A DNA stretch of 64,000 nt from Rhodothermaceae bacterium (GTDB lineage Bacteria; Bacteroidota; Rhodothermia; Rhodothermales; Bin80). The stretch covers positions 86,380-150,379 of the forward strand of contig VXLY01000082.1 of NCBI GenBank assembly GCA_009841335.1, in the 5' to 3' direction. The position numbers were made by a program, and so were the translations under genes. This document shows positions 1 through 64,000 of the stretch, piece by piece (the stretch's first letter is position 1; each line of letters starts with the position of its first letter). Below the pieces are notes generated by a model. It worked only from the letters and a program-made list of their open reading frames with translations. It searched no databases and was not told the DNA's origin.

Positions 1-60
1 ACACCCAGATAGACCCATAGACACAATCAGGAAAAACACGGAAAACAGGAAGCGATACAT
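1..60 (-). CDS. lipoprotein, N-terminal 20 codons only (gene continues left of window)
   Basis: Reverse complement of 1..60 reads ATG TAT CGC ... = MYRFLFSVFFLIVSMGLSGC. This is a hydrophobic signal peptide ending in a lipobox (LSGC). The product cannot be named. Confidence 0.3.
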   Translation of the reverse strand, partial: MYRFLFSVFFLIVSMGLSGC

Positions 61-740
61 GGACTGCGGTATACAACAATTAAGTATTTGAAGGGAAAAC
101 CCCGACCGTTCTAAAACAAACACTAAGCACCAGTTGGCGAGTTTTGGGAAGATCTAACCAGGTGTCATATTTGTTTCTCAGTACATTACTCAATGCAGCG
201 AAGATTCTGCATCAGCATCGGTACGAAAGTCCCACTTAGTACAGGAGCTCCCACTAACTGTTCCTAGTTCAGCAGATTGGGTTTTGCGAGACAATTTTTC
301 GTGAAGTGTCTGCATTCTCGTTTTTTTTGAACGGATTTCCTCGTCTATAAGAGGCAATTCCTGACATTTTTCCCACTTCTGCCGACATGGGAAACAGCTA
401 TCTCGTGCCTTTCACACCATCTGCCGTTTTCTTGAACCGCTCGGATCTTTTTCCGCTAAGGTAAGTCAATTCGCAAGCGGATTTTGTATCAATCCACGAT
501 CACGCCGTACAATACCTCCCAGCTATCCATAATGAACTCACGAAATACGATTGCTTCCGATTCGGGATGGCGTTCAACGTGTGGAGTAAGGGATTCAACT
601 AATGGGAAAATCGGGACATCTGATTGGCGCACTAGTAGCATCTTCGGCGGGGTTAGGGGGCATATCTGAGCAATCCTTGTTATTGTGGAGAGGTAGCATA
701 AAGCATATATAAATTAGCTTGGGTGTTTTTGTCATTGTTG

Positions 741-1149
741 TTAGTTGTAGAACGCAGACGGGTCCGTCAGAAGAAATCGGCGCCGATCGATAAGAAGATC
801 TAGACCTTTCTTGAAGCCCATGCCACGGTGGCACTCAGTGCATGCGATAACAAGGTGTACAATGCCTTGGTTCGTTGGGATAAGCTCACATCGTTCTTGG
901 ATAACGTGAGGGTAGAGACTGATAACAATATCATTGATAATCGAATCCGGCCCATTGCCTTGGGAAGAAAAAAACTGTCTGTTTGCTGGCTCCCATGCCG
1001 CTGCGCAACGTGCTGATTTTCTGTATTCGTTACTGATTACCTTTGCCCTGCACGTAGTGAATCCTGCGGAGTGGCTGATAGACGTATTCAAACGGGTTTC
1101 CACGACGGCCAAAGAAGCACGCTACACACCGTTGCCCCATCACTGGTAG
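741..1149 (+). pseudogene. IS66-family transposase, decayed C-terminal remnant
   Basis: Frame A reads ..RRRVRQKKSAPIDKKI*TFLEAH..YNALVRWDKLTSFLDNVRVETDNNIIDNRIRPIALGRKK, with an in-frame TAG at 801-803. It then shifts frame at the A-run 968-974 to NCLFAGSHAAAQRADFLYSLLITFALHVVNPAEWLIDVFKRV..LPHHW. This matches the conserved IS66 C-terminus (DNNxAERxxRPxALGRKNWLFAGS....NPxxYL). No intact N-terminal part is present. Confidence 0.6.
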
Positions 1150-1503
1150 GCACACAAAAACCAATAATCGCAAAAGTCGCTTACATCAGAGTAGCGGCGG
1201 GTCGCTAACTTCCGAAAAAGCTAACAACCAACAACCCTGCCAATGGGGATCAAGACTGCCGTTTCGCCGTCATACGCACAGGACGCATAAAATACATACG
1301 CACAGAAGGTACTGGGAATCACTAATTTATACGGGATGTTCCTACCGATACTATGATATTACACTGCGCAGGACTCTCGCACCGATGAATGCAACAGAGT
1401 TGAGCGCATCCAGCTCCCAGATTCTGCGTTGAATGAAGCCGCAGTTCTCGCTAAGGAGACACTGCAAAACGTCTTTCCGTCCATGCCCCACTTGACCAAC
1501 AGT

Positions 1504-2925
1504 ATGCGTCCGCACCTCCTGCTCTTTCTGCTCTGCCTGCTTGGTGCTTGCCAGACGGCTCCCGAACAACCAAACGTCGTAGTGATTTTGGCCGACGACT
1601 TGGGTTTTGGCGATATTCAGCGCTACAATCCAGCATCCAAGATTTCGACGCCGAACCTGAATCGTATAGCGGACGAGGGCATGCGCTTTACCGATGCGCA
1701 CTCACCCTCTGCTGTTTGTACACCAACGCGTTATGGCCTGCTAACGGGCAGATATGCTTGGCGGACACATCTCAAGCGCGGGGTATTGCAAGGATACTCG
1801 CCAAATCTCATTGACACTACGCGATTTACATTACCGAAACTCTTCAAGGAGCATGGATATGCCACGGGTGCCACGGGCAAATGGCATCTTGGATTGGGCT
1901 CCCGAGACTCTACCCGCTACGATCTCCCGCTTGTTCCCGGACCAAACGCGGCCGGATTCGATTACTTCTTCGGCATTCCATCCTCGCTTGATTTTGCGCC
2001 TTATGTTTTCGTAGCTAACACGGGCTTAGAAGCCCTGCCCACTGATTGGATTGAACAAAGCGCCCATCGACGACGGGGTGGAGGAGGATTCTGGCGTGCA
2101 GGCAACATTGCACCGGGATTCCGCCATGCAGATGTCCTGCCGAAAACGACAGAGAAAGCGGTAGCCTTCATGCAGGACCATGCGGCCAGCGGCCCATTTT
2201 TTCTGTACGTGCCGCTGAGCGCTCCACACACTCCATGGCTGCCTGCTGACGATTTCAGGGGGACGAGCGGAGCCGGTTACTACGGAGACTTTGTTGCCCA
2301 GGTGGACGATGCTGTGGGCGACATACTCCAGGCCATTGACGACTTAGATCGTGAGACTCTGCTCATCTTTACTAGCGACAACGGCGCGCATTGGCCTGTC
2401 AACGACCGTACATCCTTCGGACATGATGCCAATGGCCCCTGGCGCGGCCAAAAAGCGGATATTTGGGAAGGCGGTCACCGGGTGCCGTTCCTGGTGCGGT
2501 GGCCGGGACACGCGGAACCGAGCAGCACCAGCGATCAGCTGGTCTCCCTTACCGATCTCATGGCGACCTTTGCCGCATTGTTGGGAGCAGATCTGCCGCA
2601 CGCGTCCGCAGAAGACAGCTATGATTTCCTTCCCGTGCTGACAGGAACAGGGACCGGCATGCGCGATGCGATGATCCAACACTCACATTCCGGCATGTTC
2701 GCGGTGCGTCAGAACTCTTGGAAATTGATTCTCGGACGAGGATCGGGAGGCTTCACCATCCCCCGTAACATTACGCCCGAACCAGGCGAGCCCGTCGGGC
2801 AACTGTATGACTTGTCCACCGATCCTACTGAAGAGCGAAACCTTTACCTTGACCATCCGGCGATCGTTGACTCGCTTATTGCACTCTTGGAAGGATATCA
2901 AACAGCGGGCCGCAGCCGCCGGTAA
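1504..2925 (+). CDS. arylsulfatase (formylglycine-dependent sulfatase family), lipoprotein
   Basis: Sulfatase signature [16 protein letters not shown] (C-x-P-x-R), N-terminal [10 protein letters not shown], and GKWHLG. The ATG at 1504 gives signal peptide [16 protein letters not shown]. The longest ORF starts at 1429. Paralog of 54529..55947. Confidence 0.9.
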   Translation: [473 protein letters not shown]

Positions 2926-3650
2926 GCCCCTAGAGATACTTCTGGAGCAATGCGTCTGCTAATTGGGCGTACGACTTGATGTGGCCATGCTTCTATTGCG
3001 GCACCCCAGCCTGAGTTCCCACGGTTGTTTTCTCGCGGGAGACTTGTGGTTGTTTCGAGGGCTGTACCCGGAGGGTATTGTTACTAAGCCAGGGTTTTTC
3101 TTGCGTAGTTCGGGATATCCGGCACCGATCAGGGAATGTTTTTAGCACGTTCCCGCAACTAGACAAGATCTTCATTCCGAGAGGTCGTTACACTGCCGGG
3201 GTGTCGCATTCGGTCACAGTAGATGGTCCGCCCAACTGAAATTCTTGTTGGCGCAGACTTAAATCCAAATTGACTCTAGACACCGGGACGCCTCCATACT
3301 GACGCATTTATCGGAGTCAGTGGTCTACATGGTCGGAATATGCACTCATCACATTCAAACTTTCGAAATTGCCCAAAAATGAAGAAAGGATACTTTCGAT
3401 TCACGACAAGGATTGCTTGATCATTGCCCTCCTGATCACTTGTTACCTATATGGGGGTTTCTACAGTTGCCATTACTATCAATGCGACAATAGTAACGGA
3501 ATGTAACACGGTACATGTCAATTCGTAAGCCTGGCCATACGGCTTCTTCCTGCATAGATGCTCCCGACGATGAAACTGGACTGGACGCAATATTTACCTG
3601 GTGTCGGGACTCCGTAATTGCGAAACATATCAAGGTGGTAGTGACGAGTA

Positions 3651-4934
3651 ATGGTATTTAGGTTGTTCTCTGGAGTTATCGCCTCGTGTTTTTCTACATC
3701 AGATTCATTCCACAGCTGGTACTCGTGGCGTACGGTGTGTGCCACCACCTTTATCGTGGCAATACTTGTAGTGTTTTCTTCTTGTAGCAGTAATCAAAAG
3801 GACAATATTGTCGTGGGACGACTCCATCCCACGGAAGAGAACATCCCTGTGATCAACGACATGCGGTATGTTTTGCGGGAAGATACTTCTGGAGCCCAGA
3901 TAAAACTGGTAGATGTGGAGAGCTTTTTAGAAGGAGAAGTCTTTTCTGTAGGAGCCATTGAAGGTGAACACCACGAGATGCTTGGAACCATTTTGGATGT
4001 TGCCGCAGGTGACAATACTCTCTTGTACATTGATGGCGAGTACGGAGAAGTACGTGTTTATGATCAACAGGGGACTCTAAAACAGGTAATTGGATCCCTT
4101 GGCGTAGCTCCGGGTGAATTCAGCTACCTGGAAGCAGTAGCAATCACGAGTGATGCTTCGAAGTTTTTTGTGGCAGATCAATCTGGCACCAGGATACAGA
4201 TTTTCCAGAGACGGGATAATGCTTACGAGCTCCAGGACATGTTCTCAATGCCCCATGATTTTCATGCCACTGACATCTGCGTGATAAGGGACCATCTGTA
4301 CCTTCACGGATATTCAGAAAGTTTGGACCTTGTCATACACAAGGTTACACATGCAGGTGAGTATATTCTGTCTTTCGGCCAGCCTTATCTATCGGATGCT
4401 CCCTTTATCAGGTACCTAATATCGGATGACGGCCGTCTGGTATGCAATGAGACATACGACACAGTGCTATATGCTAATCAAACTGTTCCGGTCCTCAAAG
4501 CCTATGATGAAGTGGGTTCGCTTCGATGGCAGGTCAAGTTTGGAGATCATGGTCAAATGTATCTGATGGAGGCCAGAAACCGAGGACGACCTGCTCTTCG
4601 TTATCCATCCCAGTTATCACCTGGTGAGAGTACTTTTCTATCCCTGACTACGGACCTTGTAAGTAATTCGTTCATAATCTCGTATCAAACCCTTGGACCT
4701 GAAAAGGGAAAAACAGCGGAACTCGTACAACATTATTTTTCGGTCCCTGCAGAGTCAGGACACGGGACATATTTGGGGCAGCATTACCTTGGAACTTTTG
4801 AGCGTGGACAGTTTCGGAACCCGGCCGCCCCCCCTCGAATAGTAAGTTTGAACGAAAACTTCGCGTACGCAATACGGCATTTCCCTTTTCCCAAGATTGG
4901 GATTTTTGAGCGAGATCTGTTGTTTTTTCAATAA
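3651..4934 (+). CDS. 6-bladed beta-propeller (NHL/TolB-like) lipoprotein, function unknown
   Basis: 427-aa ORF with N-terminal TM/lipobox (VVFSSCSS) and a repeated beta-strand pattern with a G-x-APGEF motif (GSLGVAPGEFSYLEAVAI). Paralog of 56004..57224. Confidence 0.6.
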   Translation: MVFRLFSGVIASCFSTSDSFHSWYSWRTVCATTFIVAILVVFSSCSSNQKDNIVVGRLHPTEENIPVINDMRYVLREDTSGAQIKLVDVESFLEGEVFSVGAIEGEHHEMLGTILDVAAGDNTLLYIDGEYGEVRVYDQQGTLKQVIGSLGVAPGEFSYLEAVAITSDASKFFVADQSGTRIQIFQRRDNAYELQDMFSMPHDFHATDICVIRDHLYLHGYSESLDLVIHKVTHAGEYILSFGQPYLSDAPFIRYLISDDGRLVCNETYDTVLYANQTVPVLKAYDEVGSLRWQVKFGDHGQMYLMEARNRGRPALRYPSQLSPGESTFLSLTTDLVSNSFIISYQTLGPEKGKTAELVQHYFSVPAESGHGTYLGQHYLGTFERGQFRNPAAPPRIVSLNENFAYAIRHFPFPKIGIFERDLLFFQ

Positions 4935-5159
4935 AGTAGAAACTGCAATAACGGAGTTGGTTCTCTATTGCTCTCCTAGTTTTTTTGGGTGCGTTGATTC
5001 TGGGTAGAGTTCCAACCACGCCAATCCTTCCTGTGGAAAACACGTTGGTGGACATACTCCGTACGAAGGGATGATACCCCTCTTATGCTCCTGTCAGTGG
5101 AGATAAAATTGTAATGTTATACATAGGATCGTCAACCTACAGGTTCGCAAACGGAACGT

Positions 5160-5327
5160 ATGTATCTGCATTGTTTAGCGTGCGAAGCTTGCTTTACGGC
5201 ACGCGGCATTATCGAGAGAAGCCACATTCTCGGTAATGGGCGTTTCGATTGCCTGGAATGTAGGCGCACGTGCAAAATGGCCATTTTCAGGCCTTATTCA
5301 CAGGGTTTTCTGAGAAAACGTACTTGA
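5160..5327 (+). CDS. possible small Cys-rich (zinc-ribbon-like) protein, 55 aa
   Basis: Hand-translated ATG 5160..TGA 5327 gives MYLHCLACEACFTARGIIERSHILGNGRFDCLECRRTCKMAIFRPYSQGFLRKRT, with CxxCxxC and CxxCxxxC clusters. It is below the 60-aa cut-off of the ORF track. No homology could be checked. Confidence 0.2.
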   Translation: MYLHCLACEACFTARGIIERSHILGNGRFDCLECRRTCKMAIFRPYSQGFLRKRT

Positions 5328-5350
5328 CCAATAATCCCTGTGAGTCCAGA

Positions 5351-6289
5351 CTAGCTGGTTTCCAACAAAAAATTACATCCCCTCATAGAGCTTCCGGGAA
5401 ATCGACCTAAAACTTCAAATCCCTCTCCACGGCCAACACCCAGATCCTCCGTGAGAATACTGGACACTGTATGGATATTCGCCAGGTCAGTAATCGCCAA
5501 CAGCCCCGGCTTTCCATCAGGCATTACATGGTCCGGGGCCTCTGGATCAACTACTTGAACACGCATCCACGGTGGCGATCTGTAAATCGAACCTCCCTGT
5601 GCATAAGCCTGACTCATAAGTTCACACATACCATACTCACTCCAAACCTGCTGCTCATCAACACCGAATCCTGCCGCCAAGCGCGCGTGTAGTTCGTTAC
5701 GGGTTATTGTATGCCGACGTGTTTTCATGCCGCCGGTCTCAATGATGCGTGCATCCTTGGGCAGATGCCGAGGTCCCGCGTCGGCCAAACCCAGTAGACC
5801 GAATGCGGCGCCAAAGAGCAGTATCGGTGCACCAGTATCTGTAAAGTTTGGTAACCTATTACCCAGAAAAAATTGGCTTTCTTCGGTCCCATACCTCCGC
5901 ATGAGAATCTTCATCATGCAAACCAGGGATGACGCAGGCGCATATCCCGGCAAATGGGCCCAGATTTGGAATGGGCCCTCACCAAAAACGGCTTTAAAAG
6001 CGGCACATACGGAAGCTTCATAAACGGCCTTTCGCCGCACAAAATGACGGCTCCGCAATGCGCCTCCGGTCGCACTGCTCTCAAACACACATTCCGCTTC
6101 GGAAGGTGGGAATGTGGTAACCTCGGCATGCTTGAAAGCAGCCACAGGCAGATACTTGTAACCAAAACGCTGATAAACCTGACAGTGCTGCCGCTGGTAG
6201 GCCTCCAGTACACGTTCCATCACTCCGAACGACGTACCGCTTGCACTACCCAAGTCGGTGAACTGGACTTCTATATCCGCAGTAGTCAC
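5351..6289 (-). CDS. LuxE-family acyl-protein synthetase / acyltransferase-like adenylating enzyme
   Basis: The C-terminal half reads IIETGGMKTRRHTITRNELHARL..WSEYGMCELMSQAY..PPWMRVQVVDP..ITDLAN..FEVLGR..MRGCN. This is the pattern I recognise for the LuxE-type family common in Bacteroidota. Confidence 0.7.
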   Translation of the reverse strand: MTTADIEVQFTDLGSASGTSFGVMERVLEAYQRQHCQVYQRFGYKYLPVAAFKHAEVTTFPPSEAECVFESSATGGALRSRHFVRRKAVYEASVCAAFKAVFGEGPFQIWAHLPGYAPASSLVCMMKILMRRYGTEESQFFLGNRLPNFTDTGAPILLFGAAFGLLGLADAGPRHLPKDARIIETGGMKTRRHTITRNELHARLAAGFGVDEQQVWSEYGMCELMSQAYAQGGSIYRSPPWMRVQVVDPEAPDHVMPDGKPGLLAITDLANIHTVSSILTEDLGVGRGEGFEVLGRFPGSSMRGCNFLLETS

Positions 6290-6840
6290 GGCAATTTAAT
6301 CCGACATCCAAAAGGTTTGGTGGAGGAAATATTCACCTCCTGACCACCGGCGAGTTGCTGTACGACATCCCGGAGCCAATGTGCCTGAGCTACCTGAGGA
6401 TCTGCAGGAGCGTCGTCGATGCCTCCGCCATAGACCAGCATGTTTTTATCGTCAAATGCAAACACATGTGGTGTTCGCTCTGCCCCCAGTGCCCGGGCCA
6501 ATCCTGCTTGCGGATCCCGTACGTAAGTCAAATTGTATTGCTTTCCCGCCTCGGCCTCTTTGGGAAATACCTCAGGATCATTGCTGTTCACAAGGATTAC
6601 CTCAACCCCCGTGGTAGCCAATTCTTCTACACGCTCTTCGTACTGACTCGTCCAGTTGCAGTCATTACTCCAGAATACGAATACCGTACCCTGGGTGCCC
6701 ATTAGTGCATGGGTAGTCGAAGCCGAACCTCCCCGCATGCTCTCGAGCGGTAAATCCGGCAGGGTGCTACCTATTGAAATCTGTGCCGCGGTTACATGCG
6801 GAAATAGGAACAGCATCAAAACAAATATTGATCGCACCAT
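6286..6840 (-). CDS. secreted thioredoxin-fold (TlpA/redoxin-like) protein, monothiol CxxT site
   Basis: Signal peptide MVRSIFVLMLFLFPHVTAAQ. The Trx-fold motif position reads FVFWSNDCNWTSQY (C-N-W-T instead of CxxC). A 4-nt overlap with the downstream LuxE-like gene suggests an operon. Confidence 0.6.
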   Translation of the reverse strand: MVRSIFVLMLFLFPHVTAAQISIGSTLPDLPLESMRGGSASTTHALMGTQGTVFVFWSNDCNWTSQYEERVEELATTGVEVILVNSNDPEVFPKEAEAGKQYNLTYVRDPQAGLARALGAERTPHVFAFDDKNMLVYGGGIDDAPADPQVAQAHWLRDVVQQLAGGQEVNISSTKPFGCRIKLP

Positions 6841-6882
6841 AACTGACTTATCTGTGGTTGTACAACATTATCCAAGCATAAA

Positions 6883-8379
6883 TCATAACTGATTGAATGA
6901 GCGCACACGTCCGGCCATCCAACGATTCAATATCAGGAGTACAGCAATTACCGTGCCCCACTGCACCACGCAAGTCATTAAACTAAATGGATCCGTGGGG
7001 TCATACCAGGTTTCTGGGGCATAAACTGTTGCTGACAACCACAACCACCAACCCAACAATACGACGGCTAGGATGGGCACGACATAGTTCAGTATAGCAT
7101 CCCATGGTCGACCTGCATTCCAATCCCCCACGGCTCCATCAATCTCGTTCTCCCGGAATGAGCGTACTCCCTGTCGAATGACAAGGATCGCCATGAAAGC
7201 CCCGGAAATTATAAGCGCCAAACCCCAGACAAAGTCCTGATTCTCAAAGAAGCCCAGATTCATGGCAGACGGGATACCGAGCACCAAACTGACCAACGCA
7301 ACACCAATAATCGCATAGGGCCGCGAGACACCAAGATCTGTCACCGAACGCACAACCATCTCAATCATCGAAATCAGTGAACTGAGTGCTGCACAGGAAA
7401 GCCCGAGGAAGAATAGCATTGCAAACACATGACCCGCCGGCATCTTTGCGAACAATTGGGGCATCCAGATAAAGGTAAGCCCGGTCGCCGCGGGACCGCT
7501 GGTTTTCATGACCTCGAGCACTTCTGGGCGAGACATTTCCTGCCCGAGAATGGCAAATACGGTTCCAAAAACAATAATGGCCGCAAGGATCGATACTGTA
7601 TTATTGCCTATACCAGTTATAAATGCGTTTTGAACAACACCATGCCGACTCTGCATGTAGGCCCCATAGGTGAGCACCAGACCCCAACCTGCCCCAGTGT
7701 CCCAAGCATTTTGTGTTAATGCTTCAAGCCAGATCCGCGGTCGACTAAGAGTAGACCATTCCGGAGTGAACAGAAATCTTATACCCTCGCCCGCGCCATC
7801 AAGGAAAAGTGTCCGAACCAATGCGATCAGGACAATAACCAATAGTGTTGGCACCAATATCTTGTTTACGCGCTCAATCCTTCTAACCCCCTTCCATACC
7901 GCCCAAGCTCCCAATCCGAGGGCTAGCGCGTGGAAAAACACCGGAAAATAAGTGCTCTGGAACCCATCCCATGCCCCCTGCGCAGCCTCATACGTGAGAT
8001 CGGGGCCCATGAATACCATTCGACCGAAATAATAGAAGCACCAGCCGGCAACTACGGTATAGTAAAAGAGGATTGCAGCAGCGACAAATACACAGAAGGC
8101 GCCCATCCAGCTGAACCGGTCACCTGCAAGTTTGGTGAAAGTCCCAACTACACCTAACCGACCTTTTCGACCCAATGCATACTCCGCTATAATGAGTGGC
8201 ACACTCCACAAAAACAGGAATACAACCCAAGCAACAAGAAAAGCGCCTGTACCCTCATCACCACTGTTGGTCGCAGCAATTCGGGGAAATCGCCAGATGT
8301 TACCCGTCCCTATTGCCATGCCCAAAACGGTGATGAGCATTCCCCATCTAGATGTAAAACGCTGTTTGTGACTGCTCAT
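6883..8379 (-). CDS. sodium-dependent transporter, NSS/SNF family
   Basis: N-terminus RFTSRWGMLITVLGMAIGTGNIWRFPRIAATNSG is the NSS signature. The protein is polytopic and hydrophobic over 498 aa. Confidence 0.9.
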   Translation of the reverse strand: MSSHKQRFTSRWGMLITVLGMAIGTGNIWRFPRIAATNSGDEGTGAFLVAWVVFLFLWSVPLIIAEYALGRKGRLGVVGTFTKLAGDRFSWMGAFCVFVAAAILFYYTVVAGWCFYYFGRMVFMGPDLTYEAAQGAWDGFQSTYFPVFFHALALGLGAWAVWKGVRRIERVNKILVPTLLVIVLIALVRTLFLDGAGEGIRFLFTPEWSTLSRPRIWLEALTQNAWDTGAGWGLVLTYGAYMQSRHGVVQNAFITGIGNNTVSILAAIIVFGTVFAILGQEMSRPEVLEVMKTSGPAATGLTFIWMPQLFAKMPAGHVFAMLFFLGLSCAALSSLISMIEMVVRSVTDLGVSRPYAIIGVALVSLVLGIPSAMNLGFFENQDFVWGLALIISGAFMAILVIRQGVRSFRENEIDGAVGDWNAGRPWDAILNYVVPILAVVLLGWWLWLSATVYAPETWYDPTDPFSLMTCVVQWGTVIAVLLILNRWMAGRVRSFNQL

Positions 8380-8450
8380 TCGGCTTGGATTCGATTGATT
8401 GACATGATAATTGCACTTTTTTATGCGGAAGTGTACCTAATCTGCCGCGC

Positions 8451-10904
8451 TCATTCTGAGTTATGTAACCGGAGGAACGCCGAAACAGTTGCCAACTCTC
8501 CGGCCTCCCTAGGTTTATGCAGTGGATAGTAGTCGTAATTCAGAAAAGCCGGGATGTGAAGATCATAGTAACGACTCATTGGATTACCACTTTGCCCACC
8601 TGCGTATATACCGACGCCGCTGGGAGGATCGGTATCAAAGTCCACTATCACCCGCCAACTTGCACTATGTGTTACCGTTATCCCATCTCCTGGTCCTAGT
8701 GTTTCGTCGTACCCGGGGTAGCTATATGGACCACGCCACAACACACTCAACGCTTCATTTTGTGTGAGATGCCTAAAAATCACCTGATGATGCGTACTCC
8801 AGCTCCAATCATTCCCATACTGGACTTGTAGCATATCTGCTGCTTCTTCAAGTGCCAAGGCCATAAGCATCGGCGCATCTTCGACTTCAGTCGTTCTCTG
8901 AATATCAAGCCATGGAGAACCCGTCTCCAGAATTGTCACCAGTACTGTCTCAGTGGGGTAAGGGATACCCAGGAAAGGTGATTCATCCCACGTTAGCCGT
9001 TTAAGGGCCTCTAGGTACTCATGCAACGCAAGTGGCCCCGTTGTCTCTCCGACCGCCTTACCATCCCATTCAATGAGCGCAGCCCTGACCGCTTCACCTG
9101 CTGGCGTCAGTGCCCGCACGGAATCCAGCGGCGGCACAAAAGCGTCATATTGGCCAACATGAAAATCCGCTTGGTACTCCTTCATATTGTCTACCGTATG
9201 CCGCTCCCTGCCAGCAAGCAATGCGTCGATGCGTAATGATCGATATGCTGGCGGCCAATTGTGGTCTACATAGTAAGGATAGTCTGGTGTCGTCGGCTGT
9301 TGATTCGTTGAAGTGAGATATCCACGTATAGGGTTTGTAGCATACGGCATCTCCTCAAATGGAACTTGACCCACCCACGCTGTACCACTAGTGCTACCAT
9401 CAAGAAGCCCCACCCCATCTCCCGAAGCGCGGATCGGCAATTTTCCTGCAACGCGAATCCCAATTTCCCCAGTGGTGTCGGCATACAGTACATTCATGGC
9501 TGGCGAGTGCCAGTGCCTTAGGGCGCTATCAAACTGGGCTGCGTTTTCAGCACGATTCATTTCCCAAAGTGCAGTCATTCCGTTGTTCTTCTCATGTGCC
9601 ACCCATCGTATAGCTACAGCCGCAGTTGAATCCATAATGACTGGACCGATATCCGACAGTACCAGAGTATCTATAACACGAGCAGCATTTTTCACGTAAA
9701 TCGTATCCGGCTGCATCTTTAGGGAACGCCATCCCCCATCAAACCGGTAGCTGCTTCGATCTTCGTTTAATTGCAAGAGGTAGTGATCAATTGCATCTAG
9801 GCCTGAGTTTGTATAGGCCCAGGCCACATGATCATTGAAAGCCTCAATCGGCAAGGGCGCCCCCGGTGCCAACACGCCATAAGTGTTCATGGAGGGCGTT
9901 ACGAGATGTACTTCATACCATATTGAGGGGAGCGAGAGCGCCAGATGCATGTCACCGGCAAGTATGGCTGAACCAGTCGCAGAACGATCACGTGTGACTG
10001 CCCAATTGTTTGACCCCTTGGAGGGTTGATAGCCTTCCAAGCCATGTTTCCTTAACGTCTTGTGCACATTGGTCAATAAGACCAATGCATCCGATGAATG
10101 CACCGGTGATTGATCCGAATTCACGGAGACTGTCGATTGTCCGATTTCTGCTGGAATGATCGGCTTGTAACGCGTCGCATGGCGCGGGTACAACTTGGCG
10201 TATTCATCAGCCCCCAGTCGCTCCCTGGCAATCCCGTATGCCGCCTCCTCGGAATTAAATGAGAGGTCGTAATTGAAATACTGCATCAGGAGTACAGTAT
10301 GCATAGGCGTATACGGCTCAGGTGCGTAATCAAAGAGTTTGAATTCCAGCGGCCATTCGGCGTAGGGTAGCTCACTCAGATAAGCGTTAACGCCTTCGGC
10401 ATACCAGGTCATTATTTCGTAATCAAGGCCTCCCTGTTCAGCAAATGCAGCCATAATCTGTTTGGCTGCTCCATTCATCCCGAGAGAGCGCAGAAATCTA
10501 TCCGCATCTAGTGAAGCCGGACCGAAGATTTCTGAAAGCCGCCCTGCTGCAACACGACTAATGAAATCCATCTGAAAAAGCCGATCCTGTGCAGTCACAT
10601 ACCCAAGTGCAAGGATAGCATCCCTGTCTTCTTTGGCAAAAATATGAGGAACCCCCCGTTCATCCCGCTCTACAGTCACAGGAGCGGAAAGTGTGGGAAT
10701 AACAACTTCGTCATGCGCAGCGTGCTCGGCTATACGTGCATTGTGATACAGTCCACGGACAGGGTCAAGGAGATTGACCAAGGGTGCAATACCACTCGGT
10801 GCATAATGCAGTCCCCAAAGCAGCGCAGCAGTCAGAATCGCATGCAGCGCAAAGCTCAGCAATACCTTACTATTAGCGTTTGATCCCATAAAATACCGTT
10901 TCAT
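8451..10904 (-). CDS. penicillin acylase family Ntn-hydrolase (possibly acyl-homoserine-lactone/beta-lactam acylase)
   Basis: 817 aa with a signal/TM start and the autoprocessing nucleophile motif KGSNNWAV. The overall size is typical of the penicillin amidase family. Confidence 0.85.
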   Translation of the reverse strand: MKRYFMGSNANSKVLLSFALHAILTAALLWGLHYAPSGIAPLVNLLDPVRGLYHNARIAEHAAHDEVVIPTLSAPVTVERDERGVPHIFAKEDRDAILALGYVTAQDRLFQMDFISRVAAGRLSEIFGPASLDADRFLRSLGMNGAAKQIMAAFAEQGGLDYEIMTWYAEGVNAYLSELPYAEWPLEFKLFDYAPEPYTPMHTVLLMQYFNYDLSFNSEEAAYGIARERLGADEYAKLYPRHATRYKPIIPAEIGQSTVSVNSDQSPVHSSDALVLLTNVHKTLRKHGLEGYQPSKGSNNWAVTRDRSATGSAILAGDMHLALSLPSIWYEVHLVTPSMNTYGVLAPGAPLPIEAFNDHVAWAYTNSGLDAIDHYLLQLNEDRSSYRFDGGWRSLKMQPDTIYVKNAARVIDTLVLSDIGPVIMDSTAAVAIRWVAHEKNNGMTALWEMNRAENAAQFDSALRHWHSPAMNVLYADTTGEIGIRVAGKLPIRASGDGVGLLDGSTSGTAWVGQVPFEEMPYATNPIRGYLTSTNQQPTTPDYPYYVDHNWPPAYRSLRIDALLAGRERHTVDNMKEYQADFHVGQYDAFVPPLDSVRALTPAGEAVRAALIEWDGKAVGETTGPLALHEYLEALKRLTWDESPFLGIPYPTETVLVTILETGSPWLDIQRTTEVEDAPMLMALALEEAADMLQVQYGNDWSWSTHHQVIFRHLTQNEALSVLWRGPYSYPGYDETLGPGDGITVTHSASWRVIVDFDTDPPSGVGIYAGGQSGNPMSRYYDLHIPAFLNYDYYPLHKPREAGELATVSAFLRLHNSE

Positions 10905-10940
10905 TCCTGGATCGCCTCATCCACTGAGACGAATCGTCTC

Positions 10941-11729
10941 CTATCCCTCAGAGTCCATTTTTGTCTCAAATACAGGGACAACCTCATTCCTGATCAATTC
11001 ATCCACGACGGCTGAGTAGTCTTTCGCCCCGCGGGAATTCATATTATTGTCAAATACCGTCTTTCCACCATGGCATTCAACCGCAACCGATGCACAAGTG
11101 CGGACTACGGTGTCCATTACAAGCCTCCCATGCTCCTTCCGCATATAATTGGCATACTGACGATGCACCTTCTTGCGGCCATGTACATTGGTCAACAGGA
11201 ACATCAATCTCTTCAGACCCGGATTCAATCTTCCCTGGACTGCACGCGCCGACTGCCAAGTTTGCTCCGCACCATGAACTGACTGAAGCTCAGGCGTGAC
11301 GGGAATCATTAATGTATCTGCTGCCACAAGAGCATTCAAGACGTAGCTTGAGAGAGCAGCGGCCGTATCCAAAATAATTACGTCATAAATATCCTGGCCA
11401 CGGAGTGCCTCCTTAACCAAAAACAGGTCAATCGTACTGGTTAATTTCTTCTCACGCGTACGCATACCCTCAGAAGAGGGGAGTAAATGAAACGAGGGAA
11501 GCGGGACGGTCTCCAACTGGGCCAGGCTAGTATCAACATCAAATAAGCGAAGAGACGTATCCACCACACTATTCGTATCCACACCCATCATCCGTGTCAG
11601 GAATCCCTGTGGATCAAGATCAATAAGGAGTGTCTTGTATCCAATTAATCCGAATACGGCCCCGATGTGTAACGAGGTTGCTGTCTTGCCAGTACCTCCC
11701 TTATGATTACCGATAGTAATTACTTCCAT
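10941..11729 (-). CDS. ParA/MinD-family ATPase (orphan, no adjacent ParB)
   Basis: Deviant Walker A NHKGGTGKTATS, then LLIDLDPQG and IILDTAA. Confidence 0.85.
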   Translation of the reverse strand: MEVITIGNHKGGTGKTATSLHIGAVFGLIGYKTLLIDLDPQGFLTRMMGVDTNSVVDTSLRLFDVDTSLAQLETVPLPSFHLLPSSEGMRTREKKLTSTIDLFLVKEALRGQDIYDVIILDTAAALSSYVLNALVAADTLMIPVTPELQSVHGAEQTWQSARAVQGRLNPGLKRLMFLLTNVHGRKKVHRQYANYMRKEHGRLVMDTVVRTCASVAVECHGGKTVFDNNMNSRGAKDYSAVVDELIRNEVVPVFETKMDSEG

Positions 11730-11808
11730 TAATCAATTGTACTGTTTCTGGGTATCAGTTGGACATATGCCGAACCAAAAACGTTAAATCTAGCTCGGCA
11801 TTCGACCC

Positions 11809-12402
11809 ATGCATATTAATACTGATTTTGTTCTGGCATCCCAGTCTCCACGAAGGCGAAAACTTCTTCGTCAAATGGGAATATCCTTTTTTTGTATCCC
11901 GCCAAATGTGGATGAAACTGCTGAACCCGTCCGCGGGCCCAGAAGATTGGTCGAAAGTCTGGCGCTCAAAAAAGCTACGTCCGTAGTGGGCAGGAAACCT
12001 AGTGCTCTCGTCCTCGGTGCAGACACGGTCGTAGCATACCGGGGACTCATTCTCGGTAAACCAAGTGGAGCCGTTGAGGCTGCCGCAATGCTTCGCCAAC
12101 TGAGTGCGTCTACCCATACTGTGTATAGTGGAATAGCTCTGATTCACGCGGATTCGGATCGAAAAGTTGCCGATGTGGAGTCTACCGAGGTTACCTTCGG
12201 ACGTTTGAGTGAAACTGAAATTTCGAACTACATCAAAACTGGCTCCCCGTTGGACAAAGCAGGAGGGTATGGGATCCAGGACGACATGGGGGCTATGTTT
12301 GTAAAACGGATCAACGGAGATTTCTACAATGTGGTCGGTCTTCCGATTCGGAGGCTGTATACACTGCTGAAAAAACACTTCAGCGATCTGATTGAGTTCT
12401 AA
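11809..12402 (+). CDS. maf: Maf-like nucleoside triphosphate pyrophosphatase
   Basis: FVLASQSPRRRKLLRQMGI, GADTVV, GKP, KAGGYGIQD. Confidence 0.9.
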   Translation: MHINTDFVLASQSPRRRKLLRQMGISFFCIPPNVDETAEPVRGPRRLVESLALKKATSVVGRKPSALVLGADTVVAYRGLILGKPSGAVEAAAMLRQLSASTHTVYSGIALIHADSDRKVADVESTEVTFGRLSETEISNYIKTGSPLDKAGGYGIQDDMGAMFVKRINGDFYNVVGLPIRRLYTLLKKHFSDLIEF

Positions 12403-12766
12403 GGTCTTGTGCACTTTTTCGGTAAATCACCTCGGCACAGTCCACCGCTCCACCCACAGAGGGGTTTCTTTTCCGAACTGCAACTTCAACATACTCTATT
12501 TGAGTCGACAATTCCCAAACCTGATGGGCAATCATGTAGGCAAGCCGTTCAATTAACCGAAATCTTGTTCCCGTAAATACGCGTTCCACTATACTGTAAA
12601 CATACTCGTAGTTCACGGTTTGACCCAGAGCATCCTCCTCGGCGGCCGCTTCAAAGTTAAAGTTAACACTCACATCCACCTCATATCTCCCTCCAATCTG
12701 CTGCTCCTCGGAGCTCACACCGTGGTGGGCAAAGAATACAGCATTCATCAACCTAATCGTATGCAT
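12380..12766 (-). CDS. folB: dihydroneopterin aldolase
   Basis: 128 aa. MHTIRLMNAVFFAHHGVSSEEQQIGGRYEVDVSV and the C-terminal VAVRKRNP pattern are typical of FolB. Confidence 0.8.
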   Translation of the reverse strand: MHTIRLMNAVFFAHHGVSSEEQQIGGRYEVDVSVNFNFEAAAEEDALGQTVNYEYVYSIVERVFTGTRFRLIERLAYMIAHQVWELSTQIEYVEVAVRKRNPSVGGAVDCAEVIYRKSAQDLRTQSDR

Positions 12767-12770
12767 GTGC

Positions 12771-13685
12771 CTACAGGCCCAAATGATTCAGTAATGCGAT
12801 AGCGGAAGAGTCTAGAGAACCTGCCGTGCGCTGTGCTCGAAGATTAGAAACGTAAGCCGTCGCATACAGACCCAACAATGTATCGCTTCTTCGAGAATGC
12901 TCGCTGAAGAACTCAGCGATTTCTAAGTCTCGCGGTCCAGTGTACCACTTTCGGACGTCACCTGGAGCATTGGCCGGCTCCAGCGGCCAGCTTTGTTCGG
13001 GTTCAAAACCTTTATTGCCAAAATGACATCCTGCACACTGCGTCGGCGTAGCCAGCGCTCTATCATTTGGCAACGTATGGGAAGTAAGAGCTCCTGTACT
13101 GTCGTACGTAGCAAAATCCCAAAATCCATCGGATCGCCGAACCATTGTTGTTGTTTCGACGACTCTAGCACCTCTGAGGTGTTCAGCCTTGATGGCCGTG
13201 CCTACAGCATAACGGATTTTTTCTCCGTTCTCATAGTAGTTCCAGATAGCACTCTGCAATGCGGATTCTGATAAAGTGATTCGCCGCAAGTACTTGGTGA
13301 CAGGACCATGCACTTCGAATGTGATTGCGTTGTCAATGACCCACCGATTGCTGAACTCCGATAGTCTTTCCGGTAGGTTACGTGCATGGTAGTATGTCAT
13401 TTGTACTGCGGTCCGCAGGCTGTCTGGGCTCACGACCCCACCTGATGCCATGGCATTAAGTTCCTGAGCTAATTCCGGCCCGTATGCTCGAAGTACAGCC
13501 AAATCAACATAAAATCTGCCCCCTCGCTCATTTAGCAAGCCAGTTTCAAAGGGATCTTCACTCGTATAGCTGCCAAAGTAAAACCGCAACATTCGCTGTG
13601 CACTCTCTCCCTCCAAAGTTACTTCGAGCTGCTCCGCCGAAGAACAGGCGGCCATCAACAAAATCAGAGCGACTACGCGCATCAA
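12771..13685 (-). CDS. periplasmic lipoprotein with one c-type heme motif, family unknown
   Basis: Signal/lipobox MMRVVALILLMAACSS and a single CxxCH site (TQCAGCHFGNKG). Confidence 0.55.
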   Translation of the reverse strand: MMRVVALILLMAACSSAEQLEVTLEGESAQRMLRFYFGSYTSEDPFETGLLNERGGRFYVDLAVLRAYGPELAQELNAMASGGVVSPDSLRTAVQMTYYHARNLPERLSEFSNRWVIDNAITFEVHGPVTKYLRRITLSESALQSAIWNYYENGEKIRYAVGTAIKAEHLRGARVVETTTMVRRSDGFWDFATYDSTGALTSHTLPNDRALATPTQCAGCHFGNKGFEPEQSWPLEPANAPGDVRKWYTGPRDLEIAEFFSEHSRRSDTLLGLYATAYVSNLRAQRTAGSLDSSAIALLNHLGL

Positions 13686-14614
13686 GCCTCCTGTCTTTCA
13701 TGAGATGCCGGCCATTCCGTCAACCCTCGATACTGTCTGGCCCGTTCCTCAACGGCCGCCGGAGGTGTTTTTACCAGTTGGAATGGACCAAGAGTCTCGA
13801 CACAAAAAGAAGCCACACTGGCCCCGTAAATCACCGCGCGCTTGAGCGCATCCAGACCAATGTGGGGTTCACACGCCAGGCTGCCAGCAAAAGCTCCCAG
13901 AAACGAATCCCCTGCCCCTGTGGGGTCGCTCACTTTGTCAAGTGGAAATCCGGGCACGGTGAAGATCTGCTCGTCAGCAAACAGCATTGCTCCATGCTCA
14001 CCTTTCTTTATTACGAGAATGCGTGGGCCTAATGTTAAGATTTTACGTGCAGAAAGAATCAGATTGTGCTCGCCAGTCATTTGATAGGCCTCCTCGTCAT
14101 TGATCAGCAAGCAATCAATTTGTGCCAGTATTTCTCTTAGAGCCCCTGGTGTATTCGTGATCCAGTAATTCATAGTATCGCATGCTATGAATCCTCTGGT
14201 ATTCAATTGATTCAAGGTTGCGGCCTGGATATCTGGGGAAAGATTGCCAAGACACACAACCTTACTGTTCTGGTAAACATCGGGCACAACTGGATCAAAT
14301 TCAGCGAGTGCATTGAGATGTGTAAAGAGTGTATCTCTCACATTGACATCATCGTGATAGCGCCCTCCCCAGGCGAAAGTATCCTGATCACTGAGCTCTT
14401 GCAAACCCGAAAGATCTATACCCTTCGATATCAGTAATTGCTTATGTGCCTCCGGAAAATCTCGACCGACAACAGCAACCATACCTACCGGCTCAGTAAA
14501 CAGCCGGGCTGCAACCGAAATGTATGTAGCACTCCCACCAAGGACCTTATCGGTTTTATCCCAAGGCGTCTCAATGTAGTCCAAAGCCAACGTGCCGACT
14601 ACCAATACACTCAT
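13682..14614 (-). CDS. PfkB-family carbohydrate/nucleoside kinase
   Basis: N-terminal GTLALDYI..GGSATY and C-terminal DPTGAGDSFLGAFAG (PfkB signature 2). Confidence 0.85.
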   Translation of the reverse strand: MSVLVVGTLALDYIETPWDKTDKVLGGSATYISVAARLFTEPVGMVAVVGRDFPEAHKQLLISKGIDLSGLQELSDQDTFAWGGRYHDDVNVRDTLFTHLNALAEFDPVVPDVYQNSKVVCLGNLSPDIQAATLNQLNTRGFIACDTMNYWITNTPGALREILAQIDCLLINDEEAYQMTGEHNLILSARKILTLGPRILVIKKGEHGAMLFADEQIFTVPGFPLDKVSDPTGAGDSFLGAFAGSLACEPHIGLDALKRAVIYGASVASFCVETLGPFQLVKTPPAAVEERARQYRGLTEWPASHERQEA

Positions 14615-14671
14615 TCAAGTCTGTGATGCTTTATTTCCATAGTATCTGCTCAGCGGCCCAATTTACGAAGC

Positions 14672-15724
14672 TTGTGGAGATCCTACCTAATCGACCAAAT
14701 ACTGAGAGCTGTATTTTGCCTTACTTTCATAGATTTAACGAAACTATCGGTTGCTGCTGCCGTGACTAGCGAAAAGGTACTTACAGAATTTACCGCGATT
14801 GTACGTGAGCTATTACTCCAACACGATCGTGCAGATATTCCGGGTCTCGGTACACTGAAAGTTGAATCTGTCCTAAGTGCCCACGAACTCTTGGACCATG
14901 GAAAGTTCGTAGTGCATCCGACCAGCCGACGCATTTCTTTCGAAGAAAACCCCGCAATAGAATCAAGCCCTACGCTGGTTCCGTCGCTCGCTGCCAAGTT
15001 GGGAGTTGCTGATGAACGGGCTTCTGAGGTCCTGACTTTACTCGTAACCGAAATTCTATCACAGGTACCAGTCCGCATCCCTGAACTAGGTACATTCACG
15101 CGTTCAGACGATGGTCTTCGGTTTACAGCTAATCCTGACTTAGCTGCCGCTGTGTCCGGGATTTATACCGGACTCTCCTCCATCACCGTTGAACACGAGA
15201 TTGCGCCTCAGCCCGTTCAACGCCGTCAGAGATGGCCCTGGGCAGCCGCGGCGATGGTTGTAGTTGCAGCCGGGCTTTACTTCATTACGCAAGGCAACAA
15301 TGAATCGAACGGTCCTGCCGAGGAAACAGCTGCGATCTCCACACCAGTCATCCCTGATTCCGCCCCGACTGATTCACTAACGACTGTGGCCATTGAAGAC
15401 AGCGTAGATCAGGAACCTCCTACCTTTCCCGATCCTGAGACAGAAGCGGGCCCGGAAACGCTCTCGTTGGATCATGAAGCGGGTGGCTATACACTCATAG
15501 TGGCTTCATTTCCCGAAGAGTCTACGGCATTGGAAGTGGCCGAGCGCTATCGAAATATCTACCCCGATATTCCGGTCGGCATTCTCAGGAGCAGCGATAG
15601 TACGAATCATCGGGTTGCCGTTGGTCAAGCCCCTACAATTAGTGAAGCCCTCGATCTTAAGACCAAGCTTAATGATCTACCGCCGGAATCATGGGTGCTG
15701 TCCATTCGCGATGTCGGAATCTGA
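14672..15724 (+). CDS. HU-like N-terminal domain + SPOR (peptidoglycan-binding) domain protein
   Basis: The N-terminus resembles the HU/IHF fold (FTAIVRELLLQHDRADIPGLGTLKVE). It is followed by a TM helix (WPWAAAAMVVVAAGLYFI) and a low-complexity linker. The C-terminal SPOR-like part reads GGYTLIVASFPEESTALEVAERYR...HRVAVGQ. The true start may be the GTG at 14762. Confidence 0.7.
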   Translation: MWRSYLIDQILRAVFCLTFIDLTKLSVAAAVTSEKVLTEFTAIVRELLLQHDRADIPGLGTLKVESVLSAHELLDHGKFVVHPTSRRISFEENPAIESSPTLVPSLAAKLGVADERASEVLTLLVTEILSQVPVRIPELGTFTRSDDGLRFTANPDLAAAVSGIYTGLSSITVEHEIAPQPVQRRQRWPWAAAAMVVVAAGLYFITQGNNESNGPAEETAAISTPVIPDSAPTDSLTTVAIEDSVDQEPPTFPDPETEAGPETLSLDHEAGGYTLIVASFPEESTALEVAERYRNIYPDIPVGILRSSDSTNHRVAVGQAPTISEALDLKTKLNDLPPESWVLSIRDVGI

Positions 15725-15738
15725 TCTCTTTTGCGTAC

Positions 15739-16512
15739 ATGGCAGCAGCCTCTGATTACTTTCAGTTGACAATTGAGCGCTTGCAACGGCTCTGGAAAAC
15801 GCAACGTGAAAAAATTGAAATCGCCGCCGAGTTGTGCGCAGAACGAATTAGCAATGGCGGCCTAATTTTCTGTTTTGGATCCGGCCATTCCCGTATGATG
15901 TGCGAAGAGATGACACCCAGGCAGGGAGGATTTGTCGGCTTTTATGCTCTCGTTGAGCAGGCACTCTCGAACCATGCTGCAATTGTAGGACCTAACGGCT
16001 TACGCGGCCCGCTTTATCTCGAAAAAATTGACGGATACGCGGATGAGATTCTCCGTAGTTTCCGGTTTGGTCCACATGACGCGTTCATTATCATTTCCAC
16101 GAGTGGTGTTCGGCCGCTAATCGTGGAAATGGCTCTCGGTGCAAAAGAGCGGGGCATGCCCGTTATTGGCGTCGTCTCAAAGGAGCATTGCGAGGCAACC
16201 AACGCGTCCCATTCCACAGGGCTAAAGCTCATTGATGTGGCAGACATCGTGTTGGACAACCATTGCCCACCCGGCGACTGCATTATTGAGCTTGACGGCC
16301 TTGAATGGCGTACAGGGCCCGTATCCACCGTGACAGGAGGAATGCTGATAAACATGCTGCGTGTTTCTGTGGCAGAACGTCTGCTTCAGCGCGGTCACAA
16401 ACCGGTCATTCTGCCCAGTCACCAGTTCATTGGAGATACGACTGCGGAGGAACAGCTTGAGGATTTTTACGAAGCTTACAGAAAAAGCCTCTCTCATCTG
16501 TTCGCTGAATGA
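15739..16512 (+). CDS. SIS (sugar isomerase) domain protein
   Basis: LIFCFGSGHSRMMCEEM and IIISTSGVRPLIVEMALGAKERGMPVIGV are typical SIS motifs. The ATG at 15739 avoids overlap with the upstream gene; the longest ORF starts at 15691. Confidence 0.8.
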   Translation: MAAASDYFQLTIERLQRLWKTQREKIEIAAELCAERISNGGLIFCFGSGHSRMMCEEMTPRQGGFVGFYALVEQALSNHAAIVGPNGLRGPLYLEKIDGYADEILRSFRFGPHDAFIIISTSGVRPLIVEMALGAKERGMPVIGVVSKEHCEATNASHSTGLKLIDVADIVLDNHCPPGDCIIELDGLEWRTGPVSTVTGGMLINMLRVSVAERLLQRGHKPVILPSHQFIGDTTAEEQLEDFYEAYRKSLSHLFAE

Positions 16513-17474
16513 CTGAATATGTGATCGGAGTGGATGTTGGCGGCACGCGCATAAAGGCGGGGGCCGTGCTACGGGATGGTACACTCATGGCGGAGCGTGC
16601 ACGTTCATCGGGGTTCGCGTTGACAGCTGAGGCCCTAGAGGCGGCTGTGATTGAAGAAATTTCTCGAATTCAATCCGATACAGGATATGCTCCTCTAGGA
16701 GTAGGACTGGGGTTTCCGGGAGCAGTAGATCCAACGCAAGGCGTCATCCTTCTTCCGGGAAAACTTCGTTTGGAAGGATACCCGATCGTGCCAAATATAT
16801 CCGACATCTTGAAGCTGCCTGTAATTGCTGATAACGATGGGCGGCTGTCGATTGTGGCCGAAGCTTGCTACGGGAAAGCACAAGGTTATCGATGGGCTGC
16901 CTCAATCACACTGGGGACCGGCGTTGGCTCGGGTATTATGCTTGACGGGCAGATACTTCGTGATCCTCATTTTCAGTTTGGTACACAAGCAAGTCATATC
17001 GTTCAACAATCAGGCAGTGACCGACTCTGCATTACACGTGCCCGTGGAACAGCCAATATCCTCTGCTCTGCAACAGCCCTGGCCGTCATTGCTCGGGATG
17101 GGTTGATCCGTGGATTACCCTCCGTGCTTAATGAGCGCTATTTTGACGACCCTCACAGCGTAGATTTTGCGGCCGTGATTGATGGGGTCGCCCAGAATGA
17201 TGCCCTGTGCCTGGATGCGCTAAAAACCTGGCAAACCGAACTTTCCTGGTTCCTGGTCAGTGTAGTTCACATGTACGCGCCAGAAATCATCATCCTGAGT
17301 GGTGGTGCGGCTTCAGCTGCACCCTATTTTCTGGACGATGTGCGGAAGCATGTTAATCGACATACTTTCCGGTATCCTCCTGGAGAAGATATCCTGATTG
17401 AGGTTTCCGACATAGCCACCTACAACGTTGTATTGGGAGCAGCTTCGATGGTGTGGGAACAGTCCGAGCACTAG
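16509..17474 (+). CDS. ROK-family sugar kinase
   Basis: VIGVDVGGTRIKAGAV (ATP-binding), ADNDGRL, LGTGVGSG. A 4-nt overlap with the SIS gene suggests an operon. Confidence 0.85.
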   Translation: MTEYVIGVDVGGTRIKAGAVLRDGTLMAERARSSGFALTAEALEAAVIEEISRIQSDTGYAPLGVGLGFPGAVDPTQGVILLPGKLRLEGYPIVPNISDILKLPVIADNDGRLSIVAEACYGKAQGYRWAASITLGTGVGSGIMLDGQILRDPHFQFGTQASHIVQQSGSDRLCITRARGTANILCSATALAVIARDGLIRGLPSVLNERYFDDPHSVDFAAVIDGVAQNDALCLDALKTWQTELSWFLVSVVHMYAPEIIILSGGAASAAPYFLDDVRKHVNRHTFRYPPGEDILIEVSDIATYNVVLGAASMVWEQSEH

Positions 17475-18513
17475 GGTTTACCGATTGTTTTATCATCAGT
17501 AACCCGGGAATATTGAGAGTTGCTTTTGTTGCAATAGCTGACTTGGTACATCTACATCATCAATAGCTTCTTGTAACCAAAGCACTTCATCCATTCCGTT
17601 CGGCAACCAACGCCCTCCCCGTCTGACAATCAGTTCGATAACCGGTATACCTCTATTGCACCAGACGCAAAAAACAGAGCATGGCTATCATGCCTGTTTT
17701 TGACTTTCGGCAGTTTGGGATGGCCTGTGTCTCCTATCATTAATACAAATATGCTGGCTTTGCACCAATTCCTCTATTCATGTACATGCTTGAGTTGTCG
17801 TTCTGGGCTCAATGGATCTGGAATTCGCCCGCTGCCACACCGACCAATCCCCCCTCGTTAGGATTTGATCATAACGGTCGTGAATCAAATTGGCAGGCAG
17901 TACATCCCCGTCCCTGACATACTTGATAATTCCTGTGGTCTACGGTGATACGTTCGCAGGAACAGACTAGTCCCTGCCGGAATCGGCGGGGCCTTCACAA
18001 AACAAACCTTGCAATGTGAATCCAATTGTAACCCTATCGGCAAGGGCAAGGATTTGTTTATACCCCCTCTAAGGCGTTCCTTCGTTAGACTCGGATTCTT
18101 AAACAATTGTCAGAGATTCCAATAGATTGTCACTCCTAACCTTCCAACCCAGAACCAATAAGGATCGGAGTAGATCACGAACATGGAAGCAAGTGCAGTG
18201 GTAGCAAAAGAAGTGAGTAGTATATTTTGAATGGGAGAAAACTTCGCTTCTGGATCATAAACGTACGGAGTTCAGCGCGAGATACGAGAGCACAAGTTAT
18301 TCCACAAGCATATCCCGAATCATATCTCAACAAGCCACTCCCCAGTCCACAATCCCTACGCCTTCGTCGTCGTCGAAGAGATCTACACGACCCATACGCA
18401 GGAATTTGCGGGTTGCCGTGAATTTCGAAACAGATTTCCCTGAACTGCTTAGAATGAACGCGAAGCCCGCGATCCTCCCGATATAAGTATGGAGTGATTG
18501 CATCTGATTAGCA

Positions 18514-20022
18514 ATGCGTGTATTACTTGACACTAACATATTAATCCATCGAGAATCGCGGACAGTCGTACGGGATGATATCGGGAGACTTTTCCGCTGG
18601 CTCGACCAACTCAATTACAAAAAGATCATTCACCCAAATTCAGTCAGCGAAATCGAGAGGCACTCCGACCCGAAGGTAGTGTACACCTTCCATCGGAAGC
18701 TAAGCAGTTACCGTATGCTAAAAACTACTGCGCCAGACACTCAGGGAATTGCGTCTCTCCGAGAAGGAGACAAAACCGAAAACGATAGGATTGACACGTC
18801 TATGCTTGCTGAGCTTGCTTCCGACCGTGTCGATTTACTAATTACCGAAGATCGCGGGATTCATTCAAAAGCCACGATTATAGGCCTTGATAGTCGCGTA
18901 TTCACAATTGACGGGTTCCTTGAAAAAGTGACCGCTGAAAACCCTAAACTGGCAGAATATGGGGTTCTTTCTGTTAAGACAAAGCTGTTCGGACACATTG
19001 ACGTTCAGCAAAGGTTCTTTGATTCATTCAGGGAAGATTACCCAAACTTTGACGGCTGGTTCAATCGTAAGGCCGACGAAACAGCGTACGTGTGCCAATC
19101 AGACTCTGGCGAGATAGTTGCATTTTTGTATATAAAGCGGGAGCAGGAAGGCGAGGATTACAGTGACATTATTCCGCCATTCCAGTCTGATCAACGACTG
19201 AAAATCGGCACTTTGAAAGTAGTCTCAAACGGGTATAAACTCGGAGAGCGTTTTCTAAAAATCGTATTCGACAACGCCCTCTTACTTCGCGTTTCCGAGA
19301 TCTATGTAACCGTGTTCAACAAAACTGCCGACCAATTCCGCCTGATCAGGTTTCTGGAAGACTGGGGCTTTATACTGTATGGCAGCAAGGGGAACAGTCA
19401 AGAGTGCGTCTACGTCCGGGACTTTCGACCTAGATTCGATACAAGCGACCCTCGAAAAACATATCCGTACATTTCAAATTCAACCCGGGCATTCATCGTA
19501 CCTATTTACCCTAAGTATCACACAGAACTCTTGCCAGATTCAATTCTCCAAACTGAATCACCGCAGGATTACTCTGACAATAAACCAAATCGCAATGCCA
19601 TAAGTAAGGTATATGTATCTCGCTCTGTCGAGCGGGATCTAAGTACCGGGGACATTATTGTTTTCTATCGGACGAAGTGGGGCGGTCCGGCATTCTACAC
19701 GTCCGTCGCAACCACAATTGGCATTGTGCAGGACGTGAAAACTACGATTCCGCACGAAAAAGCTTTTTTGGAAATATGCCGAAAACGAAGTGTGTTCACG
19801 GATGCCCAGTTACTTGAACAATGGAACTATGATCCTAGCAACCGACCTTTCACGGTTAACTTTCTATCTGTGTATTCATTGCCAAAGCGGCCAAATCTGA
19901 AGGAATTGATGGAAGAAGGCGTCATTAACGAGGCACCTAGAGGATTTGAACAACTTAGTGCTCGATCGTTCCAGCGATTACTTACTATTTCGAATGCCGA
20001 CACGCATTTTGTTGTCGCTTAA
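18514..20022 (+). CDS. three-domain protein: N-terminal PIN-like nuclease + central GNAT-like acetyltransferase fold + C-terminal PUA/ASCH-like domain
   Basis: aa 1-140: MRVLLDTNILIHRE..DTSMLAEL..LITEDRG, the acidic PIN pattern. aa ~150-300: AFLYIKRE..LKIGTLKVVSNGYKLGERFLKIVFDNA..IYVTVF..FLEDWGF, which is GNAT-like. aa ~315-470: RAFIVPIYPKYHTELL..ISKVYVSR..LSTGDIIVFYRT..TTIGIVQDV, a beta-barrel pattern resembling the downstream ASCH protein. Domain calls are by eye only. Confidence 0.6.
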   Translation: MRVLLDTNILIHRESRTVVRDDIGRLFRWLDQLNYKKIIHPNSVSEIERHSDPKVVYTFHRKLSSYRMLKTTAPDTQGIASLREGDKTENDRIDTSMLAELASDRVDLLITEDRGIHSKATIIGLDSRVFTIDGFLEKVTAENPKLAEYGVLSVKTKLFGHIDVQQRFFDSFREDYPNFDGWFNRKADETAYVCQSDSGEIVAFLYIKREQEGEDYSDIIPPFQSDQRLKIGTLKVVSNGYKLGERFLKIVFDNALLLRVSEIYVTVFNKTADQFRLIRFLEDWGFILYGSKGNSQECVYVRDFRPRFDTSDPRKTYPYISNSTRAFIVPIYPKYHTELLPDSILQTESPQDYSDNKPNRNAISKVYVSRSVERDLSTGDIIVFYRTKWGGPAFYTSVATTIGIVQDVKTTIPHEKAFLEICRKRSVFTDAQLLEQWNYDPSNRPFTVNFLSVYSLPKRPNLKELMEEGVINEAPRGFEQLSARSFQRLLTISNADTHFVVA

Positions 20023-20371
20023 GCCGCGTTTCGCTGAAGCTATTTTGGCGGGAGAAAAGAGGTTTGAATATCGACGCTCGATCTTTCGACGGCAAGATAT
20101 TGACACCGTAGTAATTTATGCTTCTACGCCGATATGTAAAGTAGTCGGAGAATTCTCAATCAAACAAGTGCTTTCATTGGACCTTGAAGCACTTTGGGAG
20201 GAAACTCGTGGAGGGGCGGCGATCGATAGACATTATTTCGATCAGTATTTCAAAGGACGATCGTCTGGATACGCTCTGGAGGTGAAAGAAGTGACGCGTT
20301 ATGAGTTGCCGTTATGTCTCCGTCTACAATTTAAGATGAAACGTCCCCCTCAATCGTTTTGCTATCTATAA
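19994..20371 (+). CDS. ASCH (PUA-like) domain protein
   Basis: LLSLKPRFAEAILAGEKRFEYRRSIFRRQDIDTVVIYASTPICKVVGEFSIKQV is the canonical ASCH N-terminal pattern. The ATG at 19994 overlaps the upstream ORF by 29 nt; the longest ORF starts at 19946. Confidence 0.7.
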   Translation: MPTRILLSLKPRFAEAILAGEKRFEYRRSIFRRQDIDTVVIYASTPICKVVGEFSIKQVLSLDLEALWEETRGGAAIDRHYFDQYFKGRSSGYALEVKEVTRYELPLCLRLQFKMKRPPQSFCYL

Positions 20372-20423
20372 CTGAGTTGGGATATTCCATTGTTGGGGAT
20401 CAATTTGGGGAATCCCAGTTTAC

Positions 20424-20431
20424 TAATTTAT
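20424..20431. repeat. target-site duplication (left copy) TAATTTAT
   Basis: Identical 8-mer directly outside both inverted repeats (20424-20431 and 25001-25008). Confidence 0.85.
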
Positions 20432-20466
20432 GGGAATTATAGGGCTAAGTGCCGAAAAAAGTTGGG
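20432..20466 (+). repeat. left terminal inverted repeat (IRL)
   Basis: See the mobile element entry. An extra subterminal copy of AAGTGCCGAAA lies at 20503-20513. Confidence 0.85.
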
Positions 20467-20523
20467 TATTTCAGATGTTTAATTTTTTATTTTTTTATAA
20501 TAAAGTGCCGAAAGACAGATACG

Positions 20524-21477
20524 ATGAAAAAACAAAGAACAGGCCCAGGGAAATCATACAGAAAAGGCATCTCTTGGATCAAACTCATGAAGATGTTCCC
20601 GGATGATAAAACCGCAGAAAAATGGTTCGCTAAACAGCGTTGGGGAAATGAACCTGCCTGTCCTCATTGCGGAAGCACCAACGTCCAGACGGGAGCCGCT
20701 CACCGGACTATGCCTTACAGGTGCAGGGAAAAAGGATGCAGTAAGCGGTTCAGTGTGCGCATAGGAACCGTCATGGAACGTAGCAAATTGGGGTATCAGG
20801 TATGGGCCATAGCCATCTACATCATGAGTACAGGTGTCAAGGGCGTTTCCAGCATGAAACTTCATCGTGACTTGGGCATCGCACAGTCAACCGCTTGGCA
20901 TCTGGCTCACAGGATCAGAAAAACATGGGACACAAAGACCGAGCCGTTTTCTGGCCCGGTTGAAGTAGACGAAACCTATGTAGGAGGAAAAGAAAAAAAC
21001 AAGCACTTTAACAAGGGACTCCGCGCTGGACGCGGCACCGTAGGCAAGACCGCCGTAGTTGGTGCAAAAGACCGTGCAACCAATCAAGTACAGGCAAAGG
21101 TAGTGTCAGACACTACCGCACAGACGCTCACAGGCTTCGTATACAGCACCACGCGCGAAGAGGCAAAAATATACACCGATGACGCAAAAGCATACCAGGC
21201 GTTACGTAGAGCAGCCCATGATACCGTAAAGCATTCTTCCGGACAATACGTAAGAGGAGACGTGCATATCAACGGTATGGAATCTCTTTGGGCTTTGCTG
21301 AAACGGGGCTACTATGGTACGTATCATCACATGTCCCCCAAACACCTTCAACGTTACGTGGATGAGTTTGTCGGTCGGCACAATGCCCGTCACCTGGATA
21401 CCCTGCAACAACTGGAACAAACGGCCAAAGGGCTAGATGGGAAAAGGCTTACGTATAAAGAGCTGGTGGCGGGGTAG
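20524..21477 (+). CDS. IS1595-family (ISXO2-like) transposase
   Basis: N-terminal zinc ribbon CPHCGS..YRCREKGCSKRFSVRIGTVMERSKL, then VEVDETYVGGKEKNKH and a DDE-type core (YTDDAKAY...INGMESLWALLKRG..GTYHHMS.KHLQRYV.EF..RHN). The ATG at 20524 follows IRL; the longest ORF (GTG at 20449) begins inside the IR. Confidence 0.9.
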   Translation: MKKQRTGPGKSYRKGISWIKLMKMFPDDKTAEKWFAKQRWGNEPACPHCGSTNVQTGAAHRTMPYRCREKGCSKRFSVRIGTVMERSKLGYQVWAIAIYIMSTGVKGVSSMKLHRDLGIAQSTAWHLAHRIRKTWDTKTEPFSGPVEVDETYVGGKEKNKHFNKGLRAGRGTVGKTAVVGAKDRATNQVQAKVVSDTTAQTLTGFVYSTTREEAKIYTDDAKAYQALRRAAHDTVKHSSGQYVRGDVHINGMESLWALLKRGYYGTYHHMSPKHLQRYVDEFVGRHNARHLDTLQQLEQTAKGLDGKRLTYKELVAG

Positions 21478-21486
21478 GGGTGGAAA

Positions 21487-22272
21487 TTATGCGCCTATCT
21501 TACTCTCCATTTCCTGCAATAACTGCATTCCAGAATTTAGTGATGGCACCATTGTTTTGCCATCTACATCTGAGAGTCTAGTTAAGGCATTACTGTCAAT
21601 TTCAGATTTATTATGGAATACCAAAATAGTATCAAAGTTCACGTTCTTTTTGATAAGATAATGTAGTTTTAGTGCAGTAATGTTAGCCTTGTCACTATTG
21701 AGAATGCCAAACAGGAACAGATGATTGGCATCCTTTCCCCTAAATCTGTAATCAACTGAATAAGCTCGGGATTCTTGTATTTCAGGGGCGCAGTAATTAA
21801 TTTCTACATGATTCTTATTGATCTTCTTTAAGATGAACTTCCTTAGATCATTGTAGAATGTATTTCTTGATCGTGACTGCTTTTGGATTGCGAGATTATA
21901 TATCCTAGTGATTGCACGACCGTACTGGAAGAGAGCATGTGCTAAATTCTCTATTTGTGAATTTATGAATAACTCTCCCTTGTCTTGGCAAACTTGTTCT
22001 TCACCCAATATCTGATCAATAAGCAAAATACGATTGTTGGTAAGAAATCTATCAAGATCACGTTCGTAGCTTATTCGCATAAATGTGTCGCCCTTGTCAG
22101 ATAGACGTATCCCCTCTTGTGTATTTGATAAATAAATGGGGTACTGATCTCCATCGGGAAACCCAAAGTCCGTTTCTAACATGAGTTCTCCATCAATACG
22201 TTTCTCTACACGAATTGAGGCACATATTTGCTCACATAATTGTCGTTTTAAAATTTCAGGAATCAGTTCCAT
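21487..22272 (-). CDS. hypothetical protein, DUF1828/DUF1829-like (passenger gene)
   Basis: The N-terminal LMLETDFGFPDGDQYPIYLSNTQEGIRLSDKGDTFMRI resembles the DUF1828 pattern (..TPF.d..D.I.IY....g.i.lSDdG.T). The assignment is from memory and not searched. Its start overlaps the upstream ORF by 17 nt. Confidence 0.45.
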   Translation of the reverse strand: MELIPEILKRQLCEQICASIRVEKRIDGELMLETDFGFPDGDQYPIYLSNTQEGIRLSDKGDTFMRISYERDLDRFLTNNRILLIDQILGEEQVCQDKGELFINSQIENLAHALFQYGRAITRIYNLAIQKQSRSRNTFYNDLRKFILKKINKNHVEINYCAPEIQESRAYSVDYRFRGKDANHLFLFGILNSDKANITALKLHYLIKKNVNFDTILVFHNKSEIDSNALTRLSDVDGKTMVPSLNSGMQLLQEMESKIGA

Positions 22273-22768
22273 CGAATAGACTACCCATATAGTGTATTGG
22301 ATTGAATCTTGGCAGATTAAAATCTTCTAACAGACACAAAAAAGCCCCATGAAGTGAGTTGTAACGGATAGTTTCTTTGGCAAAATATTCCGGTTTCCTC
22401 CGTGCAACGATAGCTTCCTCCGTAGCCTTATGAATATGAGGTTTGTATTTAATGATTCCACGGGTATCTTTGTGTATGTGATTTGCTCCGTTATACCGAG
22501 CCAATGTTAACTTTGCCTTGTCTTTGGGTAAATATATGATTCCACAGGAATAATTATTCTCATCATGGATAGATCTGCGTTGATAGACTTCGAACAGGTA
22601 CTCTGGTCGGTCTTTAGGAGCTCCTCTTACATTATAGGTGCGCTTCATGTGGGCATAGTTTTGCCTTCGTGTCCAAGGAGCCCTTGGATTTTCTACAACC
22701 TTCGGGAGATTCCAAAGTCTCTGTATCTCCGTATCAGTGTATCTCAAATCCATGGACCTCATCCACAC
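22256..22768 (-). CDS. hypothetical protein, 165-170 aa (passenger gene)
   Basis: ORF with His-rich motifs YNGANHIHKDTRGIIKYKPHIHKATEE. Alternative ATG starts lie at 22762 and 22753. It is translationally coupled to 21487..22272. Confidence 0.5.
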   Translation of the reverse strand: MWMRSMDLRYTDTEIQRLWNLPKVVENPRAPWTRRQNYAHMKRTYNVRGAPKDRPEYLFEVYQRRSIHDENNYSCGIIYLPKDKAKLTLARYNGANHIHKDTRGIIKYKPHIHKATEEAIVARRKPEYFAKETIRYNSLHGAFLCLLEDFNLPRFNPIHYMGSLFDGTDS

Positions 22769-22946
22769 CTACCGAAGATGATTATGCACATTGCATTTGC
22801 AACCTCCAATGTACGCACATCTACGTAATAAACAGTAACGAGTCAGGTCTCGATACTGATGTTGTGTTTTGTGTTTAGGTTACGTCGTCTGCTGGTTCTT
22901 CGACCGTCAGGTCTCCGCTACACTTGGGGCACCTGGTGGCTTGCTT

Positions 22947-23189
22947 TTAGATTATCTCTAGGCAGTATTTGCATTTATTGAATCCGCCGTCCGCCACTTT
23001 TCTTTTGTTCAATTCAACGTGATCGGGCTTTACAATCAGGGCAATAACAAGACCAATTACGGTTAGAAAAAAACCAATAAAGAACCAACCGATGCCATCC
23101 CGTCCCTTGTTTTCAGCAATCGCCGCACAGAGTATCCCAAAGACCACTGGTATCAGGATGATAACCAATAGACAGCCTGCCGCTTCCAT
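22947..23189 (-). CDS. small two-TM membrane protein with truncated C-terminal zinc ribbon
   Basis: MEAAGCLLVIILIPVVFGILCAAI..GWFFIGFFLTVIGLVIALIV..CKYCLEII then TAA. The same frame continues KQATRCPKCSGDLTVEEPADDVT to the TAA at 22875-22877, which would complete a CxxC..CxxC ribbon. Confidence 0.5.
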   Translation of the reverse strand: MEAAGCLLVIILIPVVFGILCAAIAENKGRDGIGWFFIGFFLTVIGLVIALIVKPDHVELNKRKVADGGFNKCKYCLEII

Positions 23190-23203
23190 TAGTAACTAGA
23201 TGA

Positions 23204-23458
23204 CTATTCGCACCCTGAATTGTCATAGGCCTCAGACGCGGCTAGCCACTTCATTCTATTGGCATATGTGTCTATCCTCACGTAGATGTTCAATAATTCA
23301 GTCTTGCGATCATAGAGTATAGAACACCGCTCTAACCAAGACATGCTATCTGGTTTATACCGCACACCATTCAATAGAAGGGATGTCTTTCGTAGTAACC
23401 GCGACGCTCGCGTGAACGTTCCGACATCATCTTTATTCATTCCACCTGCAACATTCAC
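23204..23458 (-). CDS. hypothetical small protein (78-84 aa)
   Basis: The ORF's GTG start overlaps the TAG stop of the upstream ORF by 1 nt. An alternative ATG lies at 23440. Confidence 0.4.
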   Translation of the reverse strand: MNVAGGMNKDDVGTFTRASRLLRKTSLLLNGVRYKPDSMSWLERCSILYDRKTELLNIYVRIDTYANRMKWLAASEAYDNSGCE

Positions 23459-23676
23459 TATTTTGGCTTTCTCTTCAACCTATAATGTATGCTTTGGCCC
23501 GCTTCGCTTCTAATCTCGTAGTCCCATCTGGGATGTGTCATAGTATCTACTGGGTTCCAAATATATTTAGGGCCATCTTCGGTGTTTTGGATTATGTCTA
23601 TTGCCTCATTCCACGTAGGAGTTTCGACTGCCGGGCCTATTTGCTTGCCGCTAGCATCCAATAGTTTGAACTTCAT
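23458..23676 (-). CDS. hypothetical small protein (72 aa)
   Basis: ATG-initiated ORF MKFKLLDASGKQIG.., first gene of a same-strand run 23676->22875. Confidence 0.4.
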   Translation of the reverse strand: MKFKLLDASGKQIGPAVETPTWNEAIDIIQNTEDGPKYIWNPVDTMTHPRWDYEIRSEAGQSIHYRLKRKPK

Positions 23677-24020
23677 CTTGTAAACCCGTCCGGGCGGTTT
23701 GATTAAGAATACTCAACTGAATTGCAAATCCGTGTGTCTATACACTAATACCAAAAAAGTTCATAAATACACTTTCAAGAATCAAAAACAAGTTGTATAT
23801 TATGAGCGCATTTACCGCGAAGAAGCCCGACATGTCGGGTTGATCGCTGAATAAAACAGCCAGGAACAAACAGGGATTAGCTATCCATGTTGGCAAATAG
23901 GCGGAACCTCTCACAGCCGTGCCCATCCGGGCACAGGGCTTCTCAGATGGTAAATGCACAGCCCGACACCTTCGCGGGCTTCATCCATATCAAACCAAAT
24001 GAGTAAAGGCTCACAATAGG

Positions 24021-24533
24021 ATGCGCAATTTTTTCGTAGTCGTTTTCTCGCTTCTCATTTTCTCGGGATGCACCTCCGTCAATCAAACTGTACTGATGCC
24101 CAACCTGGCTCCGGTCTATCCGGAAATGGTTCAAATCTTCCTTCCCGGAGATTCTTTACCTCCGCATGATCGGGTTGCAATTTTGGCCGGATCCGGCGCA
24201 GATAACTGGTCAAATCGAACTCAACTCTTAGACCACCTCCGTCGCAGAGCCGGTGAACTGGGGGCCAACGGAGTTATTCTTGGTCAAGTAGAAGAATCCT
24301 CTTCCGGCGAAAAGATAGTAGGATATTTAACGGGCTTTGGATCCAGCAGAAAACAAGATGCTATTGCAATATTGATACATTCTACTGTTGAGCAAGAGAA
24401 AATAGCGTCAAGCTGTGAATCTCTAAAAAGCAATATGGACAATGCTTTTCAGGCATACGAAAGACAGAAGAACAATACTAACAGAGAAAGGTGGCAACGC
24501 GCTTCGAGGAAGTACCATGAGGAATGCGGATAA
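24021..24533 (+). CDS. lipoprotein, function unknown
   Basis: Signal/lipobox MRNFFVVVFSLLIFSGCTS. The C-terminal Cys-bounded helical tail is SSCESLKSNMDNAFQAYERQKNNTNRERWQRASRKYHEECG. Confidence 0.6.
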   Translation: MRNFFVVVFSLLIFSGCTSVNQTVLMPNLAPVYPEMVQIFLPGDSLPPHDRVAILAGSGADNWSNRTQLLDHLRRRAGELGANGVILGQVEESSSGEKIVGYLTGFGSSRKQDAIAILIHSTVEQEKIASSCESLKSNMDNAFQAYERQKNNTNRERWQRASRKYHEECG

Positions 24534-24731
24534 ATGAAAAATCTTCTCCTTATGCTTGCCACCATGACAGTTCTTTTGTTCGGTGGTTGCGATTCAGTTT
24601 TCGGGCCGGACTGCCAAGAACTCTACGACAGGATGGAAGCTGCTTGGGATCGGTACTTGGAGAATGAAAACCATTCCAATCGCAAAGCTTGGGCCGATGC
24701 TCGTGATCGGTATTACAAGCATTGTGATTAA
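24534..24731 (+). CDS. small lipoprotein, function unknown
   Basis: MKNLLLMLATMTVLLFGGCDS lipobox. The body CQELYDRMEAAWDRYLENENHSNRKAWADARDRYYKHCD resembles the tail of the preceding lipoprotein. Its start abuts the upstream stop (TAAATG). Confidence 0.55.
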   Translation: MKNLLLMLATMTVLLFGGCDSVFGPDCQELYDRMEAAWDRYLENENHSNRKAWADARDRYYKHCD

Positions 24732-24776
24732 TGAAATAGGATTTCCTATATTAAACACTATGATCAACCCAAACCG

Positions 24777-24935
24777 ATGCCTCAACCAAAGCCTCCTGCA
24801 CCCAAAAAGGAACCTGCCAAGCGTGGGCGACCAGTCAAGAATGACATCATGAAGTTGCAGAGATCCATTCCTGCAACGCCGGAAAAACTGGCAAAGGCTA
24901 TCCTGACCACACCTCCCCGCAAGTCCAAGCCCTGA
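24777..24935 (+). CDS. possible 52-aa basic protein with AT-hook-like KRGRP motif
   Basis: Hand translation gives MPQPKPPAPKKEPAKRGRPVKNDIMKLQRSIPATPEKLAKAILTTPPRKSKP. It is below the ORF-track cut-off and lies just inside IRR. Confidence 0.25.
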   Translation: MPQPKPPAPKKEPAKRGRPVKNDIMKLQRSIPATPEKLAKAILTTPPRKSKP

Positions 24936-24964
24936 AAAATCAGACTGGATTAAATCTTGCGAGA

Positions 24965-25000
24965 CCCCCAACTTTTTCGGCACTTAGCCCTATAATTCCC
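24965..25000 (-). repeat. right terminal inverted repeat (IRR)
   Basis: The reverse complement matches IRL (see the mobile element entry). Confidence 0.85.
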
Positions 25001-25008
25001 TAATTTAT
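25001..25008. repeat. target-site duplication (right copy) TAATTTAT
   Basis: Identical to 20424-20431. Confidence 0.85.
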
Positions 25009-25076
25009 CGATCACTTTCCACTGTCCTTTGAGGAACCAAGCATTTCGGTTATCTAAATCGCGTCGGGGTACTCGC

Positions 25077-26552
25077 TCAGCCTTCCCTATTTCCTTCATT
25101 TCTGGGATTCAACACCTCCCTGACTCGATCCTGCCACCTTGTTAATTCTTGGATTTGAGCCCCACCTAGATTCCCCATGGGTTCCATACTATCCCTTAGT
25201 TCGTAGCTGAACACTTGGTCCAAGGTTACCTGACGTCGCTCCCTATGCACTAACTGCCGTGCCCGACAATAATCTTCCCACCGCTCTATTCCGACTTCAT
25301 CCAAAACCTCTGGAAAATTTCTTGCAATGTATCTGAAAATCAGAGGCTCAACGCGTCGATCATTTGATCGGATCGTACGCAAATCAAAATTTGGGCCCTC
25401 CTGCAGAACCTGGTACATCAGAAGTTCATCCTCACCAGAAAAGAAGCCATCGTAAATCGCCTCATCTGGATCCAGCGGTCGGGAATACCGAAGTCTTTTT
25501 TCAGCTGCCTCGAATTCGAGAAACCGATGAAGCGCATGTTGCCGCTCACGGGCAGCATACTCTTGAAGCATTTCGTGGCGCGCTTGTACTTCGGCTTCAC
25601 TCAATTGCATTTTTGCAAGAATATCGTCAATTGACAATCCAGGTGAAACCAATTCCGGCACGTTTGACCACCCACATACAAACGGAGATTGATTGCACTT
25701 GAACGACCGAATTGAACACCAGGCCTTGCGCCTGTCCTCAGGTATCCACTGCTCAAATGGTTTTAGTAGAGGTCTGGGGTCATTCGACAAATCAAAACCG
25801 TAGGCACTGTTACCATTTCGATAATCCAGAGGAGTCAGCAAGGTCGCGCAATGTCGGCTCGTATCAATTTGCCCGACTACATGAAGTACTGGTTCAGTTG
25901 TGCGAATGATATCCAGCACTGTCTTCTTGAAACGTAAGCCCAACGCATACGCCCATAGATCACGAGCCCGTTCACGTACTAGTCTCGCGATGGCTAGCAT
26001 GTGAGCTACATCTGCCACCGCATCGTGAGATGATTCCGATGACCGACTATCCAGGTTTGCTTCCGACAGAAATTCTAGTTGAAAGGACGGCTTCCCGCTA
26101 CTCTTTTTCGGCCAGCGTTTAAGTGCTTCAGGTCTCAAAAGAAATGCTGCCCGCATTAGCTCCAGTGTGTCCCAATACGTGTTTCCATGTTTCCAAGCCC
26201 AGGCATACGGATCCCGCAGGTTACGATAGAACAGCATCCTGGTCATCTCATGATCGAAGCCCATGCCGTTGTATGCCACACTGCACGTACCTCTCTTGCT
26301 CAATTCAGCATGAATTAATCTGGCAAACTCACTTTCCGGTAATCCCTCTCTGTGAGCTTGCATCGGCATTATCCCATGAACACTGACCGCACCCGGTCCA
26401 ATAGGACAATCCAGCCCCGGCTTACACTTTAACTGAATTGGAGGCGCAAGCTCAACCAGTTCTTCATCCGTTCTCACCCCGCCAAACTGTACGATGCGAT
26501 CTCGGCGCACATCCTTCCCCCAAGTTTCATAGTCATACCAGAAAAACTCCAT
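25077..26552 (-). CDS. sbcB: exodeoxyribonuclease I
   Basis: FFWYDYETWGKDVRRDRIVQFGGVRTD, HGIMP, YNGMGFDHEMTRMLFYRNLRDPYAWAW, SHDAVADV and FRYIARNFPE are colinear with E. coli SbcB as I remember it. Confidence 0.9.
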   Translation of the reverse strand: MEFFWYDYETWGKDVRRDRIVQFGGVRTDEELVELAPPIQLKCKPGLDCPIGPGAVSVHGIMPMQAHREGLPESEFARLIHAELSKRGTCSVAYNGMGFDHEMTRMLFYRNLRDPYAWAWKHGNTYWDTLELMRAAFLLRPEALKRWPKKSSGKPSFQLEFLSEANLDSRSSESSHDAVADVAHMLAIARLVRERARDLWAYALGLRFKKTVLDIIRTTEPVLHVVGQIDTSRHCATLLTPLDYRNGNSAYGFDLSNDPRPLLKPFEQWIPEDRRKAWCSIRSFKCNQSPFVCGWSNVPELVSPGLSIDDILAKMQLSEAEVQARHEMLQEYAARERQHALHRFLEFEAAEKRLRYSRPLDPDEAIYDGFFSGEDELLMYQVLQEGPNFDLRTIRSNDRRVEPLIFRYIARNFPEVLDEVGIERWEDYCRARQLVHRERRQVTLDQVFSYELRDSMEPMGNLGGAQIQELTRWQDRVREVLNPRNEGNREG

Positions 26553-26631
26553 TTTATTTAATACGGGTGCCTAATAATCGGCAGGATAAAATGCCCTTTA
26601 CTCTGATTCTTAAATATTAGTCGCTTACAGT

Positions 26632-28560
26632 TCAATCCGAATACTCTGTCAATCCTTGACGCAGGAAGGCTTCAAACCTTTCGGCCGATACGACTCCACT
26701 CAACCGTATTAGTGGCTGCTCCGGCCTCCGTCCGTCAACGATCGCATATGTGGGAAGTGCACGGGTACCGGTCAGATTCTCCTGAAAGGTTTGAAATTCT
26801 CGCCCCCCAGGACCATCTGTGTAGAGCCGGCTCAATACGAAATCACTCGCAAACAGCTTACTTACCTCTCCACGCTCAAACACATTCACCTCCATCTCCC
26901 TGCAGTTCGTGCAGGTGTAGCCTGAAAAGTCAATAAACAGTGGTTGATTACGTAAAGTCGCTTCTGAAAATGCACTGGGCAGGTCATCCGTAATCCACTC
27001 TTGCCGAACCCCACTTTCAAATGATCCTACTACAAACTCGTCCGGCCCACGCGGCGGCAAATACGCATCCAGCCGCCCAAGTCGCCCACCAAACAGACCG
27101 GGCAACATATAGACTGCCAGCCCCAGAAACAGAACCCCGAACAACAGTCGTCCCGCACCAATGCGTGCACTCGCGGTATCGAGCGACAACCGCAAGTGTC
27201 CAATCAGATAGAGGCCTGCCAATGCAGCAAGTACTACCCAGAATGCTATCGCCAACGACCTGTCAATCAATCCAAAGCCCCAAACCAGATCGGCATTGGA
27301 GAAAAATTTGACTGCAGCTGCAATTTCAATAAAACCAAAAATGATCGCAACCTCTCGCATCCAGCCCCCACTGCCTGGGAGTGCCTTCAAAGCTCTGGGA
27401 AAACATGCGAATGCCACGAATGGAAGCGCGAACGTAATACTGAATGTGCCCATCCCCAGGACTCCGTAAAACCAACTCCCCGAAGCAATACTAGGAAGCA
27501 ATAGACCTACAAACGGTACTGTGCATGTGAATGAAACGAGCGTGAGTGCCAGCCCCATAAAGAATACACCAACATAGTCCTGACGCTCCCTCCCTTTGCG
27601 ATCAAACCAGTTCACCAGCTTAGACGGCAGCTTAATGTTGAACAAACCCAATAGCGACAATCCGAAAAGCAAAAAAGCCGTCGCTATGGTGAGATTAACC
27701 CAGGGATTCGCAGCCACGATTTGAGTACCTGCACTGCCTACAAGTATGGAAAGAGCAACGCCTAGGCCTGTAAAGGTGACCACGATGGCGACACCATATA
27801 GTAAGGCCATGCGAAACGGCGTGCCCTGAGCATGATGTGTGAAGTATGAGACCGTGAGCGGAATCATAGGATAGACACACGGCATCAGCAGCGCGCCAAA
27901 ACCTGCCCCGATAGCTAATAGCAAAAACCCGAACAATCCGGAAGAGTCGCTTGACTCCATGTCGGAAATAGGTAGATCCTCAACGCTGAGTAAATCAACT
28001 GAATTAGGCAATTCTAGCGGCGCAACCGTCGCAATGGGTACGCTCCTCAATGGGGCTGATGCTTCGGTGAAAACTGCCGAAAACTCATGGGAGTCCGGGG
28101 GAAGGCAGATCCGATTGTTGCAGATCATGAACTCGATGCTGCCATGGATTTCCCCGCCAGAAAAATCTGGCCCTACCGCGTAGTCTGCCCAAACAAGTGA
28201 CCGCCCAACGAAATAAGTAACAACCTTGTCGAAAAACGGATCAAACCCGGACTGCACCTTAACCTGATTCAATGAATCTAATTCGGTCAGACCAATAGGA
28301 AAGGATTCGAAATGCACGTTAAGTGCTCGGCTAGGCGGGGGAGAGTCTAGCGCATACATTCGCCAAGCTCCTCCTTCTGGTTCATTCGCAGGCAAGCTGC
28401 CTTCGAAAACTACTCGCGCACGCTCACCGTGATATTCCGCCCTGGTCAGCCACGATACGGTAGACTGACCCACCAGATCACTGACACTTACCAGTGACCA
28501 CAAAAGCAGGATCAAGAACGAGGCGGCCCGTCTAGGATAGGCTACCAGTCGGAACCACAT
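26632..28560 (-). CDS. dsbD: thiol:disulfide interchange protein DsbD-like (N-terminal domain, DsbD/CcdA membrane core, C-terminal thioredoxin)
   Basis: Membrane core with LLMPCVYPMIPL and SFTCTVPF motifs, and C-terminal Trx FIDFSGYTCTNCREME. The ATG at 28560 gives MWFRLVAYPRRAASFLILLLW. The longest ORF (28638) runs deep into rplI. Confidence 0.85.
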   Translation of the reverse strand: MWFRLVAYPRRAASFLILLLWSLVSVSDLVGQSTVSWLTRAEYHGERARVVFEGSLPANEPEGGAWRMYALDSPPPSRALNVHFESFPIGLTELDSLNQVKVQSGFDPFFDKVVTYFVGRSLVWADYAVGPDFSGGEIHGSIEFMICNNRICLPPDSHEFSAVFTEASAPLRSVPIATVAPLELPNSVDLLSVEDLPISDMESSDSSGLFGFLLLAIGAGFGALLMPCVYPMIPLTVSYFTHHAQGTPFRMALLYGVAIVVTFTGLGVALSILVGSAGTQIVAANPWVNLTIATAFLLFGLSLLGLFNIKLPSKLVNWFDRKGRERQDYVGVFFMGLALTLVSFTCTVPFVGLLLPSIASGSWFYGVLGMGTFSITFALPFVAFACFPRALKALPGSGGWMREVAIIFGFIEIAAAVKFFSNADLVWGFGLIDRSLAIAFWVVLAALAGLYLIGHLRLSLDTASARIGAGRLLFGVLFLGLAVYMLPGLFGGRLGRLDAYLPPRGPDEFVVGSFESGVRQEWITDDLPSAFSEATLRNQPLFIDFSGYTCTNCREMEVNVFERGEVSKLFASDFVLSRLYTDGPGGREFQTFQENLTGTRALPTYAIVDGRRPEQPLIRLSGVVSAERFEAFLRQGLTEYSD

Positions 28561-28987
28561 GCACACTGAGTTCAGCATGTATTTCCGTATGTAACTTGAC
28601 CGTCGCTTTATATTCACCAAGGACCTTGATGTCCTCATTTAGGGTAATGGTACGGCGATCAATATTGAAGCCTTGCAGGGCCAATCCGAGGGCAACCTGC
28701 TGGGGCGTGATTGTACCAAAAATTCGGTTCTCCGCACCCACCTTCGCTTCGACTTTGACTACCACATTCTCCAATTGATTCCGAATCTCTTCCGCATTAT
28801 TGCGCTCCTGGGCGCGGCGCCTAGCCTGCTGACGCATTTGATCCTCCAGCGCTCTGACGACACCGGGAGTAGCCATTTGTGCCAGCCCCTGAGGAATGAG
28901 CCAGTTGCGCCCATACCCGTTCTTTACACTCACGACATCTCCCTCACTGCCAAGGTTCTTGACGTCGTTCAAGAGTATTACCTTCAT
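28532..28987 (-). CDS. rplI: 50S ribosomal protein L9
   Basis: MKVILLNDVKNLGSEGDVVSVKNGYGRNWLIPQGLA. Confidence 0.95.
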   Translation of the reverse strand: MKVILLNDVKNLGSEGDVVSVKNGYGRNWLIPQGLAQMATPGVVRALEDQMRQQARRRAQERNNAEEIRNQLENVVVKVEAKVGAENRIFGTITPQQVALGLALQGFNIDRRTITLNEDIKVLGEYKATVKLHTEIHAELSVHVVPTGSLS

Positions 28988-29021
28988 TGAATACAATCTT
29001 TAAGGTCGTTACAAATTGTGC

Positions 29022-29591
29022 CTAGCGCACCGAGTCAGCGACGTAAGGCATCAAAGCGAGATGCCGTGCACGCTTAATCGCCCGAGCAATCGCACGCTGT
29101 TTTTTTGCAGGAACATCCAGGACTCGCCTGGGAAGCATCTTACCTTGCTCGTTGACAAAGCGTCTCAGGTAGTCAGTGTCCTTGTAATCGATATACTTCC
29201 GAGGCGATCCAGCCGTAGTTGTCTCGGCGTTCACTTGATTCTCAGCTACACCCTGCCTGCCTGCCGTGCGCGTATGGAAATGAGCCACCATGCTCTTGTC
29301 CATCGCCAGAATTAATGAGCGCAAAACATTGTCGTCAATGGTAAGTGCGCGTTCAATGCGTGGAATCAAAGTACCTGGACCCTCAAAATAGAGGTTCACG
29401 TAGTAACCGTTCTTTTTCTTGTCCACGGGGTAGGCAAGCTTGCGTGCTCCCCATTCCTCAACTTCGCTGATTGAGCCTCCGGCGCTTTCGATGATCTCGT
29501 TCACCCGAACAACAACCTCGGCGGTCTGTTCGCTCGTGAGCACCGAAGTTAGGATGTACGTCAGTTCGTACATCTTCCGATTCATTGTCAT
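29022..29591 (-). CDS. rpsF: 30S ribosomal proteins S6 and S18 encoded as one continuous ORF (apparent rpsF-rpsR fusion)
   Basis: aa 7-105 is S6-like ([33 protein letters not shown]). aa ~140-189 is S18 ([51 protein letters not shown]). I re-translated 29161-29340 by hand and found no stop between the two parts. Confidence 0.85.
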
Positions 29592-29694
29592 ACTTATCCC
29601 TACGGAATGACTTAGTTATTGATTGGTCATGCCCCTGTGTCTCGCAGGAGCAGGGCAAGGAGAGTTTCTATGCCTGATTGATGAGAGGGTTCCG

Positions 29695-30771
29695 TTAGGC
29701 ATTCGCCATACGACCCACATGATCTGTCGCCCGCAAAGCCTCAACCAGCTCATGGAGCTCGCCTTCAATCACTTTGCGCAGCGGATGATTCTTCTGATTC
29801 CCCTCCAGACGGTGATCCGTCACGCGATCCTGCGGGAAGTTATAAGTCCGAATCTTAACGGATCGATCTCCTGATCCAACTGCTTTTCTGCGGACGGCAT
29901 CACGCTCAGCATTAACCTCGTTAAGCTTCTGCTCGTATAGACGTGAACGAAGAACACGCATTGCCTTGTCCTTGTTCTTGTGTTGACTCTTCTCGTCCTG
30001 ACATGTAACCACCAATCCGGTTGGTATGTGTGTAATCCGAACCGCAGAATCTGTCGTGTTCACGCTCTGCCCACCTGGACCACTGGAACGATAAACATCA
30101 ATCTTCAGGTGATTAGGTTCAATCTTGACCTCGACATCTGTTGCTTCCGGCAATACAGCTACACTCGCTGCCGACGTATGTACTCTCCCGCTAGACTCGG
30201 TTTGTGGCACCCTCTGAACGCGGTGAACCCCATTTTCATATTTGAGATTGCCAAAAACATTTTTCCCACTCACACCGAACACGACCTCTTTGAATCCACC
30301 CAGAACACCTCCGGAACTGTTCATAATTGAGATATTCCATCCCTTGCTGGCGGCATAGCGCTCATATAGCCTGAACAGATCGGCTGCAAAAAGGGCGGCC
30401 TCATCGCCGCCCGTACCCGCGCGAATTTCGACGATAGCGTCCCGCGCATCGGTAGGATCCTTTGGGATAAGGGCCCGATGCAAGGCCGCCTCCATTCTTG
30501 GGAGCCGGGATGTCAGCACATCCAATTCCTCACGCGCCAGCGCCACCAACTCCGCGTCCTTCTCCGAGTTGATCAGCTTATGCATCTCCTCCACCTCCGA
30601 GAGTGTGGTCTCGTACTTCTGGATCGCCTGCACAACCTCCGAGAGCTCCCTGTGCTCGGGTCCCAGAGTAGCCATCTGCTTGGGATCTGCCGCCGTTTCA
30701 GGGTCTGCAATAAGATCCGTGAGCGACTGGAAGCGCTCTTTTATCTCTTTTCGTTTTTCAAAATCAATCAT
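29695..30771 (-). CDS. prfA: peptide chain release factor 1
   Basis: GGQ motif (SGPGGQSVNTTDSAVRITHIPTG) and RF1-type PxT tripeptide (QRVPQTESSGRVHTS). Confidence 0.95.
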   Translation of the reverse strand: MIDFEKRKEIKERFQSLTDLIADPETAADPKQMATLGPEHRELSEVVQAIQKYETTLSEVEEMHKLINSEKDAELVALAREELDVLTSRLPRMEAALHRALIPKDPTDARDAIVEIRAGTGGDEAALFAADLFRLYERYAASKGWNISIMNSSGGVLGGFKEVVFGVSGKNVFGNLKYENGVHRVQRVPQTESSGRVHTSAASVAVLPEATDVEVKIEPNHLKIDVYRSSGPGGQSVNTTDSAVRITHIPTGLVVTCQDEKSQHKNKDKAMRVLRSRLYEQKLNEVNAERDAVRRKAVGSGDRSVKIRTYNFPQDRVTDHRLEGNQKNHPLRKVIEGELHELVEALRATDHVGRMANA

Positions 30772-30834
30772 CCATCTATTGGGCTGGTGATTTACCCACG
30801 AAACCCACGCACTACGGAATGTGGCGCAAAATGA

Positions 30835-31881
30835 CTATTGACGAAGCCCGTTGGTCTCCCCGCCCTCGGTTAAACTACGACCGACCACTTTGGCAACTTC
30901 CCGAATCTGGACGATCAATTCAGCGAACTGATCAAAGTTAAGCGCACTCAATCCGGCACCAGATACGTTAGCCGGATCATGATGTACATCAACCATGATC
31001 CCATCTGCACCCGCTGCAACCGCTGCACGAGCCAAGGGGATAATGTAGTTCCGCATGCCTGTACTCCTGCACGGATCCACAAAAACAGGCAGATGGCTCT
31101 TGGCTTTAACAACGGACACCGCTGATAAATCCAGTGAATAGCGCGTTGCTGTCTCAAATGTACGAATACCACGCTCGCACAAAATGATCTGCGTATTTCC
31201 ACATCTCATAACATACTCCGCCGACATTAGCCATTCCTCTATAGTGGCAGACAGACCGCGCTCGAGAAGGAGTGGTTTATTTGACGTTCCAAGTGCACGC
31301 AGCAACTCAAAATTCTGCATATTGCGAGCTCCCACCTGCAGGATGTCCGCATATTCCGACATCATATCCAAGCGGGCTACATCCGTAACCTCAATGGCTA
31401 CCTTCAAATCACCCTTGTCGGCTGCCTGACGGATTAATTCCAGCCTACCCTCTTCTACTCCATAAAACTCATAAAAAGATGTGCGCGGTTTGAGAATATT
31501 TCCACGGAAGAGTGATGCTCCGTGGGAAGCAACATGTGCGGTCGTTGCTTTTATCTGTTCTTCGCTTTCTACACTGCAAGGTCCGGCCATTACGGTGATC
31601 GAGCGTTCTCCAATACGCAACCCTCCTACATCAACGACCGTCGACGCGTTACGCCCTGCGCGGCTGGCTAGCTTGTAGGCTTCAGTCACACGCTTCACGT
31701 CTGCAACTCCTTTGAGCCCCCGAATAATGCGATGATCAAATCCCGGTTTGACTCCAATGGCCCCCAGAACGGTCTGGTTAACTCCACTGGAACGGTGAAC
31801 GTTAAATCCAAACGCGCTCAAATTAGCAATGACAGCCTCGATCTCCTCTTGCGAGGCATCGCGTTTCATAATAACAACCAT
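30835..31881 (-). CDS. 3-deoxy-7-phosphoheptulonate (DAHP) synthase, type I-beta with N-terminal ferredoxin-like regulatory domain
   Basis: MVVIMKRDASQEEIEAVIANLSAFGFNVHRSSG regulatory domain, then the core AGPCSVESEEQ, FRGNILKPRTS, LLERG, DPCRSTG. The ATG at 31881 avoids overlap with lptB. Confidence 0.85.
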   Translation of the reverse strand: MVVIMKRDASQEEIEAVIANLSAFGFNVHRSSGVNQTVLGAIGVKPGFDHRIIRGLKGVADVKRVTEAYKLASRAGRNASTVVDVGGLRIGERSITVMAGPCSVESEEQIKATTAHVASHGASLFRGNILKPRTSFYEFYGVEEGRLELIRQAADKGDLKVAIEVTDVARLDMMSEYADILQVGARNMQNFELLRALGTSNKPLLLERGLSATIEEWLMSAEYVMRCGNTQIILCERGIRTFETATRYSLDLSAVSVVKAKSHLPVFVDPCRSTGMRNYIIPLARAAVAAGADGIMVDVHHDPANVSGAGLSALNFDQFAELIVQIREVAKVVGRSLTEGGETNGLRQ

Positions 31882-31933
31882 AATCTCACCAAGATTGCAT
31901 CTTGCGTTTTTAACTTCAGCACTGGCCGCGCGT

Positions 31934-32674
31934 TCAGCGATAGCGCTCAAGTGTAAATTTTTCACCGAGATAATGCTTGCGCACGTCGGGGTCAGAGGCT
32001 AATTGCTCTGCTGTTCCAGACTTCATTATCCTTCCGTCAAAAAGCAGATAAGCCCGATCAGTTATGGCCAGCGTTTCGTGAACATTGTGATCGGTGATCA
32101 GCACTCCTATATCCAAGTCTGCCAACTGACGCACAATAGTCTGTATATACTCGACCGTGATCGGATCTACCCCGGCAAACGGCTCATCCAATAAGAAAAA
32201 ACTGGGTTCAAGCGCCATAGAGCGTGCAATCTCTGTTCGACGACGCTCCCCACCAGAGAGCGTATAGGCTTTGGCTTTCCTTACGGTATCCAATCCAAAC
32301 TGCGTAATCAATCTGTCTACACGCTCAGCGCGCTCTGGCTTGGGCAGTTTTTGAAACTCCAGTACCGCGTGAAGATTTTGCTCTACCGTCAGTTTCTGAA
32401 ACACACTCGTCTCCTGTGCGAGGTAACCCAATCCAAGACGGGCCCGCCTGTACATCGGCAGAGTTGTAATGTCCATGTCGCCGAGATAGATTTGTCCTCG
32501 GTTGGGACGCTCAAGACCCACGATCATATGAAATGATGTTGACTTACCAGCGCCATTTGGACCTAACAGGCCGACAACCTCACCGCGCTGTACCTCGAGT
32601 GATACATCATCCACGACCGTGCGCCTCTTGAAGCGTTTGGTCAATCCTTCTGTTCGAAGTTTTAGCGAGTCCAT
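31934..32674 (-). CDS. lptB: LPS export ABC transporter ATP-binding protein
   Basis: Walker [15 protein letters not shown], signature LSGGERRR, Walker [11 protein letters not shown]. It lies in an OstA/LptC context. Confidence 0.9.
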
Positions 32675-34059
32675 CGCAATGTGCTCACTAAAGGATGGCT
32701 CAGAAGCCGTTCGCGGATGGGTTTGAGATTCGGCTCCCATCTCAATCCATCAAGCGCGAGAGTGTCGGGCAAGGCAGATTCATGATGTCGTTTCCCCTGC
32801 ACATCCGTACTGAACGTTATACGAAGAGATTCTCCCCAAAATTGCATGATAATTTCGTCTCCTGATGCCTCCCACGCTCCATGAAGCTCACCATCTTCAC
32901 TGCTGTTGAAATGAATCGCCTCTGCATTCGGTCCGATCCTGAAAACGCGTATAGAATCACCCCGGAATGTACCAACAAGACCTTTTCCGCGCCCCTGATT
33001 AATCCGCTTTGTCAAGCTGTCCTCCTCAGCGACAAAAGCATTCCCACGTATAAACAGAGAGTCAAGGGCCCCCTCTTCCGTAACTACGCCAACCGTGTCG
33101 CCAGAGAGCTGAATGTCATCCGCCCATATGAGCGGCTCGCCATAAAACCAGGCAGATTCATGTTGCTCATTTTCTGGTCGATCATAAACCACCGAATCTG
33201 CACGGGCCGCAAAGGACGTTTTCCAGACACGAACATCACGCAACGCCTCAAGCCGAAATCCTTCCTTGCTTTCCTGTATACGAAAGGCCCCCGCCCCGAT
33301 AATGAGCGTATCCACTGAGAGTAAATCACGTTCAAAATGTACCAGTAGTGGATTGCCACGAACAATGCTTAGTGAGTCCTTTGCATTTCGTTCGACCCGT
33401 TCACCTGCAATCCAGGTTGAATCTTCACCTGATACGGTCAAATACAATACTGATCCCCGAGCGAGCGTTATCGCAAAATCTCTGTAATGGGTGAGTGAAT
33501 CAGAAGTCAGTTCTGCGTTCTCAGATTCCATTTTGACATTACCCGTGAGGTCAGCGACCTTGTCCTCAATCTGGTAGACTCCGGCTTCTGCTGTCAGAAC
33601 GGAGATGGAGTCCTCAAGCAAAAGCCCTTGTGGGAACACCGCACGCCGCTCTTCAACGTAATGAGTACCCATGGGGGCCATTGCAACGACTTCTCCATCG
33701 GATAACCGGACATTGCCTACAGCATAGCCTATTTCCGGCTCTTCCTCGTAGTGCAGTGAGTCGGCTCTTAGTGTATCACCATCATCAACCAATACGACTT
33801 TGCCCGTAAAGGTACTTGTGCGCCGGGTTACGTTTCGGATGGCCCGATCCGCCGTCACTTTCGTACTTTCAAGGGTCACCTGTACGTTCCCATCGACGTA
33901 CTGCACAAACTCGTCCCCTTCCTGTTGACCTCTAAGCAGGTCCCCCTCCACGACGACAGAATCCGTATCCGCGTGGATGAATACATTTATTTCATACTCG
34001 TAATGATTGCCTTTCGGCATTAGCAGCACAACCAGCAGCCACAGTGTTATACACCTCAT
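32662..34059 (-). CDS. OstA/LptA-like periplasmic protein (long, repeated OstA-N-type beta-jellyroll)
   Basis: Signal peptide and repeated GNV..L....V.AD patterns ([17 protein letters not shown]; [14 protein letters not shown]; [16 protein letters not shown]). It lies between the lptC-like gene and lptB. Confidence 0.65.
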
Positions 34060-34670
34060 GAGTCAAACACAACTTCGGCCCTAAACTCACCAATCTGGTA
34101 GGACGACAGGTCCTCCGAAGCCTCTAGGCCTGTTCCCGAAACCACTTCATCAGGTGTAGTAATCTGAACGAATCGGTCTGTACGAAGCAACCGATCGTCC
34201 TCCCTCCATTCAATCCACTCGGACACAAGGGTTCGATCATCGCTCGTTTGTATGACCACCTCCCCCTCAGCGACAAAGCGCATTTCTAAGTCGTAGTAAG
34301 ATACACGATTCGCTTCAAGCATGGCGGAAAGCGCCCCTGAGGAGTCGTAGATTTCTACCTCGACCTTGTTTTCTATTCCCTGCAGAAGCTGAACAAAGTT
34401 ATCTTCCTCTTCCACCCATTCTACATAGTCTGCGGCAATGATCAACCTCGTACGGCTGGTGTCAGCATTTGAATCTGCCTGTGAGATTACACTTGTAACA
34501 TTCCAGCTTTCCTGAGAAGGACCCGGCGGAAGCTGTGCCGGAATCTTGGAAGCGTCCTGATATTTGCAGGAAACAGGAGCCCATGCCAGCAAAATGATCG
34601 CCCCTAAAAACGTTGAGGCCGGAAAAACTTTACCGATGGGTAATGAGAGAATTTGTGCCGGCGAATTCAA
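34056..34670 (-). CDS. LptC-like periplasmic lipoprotein
   Basis: The longest ORF (to 34748) overlaps tRNA-Gly. The in-frame TTG at 34670 gives MNSPAQILSLPIGKVFPASTFLGAIILLAWAPVSC (lipobox). A 4-nt overlap links it to the OstA-like gene. The function is inferred mainly from position. Confidence 0.5.
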   Translation of the reverse strand: MNSPAQILSLPIGKVFPASTFLGAIILLAWAPVSCKYQDASKIPAQLPPGPSQESWNVTSVISQADSNADTSRTRLIIAADYVEWVEEEDNFVQLLQGIENKVEVEIYDSSGALSAMLEANRVSYYDLEMRFVAEGEVVIQTSDDRTLVSEWIEWREDDRLLRTDRFVQITTPDEVVSGTGLEASEDLSSYQIGEFRAEVVFDS

Positions 34671-34706
34671 AGACCAGGGAAAGCGTATGCGCCGAGGAGT
34701 GTGTTG

Positions 34707-34779
34707 AGCGGGAAACGAGACTCGAACTCGCGACCTTCTGCATGGCAAGCAGATGCTCTACCAACTGAGCTATTCCCGC
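34707..34779 (-). tRNA. tRNA-Gly (anticodon GCC)
   Basis: The reverse complement is GCGGGAATAGCTCAGTTGGTAGAGCATCTGCTTGCCATGCAGAAGGTCGCGAGTTCGAGTCTCGTTTCCCGCT, 73 nt. It forms a full cloverleaf with a 7-bp acceptor stem, anticodon loop TTGCCAT and T-loop GTTCGAGTC. CCA is not encoded. Confidence 0.95.
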
Positions 34780-34842
34780 GGCAAGAATTCAACCGAGTGG
34801 TACTTCTAAAATCCTTCAGCTGTTCCGACCATACCTCTGCAC

Positions 34843-35898
34843 TTATCCCTTTCGCGGCTGCAATAACCCCTTCTTAAGTAGTAATTCAGCATTGAGAATG
34901 GCGCCGCCTGCGGCACCACGGATTGTATTGTGAGAGAGAACTACAAACTTGTGATCAAAAACCTCGCAGGGGCGAATCCTGCCAATACTAACGGTCATGC
35001 CACCCCCAAGCTCTGAATGACGCCGCGGCTGTGGAAATCGGTCATCCTCAAACACACGCAGAAATCGGTCAGGTTCACTAGGAAGTTCCAAGTCTCGAAT
35101 TGGACTTACAAAGGATTCAAATGCTTCACGCACCTCGTCCGAGTTTGCACGCGATCCCAGTTTGACTGAAACACACTCCAAGTGTCCCTCAAGAACTGGA
35201 ACACGGTTGCACTGCGCACTAATCGTAATACCCTCGGTTTGAATCGCGCCTTTCACCAATCTACCCAAGAGTTTATTCGGCTCGTGAACCAGCTTATCTT
35301 CTTCTCCACCAATAAAAGGCACAACATTGGCGAGCGCATCCAGAGACGGGACACCTGGATGCCCCGCGCCGGAAAGGGCCTGCATCGTCGTGACCTGAAC
35401 AGCCTCCAGGCCAAATGCATCATGAAGTGGTTTGAGCGCGCAAGTCAGGCCGACCGTGGAACAGTTCGGATTGGTGACAATGTACCCCCCTCGTCCCCAA
35501 TTCTGGTTGTTTATTAGTGCAATATGATCAGGATTAACTTCGGGGATCAGAAGGGGCACATCCTTGTGCATCCTGAAGCTTTTTGCATTGGAAATCACCG
35601 GATACCCTTCGCTCGCCAATCTGGGTTCCGCACGATCAGCCAACGAGGCGGGCAACCCCGAGAACACAAAATCACATGATAGATCGGTATTCAATAACGC
35701 CACCTCCATTGAGGCGATGGCTTCCGGTATAGGTGCACTGCCAATCCAGTTGACGACCTCGCTGTATTGATATCCAGCCGATCTGTCAGATGCAGCCAAG
35801 TCTGTGATTTCGAACCAGGGATGACCCTCAAGCAGCTCAACAAATTTCTGCCCAACAGCACCTGTAGCCCCAAGAATTCCCGCTCTGAGCTTTGTCAT
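34843..35898 (-). CDS. asd: aspartate-semialdehyde dehydrogenase
   Basis: GILGATGAVGQKF (NADP), active-site NPNCSTVGL, SGAG, and HNTIRGAAGGAILNAELL. Confidence 0.95.
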   Translation of the reverse strand: MTKLRAGILGATGAVGQKFVELLEGHPWFEITDLAASDRSAGYQYSEVVNWIGSAPIPEAIASMEVALLNTDLSCDFVFSGLPASLADRAEPRLASEGYPVISNAKSFRMHKDVPLLIPEVNPDHIALINNQNWGRGGYIVTNPNCSTVGLTCALKPLHDAFGLEAVQVTTMQALSGAGHPGVPSLDALANVVPFIGGEEDKLVHEPNKLLGRLVKGAIQTEGITISAQCNRVPVLEGHLECVSVKLGSRANSDEVREAFESFVSPIRDLELPSEPDRFLRVFEDDRFPQPRRHSELGGGMTVSIGRIRPCEVFDHKFVVLSHNTIRGAAGGAILNAELLLKKGLLQPRKG

Positions 35899-36252
35899 TG
35901 TTTAATCCGTGCCAACATTATACAAGCGGGCATGCTACGATCACTGATCACAATTGTGTCACTTGACATGAAATAGCGCACAATGCCCTGTCATTCTGTT
36001 TTGTGCTGAATCCATGGACCCTACGAACGGAACCCCGAAGCGCCGGGTTTTCGATCCGGAAGAAGTATTTGGTTTTTATCGATTAGGGCTGAACACCCGG
36101 TGTTACCGGACATCAATGATCAGACTGGTTCGATGTCTGGGTTCCCCTCTCTGTTATGAATTCAAGGTGTGAGCTTGTGCTGAAGGACAAGGATACAGCA
36201 CTAACGGGCGGTGGATCCCAAGTGACACTATTCGCAAAACGCATAGTGCATA

Positions 36253-37329
36253 TCACCCACATGCACTAAGCACGCCCTTTTTTTCATTAACCGAGCCAAT
36301 TAACGGATCAATCTCACGCTGACGCCACTCTAGGACTATCTGGTTTAACTCCTCCTGATAAAGAAGGAAAGTATCATGACCATGCGGGCCCTCCATAATC
36401 GCCAACTCTGAATTTGGAATGTATTCAACAAGTTCTTCTGACTCTTCCAGTAAGTAAAGAACATCCGAGCGAACACCAATGGCCAGTGTAGGCTGGAGAA
36501 TAGTTGAAAGTACTGCTTCGTAGGTCCCCCGCCCCTGCGACACATCATGTGTATCCATCATGTACGTCAGGTAAACATAACAGGCCGGATCAAACCGACT
36601 GACAATATTATCGCCATGATGCCGGAGCCAAGCTTCAACCTCAAAGGAGTTTGATCCATTCTGGTTACGTCCAAACCTGCCCTCGAAAGACGCCAGCGAT
36701 CGGTACGATACCATGGCCATCATTCGCGCAGCGGCCAATCCATCTCTAGGAGGATTGTGCGACGCATAATTGCCCCCTTCCCACTTGGGATCTGCATAAA
36801 TGGCCTGTCGTTGTGCCTCGCTCCAGGCGATGCACCACGACGAGTGACGTCCACCAACTGCAATCGGTACGACTCCGCGTACGTAATCGGTCCCATAGTA
36901 TGCCCACTCAAGCGCCTGCATGCCTCCCATACTCCCGCCTATGGCAAACGCAATACTTCGCACACCCAGCCTGTCCAACAATTTCTTATGCAGCACAACC
37001 GTATCCCGCACCGTTGCCTGGGGAAGCATATTACCGTAGCTCTTGCCAGTATCTGGATTGACTGAAATCGGGGACAATGTCCCATAAGGAGATCCGATCA
37101 CATTAGCACATATTACAAAGTACTTATCCGTATCAAGTGCCTTACCTGGACCAATGCAACCCGACCACCATGAACGGGCATCCGGTGTGCTCGTCAATGA
37201 ATGCCCAACAATGATCACATTGTCTCTTGCCTCATTAAGCTCGCCCCAACGCTCGTAACCTACCGGGACGTCACTTAAAACTGCACCGTTGGACAATTCC
37301 AGTTTTGGTATGGTCAATATTCTTGGCAT
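36253..37329 (-). CDS. metX: homoserine O-acetyltransferase
   Basis: The start is at the ATG at 37329 (MPRILTI). Alpha/beta-hydrolase nucleophile elbow GGSMGGMQALEWA and GHDTFL near the C-terminus. Confidence 0.9.
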   Translation of the reverse strand: MPRILTIPKLELSNGAVLSDVPVGYERWGELNEARDNVIIVGHSLTSTPDARSWWSGCIGPGKALDTDKYFVICANVIGSPYGTLSPISVNPDTGKSYGNMLPQATVRDTVVLHKKLLDRLGVRSIAFAIGGSMGGMQALEWAYYGTDYVRGVVPIAVGGRHSSWCIAWSEAQRQAIYADPKWEGGNYASHNPPRDGLAAARMMAMVSYRSLASFEGRFGRNQNGSNSFEVEAWLRHHGDNIVSRFDPACYVYLTYMMDTHDVSQGRGTYEAVLSTILQPTLAIGVRSDVLYLLEESEELVEYIPNSELAIMEGPHGHDTFLLYQEELNQIVLEWRQREIDPLIGSVNEKKGVLSACG

Positions 37330-37387
37330 TGAATCTACCGGGCTGCGCACCCGAGCGCACTCAGGTGCGCAGCCCGTCAAAAAATCG

Positions 37388-38767
<1,380 letters not shown>

Positions 38768-38800
38768 TCATCAAAAAGCATTCAGGCTCTCCCACGAAAG

Positions 38801-38832
38801 ATCCCTTCCCAGGTAGGATGGACGGAAGGGAT
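38801..38832 (-). terminator. riboswitch expression-platform hairpin (putative intrinsic terminator)
   Basis: On the minus strand: AUCCCUUCC - 14 nt - GGAAGGGAU (perfect 9 bp) followed by CUUUCGU. The U-tract is weak. Confidence 0.45.
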
Positions 38833-38869
38833 TGGATCAGAGTCGATAACAAAATCGAATCATTCCCCC

Positions 38870-38990
38870 CGCTCATCTGTCCCCGCATAACACGAGGCAG
38901 GAAGTGGCACCTTTCACGCAAGGCGTCCAAACCTTGCAGGGGTTGCCAGGGTTTCACAGGGCCTGAACCCTCCACCCTTCTTGATGAGAC
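38870..38990 (-). promoter_or_regulatory. SAM-I (S-box) riboswitch aptamer upstream of metY-metX
   Basis: The minus strand reads CUCAUCAAGAAGGGUGGAGGGUUCAGGCCCUGUGAAACCCUGGCAACC..GCAAGG..CCUUGC..GGUGCCACUUCCUGC..GACAGAUGAG. This is the conserved S-box core, with P1 closing CUCAUC/GAUGAG. Confidence 0.9.
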
Positions 38991-39080
38991 GGCACGAATA
39001 TCGTGTCAACTGGGACTATTATACGGCTTTATTTGGAAAAGTTCAACACTTTTGCCGTTTCTGCAAAAAAAAATTTGTAT

Positions 39081-40550
39081 TCACCTGCGTGGCAGATCTC
39101 CGTCCCCTTTTGTCGGCAGTGCAATAAACCCCGATAGATACGCGTCTGCGTGCCGGGCGGCCTCCCGCCCTTCACTGATAGCCCACACTATCAGGGACTG
39201 CCCACGGCGTGCATCCCCTGCCGCAAAAATACCTGGCACATTCGTCTGGTAGTCACTGCCTGTCTTGAAATTGCTCCTCTTATCCAGCTTCAGCCCTAAT
39301 GCATCTGCCATACTTGCACCCTCAGGACCGGTATAACCGATGGCCAGTAGCACGAGATCAGCCGGCCACTGCCTCGTTGTACCTTCCAGCTCGATGACCT
39401 TTCGACCTTGAAGTTCTACACTGACCGTTTGTAGACTTTCTACATGGCCATTCCTTCCCTTGAATGCCTTTGTCATAATACTCCAATGACGGTCTGCCCC
39501 CTCCTCGTGAGAGGAACTGGTCCGTAAAACCATCGGATAATAGGGCCACGGCTGGTGTTCCGGACGTTCACCGGGGGGCATCGGTAAAAGTTCAAACTGG
39601 GTAACAGAACGTGCTCCCTGTCGATTGGCAGTACCAACACAGTCACTGCCCGTATCTCCGCCTCCTATAACAATGACATCCTTGCCCCTCGCACTGATAT
39701 GGTCAATGCCTTCACGGACTAGATCGTCTCCGGCGTTAATCTTGTTTTGCTGACGCAAATAGTCAAACGCAAAATGAATGTCCTTCAGTTTGCGTCCACG
39801 GACCGGCAAATCACGGGGGCGTGTAGCTCCTGTGCATACGACAATCGCATCAAAGCTGCGCAGACGTGAACAAGTGTATGTGTTACCTACGTCCGCATGT
39901 GTGATAAACTGAATACCATTCTTCTCCATCACATCAAGCCGACGATCAAGCACCCATTTTTCCAGCTTAAAATCCGGGATCCCATATCGCAACAATCCAC
40001 CAATCCGATCATCCCGTTCCAACACCGTCACACGATGTCCTGCACGGTTGAGTTGATCCGCTGCCGCCAGCCCGGCTGGACCTGATCCTATCACAGCAAC
40101 TTTTTTTCCAGTTCTTTTTACCGGTTGTTCGGGCTCTACCCATCCTGACCGAAATGCATATTCGATGATCTCTTTCTCAATCTGCTCAATCGTAACTGGA
40201 TCATCATTGATCCCCAATACACAGGCCGACTCGCAGGGGGCAGGACAGACTCGTCCAGTGAATTCGGGGAAGTTGTTCGTTGCGTTTAACCGCTCATAGG
40301 CCATGCGCCAATTTCCCTGATAGGTTAGATCATTCCAGTCAGGGATCACATTCCCCAGAGGACAACCTGTCTGGCAGAAAGGCGTCCCGCAATCCATACA
40401 ACGGGCAGCCTGGCGGCGCAGACGGTTCTCACTGAACGGGGTATACACTTCACGCCAATCCGTCACGCGTTCTTCAACCGGGCGCTGGTCGGGGAGCTCG
40501 CGATCGTACTCAATAAATCCGGTGATCTTGGCCATAGTTTCAAGCAGCAA
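39081..40550 (-). CDS. gltD: glutamate synthase (NADPH) small subunit
   Basis: Fe-S Cys clusters ([16 protein letters not shown]; CPAPCESAC), FAD/NAD folds [14 protein letters not shown] and [13 protein letters not shown], and GIFAAGD. Confidence 0.95.
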
Positions 40551-43500
40551 CAGCTAATTGGTCCGACTCGCTGGCCAGACGTCTCAGTGCGTTGCGATAC
40601 TCAATTGGCATTACCTGGATAAACTCCGTCAATGCTGTCTCCCAATTCTTCAGGATCCACCGTGCTGCCCGACTCCCAGTGTACTCATGGTGGTTCTCGA
40701 TCATAGCCCGCAACTCCGCAATGTCTTCCTCATCTTCCACAGGCAGTAATTCAACCGATTCCATATTACAGCGTCCCCTCCTGAATTCAAGTGTGGCATC
40801 AATCACATACGCAATCCCTCCACTCATTCCAGCGGCAAAATTCCGGCCGGTTTCTCCGAGAACGACGACGCGCCCACCGGTCATGTACTCACAACCATGA
40901 TCTCCCACAGCCTCAACCACCGCACGGACCCCGCTGTTTCTCACACAAAAACGTTCACCGGCTCCCCCACGTATGTATACGTCCCCGCTAGTAGCCCCAT
41001 ACAGTGCCACATTGCCCACTGTAACATTCTTATGGGGTATATAGGTCGCCTCTGGTGGCGGCATAATTGTCAATTTAGCCCCCGAGAGACCCTTCCCAAA
41101 GTAATCGTTTGCATCCCCCTGAATATTGAATGTGATGCCCTTGCAGGCGAAGGCGGCAAAGCTTTGCCCAGCGGAGCCGATACAGTTGAAGGTCACCGTA
41201 TCATCCGGCAAAGGCGCGGTGCGAAAACGCTGCGTGATCGCATTACTCAGCATAGTGCCCACAGTCCGGTTGGTATTCCTGATCTGAATATCAGCAATCA
41301 CCGGATCTCGCTTCTCCAGGGTAGGCTTGGCCAAAGCGATAAGCATGTGATCCAAAGCCCCTTCCAGTCCGTGATCCTGCTGGGTGGCCGCGAAGGCCTT
41401 AAACTCCTCCGGTACGTCAGGGCGTACCAGAATCCGTGACAGGTCCAAGTGACGCGCTTTCCAGTGCTTGATATTTCGTCGCGGTTTCAGTAGATCAACA
41501 CGTCCGCGCATCTCCGCGAGCGTACGGACTCCCAGCCGTGCCATTATTTTTCGCAAATCTTCTGCGACAAAATGCAGATAGTTCACAACATGCTCCGGTT
41601 GACCACGAAATTTCTTGCGCAGTTCAGGATCCTGCGTGGCAATTCCCACGGGGCAAGTGTTCAGGTGACATTTGCGCATCATTATGCAGCCGAGAGCCAC
41701 CAACGGGGCGGTCGCAAAACCAAATTCATCTGCACCCAGGAGTGCTGCAACTGCAACATCTCTGCCAGTCTTCATCTGACCATCACACTCCACGATGATA
41801 CGTGAGCGCAATCCGTGGCTCACGAGAGTCTGATGCGTTTCTGAAAGCCCAAGCTCCCACGGCAATCCCGCGTGCATGATGGATGTTTGCGGTGATGCAC
41901 CTGTACCTCCATCCGTGCCGCTTATGAGCACGATATCGGCTTTTCCTTTGGCGACGCCCGCTGCAACCGTTCCTACCCCCACTTCTGATACCAGCTTTAC
42001 ACTGATCCGGGCGCGGGGATTCGCATTCTTGAGATCATGGATCAACTGCGCCAAGTCCTCTATGGAGTAAATGTCATGATGCGGCGGCGGAGAAATCAGT
42101 CCCACATAAGGCGTGGAATGCCGCAACTTTGCAATCCAGGGATACACCTTCTTACCCGGTAACTGACCACCTTCTCCCGGCTTGGCCCCCTGGGCCATCT
42201 TGATTTGAATCTCGTCAGCGCTCTCCAAGTATTCAATCGTCACTCCAAATCTGCCGGAAGCAACCTGCTTGATTCGACTTCGACGTGAATTGTTCTTCCC
42301 GTATCGCTCAGGTCCTTCCCCTCCTTCCCCGGTATTGCTTTTGCCGCCGATGGAGTTCATAGCAATGGCCAGGGCTTCATGCGTTTCTCCGCTGATTGAC
42401 CCATTGGACATGGCCCCGGTCTTAAATGACTTAACAATCTCGATCCATGGCACAACCTCATCGATTTCCACCGGGATTGCCTTTGCGTAGTTGAAGGACA
42501 ACAGCCCCCTTAAGGTGTTTACCGCACCTCTATTAATCTCATCTGCAAACGCCTTGTAGGATCTATGTGACTTCGTTCTTGCCGCTTCCTGCATATTGGC
42601 GATCGCCGTTGGACTGAATGCATGACGCTCACCTCCCCGGCGCCACTGATACTGCCCTCCCACATCCAGAGGGTAAACCCCAGCAACCTGTTTTTCTGGA
42701 TATGCGCGCTCATGCCGCATTACAACCTCTCTTGTGATCTCTTTCAGTCCGATGCCCCCGATCCGTGACGGCGTACGGCAGAAGTACTCGTCAATCACCT
42801 GTGAATTCAACCCAATAGCCTCAAATATCTGTGCACCACGATAACTCTGCAGTGTGGAAATGCCCATTTTGGACATGACTTTCAACAACCCCTGTCCAAT
42901 GGCCTTGATGTAGTACTCTTCGGCGTCTGCTGCGGAATTCTCTCCAAGTTGGCCTTGGTGAGCCATCTGGCGTACGCTGGATAACGCTACGTACGGGCAA
43001 ATTGCCTCTGCCCCATAACCGATCAGCATTGCAAAGTGATGCACTTCACGCGGTTCTCCACTATCTACGATCAGACCACATCGGAGTCGCAACCCTTTTT
43101 CGATCAGGTAATGGTGTACTGCTCCCGTGGCGAGCAAGGCTGGTATGGGCAATTGATCTTTTCCCGCATCGCGGTCAGAAAGAACAATCAGACTACAACC
43201 GTGACTGATGGATCGCCTAGCTTCCTCCTGGAGGCGCTCGAGCGCCATTGACAGTTCCCCGGGCTGAAAACACATATTAAGTGTGGCAACGCCAGCAATC
43301 CCGGTTTCAATTGAAGCCAGATCCACTTCGGTAAGTATTGGCTGATGCAACCGTAACTTTTCGCAATGCCAAGGTCCTTCCGTGAAGAGATTACCACTGG
43401 ATCCCAGGTTCAGTGCAAGTGAGGTTACCATCGATTCACGGATCGCATCGAGCGGAGGATTCGTAACCTGCGCAAAAAGCTGCTTGAAATAATCGTATAG

Positions 43501-45024
43501 CAGCCTCGGCCGATCGGACAATACCGCTAGCGGGGTATCATTGCCCATGGCGCCCACGGGCTCTTTCCCCTTTTCTCCCATAGGAGCCATCAGCAAACGC
43601 AGGTCTTCCAGCGTGTACCCAAACATTTGTTGCCTGAGGAGCAATGAACCTTCCGTCGTCTTCGGTTCTGCGGGGGGAAGCGAAGCAAGCGTTCGCTGAT
43701 GTTCATCTAACCACACACGATAGGGTGCACGTGAACAGATGCGCGCTTTGATTTCTTCATCCTCAATCACGCGCTTTTCCTCCAGGTCAACGAGAAACAT
43801 GCGTCCAGGCTTGAGTCGGCCCTTCCGCAATACGTTTGACTCGGGAATACCGCCAACGCCGGTTTCTGATGCTAGGACGACATAACCGTCCTTGGATATG
43901 TTGTAGCGTGAAGGGCGCAATCCATTACGATCCAGTAGCGCTCCCGCATATCGACCATCTGTGAATGGAATGGTTGCCGGACCATCCCATGGTTCCATCA
44001 GGTTACTGTGATACTGATAAAAAGCCCTTTTTTCATCAGGCATGACCTCATTGTGCTCCCATGCTTCCGGGATGAGCATCATCATCGAGTGGGGGAGTGA
44101 GCGGCCGGTATAGTAGAGCAGTTCAAGAACATTGTCGAGTGCCATAGAGTCACTCCCCCCCTCACGAATGATTGGAACGAGCTTGCGTGTATCCTCACCA
44201 AAACGCTCACTCCTGAACATCACTTCGGCGGCATGCATCTGATTGATGTTACCCCGGAGTGTATTGATCTCTCCATTGTGGCAGAGAAAACGGAACGGCT
44301 GTGCCAGTGACCACTCTGGAAAGGTGTTCGTGCTGAACCTGGAATGCACCATGGCCAATGCACTCTTGAATCGCCTGGAGCTCAGATCCGGATAGTAGGC
44401 CGGAAGCTGTTCTGGCATGAGCATACCCTTATAGACAATGGTTTTTGCGGATAAGCTCGCGAAATAGCATCCATGAATCCTGCGTTCAAGAACACACTGT
44501 TGAAATACTTTCCGAACAAGGTAGAGCTGCCGTTCAAATGTATCCAGGGCAACGTCCCTGCGCCGCTGAACAAAGCACTGCCATATTGCCGGTTCGGTTA
44601 TTTTTGCACCTGGTCCTATGGACGTTGAATCAGTTGGAACCCGTCGCCAGGCTATGAATCCCACGCCCTCTGTTTTCAGGATATTTTCAACTAGCTGCTT
44701 ACAGATTTTTTCATGACGGGGTGGGATAAACACCATCCCCACGCCATAGTCACCCGGTGCTGGCAGCGAAGAAACTTCATTGTCAAAGAATGCATGGGGT
44801 AGTTGTACCAGTATTCCGGCGCCATCTCCTGTTGTTTCGTCACAGCCGCATGCTCCCCTGTGATCCAGTTCCATGAGTATCTCTAGCCCATTTTTCACAA
44901 TACCATGTGAGGGCGTCCCGTCTATACGACAATAAAGTCCTACTCCACACGCATCATGCTCAAATGCGGGATCATATAATCCTTGCTGTTTCATCATCTG
45001 TCCTAAACTCTGCTTCTGAACCAA
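40540..45024 (-). CDS. gltB: glutamate synthase large subunit
   Basis: 1494 aa. N-terminal Ntn amidotransferase HDACGVG, FMN/Fe-S central domain (CHLNTCPVGIATQD), and C-terminal GXGXG beta-helix repeats. Confidence 0.95.
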   Translation of the reverse strand: MVQKQSLGQMMKQQGLYDPAFEHDACGVGLYCRIDGTPSHGIVKNGLEILMELDHRGACGCDETTGDGAGILVQLPHAFFDNEVSSLPAPGDYGVGMVFIPPRHEKICKQLVENILKTEGVGFIAWRRVPTDSTSIGPGAKITEPAIWQCFVQRRRDVALDTFERQLYLVRKVFQQCVLERRIHGCYFASLSAKTIVYKGMLMPEQLPAYYPDLSSRRFKSALAMVHSRFSTNTFPEWSLAQPFRFLCHNGEINTLRGNINQMHAAEVMFRSERFGEDTRKLVPIIREGGSDSMALDNVLELLYYTGRSLPHSMMMLIPEAWEHNEVMPDEKRAFYQYHSNLMEPWDGPATIPFTDGRYAGALLDRNGLRPSRYNISKDGYVVLASETGVGGIPESNVLRKGRLKPGRMFLVDLEEKRVIEDEEIKARICSRAPYRVWLDEHQRTLASLPPAEPKTTEGSLLLRQQMFGYTLEDLRLLMAPMGEKGKEPVGAMGNDTPLAVLSDRPRLLYDYFKQLFAQVTNPPLDAIRESMVTSLALNLGSSGNLFTEGPWHCEKLRLHQPILTEVDLASIETGIAGVATLNMCFQPGELSMALERLQEEARRSISHGCSLIVLSDRDAGKDQLPIPALLATGAVHHYLIEKGLRLRCGLIVDSGEPREVHHFAMLIGYGAEAICPYVALSSVRQMAHQGQLGENSAADAEEYYIKAIGQGLLKVMSKMGISTLQSYRGAQIFEAIGLNSQVIDEYFCRTPSRIGGIGLKEITREVVMRHERAYPEKQVAGVYPLDVGGQYQWRRGGERHAFSPTAIANMQEAARTKSHRSYKAFADEINRGAVNTLRGLLSFNYAKAIPVEIDEVVPWIEIVKSFKTGAMSNGSISGETHEALAIAMNSIGGKSNTGEGGEGPERYGKNNSRRSRIKQVASGRFGVTIEYLESADEIQIKMAQGAKPGEGGQLPGKKVYPWIAKLRHSTPYVGLISPPPHHDIYSIEDLAQLIHDLKNANPRARISVKLVSEVGVGTVAAGVAKGKADIVLISGTDGGTGASPQTSIMHAGLPWELGLSETHQTLVSHGLRSRIIVECDGQMKTGRDVAVAALLGADEFGFATAPLVALGCIMMRKCHLNTCPVGIATQDPELRKKFRGQPEHVVNYLHFVAEDLRKIMARLGVRTLAEMRGRVDLLKPRRNIKHWKARHLDLSRILVRPDVPEEFKAFAATQQDHGLEGALDHMLIALAKPTLEKRDPVIADIQIRNTNRTVGTMLSNAITQRFRTAPLPDDTVTFNCIGSAGQSFAAFACKGITFNIQGDANDYFGKGLSGAKLTIMPPPEATYIPHKNVTVGNVALYGATSGDVYIRGGAGERFCVRNSGVRAVVEAVGDHGCEYMTGGRVVVLGETGRNFAAGMSGGIAYVIDATLEFRRGRCNMESVELLPVEDEEDIAELRAMIENHHEYTGSRAARWILKNWETALTEFIQVMPIEYRNALRRLASESDQLAVAA

Positions 45025-45428
45025 CTTCTATTCCCTGCCATTCGGAGCCCGAATCCGCCGTTGACAGTTCTCCGGAGCCGAAAATGCCAAATGCACCCCA
45101 ACGGGCGTCCTTTACCAAATTCACGTTCCCTTTTGCAATGCAATAATATCGTGATTGTAGATAATTTGTTTCTTATTTAAAATTTTTATGCAATAATGGC
45201 ACATTAACCTTAATAAATTTGGTTTTTTCAAAAAAATTGCTTATTATTTTAGGCATGATCTAAACAGGGGCTCATCTTAACTGACAAATTCGCGGATTTT
45301 TAGTCTATTGCTGATCCTGCCTGTGTTATTGTGGCAAAATAGCGGATCACTCAGTATTTTTTAGCTTGTACCTAAAGTTTGACTCTTTGCAGAACTTCTT
45401 GTTACCTCTTCACATACCTATCCCTTGC

Positions 45429-46142
45429 ATGATGACCAAGCACTTTCCTTTACACACATTCATGATGCTGGTGGTCCTGGTTTCCACGCCATTACTAACC
45501 AACGCCCAATCTATCGGGTTCGGGGCGGATTTCTACAACCGCTATGTATGGCGCGGGTATGACTTCGGGGATTCATTCAGTGTCCAGCCTGGCCTTGCCT
45601 TCACTGCGGGAAATTTTGAACTCGGAACTTGGGGATCATATTCCATTAGTGCCGACGGCGCCGGGGCAAATGAGCACGACCTGTACGCCACCTACAGCTT
45701 CGACCTGGGCAGTACTACCAGTCTGGCACTCACCGTCACAGACTACTATTTCCCAACCGATAGCGACTGGCTTAATTTTGACGGCGACGGTGAAGGAGCA
45801 CACTGGATCGAATTAATGGGCGCGGTAACGCTCCCAGAATCTTTCCCCGTAACACTCTCAGCGGCCTTCATGGTACATAATGACCCTGACAATTCCCTTT
45901 ATCTGGAAGGGGCACTCCCGTTCAGCTTAGGAGATGTAGAGTTGGGGCTCACGCTTGGCGTCGTTGCGGGGATGAGTGGTTTTTACGGCGTAGAAAGCAC
46001 TTCTCTGGTGAACATGGGCCTATCTGCCAGTAAGGATCTGCAAATCACTGAGCAGTTTTCGCTTCCTCTGTCTGCTGCCTACATTATGAATCCAACTACT
46101 GAAAAAACCTATCTCGTCTTCGGATTTTCTCTCAGTCCTTGA
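45429..46142 (+). CDS. outer-membrane beta-barrel porin-like protein (TorF/Gcw_chp-like)
   Basis: Signal peptide MMTKHFPLHTFMMLVVLVSTPLLTNAQS, then FGADFYNRYVWRGYDFGD..LGTWGSYSI with alternating beta-strand pattern and a C-terminal aromatic-rich strand LVFGFSLSP. Confidence 0.6.
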   Translation: MMTKHFPLHTFMMLVVLVSTPLLTNAQSIGFGADFYNRYVWRGYDFGDSFSVQPGLAFTAGNFELGTWGSYSISADGAGANEHDLYATYSFDLGSTTSLALTVTDYYFPTDSDWLNFDGDGEGAHWIELMGAVTLPESFPVTLSAAFMVHNDPDNSLYLEGALPFSLGDVELGLTLGVVAGMSGFYGVESTSLVNMGLSASKDLQITEQFSLPLSAAYIMNPTTEKTYLVFGFSLSP

Positions 46143-46867
46143 GCTCCTGAAGAAAAAATAGCTATCACCGGGTTCCGCAGCGTTCAGAGTGAAGCTGGTG
46201 ATTAATTGTCTGAGCGAAAAACAGCTGGTAGCAGTATTTCACCAAAAAGGACGCTCCCGAAGAATTACGGATACGTCATACAGCCCGCGATGGAACGGGG
46301 GCGGCAGTATTCTGCCTAGGTATTGACATATTGGCGTGTATTGAAGGATCCCGTGACATGCTCTTGGTTCCTTCCCCTTCTGGATGATCTGATGACTGCC
46401 GAGGGCGGCAAACTATAGCTGAAGCCGCTGCCAGGTAAGCACTTCCACATCCTGACCACGTCAACCTAGCAAAGGTATATGCGCTCTAGTAGTACTGCCT
46501 TCTGAAGTCAATGTGCCCGATACAGGAACAGCCTATTACGGTGCCGATCGAATTCCTAGCCATGGAATATCCCGTTGCTGTAGACGCCAATATAGACCGC
46601 ATCATCCATACTACCGATTAAGTGATGCCATGGCCACAATCCGGATGAGTAAAGGGCTGTTTTTGATCTAACAACCGTCGGAGACTGTACAAACGAAAAG
46701 CATCTGCGAAGGAAATGTGTCATGAACAATTACTCCAGAGCCTCACTGGTCATAACGTTGATTGACGGCTTGCATCGTAATGTTCATTAACCGAGATTGG
46801 TCAGGACCCTATACCGTATAAAGCACAGGCTTTGTGTATATGGAGGCTAATTGAAAATACTTCATCA

Positions 46868-47932
46868 ATGGTAGATACAATTATTTCCCCCGCATCAAAG
46901 CCACCGGTCCCCTTGCGAAATCACTTGTCTCGCAGGGAAATATTCGACAGATACCGTCGAACAACAGGTGCAACTGAGCGGACCCACTGGCAAATCATCT
47001 ATCTGAAAAATCAAGGCAAGTCCATCAATGACATCATTAACATCACCGGGTACAATGAGGAATGGGTTAGAAACATCGTTCTTCGCTACAATCAGGAAGG
47101 CCCGGATAAGTTTATCAAAGATGAGAGTCTCCCATCCGAAATAAAAGAGGAATACCTGCGTAAGTCCAATGAGTTGAATACTGCGCGCCAGGCACAGCAG
47201 GAAATGCTCGCTGCAAGGATTCCTTCTCATCCCGAATTGGAGATTGATGCATTCCTGAAAACAGCCACCGAAGTTAGCGGTGACTATTACGATTTTTCTC
47301 TTTGCGAAGACGGCAAACTCACCATCGCAATCGGAGATGCAACCGGCCATGGTACGACTGCCGGAATGATGGTCGCTGCAACCAAAGCACTCTTCAAAGT
47401 CCTGTCTACCGAATCAAATCTGCACACAATTGTTCGGCGCATGTCAGAAACTCTTAAGAGCCTGAACCTGCGTAACACGTATATGCACCTCACGCTCGCC
47501 CGCTATGAAAAGGGTGTGCTGCGGCTTATCGTGGCAGGGATGCCCCCTGTTCTGGTATACCGGGCAGCAACGCAAACAATTGAGGACATCGTCCTCAAAG
47601 GCATGCCTCTGGGAAGCTTCACAGAGTTCCCGTACGAAGAGTTTACCATACACCTTGAACCCGGGGATACGGTACTGTTTATGAGTGACGGACTACTTGA
47701 ACTTTTGAGCCCATGCGGAGACATGCTTCAGCTTGACCGAATAAGACGAATCTTTGCCGAAGCAGGCAACCGCTCCCCCAGTGAAGTTATTGTCCATCTC
47801 CGCAAGGCCGGGCTCGCCTGGAGGGCAGAAAGGGCGCTCAATGATGATGTTACTTTGCTAGTACTCAAGCGACGGCTGAATCAGCGAACAGAAAACCCAG
47901 CCGCTACTGCGACGGAGTCGGAAACCTCGTAA
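46868..47932 (+). CDS. PP2C/SpoIIE-family phosphatase fused to an N-terminal transposase-type winged HTH
   Basis: N-terminal THWQIIYLKNQGKSINDIINITGYNEEWVRNIVLRYNQEGPDKF (IS630-type HTH pattern). C-terminal SGDYYDF, IGDATGHGTTAGMM, FMSDGLLE and NDDVTLLVLKR (SpoIIE/PP2C). Confidence 0.75.
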   Translation: MVDTIISPASKPPVPLRNHLSRREIFDRYRRTTGATERTHWQIIYLKNQGKSINDIINITGYNEEWVRNIVLRYNQEGPDKFIKDESLPSEIKEEYLRKSNELNTARQAQQEMLAARIPSHPELEIDAFLKTATEVSGDYYDFSLCEDGKLTIAIGDATGHGTTAGMMVAATKALFKVLSTESNLHTIVRRMSETLKSLNLRNTYMHLTLARYEKGVLRLIVAGMPPVLVYRAATQTIEDIVLKGMPLGSFTEFPYEEFTIHLEPGDTVLFMSDGLLELLSPCGDMLQLDRIRRIFAEAGNRSPSEVIVHLRKAGLAWRAERALNDDVTLLVLKRRLNQRTENPAATATESETS

Positions 47933-48723
47933 TAGAAGGAAGCTTCATAACCCGCTCCTACATACCCAAAACCATTCTCCACATTGGAAAATGTACCTGG
48001 TTCAATCAGCACGTCGGGAGAAAATACATTACCCGGAGGTATCCAATCTCCACTGGAAACAAGCACGATCTGCTCAATTGCTTTGAGCCTTGCATCACTG
48101 GTAGACCCAGTAGCACGAAAGATCTCACGGAATACCTCGCGAACATCTGCATAAACGAGTACTGTGGCAATCTGCCCGCGCTCATTACGCACTTGATCGT
48201 TCGGATACTCAAACGTAAATGTCCCCCTATTGGTATGATAGCGAACACGAATGTTGTTCAATCTGGGGGCATTCTGCCATAGAACCGGTAGATGTACAAA
48301 ACCGGGTGTGATCCTTGGATCTACTAGCTCTGGGATTGATTCGGGAGGCATCTGGACCTCAACCGCAGACATTGCACCATCCGAACGCACCAGTTCCAGC
48401 CGATGACGCTCTTCAAAGTCCGGGCGAAAACGTGCCCAGAATACATGCCCAAAATTATGTCGGCCAAATTGAATAACTGAATCCCTCCATGTATAGACTT
48501 CCCCGGTATGCAGATTTCTGGAGGTAACGCTTGCATCGAGCTGATTTGGTCGTACAACATCAATCGTCTGGTCGATCGCGTATACCCGCACAGCCTGGGT
48601 ATCTGAACGCACGCTCAAATGCCCATACACTGTGTATGCACGTTCGGTACCCAGCACAACATCTACGCTTTCGTCACAGGCACCAAGTACCAGGGCCAAT
48701 ACCAGAAGCCAGAATCGAATCAT
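47881..48723 (-). CDS. DUF4249-like lipoprotein (partner of the adjacent TonB-dependent receptor)
   Basis: Lipobox LVLALVLGACDE. The size and the position immediately downstream (4-nt overlap) of a CarboxypepD_reg TonB receptor are typical for DUF4249. The assignment is mainly contextual. Confidence 0.5.
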   Translation of the reverse strand: MIRFWLLVLALVLGACDESVDVVLGTERAYTVYGHLSVRSDTQAVRVYAIDQTIDVVRPNQLDASVTSRNLHTGEVYTWRDSVIQFGRHNFGHVFWARFRPDFEERHRLELVRSDGAMSAVEVQMPPESIPELVDPRITPGFVHLPVLWQNAPRLNNIRVRYHTNRGTFTFEYPNDQVRNERGQIATVLVYADVREVFREIFRATGSTSDARLKAIEQIVLVSSGDWIPPGNVFSPDVLIEPGTFSNVENGFGYVGAGYEASFYYEVSDSVAVAAGFSVR

Positions 48724-51002
48724 GGCAAATCAACCTTTATCCCGACAGATGGAATGAGCGGTAACTGGTTAGACCGCTCAAGTGTAAAAACATCCAGATA
48801 GAATACATTGGCACGATCGTACACATTGATCACGCTTGCTTGAAGCGTTACCCGTGAGAAACCTATCTGGAACGCGCGATTTACGGAAGCATCCAGCCGA
48901 TGATAGGCCGGCAAAACCCCGTTAAATGGACGCTCATAGATCACACGTCGCTCGCCCGCCTCGGTAAATACATCAACGGAACCATCCATGAGCAGAAACC
49001 CATCAAATCCATAGGCCCGATTAAACGGACGCCCCGACCCAAACTGCCATCGAAGCGAAACATCAAATCCGTAGATACTTGTCGAAAACATCGCATTTAT
49101 CTGATGCCGCCGGTCATGTGCAGGGCGGAATTTGTAGAAAACCTCGTTAAACCAATGGACCAGTTCAGATTGCATGGCTTCATACTCCGTGGAAGCCAAG
49201 CCATAGTTGATATAGGCGTAATAGGGGGCACGCGAATACTCCAAACGCAGATCAAGCCCCAGTACACGCCCGTCTGCCTGCTGGAGCTTCGTAGTCAGAC
49301 GCGGACGAGCAGTCCATTCGGCGATATACAAATTGCTCATGCGTTTGTAGTACGCATCCGTCACAACAGTCACCCCCTCAGCAAGCACCCTCCTGTATCC
49401 CAATATAACATGCAGAGCCCGCGGGATATCTCCTACTGGTACGGCAGTCCATGCCGTAAACACGCTGGCTGCATCTCTTCGATCACTTATACCAACGAGT
49501 TCCTGATGGTACAGCCCTGCTGCCGCGCTGAGTTCATTATTGCCCAAGACAGTTTTTGCGCGCAGCCGAGGTTCAAACAGCAAGCGGCTCTTGCTGGGAA
49601 AATGATGAATCCTCAAACCAGGCGAAATAGATGTGCCGGAGGTGAATTTGAATTCGGGAGCAGCGTATATGCCTGCCTCGGTTACGTACTCGGTTTTTAG
49701 GTCAAGATTTTGATATAGCCCGCCCAATTCACTCTTAAGTGTCAACGAACGTGCAAAGAGTCCCCAATGCAGATCACCTCTATGAGAGTAGTGAGTAACA
49801 TTCGCTTCCATGTTGATTCGACTGGTGCTTGAGGTCCTGATCAGATCTTCGCTTGGGCCCAATTGCATGGTGTGACCCGACCATGACATCAGAAACTCTG
49901 CCAAGACCGGCAGATTGCCCGGCAAGAACAGATAGCGTCCACCCACAGCGTCATTCCACCACCGAACTTCGTCCGGGGCACCAATGCCTCTCGTCCCTCC
50001 TACATTTCCGCGATCATAGGTTTTGATCGCACTGAATGAAACACGGCCATGTTGGTTGGGTCTTCCGTGAATCTTGGCAAACAGGTCGTGGAAGAGCAAT
50101 GGGATATCCTGCCCAATCACGTTTGCCGCGGCATTTTCTACAACTGACTGCCGCGCGGAGGCAATCATCGTGAATCGTCCTCCCGGCACAATTGGCCCTT
50201 CCACGTGGGTACCCAGAAGAAATGGGGAAACCGAACCAGAGGCGGCGAATTGGCTGCTATTGCCATTGCGACTCCAGGCATCCACAACGCTGGAAATTCT
50301 TCCTCCAAACTGCGGACCGAACCCGCCTGCATGTAAATCCACACTCCGCAATACTTCCGATGGGAAAGCCGTGTAGTAGCTGAGAATATGAAAAGGCTGG
50401 TAGATCAGCATTCCATCGAGCAACACCAGGTTCTGTGTTGGCTCACCACCCCGTACATAGAACTGCCCTCCCTGATCCCCCACAAGTACGACACCGGGTA
50501 ATGTAGAAAGATAGGCTGACAGATCAGCTGTAATCTCCGGCATTGGAACACGTTCAATTGCAGCCGGAGTAATGCGTTCGGTGCCTGCACTCAGCAAAGT
50601 CGTACTTCCGCCTGCATTGTCGACGATAGTCAACTGCTGTAACACTAATTCATCTTCTTCCAATACAATGTCCAACTGATGTATCTCCTGGCCCGGCCCA
50701 ATATCCAAGGAATCGACGTACGTGACGTATCCTACATATGAGGTCCGTAGAACATATCTTCCCGGTGTCAGGCGTGGTAACAGATAGAATCCGTCACTGT
50801 CCGTTGCGGCACCAAACGAGACTTCCCCTTCCCCATACAGGACCACGTTAACACCCTCCAAGGGTTCGCCGCTGGTGACTTCCGTAACAAATCCACGCAA
50901 GACCTGCGAAACCGCAGGCAGCGCCGAACATACCGCAAGAACCAGTAAACAGAAGAGTCGGCACATAGCTATGTAAGAACGTAGCCTCCAAATTGTTACC
51001 AT
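48720..51002 (-). CDS. TonB-dependent receptor with N-terminal carboxypeptidase-regulatory-like domain
   Basis: LRGFVTEVTSGEPLEGVNVVL..DSDGFYLLPRLTPGRYVLRTSYVGY (CarboxypepD_reg), a plug region, and a long beta-barrel with a terminal aromatic strand. The probable start is the ATG at 50966 (MCRLFCLLVLAVCS). Confidence 0.85.
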   Translation of the reverse strand: MVTIWRLRSYIAMCRLFCLLVLAVCSALPAVSQVLRGFVTEVTSGEPLEGVNVVLYGEGEVSFGAATDSDGFYLLPRLTPGRYVLRTSYVGYVTYVDSLDIGPGQEIHQLDIVLEEDELVLQQLTIVDNAGGSTTLLSAGTERITPAAIERVPMPEITADLSAYLSTLPGVVLVGDQGGQFYVRGGEPTQNLVLLDGMLIYQPFHILSYYTAFPSEVLRSVDLHAGGFGPQFGGRISSVVDAWSRNGNSSQFAASGSVSPFLLGTHVEGPIVPGGRFTMIASARQSVVENAAANVIGQDIPLLFHDLFAKIHGRPNQHGRVSFSAIKTYDRGNVGGTRGIGAPDEVRWWNDAVGGRYLFLPGNLPVLAEFLMSWSGHTMQLGPSEDLIRTSSTSRINMEANVTHYSHRGDLHWGLFARSLTLKSELGGLYQNLDLKTEYVTEAGIYAAPEFKFTSGTSISPGLRIHHFPSKSRLLFEPRLRAKTVLGNNELSAAAGLYHQELVGISDRRDAASVFTAWTAVPVGDIPRALHVILGYRRVLAEGVTVVTDAYYKRMSNLYIAEWTARPRLTTKLQQADGRVLGLDLRLEYSRAPYYAYINYGLASTEYEAMQSELVHWFNEVFYKFRPAHDRRHQINAMFSTSIYGFDVSLRWQFGSGRPFNRAYGFDGFLLMDGSVDVFTEAGERRVIYERPFNGVLPAYHRLDASVNRAFQIGFSRVTLQASVINVYDRANVFYLDVFTLERSNQLPLIPSVGIKVDLP

Positions 51003-51056
51003 CTTGGACCTTCAGCGTTCAATAAAGGTATCCTCCACCAACAAACTATATTCACC

Positions 51057-51929
51057 GTGGCTAAAATAATTGACGGAAAGGCCATCGCCGCCGAAGTACG
51101 CAGCGAGGTGCGAGACGATGTTGCAAAATGGACCTCTGATGGACATGCTCCCCCCTACCTCGCGGTGATACTGGTAGGCAATAACCCCGCGTCCGCTTCG
51201 TACGTGCGGGGAAAGATCAAGGCGAGTCAGGAGGTCGGAATTGCGGGCGACACGTTAAAGTTTGACGCGAGCATATCCGAAAAGGCCCTGCTCTCTGTCA
51301 TTCAAGACTTAAATGACAGCCCTCATGTGAGCGGAATACTGGTACAGTTACCACTGCCTGATCACCTCGATTCGTCACGAATCATTGCTGCTCTTAACCC
51401 GGACAAAGATGTGGACGGTCTGCATACCGTGAACGCCGGTCGGCTAGTCACCGGTTCTCAAGGCTTTGTGCCGTGCACGCCAGCCGGAATTGTAGAACTG
51501 CTGCTCCGCTCGAACATTCCCACGGAAGGACAGCACGCGGTGATTCTTGGGCGATCGAACTTAGTCGGCCGCCCGCTGGCAAGCCTGCTACTGCGCAAAA
51601 AATACAATTCAACGGTCACCGTTTGCCACAGCAGGACAAAAAATCTCCCTGAAATTTGCCGAACGGCCGACATCCTGGTGGCTGCAATTGGTCGTACCCA
51701 TTTTGTGTCCGCCGACATGATCAAGCCAGGGGCAGCAATTATCGACGTGGGAATCAACAGGGTTGAAGACTCTACACGTAAAAGAGGATATTACCTTACT
51801 GGTGATGTGGACTACAACGCGGCTAAAGAATTGGCTGGCTACATTACTCCAGTTCCAGGTGGTGTAGGACCCATGACCATCGCCATGCTCCTGAAGAACA
51901 CGATGACCGCTGCAAAATTGCTTGGCTGA
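51057..51929 (+). CDS. folD: bifunctional methylenetetrahydrofolate dehydrogenase / methenyl-THF cyclohydrolase
   Basis: GTG start. IIDGKAIA, YVRGKIKA, GILVQLPLP, PCTPAGI, VILGRSNLVGRPLA, PVPGGVGPMTIAML. Confidence 0.95.
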   Translation: MAKIIDGKAIAAEVRSEVRDDVAKWTSDGHAPPYLAVILVGNNPASASYVRGKIKASQEVGIAGDTLKFDASISEKALLSVIQDLNDSPHVSGILVQLPLPDHLDSSRIIAALNPDKDVDGLHTVNAGRLVTGSQGFVPCTPAGIVELLLRSNIPTEGQHAVILGRSNLVGRPLASLLLRKKYNSTVTVCHSRTKNLPEICRTADILVAAIGRTHFVSADMIKPGAAIIDVGINRVEDSTRKRGYYLTGDVDYNAAKELAGYITPVPGGVGPMTIAMLLKNTMTAAKLLG

Positions 51930-52906
51930 TGCAAGTTGCTCCTGCAAACTTACAACCCCAGGACACCACGCAGGTAGCCGATACGACGCTAAGCGCAAGC
52001 GACTCCGTACAGGTGGTCAGCTCGCCGGATACGACGAATTTTACCCAGGATCTCGTGGACGCAGGACTCCTGATTGCCGAAGGTCAGTTTTCGGAAGCCT
52101 GGAGCAAGATGACGTTGGATTTAGCGATAGCCATTGGGGATCTTTGGCCTAAAATTGTAGCGGCATTCGTAGTATTGGCGGTCCTTTATTCGGGCTATCG
52201 TGGCCTTTATAGTTTGCTGCGCCGGATTCTCCGAAGAAGTAACGTTGTCCAGCCCGGCCTGCAATCGCTGCTTATGCAGGGTTTCAGGCTCCTTTCGCTG
52301 ATACTGATTGGTTTTACCTTCTTTCAGACACTGGGAATTGATCTCACAGCACTGATTGCCGGCATTGGTGTAGCAGGTATCGCCTTTGGCTTTGCAGCCC
52401 GGGACACCGTTGAAAATATCCTCTCAGGAGTAAATATCCTGACCGATCAGGCCTTCCGAATTGGTGATACTCTGATTGTAAACGACATCTACTGTGTAGT
52501 TGAACGGATAACCTTACGCACAACGCGCCTTCGAACACCAAAGAACGAAGTCCTAATAGTGCCAAACCAGCAGATGGCTAACGAGAGGATCCTCAACCAC
52601 ACAATTTCAGGGGCGCTTCGAATTGAGATCCCTTTCTCAATCGCTTACAAGGAGCATCCACAACAGGCCCGTACAGTAGTCCTCGCACTCACAGAAGACG
52701 ATCCTCGTCTCATGGAAGATCCGACTCCCAGTGTCGTGGTGACTGCCATGAATGACAGTAGCGTAGATCTAGCTCTTTGGGTTTATGTTGCCAATCCGAA
52801 AGAGGAGCGCCAGATTATCTACTACTACACCGAAGCCATTCGAGAGGGGCTGCGTCAGGCCAATATCGAAATCCCGTTCCCGCACCTCCAGATCATTCAG
52901 GACTAG
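51929..52906 (+). CDS. mechanosensitive ion channel (MscS family)
   Basis: TM helices followed by FAARDTVENILSGVNILTDQAFRIGDTLIV..VERITLRTTRLRTPKNEVLIVPN. A 1-nt overlap with the folD stop (TGATG). Confidence 0.85.
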   Translation: MQVAPANLQPQDTTQVADTTLSASDSVQVVSSPDTTNFTQDLVDAGLLIAEGQFSEAWSKMTLDLAIAIGDLWPKIVAAFVVLAVLYSGYRGLYSLLRRILRRSNVVQPGLQSLLMQGFRLLSLILIGFTFFQTLGIDLTALIAGIGVAGIAFGFAARDTVENILSGVNILTDQAFRIGDTLIVNDIYCVVERITLRTTRLRTPKNEVLIVPNQQMANERILNHTISGALRIEIPFSIAYKEHPQQARTVVLALTEDDPRLMEDPTPSVVVTAMNDSSVDLALWVYVANPKEERQIIYYYTEAIREGLRQANIEIPFPHLQIIQD

Positions 52907-52908
52907 CG

Positions 52909-54258
52909 CTACTGCAGCACTTGGATGGTGCTATAGACAGCCACACCGGCAACAACCAGTATACTCACCCAGAGCCAAACATCATAGAGCCTGGAGGGAC
53001 GCAACTCAGGCGGTGTCCGCCAGCAACGGAAGTGTATCACCGCGGCCACCACAATAACGAGTATCCCCGTTCCTGCGACACCCCCAATAATTACCATTAG
53101 TGTGGGGAGCTTTACCAACAGGAATAACGTCGCCCACAAGATCGGAACAATCCATGCTACAAGTGCTATCGCCCGATGGCGCTGAACCGGGTTCAAGTAG
53201 TCAAGCCAACCCACCTGTGAAAATGCATCCGAAAACAACCGCGTCCAAAGCGCCAGCGCTCCAAACAGCGTTGAAAATAATACGACAAAAGCCCCGACGA
53301 GAAACATTGTCCCCGCCCAGGAACCCAGACTTTGTGTGTACATTTGGGAAAGCGTCGTCACTAGTTCCATGCCCTCGGGCAGAAGACCCTGCTGATGTAG
53401 GATAGCGACTCCCAGTATGTAGAATGCCGCGGTCATGAGCGTGTAGACAACCATAGAAAGGAGTGCATCCATCGTCATTACACGCACCCAGCCATTCGCC
53501 CTTTCAGCCCAAGCTCTGGTATCATTTTTGGGTCCGGTCCAGGCAGCGTACCCTTTTTCAAGAAGCCAGTAGTTGTACCCCATAATTTCGTCACCACCTA
53601 CGCCGGTGATTCCAAACGCTCCAATGACAATCAGTACCAGTTCTGGGGGAAGCTCAAATAGGAATCCACTTGCCAGATCGATCGCACTAAACCTGAAATC
53701 CGTGAATTGCACCGCAACCACGGATGCCAGTGTGAGGAGCGTAAAAAGTCCGATCATGATCACAGAAATGCTTTCGATGGGCTTATAATGCCCCCTGTAA
53801 ATGATCAGCGAGACCACAAATGCTGTCCCAAAACACCACACCCATAAAGGGACCTGTGGCAACACTAGATGCAATACAAGTGCTGTTCCTCCTACGATGC
53901 CCCCGACCTGCAATAGCTTGACGACCATAAGCAGCATCCATGTCCAAATTGACCAGTGAGTGCGCCCAATGCGAGGACCTGGCATACGGCTGAGTGCTTT
54001 CATCGTCGTCTCCCCGTAGAAGATGGTGTGACGTCCGAACTCGAGTTGTACAGCAACCTTTACGAGACAACTCACGAGTATTACCCAAAGCGTTACCCAC
54101 CCAGCTTCAGCGCCTAAACGGGTGGTGGCTATAAGCTCTCCGCTGCCTACTATTGAAGCAGACAGAATGAACCCCGGACCCAAAAAGCGCAACCGCGTAC
54201 GGAAACTCTTCGGAGGAGCTTTAACCGTCTGATCAGATCGTACGTATGGATCCGGCAT
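52909..54258 (-). CDS. Nramp-family divalent metal transporter
   Basis: LRFLGPGFILSASIVGSGELIATT is the N-terminal Nramp-like motif. 449 aa, polytopic. Confidence 0.75.
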   Translation of the reverse strand: MPDPYVRSDQTVKAPPKSFRTRLRFLGPGFILSASIVGSGELIATTRLGAEAGWVTLWVILVSCLVKVAVQLEFGRHTIFYGETTMKALSRMPGPRIGRTHWSIWTWMLLMVVKLLQVGGIVGGTALVLHLVLPQVPLWVWCFGTAFVVSLIIYRGHYKPIESISVIMIGLFTLLTLASVVAVQFTDFRFSAIDLASGFLFELPPELVLIVIGAFGITGVGGDEIMGYNYWLLEKGYAAWTGPKNDTRAWAERANGWVRVMTMDALLSMVVYTLMTAAFYILGVAILHQQGLLPEGMELVTTLSQMYTQSLGSWAGTMFLVGAFVVLFSTLFGALALWTRLFSDAFSQVGWLDYLNPVQRHRAIALVAWIVPILWATLFLLVKLPTLMVIIGGVAGTGILVIVVAAVIHFRCWRTPPELRPSRLYDVWLWVSILVVAGVAVYSTIQVLQ

Positions 54259-54528
54259 GAAATAACGAGCTATGAAACGATGTGCTGTCTCACATAATCA
54301 GATGGAAACCCCGCAAGTTACTGATTTAGACATCTATTTTCCTTTCCCGAGGAGCGATTTTACGCAGATTTGCGACATTGTCCAATTCAGTAATCATGGA
54401 TGCAGCACATCCAGATGCTTCTACGCATCCGAACTCAAATTCCATCATCACCATCGACAACATGCTTTCCCATTACGTATTCCATTTCGTAACTTCAGGG
54501 CGGCAGAAAGGCTGTTTCGCCGATTGTA

Positions 54529-55947
54529 TTGTTCCTCACCAGAAAAATCAGTCCTGTGTTTCGCAATATTATCTTCCTGACCTTTATTGTCCTTATTGTG
54601 GGGTGCAATCACCCCACTGCCCCGAATGTAGTAATCGTTCTGGCGGACGATATGGGATATGGTGATCTTCGCAGTTACAATGTCGATTCCCGTATTCCCA
54701 CACCACACATGGATTCGATTGCCTCGCAGGGAATGCGCTTTACAGATGCACACTCGCCTTCTGCGGTTTGTACACCTACACGATATGCTTTGCTGATGGG
54801 ACGCTATGCATGGAGGCTCCCATCATTGACCTCCGGTGTCACCAATGGCTACTCCCCACTGATTGCTGATACAAGCAGAACCACAATAGCCGATATAATG
54901 TCAGAAGCCGGATACCATACGGCGGCTATTGGCAAATGGCATTTGGGCCTTGGAAGTGTCTCGCCTACCAATTATTACGAACCGATCGTGCCCGGTCCTC
55001 TCTCTTTGGGATTTGATTATTTCTTCGGCATCCCCGCTTCGCTTGACATGGCACCTTATGTCTGGGTTGAGAATGAACAAGTTTCTGCGTACCCTACGGA
55101 GCATGCCGAAAATCCCATCGGCTGTTGCACCGGGAACTTCTGGAGATCGGGGGCCATCGCAACCGATTTTGACCATACGGATGTTTTACCCGAGATTGCT
55201 CGACGAGCATCCAATTACATTCGCGCACAAGCTGCAACAGACGCCCCATTCTTCCTTTATGTCCCGTTAGCTGCACCACACACGCCATGGTTACCCACAG
55301 AAGGCTTTATTGGTACAAGTGAAGCAGGTGAGTATGGTGACTTCGTAGTGATGGTGGATGACGCCATAGGACAAATCGCTGCTGCCCTTACCGAAAGCAA
55401 TCAAACAGAAAACACGCTCCTGCTCATCACAAGTGATAATGGTGCCTACTGGCCACAGGACTTCATTGACCGCTTTCAGCATCGAGCCAATTACTACTGG
55501 CGTGGAATGAAGGCAGATATCCACGAAGGTGGCTATCGCGTCCCTTTGATTGCGCAATGGCCCGGTGTGGTCGCGGCAGGCTCCGTTACTGATCAACTCA
55601 TGGTACACACTGACTTGTTTTCTACGATGGCAGATATCGTCGGTACCGAAATTCGAGGGGAGGACAGCTTTAGCCTGCTCCCTATCTTCATGGGCGGTAA
55701 CGGGACTCGTAAGGAAGCAGTTCATCAATCAGCCCACGGGATGCTTAGTCTCAGACGTGGCCCCTGGAAACTGATTGATGGGCAAGGGTCCGGGGGCTTT
55801 ACCAGGGTAGATACTCTTGCTAGTGACCCTCCTCGCCAATTGTATAACCTGGATGTCGACCCAGGGGAGACAATGAACCAATACGAGAACCGGCCGGAGA
55901 TTGCTTCAGTGCTGATTACTGCACTGGATTCGCTGCGCTCACAGTGA
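54529..55947 (+). CDS. arylsulfatase (paralog of 1504..2925), lipoprotein
   Basis: VLADDMGYGD, SAVCTPTRYALLMGRY, GKWHLG. TTG start with lipobox LIVGCN; an alternative GTG lies at 54556. Confidence 0.9.
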   Translation: MFLTRKISPVFRNIIFLTFIVLIVGCNHPTAPNVVIVLADDMGYGDLRSYNVDSRIPTPHMDSIASQGMRFTDAHSPSAVCTPTRYALLMGRYAWRLPSLTSGVTNGYSPLIADTSRTTIADIMSEAGYHTAAIGKWHLGLGSVSPTNYYEPIVPGPLSLGFDYFFGIPASLDMAPYVWVENEQVSAYPTEHAENPIGCCTGNFWRSGAIATDFDHTDVLPEIARRASNYIRAQAATDAPFFLYVPLAAPHTPWLPTEGFIGTSEAGEYGDFVVMVDDAIGQIAAALTESNQTENTLLLITSDNGAYWPQDFIDRFQHRANYYWRGMKADIHEGGYRVPLIAQWPGVVAAGSVTDQLMVHTDLFSTMADIVGTEIRGEDSFSLLPIFMGGNGTRKEAVHQSAHGMLSLRRGPWKLIDGQGSGGFTRVDTLASDPPRQLYNLDVDPGETMNQYENRPEIASVLITALDSLRSQ

Positions 55948-56003
55948 AGCGACTATTCGTTTGAAAAGATAAGATTCGTTCACACCTCTCCCTTAATCAC
56001 GAA

Positions 56004-57224
56004 ATGAGTCATATACTCATGGCCTGTCAAGTATATCAATCCGAGATGGAAACCTATAAACGCCCCAGAAATATCTCTGCTCGGGAGTGGCGCAAAGTAC
56101 TTGGCTGTTTAATTCTTACTATTTCTTTTCTGCCATCCTGTGCGACTGAAAACATAGGAGGAACTGAGGATTCTAGATCGTATGGATTTGTACTCACCGA
56201 ACTGTTTCGACTTGGTGACGAATCCAGGGGAGACACGATTCTCTTTGGTAGCATTGGAGAGCTCGTAGCTGTTGACGGATCTGGCCGGATTTTCATAGGA
56301 GAGCAACAAGATCCCATAGTCTATGTTCTTGATACAGATGGAGGTCTAATCAAAACAATTGGCCGGGAAGGCAGCGGTCCTGGTGCCTTCTATAGACTGT
56401 CATCTATTCATATAGGTTCAGCCGATACGCTATACATCTTCGACTACAACTTAGGGTATCTGTCGGTATATGAACCGGAGGGGCTAGAACTGGCCTATAG
56501 TATTGCAGTCTCCTATGATGACTCGCTTGGGAAGTCCTACTCTTTAGTCGGCACTCTTGATACGGGTTATCTATTTACGTACGGTCGGCCCATACGAGCC
56601 GGTAGTCCTTCGCGGGAACGACGTATGCACGTTATGCTAGTCACTTGGGCGAGGGAAATTATACATCCTCCTATACATTCTATTCTGGCTGAGGACTGGT
56701 TGAGTGATGCAAACGATGGAAGAGTATATGCATACAGAATGCATTTCCCCATCGGGCGTGAGACCGTTCTGCGTATGGGGCCGAAAGGGAACCTGTATGC
56801 GGGTTGGACGGAATCTATAGACATCGCGGTCGTTTCGCCGGATGGAATCAAGCACGATACTGTCAGACACTCCCTCGCGCCCATTCCTCTGACTCGCCAA
56901 GAGATAAAACTCTTTGCCGAGGAAATATCTGAAGGACCTTTTGATTGGTCTTACGACGTGATTCTTGCTGCCGATCTGCCAGCGACCAAATCCGCATTTG
57001 AGACATTCGTCGTTGACGATCTCGAACGCATCTGGATAAAAACTACTTCGCCGTCGGCAGCCGATACCGCACGCTGGCTCATCCTTGATCAAAAAAGTCA
57101 ATTAAAGGGCGAAATTCGACTCCCCAAACACACGAACCTGCGTGTGATTCGACATGGGCGGGCTTATGCGGTAGATGACAGAGCAGAGAATCATCTGGTT
57201 GTGTACCAAATTCGGGAACAGTAG
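56004..57224 (+). CDS. 6-bladed beta-propeller lipoprotein (paralog of 3651..4934)
   Basis: GREGSGPGAFYRLSSIHI motif and lipobox ISFLPSCAT. The probable start is the ATG at 56046. It lies 56 nt downstream of the sulfatase. Confidence 0.6.
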   Translation: MSHILMACQVYQSEMETYKRPRNISAREWRKVLGCLILTISFLPSCATENIGGTEDSRSYGFVLTELFRLGDESRGDTILFGSIGELVAVDGSGRIFIGEQQDPIVYVLDTDGGLIKTIGREGSGPGAFYRLSSIHIGSADTLYIFDYNLGYLSVYEPEGLELAYSIAVSYDDSLGKSYSLVGTLDTGYLFTYGRPIRAGSPSRERRMHVMLVTWAREIIHPPIHSILAEDWLSDANDGRVYAYRMHFPIGRETVLRMGPKGNLYAGWTESIDIAVVSPDGIKHDTVRHSLAPIPLTRQEIKLFAEEISEGPFDWSYDVILAADLPATKSAFETFVVDDLERIWIKTTSPSAADTARWLILDQKSQLKGEIRLPKHTNLRVIRHGRAYAVDDRAENHLVVYQIREQ

Positions 57225-57576
57225 TCAATTTATTTAACGGCGTTTAACTGCGTACACTTATGCCGGGCGCGCACTAACGCTAACCCAATTTCTACTCACC
57301 GTAGACACACCTAAGTCGCCTACTGGCAATTAAGGTCAGCGAATCGGGCCGGAGTGAATGGGTATCAATACAACTATTGCTGAGCGCCACCAAGATCAGA
57401 AGTTCCGCGCCACAATAGACGATCTCCATACTAGTTACTTTGCCTCCTCACGTAATCTACTACGAATCGCTTGCACATCAACAAACCAATTGGCAGAATT
57501 CTACCTCATCACCACTCCATACTCTGCATCGTATCGACCTGATTGATGCCTTACCGCATATTATTTGCCCCCCTTC

Positions 57577-59172
57577 CTATGATAATGTCAGCAGCTGGTG
57601 CTGTGAGGTCAACTCGATATCCAGCCCCGAACGCACTTGATCCAGAAAATCCTCACCATACTTAACCAGATAATAGAGTGCAGGCAATACGCGCTCCTGG
57701 AAACTCCCGTTAGGATACAGCGCCTGTTTACAATATTCAATCTGCGCCCGCGTCTGTTCATGACGACGCTTCTCTGCACGCTCTGCACGCCGTTGCAGTT
57801 TGGACAACTCCTTGCCCCACTGAGCCCGCATCGCCTCCACCGTAGGACGTAAGGTGGCGTCTACATCCGTTACAACTGGTCTCAATCCCTCCACACCCGC
57901 GTCAAGTACGATTGCGGCTCTCTCAAATGCACGTTCGAGTTCTGTCCCCTCAAGTACACGCCTGCGCATGAGTTCAGAGGTCTGATGCCGTAGCTCATCG
58001 ACCTCCAGCTCGTGGCGCTGCATGAGCTTTTCCACACGTGGTTCGATTATCGTCAGGCTCGCCCGCGGAAAAATGACAGGCATTGGGCGCTTCGCCCAAG
58101 TGTACAATGACTTGAACTGGGCGAAATAAGCAATCTCACCTGGGCCAGCTACATAGGCTACTGTCGGGAGCAGCGAGTCCTGTACAAGCGGCCGCATTAC
58201 GACATTAGGACTGAGACTGCAAGGAGGAATGTCCGCAATCCCGTCAAGTGAAATCATATTTCCGGAAAACCGCGCTCTGTAGCCCCTACCTGTCGGGTCC
58301 AGTGCCTCTCGCCCTGAATTACCCAACACAAATACATTCCCTGGATTAACATGAACCTGAGCATGGTAATCCTCTTCAAGTTCTTTACTGGTTGCCTTTA
58401 GTGCAGCATGCGTTGCAGTGTACTCACTCAACTCACGTCTCAGCAGAGGAGCCACTAACTGTTTGAGTCGACAGTCTTCCGGGTTCATAAAAACCATCGA
58501 ACCACTACCTAACAAGGAGGACAGTGTGTGTGCAAACGCATCTGCAAACGTCACCCCTTGACCATAGGCGGCGTAGTGAGTTGCAAATATGTCGTCCCTA
58601 AACGATGTATCTGGTAATGCCTCACGAAGCTCAGCGACCACCCGATCAATATCCTTCCCGAAAACAAGATCTCCAACACTTCCAAGGTTGCCCGCCTCGG
58701 GCTGTTTATAGCCCTCGTACCATATCTGTTTTCCAGGAACGGCGACACCTTTGACTTCATCAAGATCATGATCTGCTCCCTCTATCCAGAAGACCGGTAT
58801 GACTGGACGCGAGAGTTTTCGCGACAGACGCTCCGCCAACCGAATGGTCGTCAGTGCTTTGTAGAGCGTGTATAATGGGCCACCGAATATACCAACCTGC
58901 TGACCGGTTACCACCGCCAGTGAGCGCGGATCACGTAGTTGTGACGCAAGACGGCCATTATTCCAGCCCAGGTTTTGCTCTTCCAGCACATCGACCAACA
59001 CGTTCCGGTCGATAGGGCTGGCTGTCAGGCTCCGGGCAACTGCCTCGTAGCTCCTATCTTCGCGCCAGTCTCCGGTATAATATGGGGCCAATCGGTCGTA
59101 GTCCGTGACATATGTCGCAAAAAGCCGAGACACTCCCTTCGTTCCCGAATAGGGAATTGACTCTTGTATCAT
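57577..59172 (-). CDS. bshC: bacillithiol biosynthesis cysteine-adding enzyme BshC
   Basis: 531 aa. The N-terminal pattern (IPYSGTKGVSRLFATYVTDYDRLAPYY..) and the size match Bacteroidota BshC as I recall it. C-terminal coiled-coil region. Confidence 0.65.
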   Translation of the reverse strand: MIQESIPYSGTKGVSRLFATYVTDYDRLAPYYTGDWREDRSYEAVARSLTASPIDRNVLVDVLEEQNLGWNNGRLASQLRDPRSLAVVTGQQVGIFGGPLYTLYKALTTIRLAERLSRKLSRPVIPVFWIEGADHDLDEVKGVAVPGKQIWYEGYKQPEAGNLGSVGDLVFGKDIDRVVAELREALPDTSFRDDIFATHYAAYGQGVTFADAFAHTLSSLLGSGSMVFMNPEDCRLKQLVAPLLRRELSEYTATHAALKATSKELEEDYHAQVHVNPGNVFVLGNSGREALDPTGRGYRARFSGNMISLDGIADIPPCSLSPNVVMRPLVQDSLLPTVAYVAGPGEIAYFAQFKSLYTWAKRPMPVIFPRASLTIIEPRVEKLMQRHELEVDELRHQTSELMRRRVLEGTELERAFERAAIVLDAGVEGLRPVVTDVDATLRPTVEAMRAQWGKELSKLQRRAERAEKRRHEQTRAQIEYCKQALYPNGSFQERVLPALYYLVKYGEDFLDQVRSGLDIELTSQHQLLTLS

Positions 59173-59208
59173 CTTGACCTGGTAGTCGTTGGCAGGAGTT
59201 CTGGAGCA

Positions 59209-59778
59209 CTACTCGGGCTCTTTGATTCGGGCAAGAGCATCTCGCAAACGTGCAGCTTCTTCATAGTCTTCTTTTTCAATCGCGCGCGCCAGTTGCTGCT
59301 CTAATTGTTTAGTTGGAGATACTCTCTCCTGGGTTTCTTCTTCGTACGCCGGCAATTCCGGCTCTCCTATCGGGATACCGGCTTCCTCGAGCACAGTCTC
59401 CGCTACAAAAATGTCAACATCTAATCGCACAGCAATGGCAACGGCATCACTGGGACGTGAGTCCAACTGATCATAGTTTCCGTCTTGGACGAAGCGGATC
59501 TTAGCATAGAATGTACCATCTTTCAACCCATCAATCACAATATCCTCTACCTGCATTCCAGCCTGCTGTATCAGGCTGCAAAAAAGATCATGTGACATTG
59601 GTCGCGGCGACGTGCGGTTTTCGATACCGAGGATAATCGCGGTAGCTTCATTTTCTCCAACAACTATCGGTAATCTCCGAGGACCATCCATCTCCCCCAA
59701 TACCAATATGAACGCCCCGCCACTGGCTGGGCTGGTCGACAATCCCACGACCTCAACGGCAACCATTTCCCTATTCAT
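59209..59778 (-). CDS. bifunctional nuclease (DUF151) with C-terminal UVR motif
   Basis: LPIVVGENEATAIILGIEN...PRPMSHDL core, and C-terminal QLARAIEKEDYEEAARLRDAL (UvrB/C-type motif). Confidence 0.75.
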   Translation of the reverse strand: MNREMVAVEVVGLSTSPASGGAFILVLGEMDGPRRLPIVVGENEATAIILGIENRTSPRPMSHDLFCSLIQQAGMQVEDIVIDGLKDGTFYAKIRFVQDGNYDQLDSRPSDAVAIAVRLDVDIFVAETVLEEAGIPIGEPELPAYEEETQERVSPTKQLEQQLARAIEKEDYEEAARLRDALARIKEPE

Positions 59779-59816
59779 TATAATGCTTATGGTACATTAC
59801 CGAACGGATGTAGAAC

Positions 59817-60902
59817 CTACAACATTGCGTCTGTCAACGCTTTTAGGAATCTCCTGTTCTCAGCTGGTGCACCCGCACTCACGCGCAAAAAACCTCTAAG
59901 CTCTGGATATCCGCTCATATTGCGCACCAGAACTCCTCTATCAGCCAACGCGCTAAATAATTTCTGCCCGTCGCATGGAGGCCGAAAGGTAACAAAATTC
60001 GCCTGCCCTGCAAGCACCCGCATACCCTCCATCTCCTTCAACGCATCAATCAATCCTTTTGTACCTGAGCGAATTAACTCCACACGATCCTGGATCAACT
60101 GTGAATGATCTAGAAGCAGTTTGGTCACGCAGGCAGTGAATCGATCAATCATGAAAGGAGGTCGAATCTTCATGATTTCACCCATCAGGGCCGGGTGGCC
60201 AATCAAATAACCTAACCGCGAACCCGCCAAGCCGAACGCCTTGGAAAAAGTCCTTAGCAGAATCACATTAGGATAATGACTCAGCAGACTAAGCATACTC
60301 GGTTCGTCTGCAAACTCTATATATGCTTCATCAATCAACACGAGACCCGCTGTGGCATCTGCAATTGCTCTTAGCTCTGCGAGAGGAACCACCAGGCCTG
60401 TAGGATTATTGGGCGAAGTTATAACTACCATGGAAGGACCAGTCTTCTCGATAGCTGCAAGAATACCCTCCGTATCAAATCCGAGGCTTTGTAGAGGTGC
60501 GACAGGAATCACTTCGCCTCCGAAAATATGGACGAACCTCTCATAAAACGAAAACATTGGACGCGGCAATACCACGCTGGTGCGAGTCGCGATAAAGGTC
60601 AGACCCAAGGAATACGTCAATTCGTTGGAACCGTTGCCGATAATTATTCCTTCTGCATCCCAGCCAACGTTGGACGCGATCAATTCCGCAAGATCGTACG
60701 GTTGTTCCGATGGGTAGCGATTAAAGGCAATCTCCTTCCAGCCCGCAAATACAGCGTCCTTCAACGCTTCGGGCAAATCAAAAGGACTTTCGTTCTGGTT
60801 CAGCTTAACCGAAATATCTCCGGTCGGTACACCAACCTTGTAGGGATGTTGTTCGCGAACTTCCGGTCGAACCCTGGCGAGTACTTCACCTAACTTACTC
60901 AT
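59817..60902 (-). CDS. hisC: histidinol-phosphate aminotransferase
   Basis: LNQNESP, GNGSNE, NPNNPTG, and PLP-lysine region TFSKAFGLAGSRLGY. The ATG at 60902 overlaps the hisD stop by 8 nt. Confidence 0.9.
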   Translation of the reverse strand: MSKLGEVLARVRPEVREQHPYKVGVPTGDISVKLNQNESPFDLPEALKDAVFAGWKEIAFNRYPSEQPYDLAELIASNVGWDAEGIIIGNGSNELTYSLGLTFIATRTSVVLPRPMFSFYERFVHIFGGEVIPVAPLQSLGFDTEGILAAIEKTGPSMVVITSPNNPTGLVVPLAELRAIADATAGLVLIDEAYIEFADEPSMLSLLSHYPNVILLRTFSKAFGLAGSRLGYLIGHPALMGEIMKIRPPFMIDRFTACVTKLLLDHSQLIQDRVELIRSGTKGLIDALKEMEGMRVLAGQANFVTFRPPCDGQKLFSALADRGVLVRNMSGYPELRGFLRVSAGAPAENRRFLKALTDAML

Positions 60903-62163
60903 TTGTACTGATCCTAGACTCAGCGCTACGCGCATGTCCCTCTAGTCCTTCACTTCGAGCCATCAGGGCAATATCACTGGCCGTACGTTCCAATCGCTGC
61001 TGACTGTATTTAATTACACTTTGCCGCTTCACAAAATCATCAACCCCCAAGGCGGATGCAAATCTGGCAGTCCCACCCGTTGGCAGGACATGATTAGGCC
61101 CCGCATAGTAATCCCCAACCACCTCGGGAGACCAGGAACCCATAAATACCGCACCCGCATTGTGAACGCGCTCCAGCATTTCCCATGGATCTGCAACCAT
61201 AAGCTCCAGATGCTCTGGGGCGATTCTGTTGACTATGTCAATGGCCTTATCCATAGAATCCGTTACAATCGCCGCGCCATGCTCACGCAAAGCAGCAGCT
61301 GCAATATCTGAACGGGGAAGGTCGACCGACAATTCCTGTAACGCGTCGCAGACCGCTTCTGCAACTTCCATCTCTGGCGAAACTAGTATTGCTGATGCCT
61401 CTGGATCATGTTCAGCCTGCGCAATGAGATCATGGGCGATCCAGTCAGCCCTACCGGTTTGATCAGCCAGGACAACTAACTCGCTCGGCCCGGCGAGACT
61501 GTCAATATTTACGTGACCAAAAACCAGTTTCTTGGCCGCTGTAACATACGCATTGCCCGGCCCCACAATCTTGTCTACGCGGGGGATGGACTCGGTTCCA
61601 AACGCGAGTGCTGCGATAGCCTGCGCACCTCCAACGGCATACACATTCTTTATTTCCAACATGTATGCAGCGGCCATGATTTCTGGGTGAGGCAATCCAG
61701 ATGGCCCAGGTGGACTCGCAAGATGTATGCTCCCTACGCCTGCTACTTGAGCGGGGATTGCCGTCATCAAAACGCTGGACGGGTAGGCAGCGGTGCCACC
61801 CGGGACATACAAACCCGCACGGTCTACTGGTAAAATACGCTGCCCCAAACGCACATCATCCCCATCATCCACATACCAGGATTCCCGCTGCTGTCTCAGA
61901 TGATATCGACGTATGTTATCTGCTGCAGCCTGAAAAACACGCCTCCATGATGGTTTTGAACCCATCCACGCCTCCTCCAGTTTCGAAGCAGGCACACGGA
62001 TTGTGGATAACTGCACACCGTCGAGCTCGCGAGTATACCTGAACAGAGCACGATCCCCGTACTCGGAAACATTCCTGACTATACTGGAAACGACCTTCTC
62101 TACTTCCAGGTGAAGACTAACCGGCTTCCGCTTCCAATCCTCCGCCGCAATCAAAGGGATCAT
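60895..62163 (-). CDS. hisD: histidinol dehydrogenase
   Basis: LYVPGGTAAYPSSVLM, AGPSE, QAEHDP, HLE.., and GDYYAGPNHVLPT. Confidence 0.95.
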   Translation of the reverse strand: MIPLIAAEDWKRKPVSLHLEVEKVVSSIVRNVSEYGDRALFRYTRELDGVQLSTIRVPASKLEEAWMGSKPSWRRVFQAAADNIRRYHLRQQRESWYVDDGDDVRLGQRILPVDRAGLYVPGGTAAYPSSVLMTAIPAQVAGVGSIHLASPPGPSGLPHPEIMAAAYMLEIKNVYAVGGAQAIAALAFGTESIPRVDKIVGPGNAYVTAAKKLVFGHVNIDSLAGPSELVVLADQTGRADWIAHDLIAQAEHDPEASAILVSPEMEVAEAVCDALQELSVDLPRSDIAAAALREHGAAIVTDSMDKAIDIVNRIAPEHLELMVADPWEMLERVHNAGAVFMGSWSPEVVGDYYAGPNHVLPTGGTARFASALGVDDFVKRQSVIKYSQQRLERTASDIALMARSEGLEGHARSAESRISTNE

Positions 62164-62178
62164 GGCCCGGATCTCAGG

Positions 62179-62538
62179 CTATTGATCGTCGTCCCGCGGT
62201 GGGGATTCAAGTGTCGGATAACCATAGAACTCGTAATCCGGCAACCGCTCTGTTCGTACATGCTCCATTGCCGCGTACAACCCCTTGATAAACTTGGCAA
62301 AATCTTCCTTGTAAACGAAGATCTTGTGCTTTTCATGATGGTCACCAACACGCTTGCTCTCCGTGATGACTATGAAATAGTCCTCGCCAGATCGAGTTGT
62401 TTTAACATCGAAAAAGTACGTGCGTCGCCCTGCCCGGACCCGTTTCGAAAAAACCTCATCGCGGTACCTGGACTCCTTGTTACGGCGCGGCTGCACCTCA
62501 TCCCAATGTCCTTTGTCGTCTTTATAATCGTCGTTCAT
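62179..62538 (-). CDS. PUR-alpha-like ssDNA/RNA-binding protein (DUF3276)
   Basis: RAGRRTYFFDVKTTRSGEDYFIVITESKR and HKIFVYKEDFAKFIKGL. Confidence 0.75.
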   Translation of the reverse strand: MNDDYKDDKGHWDEVQPRRNKESRYRDEVFSKRVRAGRRTYFFDVKTTRSGEDYFIVITESKRVGDHHEKHKIFVYKEDFAKFIKGLYAAMEHVRTERLPDYEFYGYPTLESPPRDDDQ

Positions 62539-62579
62539 CGCTGGATCCGCTTTCGCTGATATATAATCGTGATTTTTTC

Positions 62580-63371
62580 CTAAACATGCAACTTGGGAGA
62601 TTGAGCCACGGCGTGAACCAACAACTTCGTCACATTAGCCTGTGCATCTAATGCAGCACGAAGCACTTCTGCATGCCCCAATCTTCCTTTGCTTAATCCA
62701 GAGGCCCTGTTCGTGATGATCGCCACAGCAAATACACGCATACCCAAAGCGGACGCCCACAGCGCCTCTGGGACTAGACTCATTCCAACGGCATTGCCGC
62801 CTCTACGTTCAAAAGCAACTATCTCCGCCGGGGTTTCGTAGCTCGGCCCAATTGTCCATACAAATACCCCGCACGATATCCGCAATCCGTCAGAAGCCGC
62901 AATCACACGTTGCCTCCAGCCTGCATCGTACACAGCCCCCCGCTCAGCATTAGCCTGCAACGGTTGCGCACATAGATGATCTTCAACGAGCATCATGCTC
63001 CCCGGATCCAGATCATCCCGTATTCCGCCTGCCGCACTCACCAATACTATGTTACTGATACCCAATTCTCGGACTAAATGAACCTGGAAGGCAACATTCT
63101 CTTCAGGAATTCCCTCGTAGCAGTGAACACGCCCCTGAATTAACAGAACATCACGCTGGCCCAAGGTACCAGCCGTCACACGTCCAGTATGTCCATCCAC
63201 CGTGGGGAGAACGAACCCTGGAATTTCCGAAGCAGGCATCTCCCAGTAATTTTTATCCAACTGTACATCCAGGCCAGACCCCAAAACGATTGCAACCGAA
63301 GGTTGCCCGCCCCCCAGACAACCAAGAAGCAGACGACTCGCAGATTTAAGTCCAGACTGCGTGGAGTTCAC
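62580..63371 (-). CDS. purine nucleoside phosphorylase (PNP/MTAP trimeric family)
   Basis: AIVLGSGL, VDGHTGRV, LIQGRVHCYEG, GPSYETPAE, and GNAVGMSLVPE. Confidence 0.85.
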   Translation of the reverse strand: MNSTQSGLKSASRLLLGCLGGGQPSVAIVLGSGLDVQLDKNYWEMPASEIPGFVLPTVDGHTGRVTAGTLGQRDVLLIQGRVHCYEGIPEENVAFQVHLVRELGISNIVLVSAAGGIRDDLDPGSMMLVEDHLCAQPLQANAERGAVYDAGWRQRVIAASDGLRISCGVFVWTIGPSYETPAEIVAFERRGGNAVGMSLVPEALWASALGMRVFAVAIITNRASGLSKGRLGHAEVLRAALDAQANVTKLLVHAVAQSPKLHV

Positions 63372-64000
63372 CTTTGGCTCAGCACCTCTAGGGCTATTTC
63401 TTTCGACAATGTATACCCATAACCGCGTCGGATAAGGTAGTCTGCCAACTTTTTCTTTCGCTCTGGTAACGTGCCTTCTACCCTATCCCTGAACTTTTCT
63501 GCTATTTTTCTAGCACTCATGCTGTACATATCTGTACTCGCAGCTGCCGCGACCGCCTCTGAAACATAATCACTAGAGACTCCATCCTCGGTAAGTTCAC
63601 GGCGGATCCTGCCAGGCCCATATCCTTTGTTCTTGAACCGCGCCTCGGCATACTCCACTGCATACCTGCGGTCGTCGATATAACCAAGCTCATAGAGATC
63701 GGCTATTATATCATTCAGTTCATCTTTGGTCAATCCCTTACGGGTTAAACGTTGACGCACTTGGTGCTCGGTCCTCGGAGCATAAGAAAGATACCGCAAC
63801 GCCGCAGAGCGCCCCCGCAAGATCTTTTCACTGCACAGTAAAGTTTGCAAGTCCGATTCTCTGAGCTGTTGACCGATATATAATCCTTCACGCACTGCCA
63901 GATCCGCGTGGACGCCAAACGCAAATTCTCCGTCAATGAAAACCGATGTTCGGGCAGAATTTCGAACCTGCTGTTTCAGTGCTGTTATTTTACCGGGTTT
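63368..64000 (-). CDS. recX: recombination regulator RecX (5' end beyond right edge)
   Basis: ALRYLSYAPRTEHQVRQRL..LGYIDDRRYA..KGYGPGRIRRELTEDGV. The frame stays open upstream of the listed GTG to position 64000 (KPGKITALKQQVRNSARTSVFIDGEFAFGVHADLA, a typical RecX N-terminus), so the gene is truncated by the window. Confidence 0.85.
   Translation of the reverse strand, partial: KPGKITALKQQVRNSARTSVFIDGEFAFGVHADLAVREGLYIGQQLRESDLQTLLCSEKILRGRSAALRYLSYAPRTEHQVRQRLTRKGLTKDELNDIIADLYELGYIDDRRYAVEYAEARFKNKGYGPGRIRRELTEDGVSSDYVSEAVAAAASTDMYSMSARKIAEKFRDRVEGTLPERKKKLADYLIRRGYGYTLSKEIALEVLSQR

Follow-up and report, generated by a model that had tools for sequence, protein, structure and literature searches.

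Organization of the locus

The window analyzed here, i.e. the whole stretch of 64,000 nt taken from contig VXLY01000082.1 of a Rhodothermaceae bacterium, contains two overlapping genes on its forward strand, referred to as gene A and gene B in the following. Together with a short leader they form a cassette of 2.0 kb (18391-20391), which represents the mobile unit in the window and shows the following features:

18391..18513, + strand: 5' leader/promoter region of the cassette, conserved, with DNA homology to the closest relative locus (L090)
18514..20022, + strand: gene A, 502-aa ORF coding for a fusion of PIN, GNAT-like and EVE (PUA-like) domains; PDC-M11A
18514..18948, + strand: PIN domain (aa 1-145), based on invariant acidic residues, PIN_3 matches in the family and the strand/helix pattern of the model
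18970..19428, + strand: GNAT-like domain (aa ~153-305), based on Foldseek and conservation; the family core with the strongest conservation
19471..20019, + strand: PUA-like / EVE domain (aa ~320-502), based on EVE matches in the family and Foldseek matches to ZmASCH
19994..20371, + strand: gene B, 125-aa ASCH protein of the ZmASCH type, PDC-M11B; true start is the ATG at 19994
19994..20022, + strand: overlap of A and B, 29 nt, translational coupling; read directly from the sequence

The longest ORF of gene B begins with a TTG and codes for 141 aa (19946-20371, + strand); since the homologues of protein B comprise 125-126 aa, the ATG at 19994 is regarded as the real start. With this start, the 29-nt overlap with the ASCH gene reported in the first-pass annotation is confirmed, and overlaps of about 4, 23 or 29 nt between A and B are the rule in related loci. 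The absence of a VapB-type ORF before the PIN domain, also mentioned there, holds true as well, because no small VapB-like ORF upstream of A is conserved in the window or in the related loci compared. Furthermore, the region 17000-25500 gave no match to a non-coding RNA or riboswitch in Rfam at E <= 0.1, and a scan for sigma-70 promoters returned sites that were no more frequent than in shuffled sequence. In the PADLOC search, residues 1-501 of protein A aligned with positions 1-500/501 of the profile PDC-M11A (PDLC04422, E 3.2e-202), and protein B, encoded on the same strand and adjoining A, matched PDC-M11B (PDLC04425, E 6.1e-45).

The closest relative (83% identity) is found in an unrelated genomic context, and the homology is confined to the 2.0-kb cassette. 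DNA homology (85%) to this locus starts at 18391, which is 123 nt 5' of the start of A, and the sequence upstream of this position is unrelated. The GC content of the cassette is 0.455 compared to 0.50 in the flanks. The preceding stretch 17475-18390, called decayed DNA in the first-pass annotation and at most a candidate for decay, is poor in ORFs and without sequence matches; tblastn searches with 23 AAA_17 neighbours of related loci detected no AAA_17 remnant in the window, including the approximately 1 kb upstream of A. On the other side, an IS1595-type transposon adjoins the cassette, which starts 60 nt past the stop codon of B, instead of the 53 nt given initially, and measures 4.6 kb, rather than being an insertion sequence of approximately 1 kb. 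It inserted separately and has a target-site duplication of its own. The cassette itself is chromosomal and located outside any prophage or plasmid.

Domain architecture of protein A

The (PIN)-GNAT-EVE family, to which protein A belongs, comprises 1,867 clusters when grouped at 50% identity, and the homologues found for protein A number more than 4,400. Residue conservation was evaluated among 49 close homologues and among diverse family members (73 sequences for the PIN residues), and Pfam-type domain matches were counted over 100 diverse family representatives. A profile search of protein A against the PDB sequences resulted in marginal GNAT matches only (E 0.26 to 1.7), which made a fold search necessary; the AF2 model used for it has a pLDDT of 80. 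Residue conservation, Foldseek and the matches among family representatives agree with the initially proposed three-part protein consisting of PIN, GNAT-like and PUA-like domains.

The acidic residues D6, E46, D94 and D113 of the PIN domain are invariant in the 49 close homologues, PF13470 (PIN_3) matched 16 of the 100 representatives, and the alternating order of strands and helices in the model is compatible with a PIN fold; the Foldseek list for the entire protein is dominated by GNAT structures. In the diverse relatives, D6 is replaced by G in 14 and D113 by N in 11 of 73 sequences. Given such frequent losses of catalytic residues, PIN is not the universal effector of the family, and the GNAT-like core may provide its real activity.

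The GNAT-like region found many GNAT structures in Foldseek (probability 1.0, E 7e-6 to 2e-4), and Acetyltransf_1 matched 11/100 representatives. In family representatives sharing only 27-48% identity, the residues W182, E210, K230, Y264, G285/F286 and E297 are 98-100% conserved. However, motif A reads N239-G-Y-K-L-G244 and thus differs from the canonical Q/R-x-x-G-x-G/A; across the family, G240 is found in 95%, K or R at position 242 in 91% and G244 in 89%. This deviation has been interpreted as a loss of acetyltransferase activity (Matelska 2017, PMC5499597). The match to AtaT (7chd_B, TMt 0.43) is no closer than the matches to generic GNATs and indicates fold likeness only.

The C-terminal domain contains a disordered loop (aa 342-360) and two highly conserved residues, K365 (98%) and Y385 (93%). 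EVE (PF01878) was matched by 22/100 representatives, and Foldseek aligned this region with ZmASCH (TMt 0.72). It had also been suggested that the C-terminus of A repeats the layout of the following gene. This is true on the level of the fold; a repeat on the sequence level is ruled out by the profile-profile comparison (hhalign probability 0.1%).

Protein B and ZmASCH

Protein B is matched by the Pfam ASCH profile (E 2e-5) and by ZmASCH from Zymomonas mobilis (ZMO0922; PDB 5GUS/5GUQ), with E 7.5e-19 against 5GUS. Its model (pLDDT 95.8) superimposes on ZmASCH with a TMq of 0.90 and an rmsd of 1.6 A. ZmASCH, the sole biochemically studied member, is related to protein B at the level of an orthologue and has a closely similar structure. 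Residues G20, K22, E25, R27, Y42 and S121 of protein B are invariant. Y42, K49 and S121 correspond to Y47, K53 and S128 of ZmASCH, with K49, the counterpart of K53, being the consensus residue at its position. In vitro, ZmASCH is a nucleic-acid-binding protein with Mg2+-dependent nuclease activity on ssRNA, and the matching residues suggest by homology that protein B may have a similar biochemistry. YqfB is matched less well on the fold level (TMq 0.56-0.60, E 5e-4), and the octapeptide of protein B contains GKER (with E25) instead of the GKTR of the YqfB type. Foldseek also returned weak matches to the N-terminal domain of McrB and to PD-T4-3, an enzyme specific for 5hmC.

ZmASCH also matches PDC-M11B. 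We considered that it could belong to a GNAT-EVE operon of Zymomonas, which was rejected because neither BLASTP nor PADLOC relates the protein encoded upstream of it (375 aa) to A. Hence, ZmASCH is an orphan without an A-like neighbour, which implies that such an ASCH protein is able to function alone.

An alternative explanation, which takes up the deacetylating antidote of the first-pass annotation, involves an acetyl mark: the GNAT domain would acetylate a base or aminoacyl group on RNA or DNA, EVE would read this mark, PIN would cut, and the ASCH protein would be an enzymatic antidote that deacetylates. Arguments for such a scheme are that no other part of the family is as strongly conserved as the GNAT-like core, in which charged and aromatic residues are near-invariant, and that protein B retains the octapeptide residues G20, K22, E25 and R27. 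Moreover, ASCH proteins include ac4C amidohydrolases, and a 2026 preprint reports that 19 ASCH proteins including ZmASCH strip ac4C from tRNA in in vitro assays, a result that is ambiguous for ZmASCH because the protein is also an RNase. Nucleic-acid acetylation was proposed for the PIN-GNAT-EVE architecture by Iyer 2013, as cited in PMC7641849 and PMC5499597. However, the motif A of protein A is the one from which the loss of acetyltransferase activity was concluded, and protein A is not specially close to tRNA-acetylating toxins, as mentioned above for AtaT. In addition, ZmASCH, a GKER protein like protein B and not of the YqfB-type GKTR group, showed no activity on free ac4C and did not significantly lower ac4C when overexpressed in E. 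coli. Therefore, we regard an acetyl mark as rather unlikely.

Distribution and genomic context of the family

We compared 80 related loci, 77 of which are informative, as three end at a contig edge. Gene B directly follows A in 72/80 loci, and three more have one intervening gene; accordingly, the co-occurrence of both genes, which the first-pass annotation had proposed to examine, was found in 75/77 informative loci, and two truly have no downstream B. Close relatives reside at different loci. [quoted passage not shown] In Alphaproteobacteria, an XRE-type HTH is fused to ASCH and the gene is located upstream of A, a layout as found for antitoxins or regulators. A ThsB-like TIR domain takes the place of PIN in one clade, and other clades have no PIN. 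An AAA_17 ATPase gene is present in 23/80 loci, and type I R-M genes adjoin the family in about 10 loci. Immediate neighbours are also often housekeeping genes.

Copies with 52-68% identity are spread over many bacterial phyla and archaea, and the family is also carried by plasmids, 11 conjugative ones among them, and by temperate phages. The pair of the lambdoid phages is placed directly after cI. The GenBank entry PV340567.1 labels this pair 'GevT toxin / GevA antitoxin', which is an annotation only; both proteins also match PDC-M11A and PDC-M11B, respectively. Among the complete genomes of E. coli (5,426), 275 contain the GevT/GevA type, whereas blastn with the PIN-bearing Citrobacter copy gave no match in any of the 5,426.

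This distribution needs to be considered together with three other explanations. PUA, ASCH and EVE domains are common in translation-related enzymes, and some neighbours of the family are housekeeping genes, so A and B could simply be a pair of enzymes for RNA modification or RNA turnover without any role in conflicts. This explanation is extremely unlikely; against it speak a sporadic distribution with high identity between copies of different domains of life, different loci in close relatives, the low GC content of the cassette, carriage by phages and plasmids, and the exchange of PIN for TIR in one clade.

The presence on plasmids, conjugative ones included, and on prophages would fit a pure addiction element that stabilises only itself by post-segregational killing. 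Alternatively, Bell 2020 (PMC7641849) speculated on a counter-toxin function, in which the PIN version of the host degrades the toxic products of phage GNAT-EVE (GevT-like) toxins, and reported that PIN-bearing and PIN-less forms are distributed differently. Both forms of this explanation appear very unlikely for the present locus, given that the cassette is chromosomal and the adjoining transposon is a separate insertion.

Fusions of a PUA-like reader with a nuclease are a known design in modification-dependent restriction. A type IV-like system, in which EVE and ASCH read hypermodified bases of phage DNA and direct a nuclease, would need neither self-toxicity nor an antitoxin, and it would complement the neighbouring type I R-M systems. 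The recurrent type I R-M genes nearby and the weak matches of protein B to the McrB N-terminal domain and PD-T4-3 point in this direction, and Bell 2020 (PMC7641849) concluded from HsdS-ASCH and HTH-ASCH fusions that the ASCH proteins of these operons bind modified DNA. However, a VapC-like PIN serves as the nuclease, and the members of this group typically cut RNA (Matelska 2017, PMC5499597), while the substrate of ZmASCH is ssRNA. The PIN-less GevT versions are phage-borne and labelled as toxins, and the highly conserved GNAT-like core would be left without a role. Taken together, we consider type IV-like restriction to be unlikely.

A putative conflict module

The best explanation is, in our opinion, that 18391-20391 is a self-contained and horizontally mobile two-gene module of the toxin/antitoxin-like or abortive defence type, with A as effector and B as the restraining partner; we assign a probability of roughly 55% to this reading, which builds on the architecture, translational coupling, mobility, conservation pattern, effector swapping and fusions established here. 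It agrees with the first-pass annotation, in which a dedicated, coupled two-gene conflict-type module in acquired DNA had been proposed, and the homologous phage pair bears toxin and antitoxin labels in GenBank. The full-length PADLOC matches of A and B argue for family membership, whereas the presence of B beside A in nearly all loci and the ASCH-A fusions argue for an obligate partnership. Cross-phylum copies, the mobile cassette with its low GC content, the carriage by phages and plasmids, the R-M neighbours and the swap to TIR are the signature of a conflict system, and the PIN acidic residues, invariant in the subfamily of A, speak for effector competence.

It must be mentioned that several observations count against the conflict module. 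In contrast to the usual arrangement of type II antitoxins, its gene B is located downstream of A, and the same ASCH-A fusions are unusual for a labile antitoxin. Also the orphan status of ZmASCH, the loss of PIN residues in diverse relatives, which weakens a PIN effector in particular, and the frequent housekeeping neighbours do not fit well. Moreover, PDC-M11 has the status of a PADLOC candidate, and the names GevT and GevA come from a GenBank annotation.

We infer that protein A would be toxic: its GNAT-like core and EVE reader would engage nucleic acid, with modified RNA such as tRNA as the likeliest substrate, and the N-terminal VapC-like PIN nuclease with its intact acidic tetrad would be the damaging part. 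Translational coupling would ensure that protein B, a ZmASCH-type ASCH protein predicted to bind nucleic acids, is made in a fixed ratio to A. Protein B may restrain A either through binding to it or at the level of their common substrate, for which it would compete or which it would process. If a phage infects the cell or the cassette is lost, the balance would be upset, and growth arrest or abortive infection would follow.

The locus itself, which stems from a bacterium of a sponge metagenome, represents a further copy of a cassette that had been catalogued before. The family, however, is very widespread; it occurs in bacteria, archaea, on plasmids and, via the lambdoid prophage version, in approximately 5% of complete E. 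coli genomes. It brings together two folds of classic toxins and two folds that read modified bases, its exchange of PIN and TIR resembles immune effectors, and its invariant part is the GNAT-like core, not PIN. The searchable literature contains no published mechanism for the family and no experiments on any of its members (PDC-M11, GNAT-EVE, GevT/GevA, PhiR47). As the transferable unit, the 2.0-kb cassette is clean and could be cloned without changes. One could even speculate that the family as a whole is an acetylation-based writer-reader-eraser system for immunity or toxin/antitoxin functions. The divergent GNAT core would mark a base (ac4C-like) or a charged tRNA with an acyl group, EVE would recognize it, PIN or, in other clades, TIR would execute, and the ASCH partner would act as an enzymatic eraser instead of an antitoxin that binds. 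This extension is rather improbable. If true, the immunity of bacteria and archaea would include a new chemical logic, and a function would be found for the orphan ASCH proteins, which are widespread.

Comparison with known systems

Initially, the architecture was regarded as a candidate for an undescribed system. This view is refuted by PADLOC-DB and by two publications, and the locus is a new copy of the computationally described (PIN)-GNAT-EVE + ASCH system. The proposed PADLOC search matched both proteins end to end with the known candidate PDC-M11, with no difference at the sequence level. PDC-M11 is a candidate phage-defence system only; we found no published test in the searchable literature, where it is solely mentioned as PADLOC output. 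Operons in which a PIN-GNAT-PUA/EVE protein is accompanied by ASCH and, optionally, by an AAA_17 ATPase were described by Matelska 2017 (as PIN_15/PIN_17; PMC5499597) and Bell 2020 (PMC7641849), which both cite Iyer 2013 for (PIN)-GNAT-EVE + ASCH operons. The three-domain protein and the ASCH partner (COG4933) are common to these operons and the present locus, and the published association with type I R-M and mobile elements is reproduced in the family loci compared here. In contrast, the copy in the window has no optional AAA_17 ATPase and its protein B has no HTH as in the published fused forms.

The GevT protein of lambdoid E. coli phages (PV340567.1) aligns to residues 153-501 of A with 36% identity, and GevA is 47% identical to the whole of B. 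Both gene pairs have overlapping stop and start codons, the overlap being 23 nt for GevT/GevA and 29 nt for A/B. However, GevT has no PIN and is prophage-borne next to cI, whereas A has an additional intact PIN and is not in a prophage.

As in VapBC systems, protein A has a VapC-like PIN with acidic tetrad; in common with these and with TacAT/AtaRT, the genes are small, overlap each other and belong to a mobile unit. Unlike in VapBC, no VapB gene (of the RHH, AbrB, MazE or PHD type) is located immediately upstream of the PIN gene, and PIN makes up the first 145 of 502 aa instead of a stand-alone toxin of ~130-150 aa. The GNAT fold is shared with TacAT/AtaRT, but in contrast to TacAT, AtaRT, KacAT and ItaRT the partner is an ASCH and not an RHH/DUF1778 protein, and motif A is non-canonical. 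Different from VapBC as well as TacAT/AtaRT, both toxin-type domains and a reader domain are combined in one 502-aa protein. Protein B, with GKER and 125 aa, differs from the YqfB-type N4-acetylcytidine amidohydrolases, which have GK(T/S)R and ~103 aa. Finally, type IV restriction enzymes fuse a modified-base reader to a DNA endonuclease of the PD-(D/E)xK, HNH or GIY-YIG type. The present locus codes for EVE and ASCH readers and for a VapC-like PIN, a group that mostly acts on RNA.

A described family of PIN-GNAT-EVE and ASCH gene pairs

Protein A, a PIN/GNAT-like/EVE (PUA-like) fusion, and the ASCH protein B are encoded by two overlapping reading frames:

18514-20022 (+): gene A, 502 aa
19946-20371 (+): ORF call in the window that overlaps A and contains B

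Both proteins match models for a phage defence candidate in PADLOC-DB v2, A over its full length to PDC-M11A (E 3.2e-202) and B to PDC-M11B (E 6.1e-45). PIN_15/PIN_17 proteins fused to a GNAT-like domain with degenerate motif A and to a PUA-like domain, always in an operon with a second PUA/ASCH protein (COG4933) and sometimes with an ATPase, were reported by Matelska et al. 2017 (PMC5499597). '(PIN)-GNAT-EVE' operons, almost always with ASCH and often with an AAA_17 ATPase, tied to type I R-M and occurring in prophages in a PIN-less form, were regarded as putative TA systems by Bell et al. 2020 (PMC7641849), none of which had been characterised at that time; both papers cite Iyer et al. 2013. 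Since these models and papers, as well as the labels GevT/GevA for PIN-less phage relatives in GenBank, already exist, the claim of the first-pass annotation that the architecture is undescribed is refuted, and A and B are an additional member of a family known and described by computation. A toxin/defence module, the other part of that proposal, stands as the prevailing prediction.

Gene structure and domains

Because nearly all homologues of B are 125-126 aa long, its start is placed at the ATG at 19994, and the overlap with A of 29 nt, as originally noted, is directly seen in the sequence. The N-terminus of A (MRVLLDTNILIHRE...) agrees with its homologues, therefore 18514 is the right start. 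Both genes are intact and retain all residues that are invariant in the respective close families. No conserved small ORF was found upstream of A, which bears out the absence of a small VapB-type ORF ahead of the PIN domain.

Profile searches yielded no significant Pfam or NCBIfam match to A itself. Among 100 diverse representatives of its family (27-48% identical to A), EVE was matched in 22, PIN_3 in 16 and Acetyltransf_1 in 11; an ASCH domain is fused in 12, and a TIR domain is present in one. The AlphaFold2 model of A (input 49 homologues; pLDDT 80) folds into three units, aa 1-145, ~153-305 and ~320-502, with a weak linker between and a disordered loop at aa 342-360. Foldseek retrieved numerous GNAT acetyltransferases from the PDB (probability 1.0) and also the PUA-like barrel of ZmASCH (TMt 0.72), the characterised relative of B from Zymomonas mobilis. 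Given that the PIN acidic residues D6, E46, D94 and D113 are, moreover, invariant in the close subfamily of A, the suggested three-part PIN/GNAT-like/PUA-like reading is right. The statement that the C-terminus of A repeats B holds only as a resemblance of folds; profile-profile comparison found no similarity in sequence (hhalign probability 0.1%). The Tyr in '...VFYRT' of A is Y385 and corresponds to the Tyr described as common to ASCH and EVE proteins (Kim 2017).

The cassette and the neighbouring transposon

The most closely related pair (83% and 86% identity) resides in a genomic context unrelated to the window, and DNA homology to it is limited to 18391-20391. Hence, the transferable unit is a 2.0-kb cassette consisting of a 123-nt leader, A and B; its GC is 0.455 compared to ~0.50 in the flanks. 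Neither an AAA_17 gene nor a remnant of one is present at the window locus. Several sponge-metagenome assemblies (e.g. GCA_009841705.1, GCA_009836725.1) contain this locus too, with a ROK-family gene on one side and a gene for exonuclease I on the other. The ~0.9 kb at 17475-18390 (GC 0.462; longest ORF not above 73 aa; no Rfam match) are identical in the sister sponge-metagenome contigs and share no homology with the sequence that precedes the closest PDC-M11 relative.

A mobile element adjoins the pair as reported, though it is a transposon inserted 60 nt past the B stop codon and not an 'IS1595 insertion' at 53 nt:

20432-25000: IS1595-type transposable unit, 4,569 bp, GC 0.443
20432-20466 and 24966-25000: terminal inverted repeats, 35 nt each, 91% complementary
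20424-20431 and 25001-25008: perfect 8-bp target-site duplication, TAATTTAT
20449-21477: transposase gene
21487-22272 (-): gene for a 261-aa DUF1828 protein, partial PADLOC PDC-M24B match (E 1e-12)
22256-22768 (-): gene for a 170-aa protein, weak DUF6978 match

Besides the transposase it carries about eight passenger ORFs, including the overlapping minus-strand DUF6978/DUF1828 pair (21487-22768), which may represent a second defence-candidate cargo; a PDC-M24A partner of the DUF1828 gene was not detected.

Distribution and variation of the family

The A family comprises 1,867 clusters at 50% identity. We compared 80 related loci, one genome per species, from Acidobacteriota, Chloroflexota, Bacteroidota, Cyanobacteria, Proteobacteria, Bacillota, Verrucomicrobiota and other bacteria as well as from archaea (Thermoplasmata, Nanoarchaeota, Bathyarchaeia, Altiarchaeota). 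All 80 homologues are 52-68% identical to A, and such identity across so many phyla points to horizontal transfer. B lies immediately 3' of A in 72 loci, mostly with an overlap of ~4, 23 or 29 nt, and follows one intervening gene in three; a downstream B is truly absent in two, and in the last three the sequence stops before this can be judged. An AAA_17 gene is found in 23/80, mostly upstream of A with a 4-nt overlap. In Hymenobacter and Pontibacter (L016 and L020 9524-10648; L063 9858-10865), an extra gene whose ~335-375-aa product matches neither Pfam nor PADLOC models adjoins the pair, in Hymenobacter between A and B, and may be a lineage-specific accessory component of a few Bacteroidota loci.

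Type I R-M genes occur among the 80 loci (HsdM 10, HsdS 5, HsdR-like 4). Modification-dependent restriction of phage DNA is a role of the pair that we regard as unlikely. The other closest neighbours are mixed, some being R-M, HNH, DUF1016/YhcG, AAA_13 or Schlafen-type helicase genes and many being housekeeping genes; a housekeeping role of the pair itself is nevertheless highly improbable.

Architectural variants of the A family are:

GNAT-EVE alone
ASCH-PIN-GNAT-EVE
PIN-GNAT-EVE-ASCH, the C-terminal ASCH being of M11B type
ASCH-GNAT-EVE
TIR-GNAT-EVE, the TIR being ThsB-like

In one clade, represented by P0352 (532 aa), a ThsB-like TIR (PADLOC ThsB E 7.5e-53) takes the place of PIN on the same GNAT-EVE core; exchanging effectors in this way is typical of immune proteins. 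Across the diverse representatives, constraint is tightest in the GNAT-like core (W182 100%; E210, K230, Y264, G285, F286 99%; T266, E297 98%; K208, K235 96%; G240 95%; E245 93%; G244 89%), and P318 (100%), K365 (98%) and Y385 (93%) stand out in the reader domain. At the PIN catalytic positions substitutions are frequent: of 73 PIN-bearing representatives, 14 have G for D6 and 11 have N for D113. In our reading, GNAT-EVE would be the functional core and PIN or TIR an exchangeable effector. Motif A of A reads N-G-Y-K-L-G versus canonical Q/R-x-x-G-x-G/A; as G240, K/R242 and G244 show conservation of their own, we would speak of an alteration and not of plain decay.

Possible function

The data show a strict coupling of A and B, a cassette that behaves as mobile, contexts of the conflict type, swapped effectors and, in the subfamily of A, an intact PIN. 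With a probability of roughly 0.55, we consider A an effector directed at nucleic acids: (modified) RNA or DNA would be engaged by the EVE domain and the GNAT-like core, the PIN domain would cut, and B would keep A restrained. The restraining role is suggested by the gene order HTH(XRE)-ASCH, PIN-GNAT-EVE, AAA_17 on Rhizobium plasmids, since this alphaproteobacterial HTH-ASCH-first order looks like an autoregulating antitoxin; the toxin/antitoxin labels of GevTA in GenBank point the same way. However, the downstream position of B in the window, the occasional fusion of ASCH to A and the orphan state of ZmASCH count against a simple TA picture. Addiction or a counter-toxin role for the pair appears very unlikely. 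The PDC-M11 family is a worthwhile target for experiments, while this one locus is of modest interest.

Comparison with characterised and phage-borne relatives

B matches Pfam ASCH and, in the PDB, ZmASCH (ZMO0922, 5GUS/5GUQ; E 7.5e-19), on which its model (pLDDT 95.8) superimposes with TMq 0.90 and rmsd 1.6 A. It carries a G-K-E-R-type ASCH octapeptide (G20, K22, E25, R27, each invariant), and its residues Y42, K49 and S121 correspond to ZmASCH Y47, K53 and S128, which mutagenesis implicated in nucleic-acid binding or cleavage (Kim 2017). ZmASCH itself scores as PDC-M11B (E 3e-29; L087 4825-6447). B falls in the sole clade of these ASCH proteins that has been studied biochemically. A 375-aa protein, encoded 48 nt ahead of the orphan ZmASCH gene, neither matches Pfam or PADLOC models nor resembles PIN-GNAT-EVE. 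In vitro, ZmASCH is a Mg-dependent ssRNA endonuclease. According to a 2026 preprint it takes ac4C off tRNA in vitro and does not act on free ac4C, and its overexpression in E. coli did not lower ac4C significantly; the earlier idea that B is the deacetylase of an acetyl writer/reader/eraser system seems unlikely to us.

Phages carry the family as well. In the Methanothermobacter prophage psiM100 (L092 1554-4846), ORFD (492 aa), inside the 'inserted fragment IFa', is PDC-M11A in the PIN form, and ORF5 (129 aa), whose annotation notes a similarity to ORF5 of psiM2 phage, is PDC-M11B. PIN-less homologues of A were found by tblastn in lambdoid E. coli phages directly downstream of cI, where the pair overlaps by 23 nt (phage PhiR47_2, L089 2225-4411). 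GenBank PV340567.1 labels it 'GevT toxin' and 'GevA antitoxin'; a paper behind these names was not found in the searched literature, and RefSeq lists a 'hypothetical protein' and an 'ASCH domain-containing protein'. Of the 5,426 complete genomes of E. coli, 275 contain GevT/GevA at >=99% identity, and O157:H7 strains account for many of these. GevT shares 36% identity with A residues 153-501 and GevA 47% with B, and PADLOC assigns both, like A and B, to PDC-M11.

Follow-up and report, generated by a model that had tools for sequence, protein, structure and literature searches.

Defense systems dominate the cargo regions of Tn7-like transposons, which feed defense islands; these elements are much larger than the insertion sequence (IS) element described here, with multi-protein machinery and specific target sites. 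Prophages likewise keep defense genes in their immunity regions, as seen in the rexAB genes of lambda downstream of cI, a position that is classic for exclusion genes expressed in the lysogen. In the IS1595 family, the concept of the transporter IS (tIS) has already been defined (Siguier, Gagnevin, and Chandler 2009, as cited in PMC3129680), and such elements are also documented in the TnCentral preprint (10.1101/2021.05.26.445724). Further, transposon-like restriction-modification (R-M) units with long inverted repeats and an 8-bp target duplication have been described, one of which carried a degenerate COG3677 transposase-like gene (Furuta, Abe, and Kobayashi 2010, PMC2853133). PDC-M24, to which part of the present locus is compared, is one of 145 candidate phage defense systems obtained by “guilt-by-embedding” (bioRxiv 10.1101/2024.01.29.577857).

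In the 64-kb stretch of DNA analyzed here (the window), positions 20432-25000 constitute a unit of 4,569 bp with near-perfect 35-nt terminal inverted repeats, a single intact DDE transposase of the IS1595 type, and, within one pair of ends, ~3.3 kb of passenger sequence. The anatomy, the family membership, the duplication, the conserved state of orfX, and the varied cargo of the relatives are all directly observed, and we read the unit, with a probability of roughly 0.8, as a single tIS of the IS1595 family with candidate defense cargo and a cargo slot subject to turnover. It shares with the known tISs one zinc-ribbon DDE transposase, one pair of inverted repeats, an 8-bp duplication, and enclosed passenger genes that have no part in transposition, but differs in its cargo (a PDC-M24-like pair and lipoprotein genes), in its host (an uncultured sponge-associated bacterium), and in the conserved orfX beside the right end, at the right edge of the cargo slot. 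Like the R-M units, it has candidate defense genes in a repeat-bounded unit that makes an 8-bp duplication on insertion; unlike them, it encodes an intact transposase that clearly belongs to the IS1595 family, and its cargo is not R-M. In common with Tn7-like elements it belongs to transposons with defense-rich cargo, but it is a minimal unit with a single transposase and AT-rich insertion sites. Its features are as follows (IRL and IRR, left and right inverted repeats; tnp, transposase gene).

20424-20431: left copy of the 8-bp target duplication, TAATTTAT, directly abutting IRL
20432-20466, plus strand: IRL (GGGAATTATAGGGCTAAGTGCCGAAAAAAGTTGGG)
20503-20513, plus strand: subterminal direct repeat of the inner inverted-repeat motif (AAGTGCCGAAA), 11 nt upstream of the tnp start
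20524-21477, plus strand: tnp, IS1595-family DDE transposase with N-terminal zinc ribbon, 317 aa, apparently intact
21487-22272, minus strand: operon gene 2, PDC-M24B-like DUF1828 protein, 261 aa (Pfam DUF1828, 1.2e-16)
22256-22768, minus strand: operon gene 1, divergent DUF6978 protein of a PDC-M24A-like family, 165-170 aa, overlapping the DUF1828 gene by 17 nt
22881-23189, minus strand: decayed gene whose product would be a small membrane protein ending in a zinc ribbon; truncated to 80 aa by an in-frame stop codon (TAA, 22947-22949)
23204-23458, minus strand: chimeric 84-aa ORF from an internal deletion, by comparison with element L054
23458-23676, minus strand: 72-aa ORF, 41% identical to its counterpart in L054
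23953-24023, plus strand: 71-nt stretch preceding the lipoprotein gene, with 83% identity to the corresponding part of element L005
24021-24533, plus strand: predicted lipoprotein, 170 aa, signal ending FSGC; its C-terminal two-Cys motif recurs in the lipoprotein of element L006
24534-24731, plus strand: predicted lipoprotein, 65 aa, signal ending FGGC, with a similar two-Cys C terminus read from the sequence
24777-24935, plus strand: orfX, 52-aa basic protein (…KRGRPVKNDIM…IPATPEKLAKAIL…), just inside IRR, intact
24966-25000, minus strand: IRR, pairing with IRL
25001-25008: right copy of the target duplication, TAATTTAT, 8 bp, exact, directly abutting IRR

A preliminary description of this DNA had proposed inverted repeats of about 35 bp sharing 28 identical nt, then a 1-nt indel, then GTTGGG, flanked by an 8-bp target duplication. 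Gapped alignment of IRL with IRR agrees, placing the indel in an A-run (A6 versus A5) and matching 34 of 35 positions; the left arm stands at its original coordinates, the right arm starts at 24966 rather than 24965, and the duplication is perfect, TAATTTAT directly flanking both arms. The 28-mer occurs exactly twice in the window, on opposite strands, and in 0 of 100 dinucleotide-preserving shuffles. We take “ISNwi1+” and “ISPna2+” to be the ISfinder groups of IS1595 tISs, and the GGGAATTAT ends of the present element presumably fit the ISNwi1-type end. The assignment of 20524-21477 to the IS1595 family also holds, the protein matching the Pfam domains DDE_Tnp_IS1595 (PF12762, 8e-42, full domain covered) and Zn_ribbon_IS1595 (PF12760, 1e-6) and NCBIfam NF033547 (4.6e-55). 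When it is aligned with 18 relatives, C46, C49, C67, C72, D219, E253, and K260 are invariant and D149 is nearly so. At least seven cargo ORFs on both strands had been counted; we find eight plausible ones, five on the minus and three on the plus strand. That the cargo is AT-rich, earlier judged by eye, is confirmed by a GC of 0.429 (21478-24965) against 0.500 for the window, 0.503 for tnp, 0.505 for the right flank, and 0.460 for the left flank (17250-20423), with the DUF1828 gene at 0.366.

The second motif copy reported at 20503-20513 is present as well, AAGTGCCGAAA occurring exactly three times in the window, all within the element (in both inverted repeats and at this position). The accompanying suggestion of a subterminal binding site gains modest support: elements L005, L052, and L069 have an inverted-repeat-matching motif at a distance of 71-80 nt from their left end, and L054 has a weaker one; the position of the motif is kept and its changes track those of the inverted repeat in 4-5 of 14 elements, the only ones in which this is clear. 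The repeat is a putative second transposase-binding or autoregulatory site. We propose that the zinc-ribbon DDE transposase would recognize both 35-nt terminal inverted repeats and would probably also bind this copy just upstream of its own start codon.

The small gene orfX partners tnp in cargo-bearing and in some cargo-less (1.34-1.35-kb) relatives and lies in the same place in the window element, in L005, L006, L013, L014, and L054, in the 1775-bp elements, and in the 1.34-1.35-kb type of L052/L060/L069, its core starting 147-190 nt from the right end across the elements having it. Because orfX sits inside the right end and is present in some cargo-less relatives, the layout is read as IRL-tnp-(cargo slot)-orfX-IRR; and, since it is orfX, next to IRR, that accompanies tnp as a conserved gene where relatives lack cargo, the passenger DNA lies inside an ancestral IS. 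The ancestral layout would have been IRL-tnp-orfX-IRR, as in the 1.34-1.35-kb relatives, with a slot that opens no more than ~10 nt from the tnp stop and closes upstream of orfX. Passenger DNA within this tnp-orfX slot would therefore move with the element. Differences between orfX copies fall mainly in third codon positions (e.g., 4/2/18), and with dN at 0.10 versus dS above 1.7 in one comparison, and dN/dS at ~0.04-0.1, the gene is under purifying selection and may have a role in the element. It matched no Pfam family, was absent or undetectable in the short elements of Bryobacterales and in L096, L102, and L103, and is described nowhere that we found in the searchable literature; as a conserved accessory gene marking the right edge of the cargo slot it is new here.

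The cargo begins with a two-gene operon that resembles the PADLOC candidate PDC-M24. Both have a two-gene arrangement, and the DUF1828 protein matches PDC-M24B (1.2e-12), as well as phrog_5059 (2e-25); it is 58% identical to its counterpart in L089 and 33% identical to that of Pseudomonas phage 5399, and its structure model (pLDDT 36) is unusable. In contrast, the first protein of the operon (165 aa from the ATG at 22753 called as the start in public data) is too divergent to match the PDC-M24A models, although 52 relatives of this gene yielded 24 matches (19+3+2 across the three models). Against the DUF6978 profile it scores below threshold (18 bits versus a cutoff of 29.6), and its AlphaFold2 model (pLDDT 74.6) found no fold match in the PDB. 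The pair, with the same 17-nt overlap, recurs in three unrelated contigs without an IS. It also adjoins cI in temperate Pseudomonas phages. In phage 5399 its homologs follow cI immediately and share its strand, a placement comparable to that of rexAB downstream of cI in lambda, but the window pair has no sequence relationship to RexAB and rides on a transposon rather than a prophage.

Among the remaining cargo, the decayed membrane protein gene is 69% identical over 105 aa to a 107-aa ortholog in L054 and matches phrog_8436 (2e-14). In the chimeric ORF, the N-terminal 21 aa encoded by a 98-aa gene are fused to the C-terminal 59 aa encoded by a 147-aa lipoprotein gene, and both parent genes are intact in L054. 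The operon and both lipoprotein genes are intact; no family was matched by the latter, and the 71-nt segment at 23953-24023 is possibly a shared 5' or promoter region.

Cargo-carrying relatives had been thought uncommon; in this lineage, cargo-bearing forms are frequent. Across at least 10 related elements with the same GGGAATTATA ends, most of them flanked by 8-bp duplications of their own, the slot holds R-M systems, GmrSD-type nucleases, HicA or Panacea modules, or nested ISs:

L006: 4118 bp, duplication ATCTCGTC; GmrSD_C and Excalibur protein
L013: 3449 bp, duplication CTTTATTA; GmrSD_N and HNH protein
L054: 4709 bp, duplication AAATTTTG; cargo partly common to the window element
L067: 2908 bp, duplication AAAAAAAA; P63C and SocA/Panacea
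L096: ~3140 bp, duplication TTTCAAAA; Dcm methylase, 259-aa ORF, and Vsr
L014: ~3215 bp; Dcm methylase and 319-aa ORF
L044: 4255 bp, duplication imperfect; N6/N4 methylase and 295-aa ORF
L102: 2423 bp, no duplication evident; D12 methylase and PD-(D/E)XK nuclease
L103: ~2.4 kb; Dam-like methylase, assigned by eye
L005 (4295 bp) and L012: contig ends at the inverted repeats; HicA toxin and SDH-type protease

DNA methyltransferase genes are found in L014, L044, L096, L102, and L103, in most cases next to a nuclease gene or an ORF of nuclease size. The selectable or addictive function that the preliminary description had proposed for the cargo is plausible. R-M and toxin-antitoxin genes occur in the relatives; the window copy has only a candidate defense pair.

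The insertion lies in a 128-nt AT-rich spacer between the convergent PDC-M11B-like gene and sbcB, adjoining a second candidate system, a PDC-M11-like gene pair (PADLOC). The whole unit would have inserted once between these genes, duplicating TAATTTAT, at a predicted preinsertion site of CAGTTTAC-TAATTTAT-CGATCAC. Insertion of one cargo-bearing unit as a whole, as originally suggested, is borne out by the single pair of ends, the placement of orfX, and the own 8-bp duplications of sister elements with different cargo (e.g., L006, L013, L067, and L096). It is scarcely credible that only the transposase part is an IS, of ordinary 1-kb size, and that the distal repeat is a solo IRR or MITE end left over from another copy, with resident chromosomal genes between them. 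A Rhodothermales MAG (OY760427.1) does contain a 1775-bp unit with an internal and a distal IRR, both used, and such layouts therefore occur in the lineage. However, no second IRR-like sequence, which the preliminary description had named as telling against a single unit, follows the transposase or occurs elsewhere in the window, including 20467-24965; the identical duplication flanks the full 4,569 bp; orfX, the partner of tnp in cargo-less relatives, adjoins the distal IRR; and cargo GC is 0.43 versus 0.50 for the chromosome. Its other proposed counter-sign, cargo at this locus without IS ends, was seen in 0 of 6 contigs with an identical sbcB neighbor, all of which have the element at the same site. 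A collapsed composite, formed by two IS copies around the cargo with later loss of the inner orfX-IRR and inner IRL-tnp, would leave the same outer layout (IRL-tnp…orfX-IRR), and deletions do exist in the window cargo. Yet it is highly improbable: two precise deletions are required, recurring independently in at least 10 elements whose cargo either overlaps the tnp stop codon or begins no more than ~10 nt from it, and no fragments of an inner IS were detected in the window.

Whether the tIS still moves is a matter of activity rather than structure, and we lean against, while taking seriously, the possibility that this copy is an immobile relic, neutral and eroding in an intergenic spacer. The element is single-copy in the window (assembler depth 63 versus 50 and 74 for the flanks, both junctions being spanned by contigs), and all contigs and runs sampled have it at one and the same site, so that it is fixed across the sponge metagenomes sampled. 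These contigs and metagenomes yielded neither an empty site nor a second copy, and neither an excision joint nor a circle junction; no transcript of the element was found either. Only one true SNP separates the window and L004 copies, and, among the cargo genes, one is interrupted by a nonsense codon and a second is a deletion fusion. The lack of an empty site, the fixation, and the partial decay of the cargo give no support to the recent date that the preliminary description had proposed for the transposition. Against a relic, the transposase has its full length and retains every conserved zinc-ribbon and acidic residue, the repeats match at 34/35 positions beside a perfect duplication, and orfX, the operon, and the lipoprotein genes are intact; from these intact parts and the duplication, the window copy may be mobile. 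It is also conceivable, but unlikely, that the cargo benefits its host through cell-surface or niche adaptation (e.g., to the sponge) by means of the lipoproteins and membrane protein, the pair being unrelated to defense. Two-Cys C-terminal lipoprotein genes recur in the window, L006, and L054 elements, L005 has a lipoprotein gene without this motif, the 71-nt upstream segment is conserved between the window element and L005, and the samples are sponge metagenomes. Conversely, the lipoproteins match no family, most sister elements have recognizable defense or toxin-antitoxin genes, the pair resembles PDC-M24 and adjoins cI in phages, and the element adjoins the PDC-M11-like pair.

Returning to the reading as a tIS with an exchangeable slot, tnp is 84% and the right end 96% identical between the window element and L005, and the cargo block common to the window element and L054 is 83% identical. 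We infer that cargo swaps between elements through recombination in the conserved tnp and orfX/right-end flanks. The candidate defense pair in the window element and the defense-rich cargo slot in its relatives are both new here. The DUF6978-DUF1828 operon, with a putative defense function, would be a candidate anti-phage or exclusion module, and, as judged from their gene content, members of this lineage hold different predicted defense genes in one internal slot.

A repeat search of the window recovered two inverted arms of 35 nt, 20432-20466 (IRL) and 24966-25000 (IRR), which on gapped alignment have 28 identical nt, then a 1-nt indel in an A-run and then GTTGGG; across the 64 kb of the window there are exactly two copies of the 28-mer, one on each strand, and none turned up in 100 shuffles. 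As had been claimed from inspection, an 8-bp duplication, TAATTTAT, directly abuts both arms, and 8-bp duplications are present for more than 10 related elements too. The element ends read GGGAATTATA and fit the GGnnatTAT type that we take to be the consensus of the ISNwi1 subgroup. The unit thus bounded is 4,569 bp long and has the following features:

20424-20431 and 25001-25008, 8-bp duplication
20432-20466, IRL
20503-20513, subterminal copy of the inner IR motif
20524-21477 (+), transposase gene (tnp)
21487-22272, DUF1828 gene, second gene of the operon
22256-22768, DUF6978-like gene, first gene of the operon
22881-23189, membrane/zinc-ribbon gene, interrupted
23204-23458, fusion of two genes
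24021-24533 and 24534-24731, small predicted lipoproteins
24777-24935 (+), orfX, 52 aa
24966-25000, IRR

The IS1595 transposase read at 20524-21477 in the preliminary description is confirmed by the profile matches of its 317-aa product, which spans positions 3-153 of 153 of the DDE_Tnp_IS1595 domain (PF12762; 8e-42), matches NCBIfam NF033547 (transpos_IS1595; 4.6e-55) and possesses an N-terminal zinc ribbon (PF12760; 1e-6). In an alignment of 19 sequences, the window protein and 18 relatives, the zinc-ribbon residues C46, C49, C67 and C72 are invariant. Further, the window protein has D149 (EVDETY), D219 (YTDD), E253 (NGMESxW) and K260, each of which is either invariant among the relatives or conserved to at least 90%; these four are likely to constitute the catalytic DDE-K residues. 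Since the cysteines and these four residues are both conserved and present, the transposase looks intact. The motif AAGTGCCGAAA has three copies in the window, all inside the element, namely, one in each IR and one at 20503-20513. The second copy of the inner IR motif is 71-80 nt in from the left end and precedes the tnp start by 10-40 nt, and it varies together with the IR (9/9 positions in the window element, 8/9 each in the related elements L005, L052 and L069, and more weakly in L054). As a control, when the IR of one element was compared with the subterminal region of another, only 7% of pairs reached 8/9. This covariation in several elements lends modest support to the earlier suggestion of a second transposase-binding site at 20503-20513, and autoregulation is a plausible role for such a putative site.

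Comparison with relatives, through the small gene orfX, gave a stronger argument on the architecture of the unit than the scans for further ends. Related elements have orfX in an equivalent place, the start of its core being 147-190 nt from the right end, and in a Thermodesulfobacteriota MAG some ISs of 1.34-1.35 kb without cargo have it directly after tnp. Called homologs are few, and no Pfam match was recovered even at E values up to 10. Across the five elements compared, the differences in orfX fall overwhelmingly at third codon positions (4/2/18 by codon position between the window and L006; dN 0.10, dS >2), which argues that it is a real gene under purifying selection. Its conservation beside IRR, taken with its position directly after tnp in the cargo-less relatives, points to IRL-tnp-orfX-IRR as the ancestral IS layout.

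This layout bears on two other ways of reading the unit, namely, an IS accompanied by a stray or solo IR or MITE end, and a collapsed composite transposon. The preliminary description had proposed checking for an IRR directly after the transposase; no second IRR-like sequence was detected between 20467 and 24965 by exact/3-mismatch scanning, local-alignment scanning or blastn of the element on the window, and a comparison of the element with the window by tblastn and blastn showed no further tnp or IR copies. The unit has a single tnp and a single IR pair, with eight ORFs other than the transposase between tnp and IRR, rather than the two flanking IS copies that would define a composite transposon. 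Because the passenger DNA lies inside the ancestral IS, between tnp and its partner in the cargo-less relatives, orfX, a collapsed composite is unlikely; the stray-end reading is ruled out by the same position, with no IRR by the 3' end of tnp and with orfX adjoining the distal IRR. No Rfam families were found within the element. An IS with passenger genes is a transporter IS, a term that PMC3129680 attributes to the paper founding the IS1595 family. The whole-element reading as an IS1595 transporter IS is supported in every testable feature except direct proof of movement, and the element therefore belongs to this known kind: it is of an ordinary type and well preserved, and its relatives make it informative.

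The insertion lies in a spacer of 128 nt between convergent genes, an ASCH-domain gene ending at 20371 and sbcB (exonuclease I) ending at 25077. To its left (18514-20371), two overlapping genes match the PADLOC candidate defense components PDC-M11A (3e-202) and PDC-M11B (6e-45) in a flank with a GC content of about 0.46 (roughly 17250 to 20500); these matches argue that the insertion fell on the margin of a small candidate defense locus of low GC. The PDC-M11A-like protein has 502 aa and a start that is PIN-like by eye, and the PDC-M11B-like protein has 125-141 aa and a weak ASCH match. All public contigs with these flanks (several sponge-metagenome samples from one study) have the insertion, and the window copy differs from that at locus L004 by one true SNP across the element; an apparent 7-bp length difference in L004 reflects a stretch of N in a scaffold gap and is no real indel. 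As the assembler gives the element a depth of 63, between the 50 and 74 of its two flanks, it is single-copy, in agreement with the single insertion that had been claimed. Among the Logan contigs from four sponge runs, none has a joint that skips the element; JGI metagenome contigs lack the exact 23-mer predicted for the empty site (…CAGTTTAC TAATTTAT CGATCAC…), and none of the six contigs with an identical sbcB has an element-free locus, all 6 carrying the element. The duplication flanks the full unit, as it would if the whole had moved as one, and the separate duplications around sister elements favor such movement in principle. One contig of metagenome run X1 (record 5) matches window 25109-25208 as a low-depth variant (8.5 versus about 70), differing at 6 positions from the 3' portion of sbcB and having unrelated sequence before 25109; it may represent a second strain with another arrangement at the sbcB locus. 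Elsewhere in the window are an ordinary SAM riboswitch (38870-38990, minus strand; RF00162, 77.6 bits) and a tRNA-Gly(GCC) (34706-34779, minus strand), both unrelated to the element.

The 3.3 kb past tnp holds eight ORFs on both strands, bearing out the estimate of at least seven. The AT-richness of this cargo, first judged by eye, is likewise seen in the computed GC of 0.429, versus 0.503 for tnp and 0.500 for the window, with a minimum of 0.366 in the DUF1828 gene. Promoter and terminator scans gave sigma-70-type sites at or below the shuffle expectation and were hence uninformative; no RNA runs containing the element were found. Compared with the related element L054, the membrane/zinc-ribbon gene is cut by an in-frame TAA (the L054 ortholog is intact at 107 aa), and the gene at 23204-23458 is a deletion fusion of two genes intact in L054, which argues that part of the cargo is decaying. 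The two predicted lipoproteins have a common two-Cys C-terminal motif that matches no known family; roughly 40 aa long (C..L...M..A...Y…N…R…Y…C), it is also seen in a 227-aa ORF of L006 and a 147-aa ORF of L054. An intergenic region of the cargo has a 41-nt hairpin-containing stretch (23821-23861) that may be a small dispersed repeat, since a copy differing at 4 positions is present in another, unrelated contig of 3.3 kb from this metagenome (X1, record 4). No toxin or antitoxin domain was detected in the window cargo by Pfam, NCBIfam or PADLOC; relatives carry HicA and SocA/Panacea.

The cargo also includes the two-gene operon, whose genes overlap by 17 nt. Its second protein matches DUF1828 (1.2e-16), the candidate defense component PDC-M24B (PDLC04540; 1.2e-12) and phrog_5059 (2e-25). 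The first matches phrog_27326 (3e-33) and, below threshold, DUF6978, and has no direct PDC-M24A match of its own; its profile finds 757 cluster representatives, and of 52 sampled relatives, 24 match DUF6978, and the 52 give 24 matches to three PDC-M24A models (19+3+2). PDC systems are described in 10.1101/2024.01.29.577857 as candidate predictions that were detected inside BREX, DISARM or type I R-M loci. The pair, with the same 17-nt overlap, is also present in three unrelated metagenome contigs devoid of an IS1595 transposase, where its neighbors are HTH and ImmA/IrrE pairs or a large helicase. In temperate Pseudomonas phage 5399 (PQ758389.1; L128, 3983-5274), an overlapping pair lies directly downstream of cI on the same strand, the typical position of lysogen-expressed exclusion genes. 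Phages phita81A, 5371 and PACT201 have the same pair downstream of cI, with both genes annotated as hypothetical. Given the PDC-M24 resemblance, the IS-free recurrences, the cI-adjacent phage pair and the embedding of PDC systems in defense loci, we infer that the pair is probably a captured candidate defense or exclusion module. Structural searches offered no functional lead: the single-sequence model of the DUF1828 protein was unusable (pLDDT 36.5), a model of the DUF6978-like protein (pLDDT 74.6) had no significant PDB match (best E value 0.56), and PDB sequence searches were empty. The DUF6978-like protein, for which no homolog was found in the plasmid collection, has a conserved RYNGxxHxH…HIH motif; a HEPN or His-Me nuclease reading of it was considered, is supported by no tool result and is speculation.

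Many related elements came to light in searches by protein and by locus, with ends beginning GGGAATTATA or GGGAGTTATA. Short forms measure 1337-1353 bp in Thermodesulfobacteriota and 1329-1367 bp in Bryobacterales and one metagenome contig; the larger forms are as follows.

Larger related elements, by locus: length; target duplication; content
L006/L007: 4118 bp; ATCTCGTC; secreted GmrSD_C + Excalibur protein
L013: 3449 bp; CTTTATTA; GmrSD_N + HNH protein
L014: about 3215 bp; Dcm methylase + 319-aa ORF
L044: 4255 bp; imperfect; N6/N4 methylase + 295-aa ORF
L096: about 3140 bp; TTTCAAAA; Dcm + 259-aa ORF + Vsr
L102: 2423 bp; none evident; D12 methylase + PD-(D/E)XK nuclease
L103: about 2.4 kb; Dam-like methylase (by eye)
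L067: 2908 bp; AAAAAAAA; P63C + SocA/Panacea
L005 (4295 bp), L012: contigs end at IRs; HicA toxin, SDH-type protease
L054: 4709 bp; AAATTTTG; part of window cargo in common, tnp broken
L035 (3844 bp), L055 (4936 bp): nested IS66 / IS630 + IS256

The clade ranges over Rhodothermales, Longimicrobiales, Hyphomicrobiales, Novosphingobium and metagenomes, and its passenger slot is mostly occupied by R-M, type IV restriction, toxin-antitoxin and candidate defense genes. Furuta et al. (PMC2853133) described IR-bounded R-M units that have 8-bp duplications, and one of these had a degenerate COG3677 transposase. In every cargo-bearing form of our clade, the cargo starts within about 10 nt of the tnp stop, overlapping the stop when on the same strand, and target duplications average 82% A+T. 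The window element and L005 are 84% identical in tnp and 96% identical over the 187-nt right end, and a 483-nt cargo block is common to the window and L054 (83% identical). This mosaic pattern fits exchange of cargo by recombination within conserved flanks, which we consider probable from the sequence comparisons.

A 63%-identical relative in a Rhodothermales MAG (OY760427.1; L016 9855-13555, and also L015, L017, L019, L022, L024, L030, L031, L034, L036, L040 and L058) exists in two forms, of 1775 bp and roughly 3701 bp. The 1775-bp unit has its own duplications; in the L020 element (1155-1331), about 490 bp between tnp and orfX encode, by eye, a C-terminal cytosine-5 DNA methyltransferase fragment (…RLQGFPDSYEI…TGNAVPIPV…); this would be the residue of an earlier R-M cargo that had already decayed when the element multiplied to about 40 copies. 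The larger unit, seen at at least 13 loci with 98-99% identity, is longer by about 650 bp, further IRL-like copies and a gene for a TnpB of 416 aa (OrfB_IS605 and Cas12f1-like TNB domains) that stops 5 nt short of a distal IRR. At least six copies of the whole 3.7-kb unit are flanked by 8-bp duplications, which argues that an IS1595-type transposase has spread a predicted RNA-guided-nuclease gene sited flush with the element end. No association of an IS1595-type element with TnpB was found in the literature searched, and the case hints that RNA-guided nucleases are recruitable by IS1595-type elements too.

Literature searches on ISNwi1, DUF1828 and DUF6978 returned nothing relevant, and neither orfX as a marker of the slot, nor the strongly defense-biased cargo of the clade, nor DUF6978 plus DUF1828 as mobile cargo was found described in the literature searched. 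We tentatively propose, at roughly three chances in ten, that the lineage is a dedicated shuttle for defense genes, that orfX is a new accessory protein and that DUF6978 plus DUF1828 is a real new defense pair. On this proposal, the slot between tnp and orfX would be refilled by recombination between elements, and small transporter ISs would seed and enlarge defense islands in uncultured marine and sponge bacteria. To our knowledge, transporter ISs are the smallest vehicles moving genes unrelated to transposition, and they are poorly catalogued. The conserved 52-aa accessory gene and the compact DUF6978 plus DUF1828 module provide two experimental handles. If the proposal is true, the pair would be a genuine new antiphage or exclusion system that the element shares with temperate Pseudomonas phages, and a transporter IS lying beside a candidate defense system offers a concrete, testable route by which defense islands could accrete.
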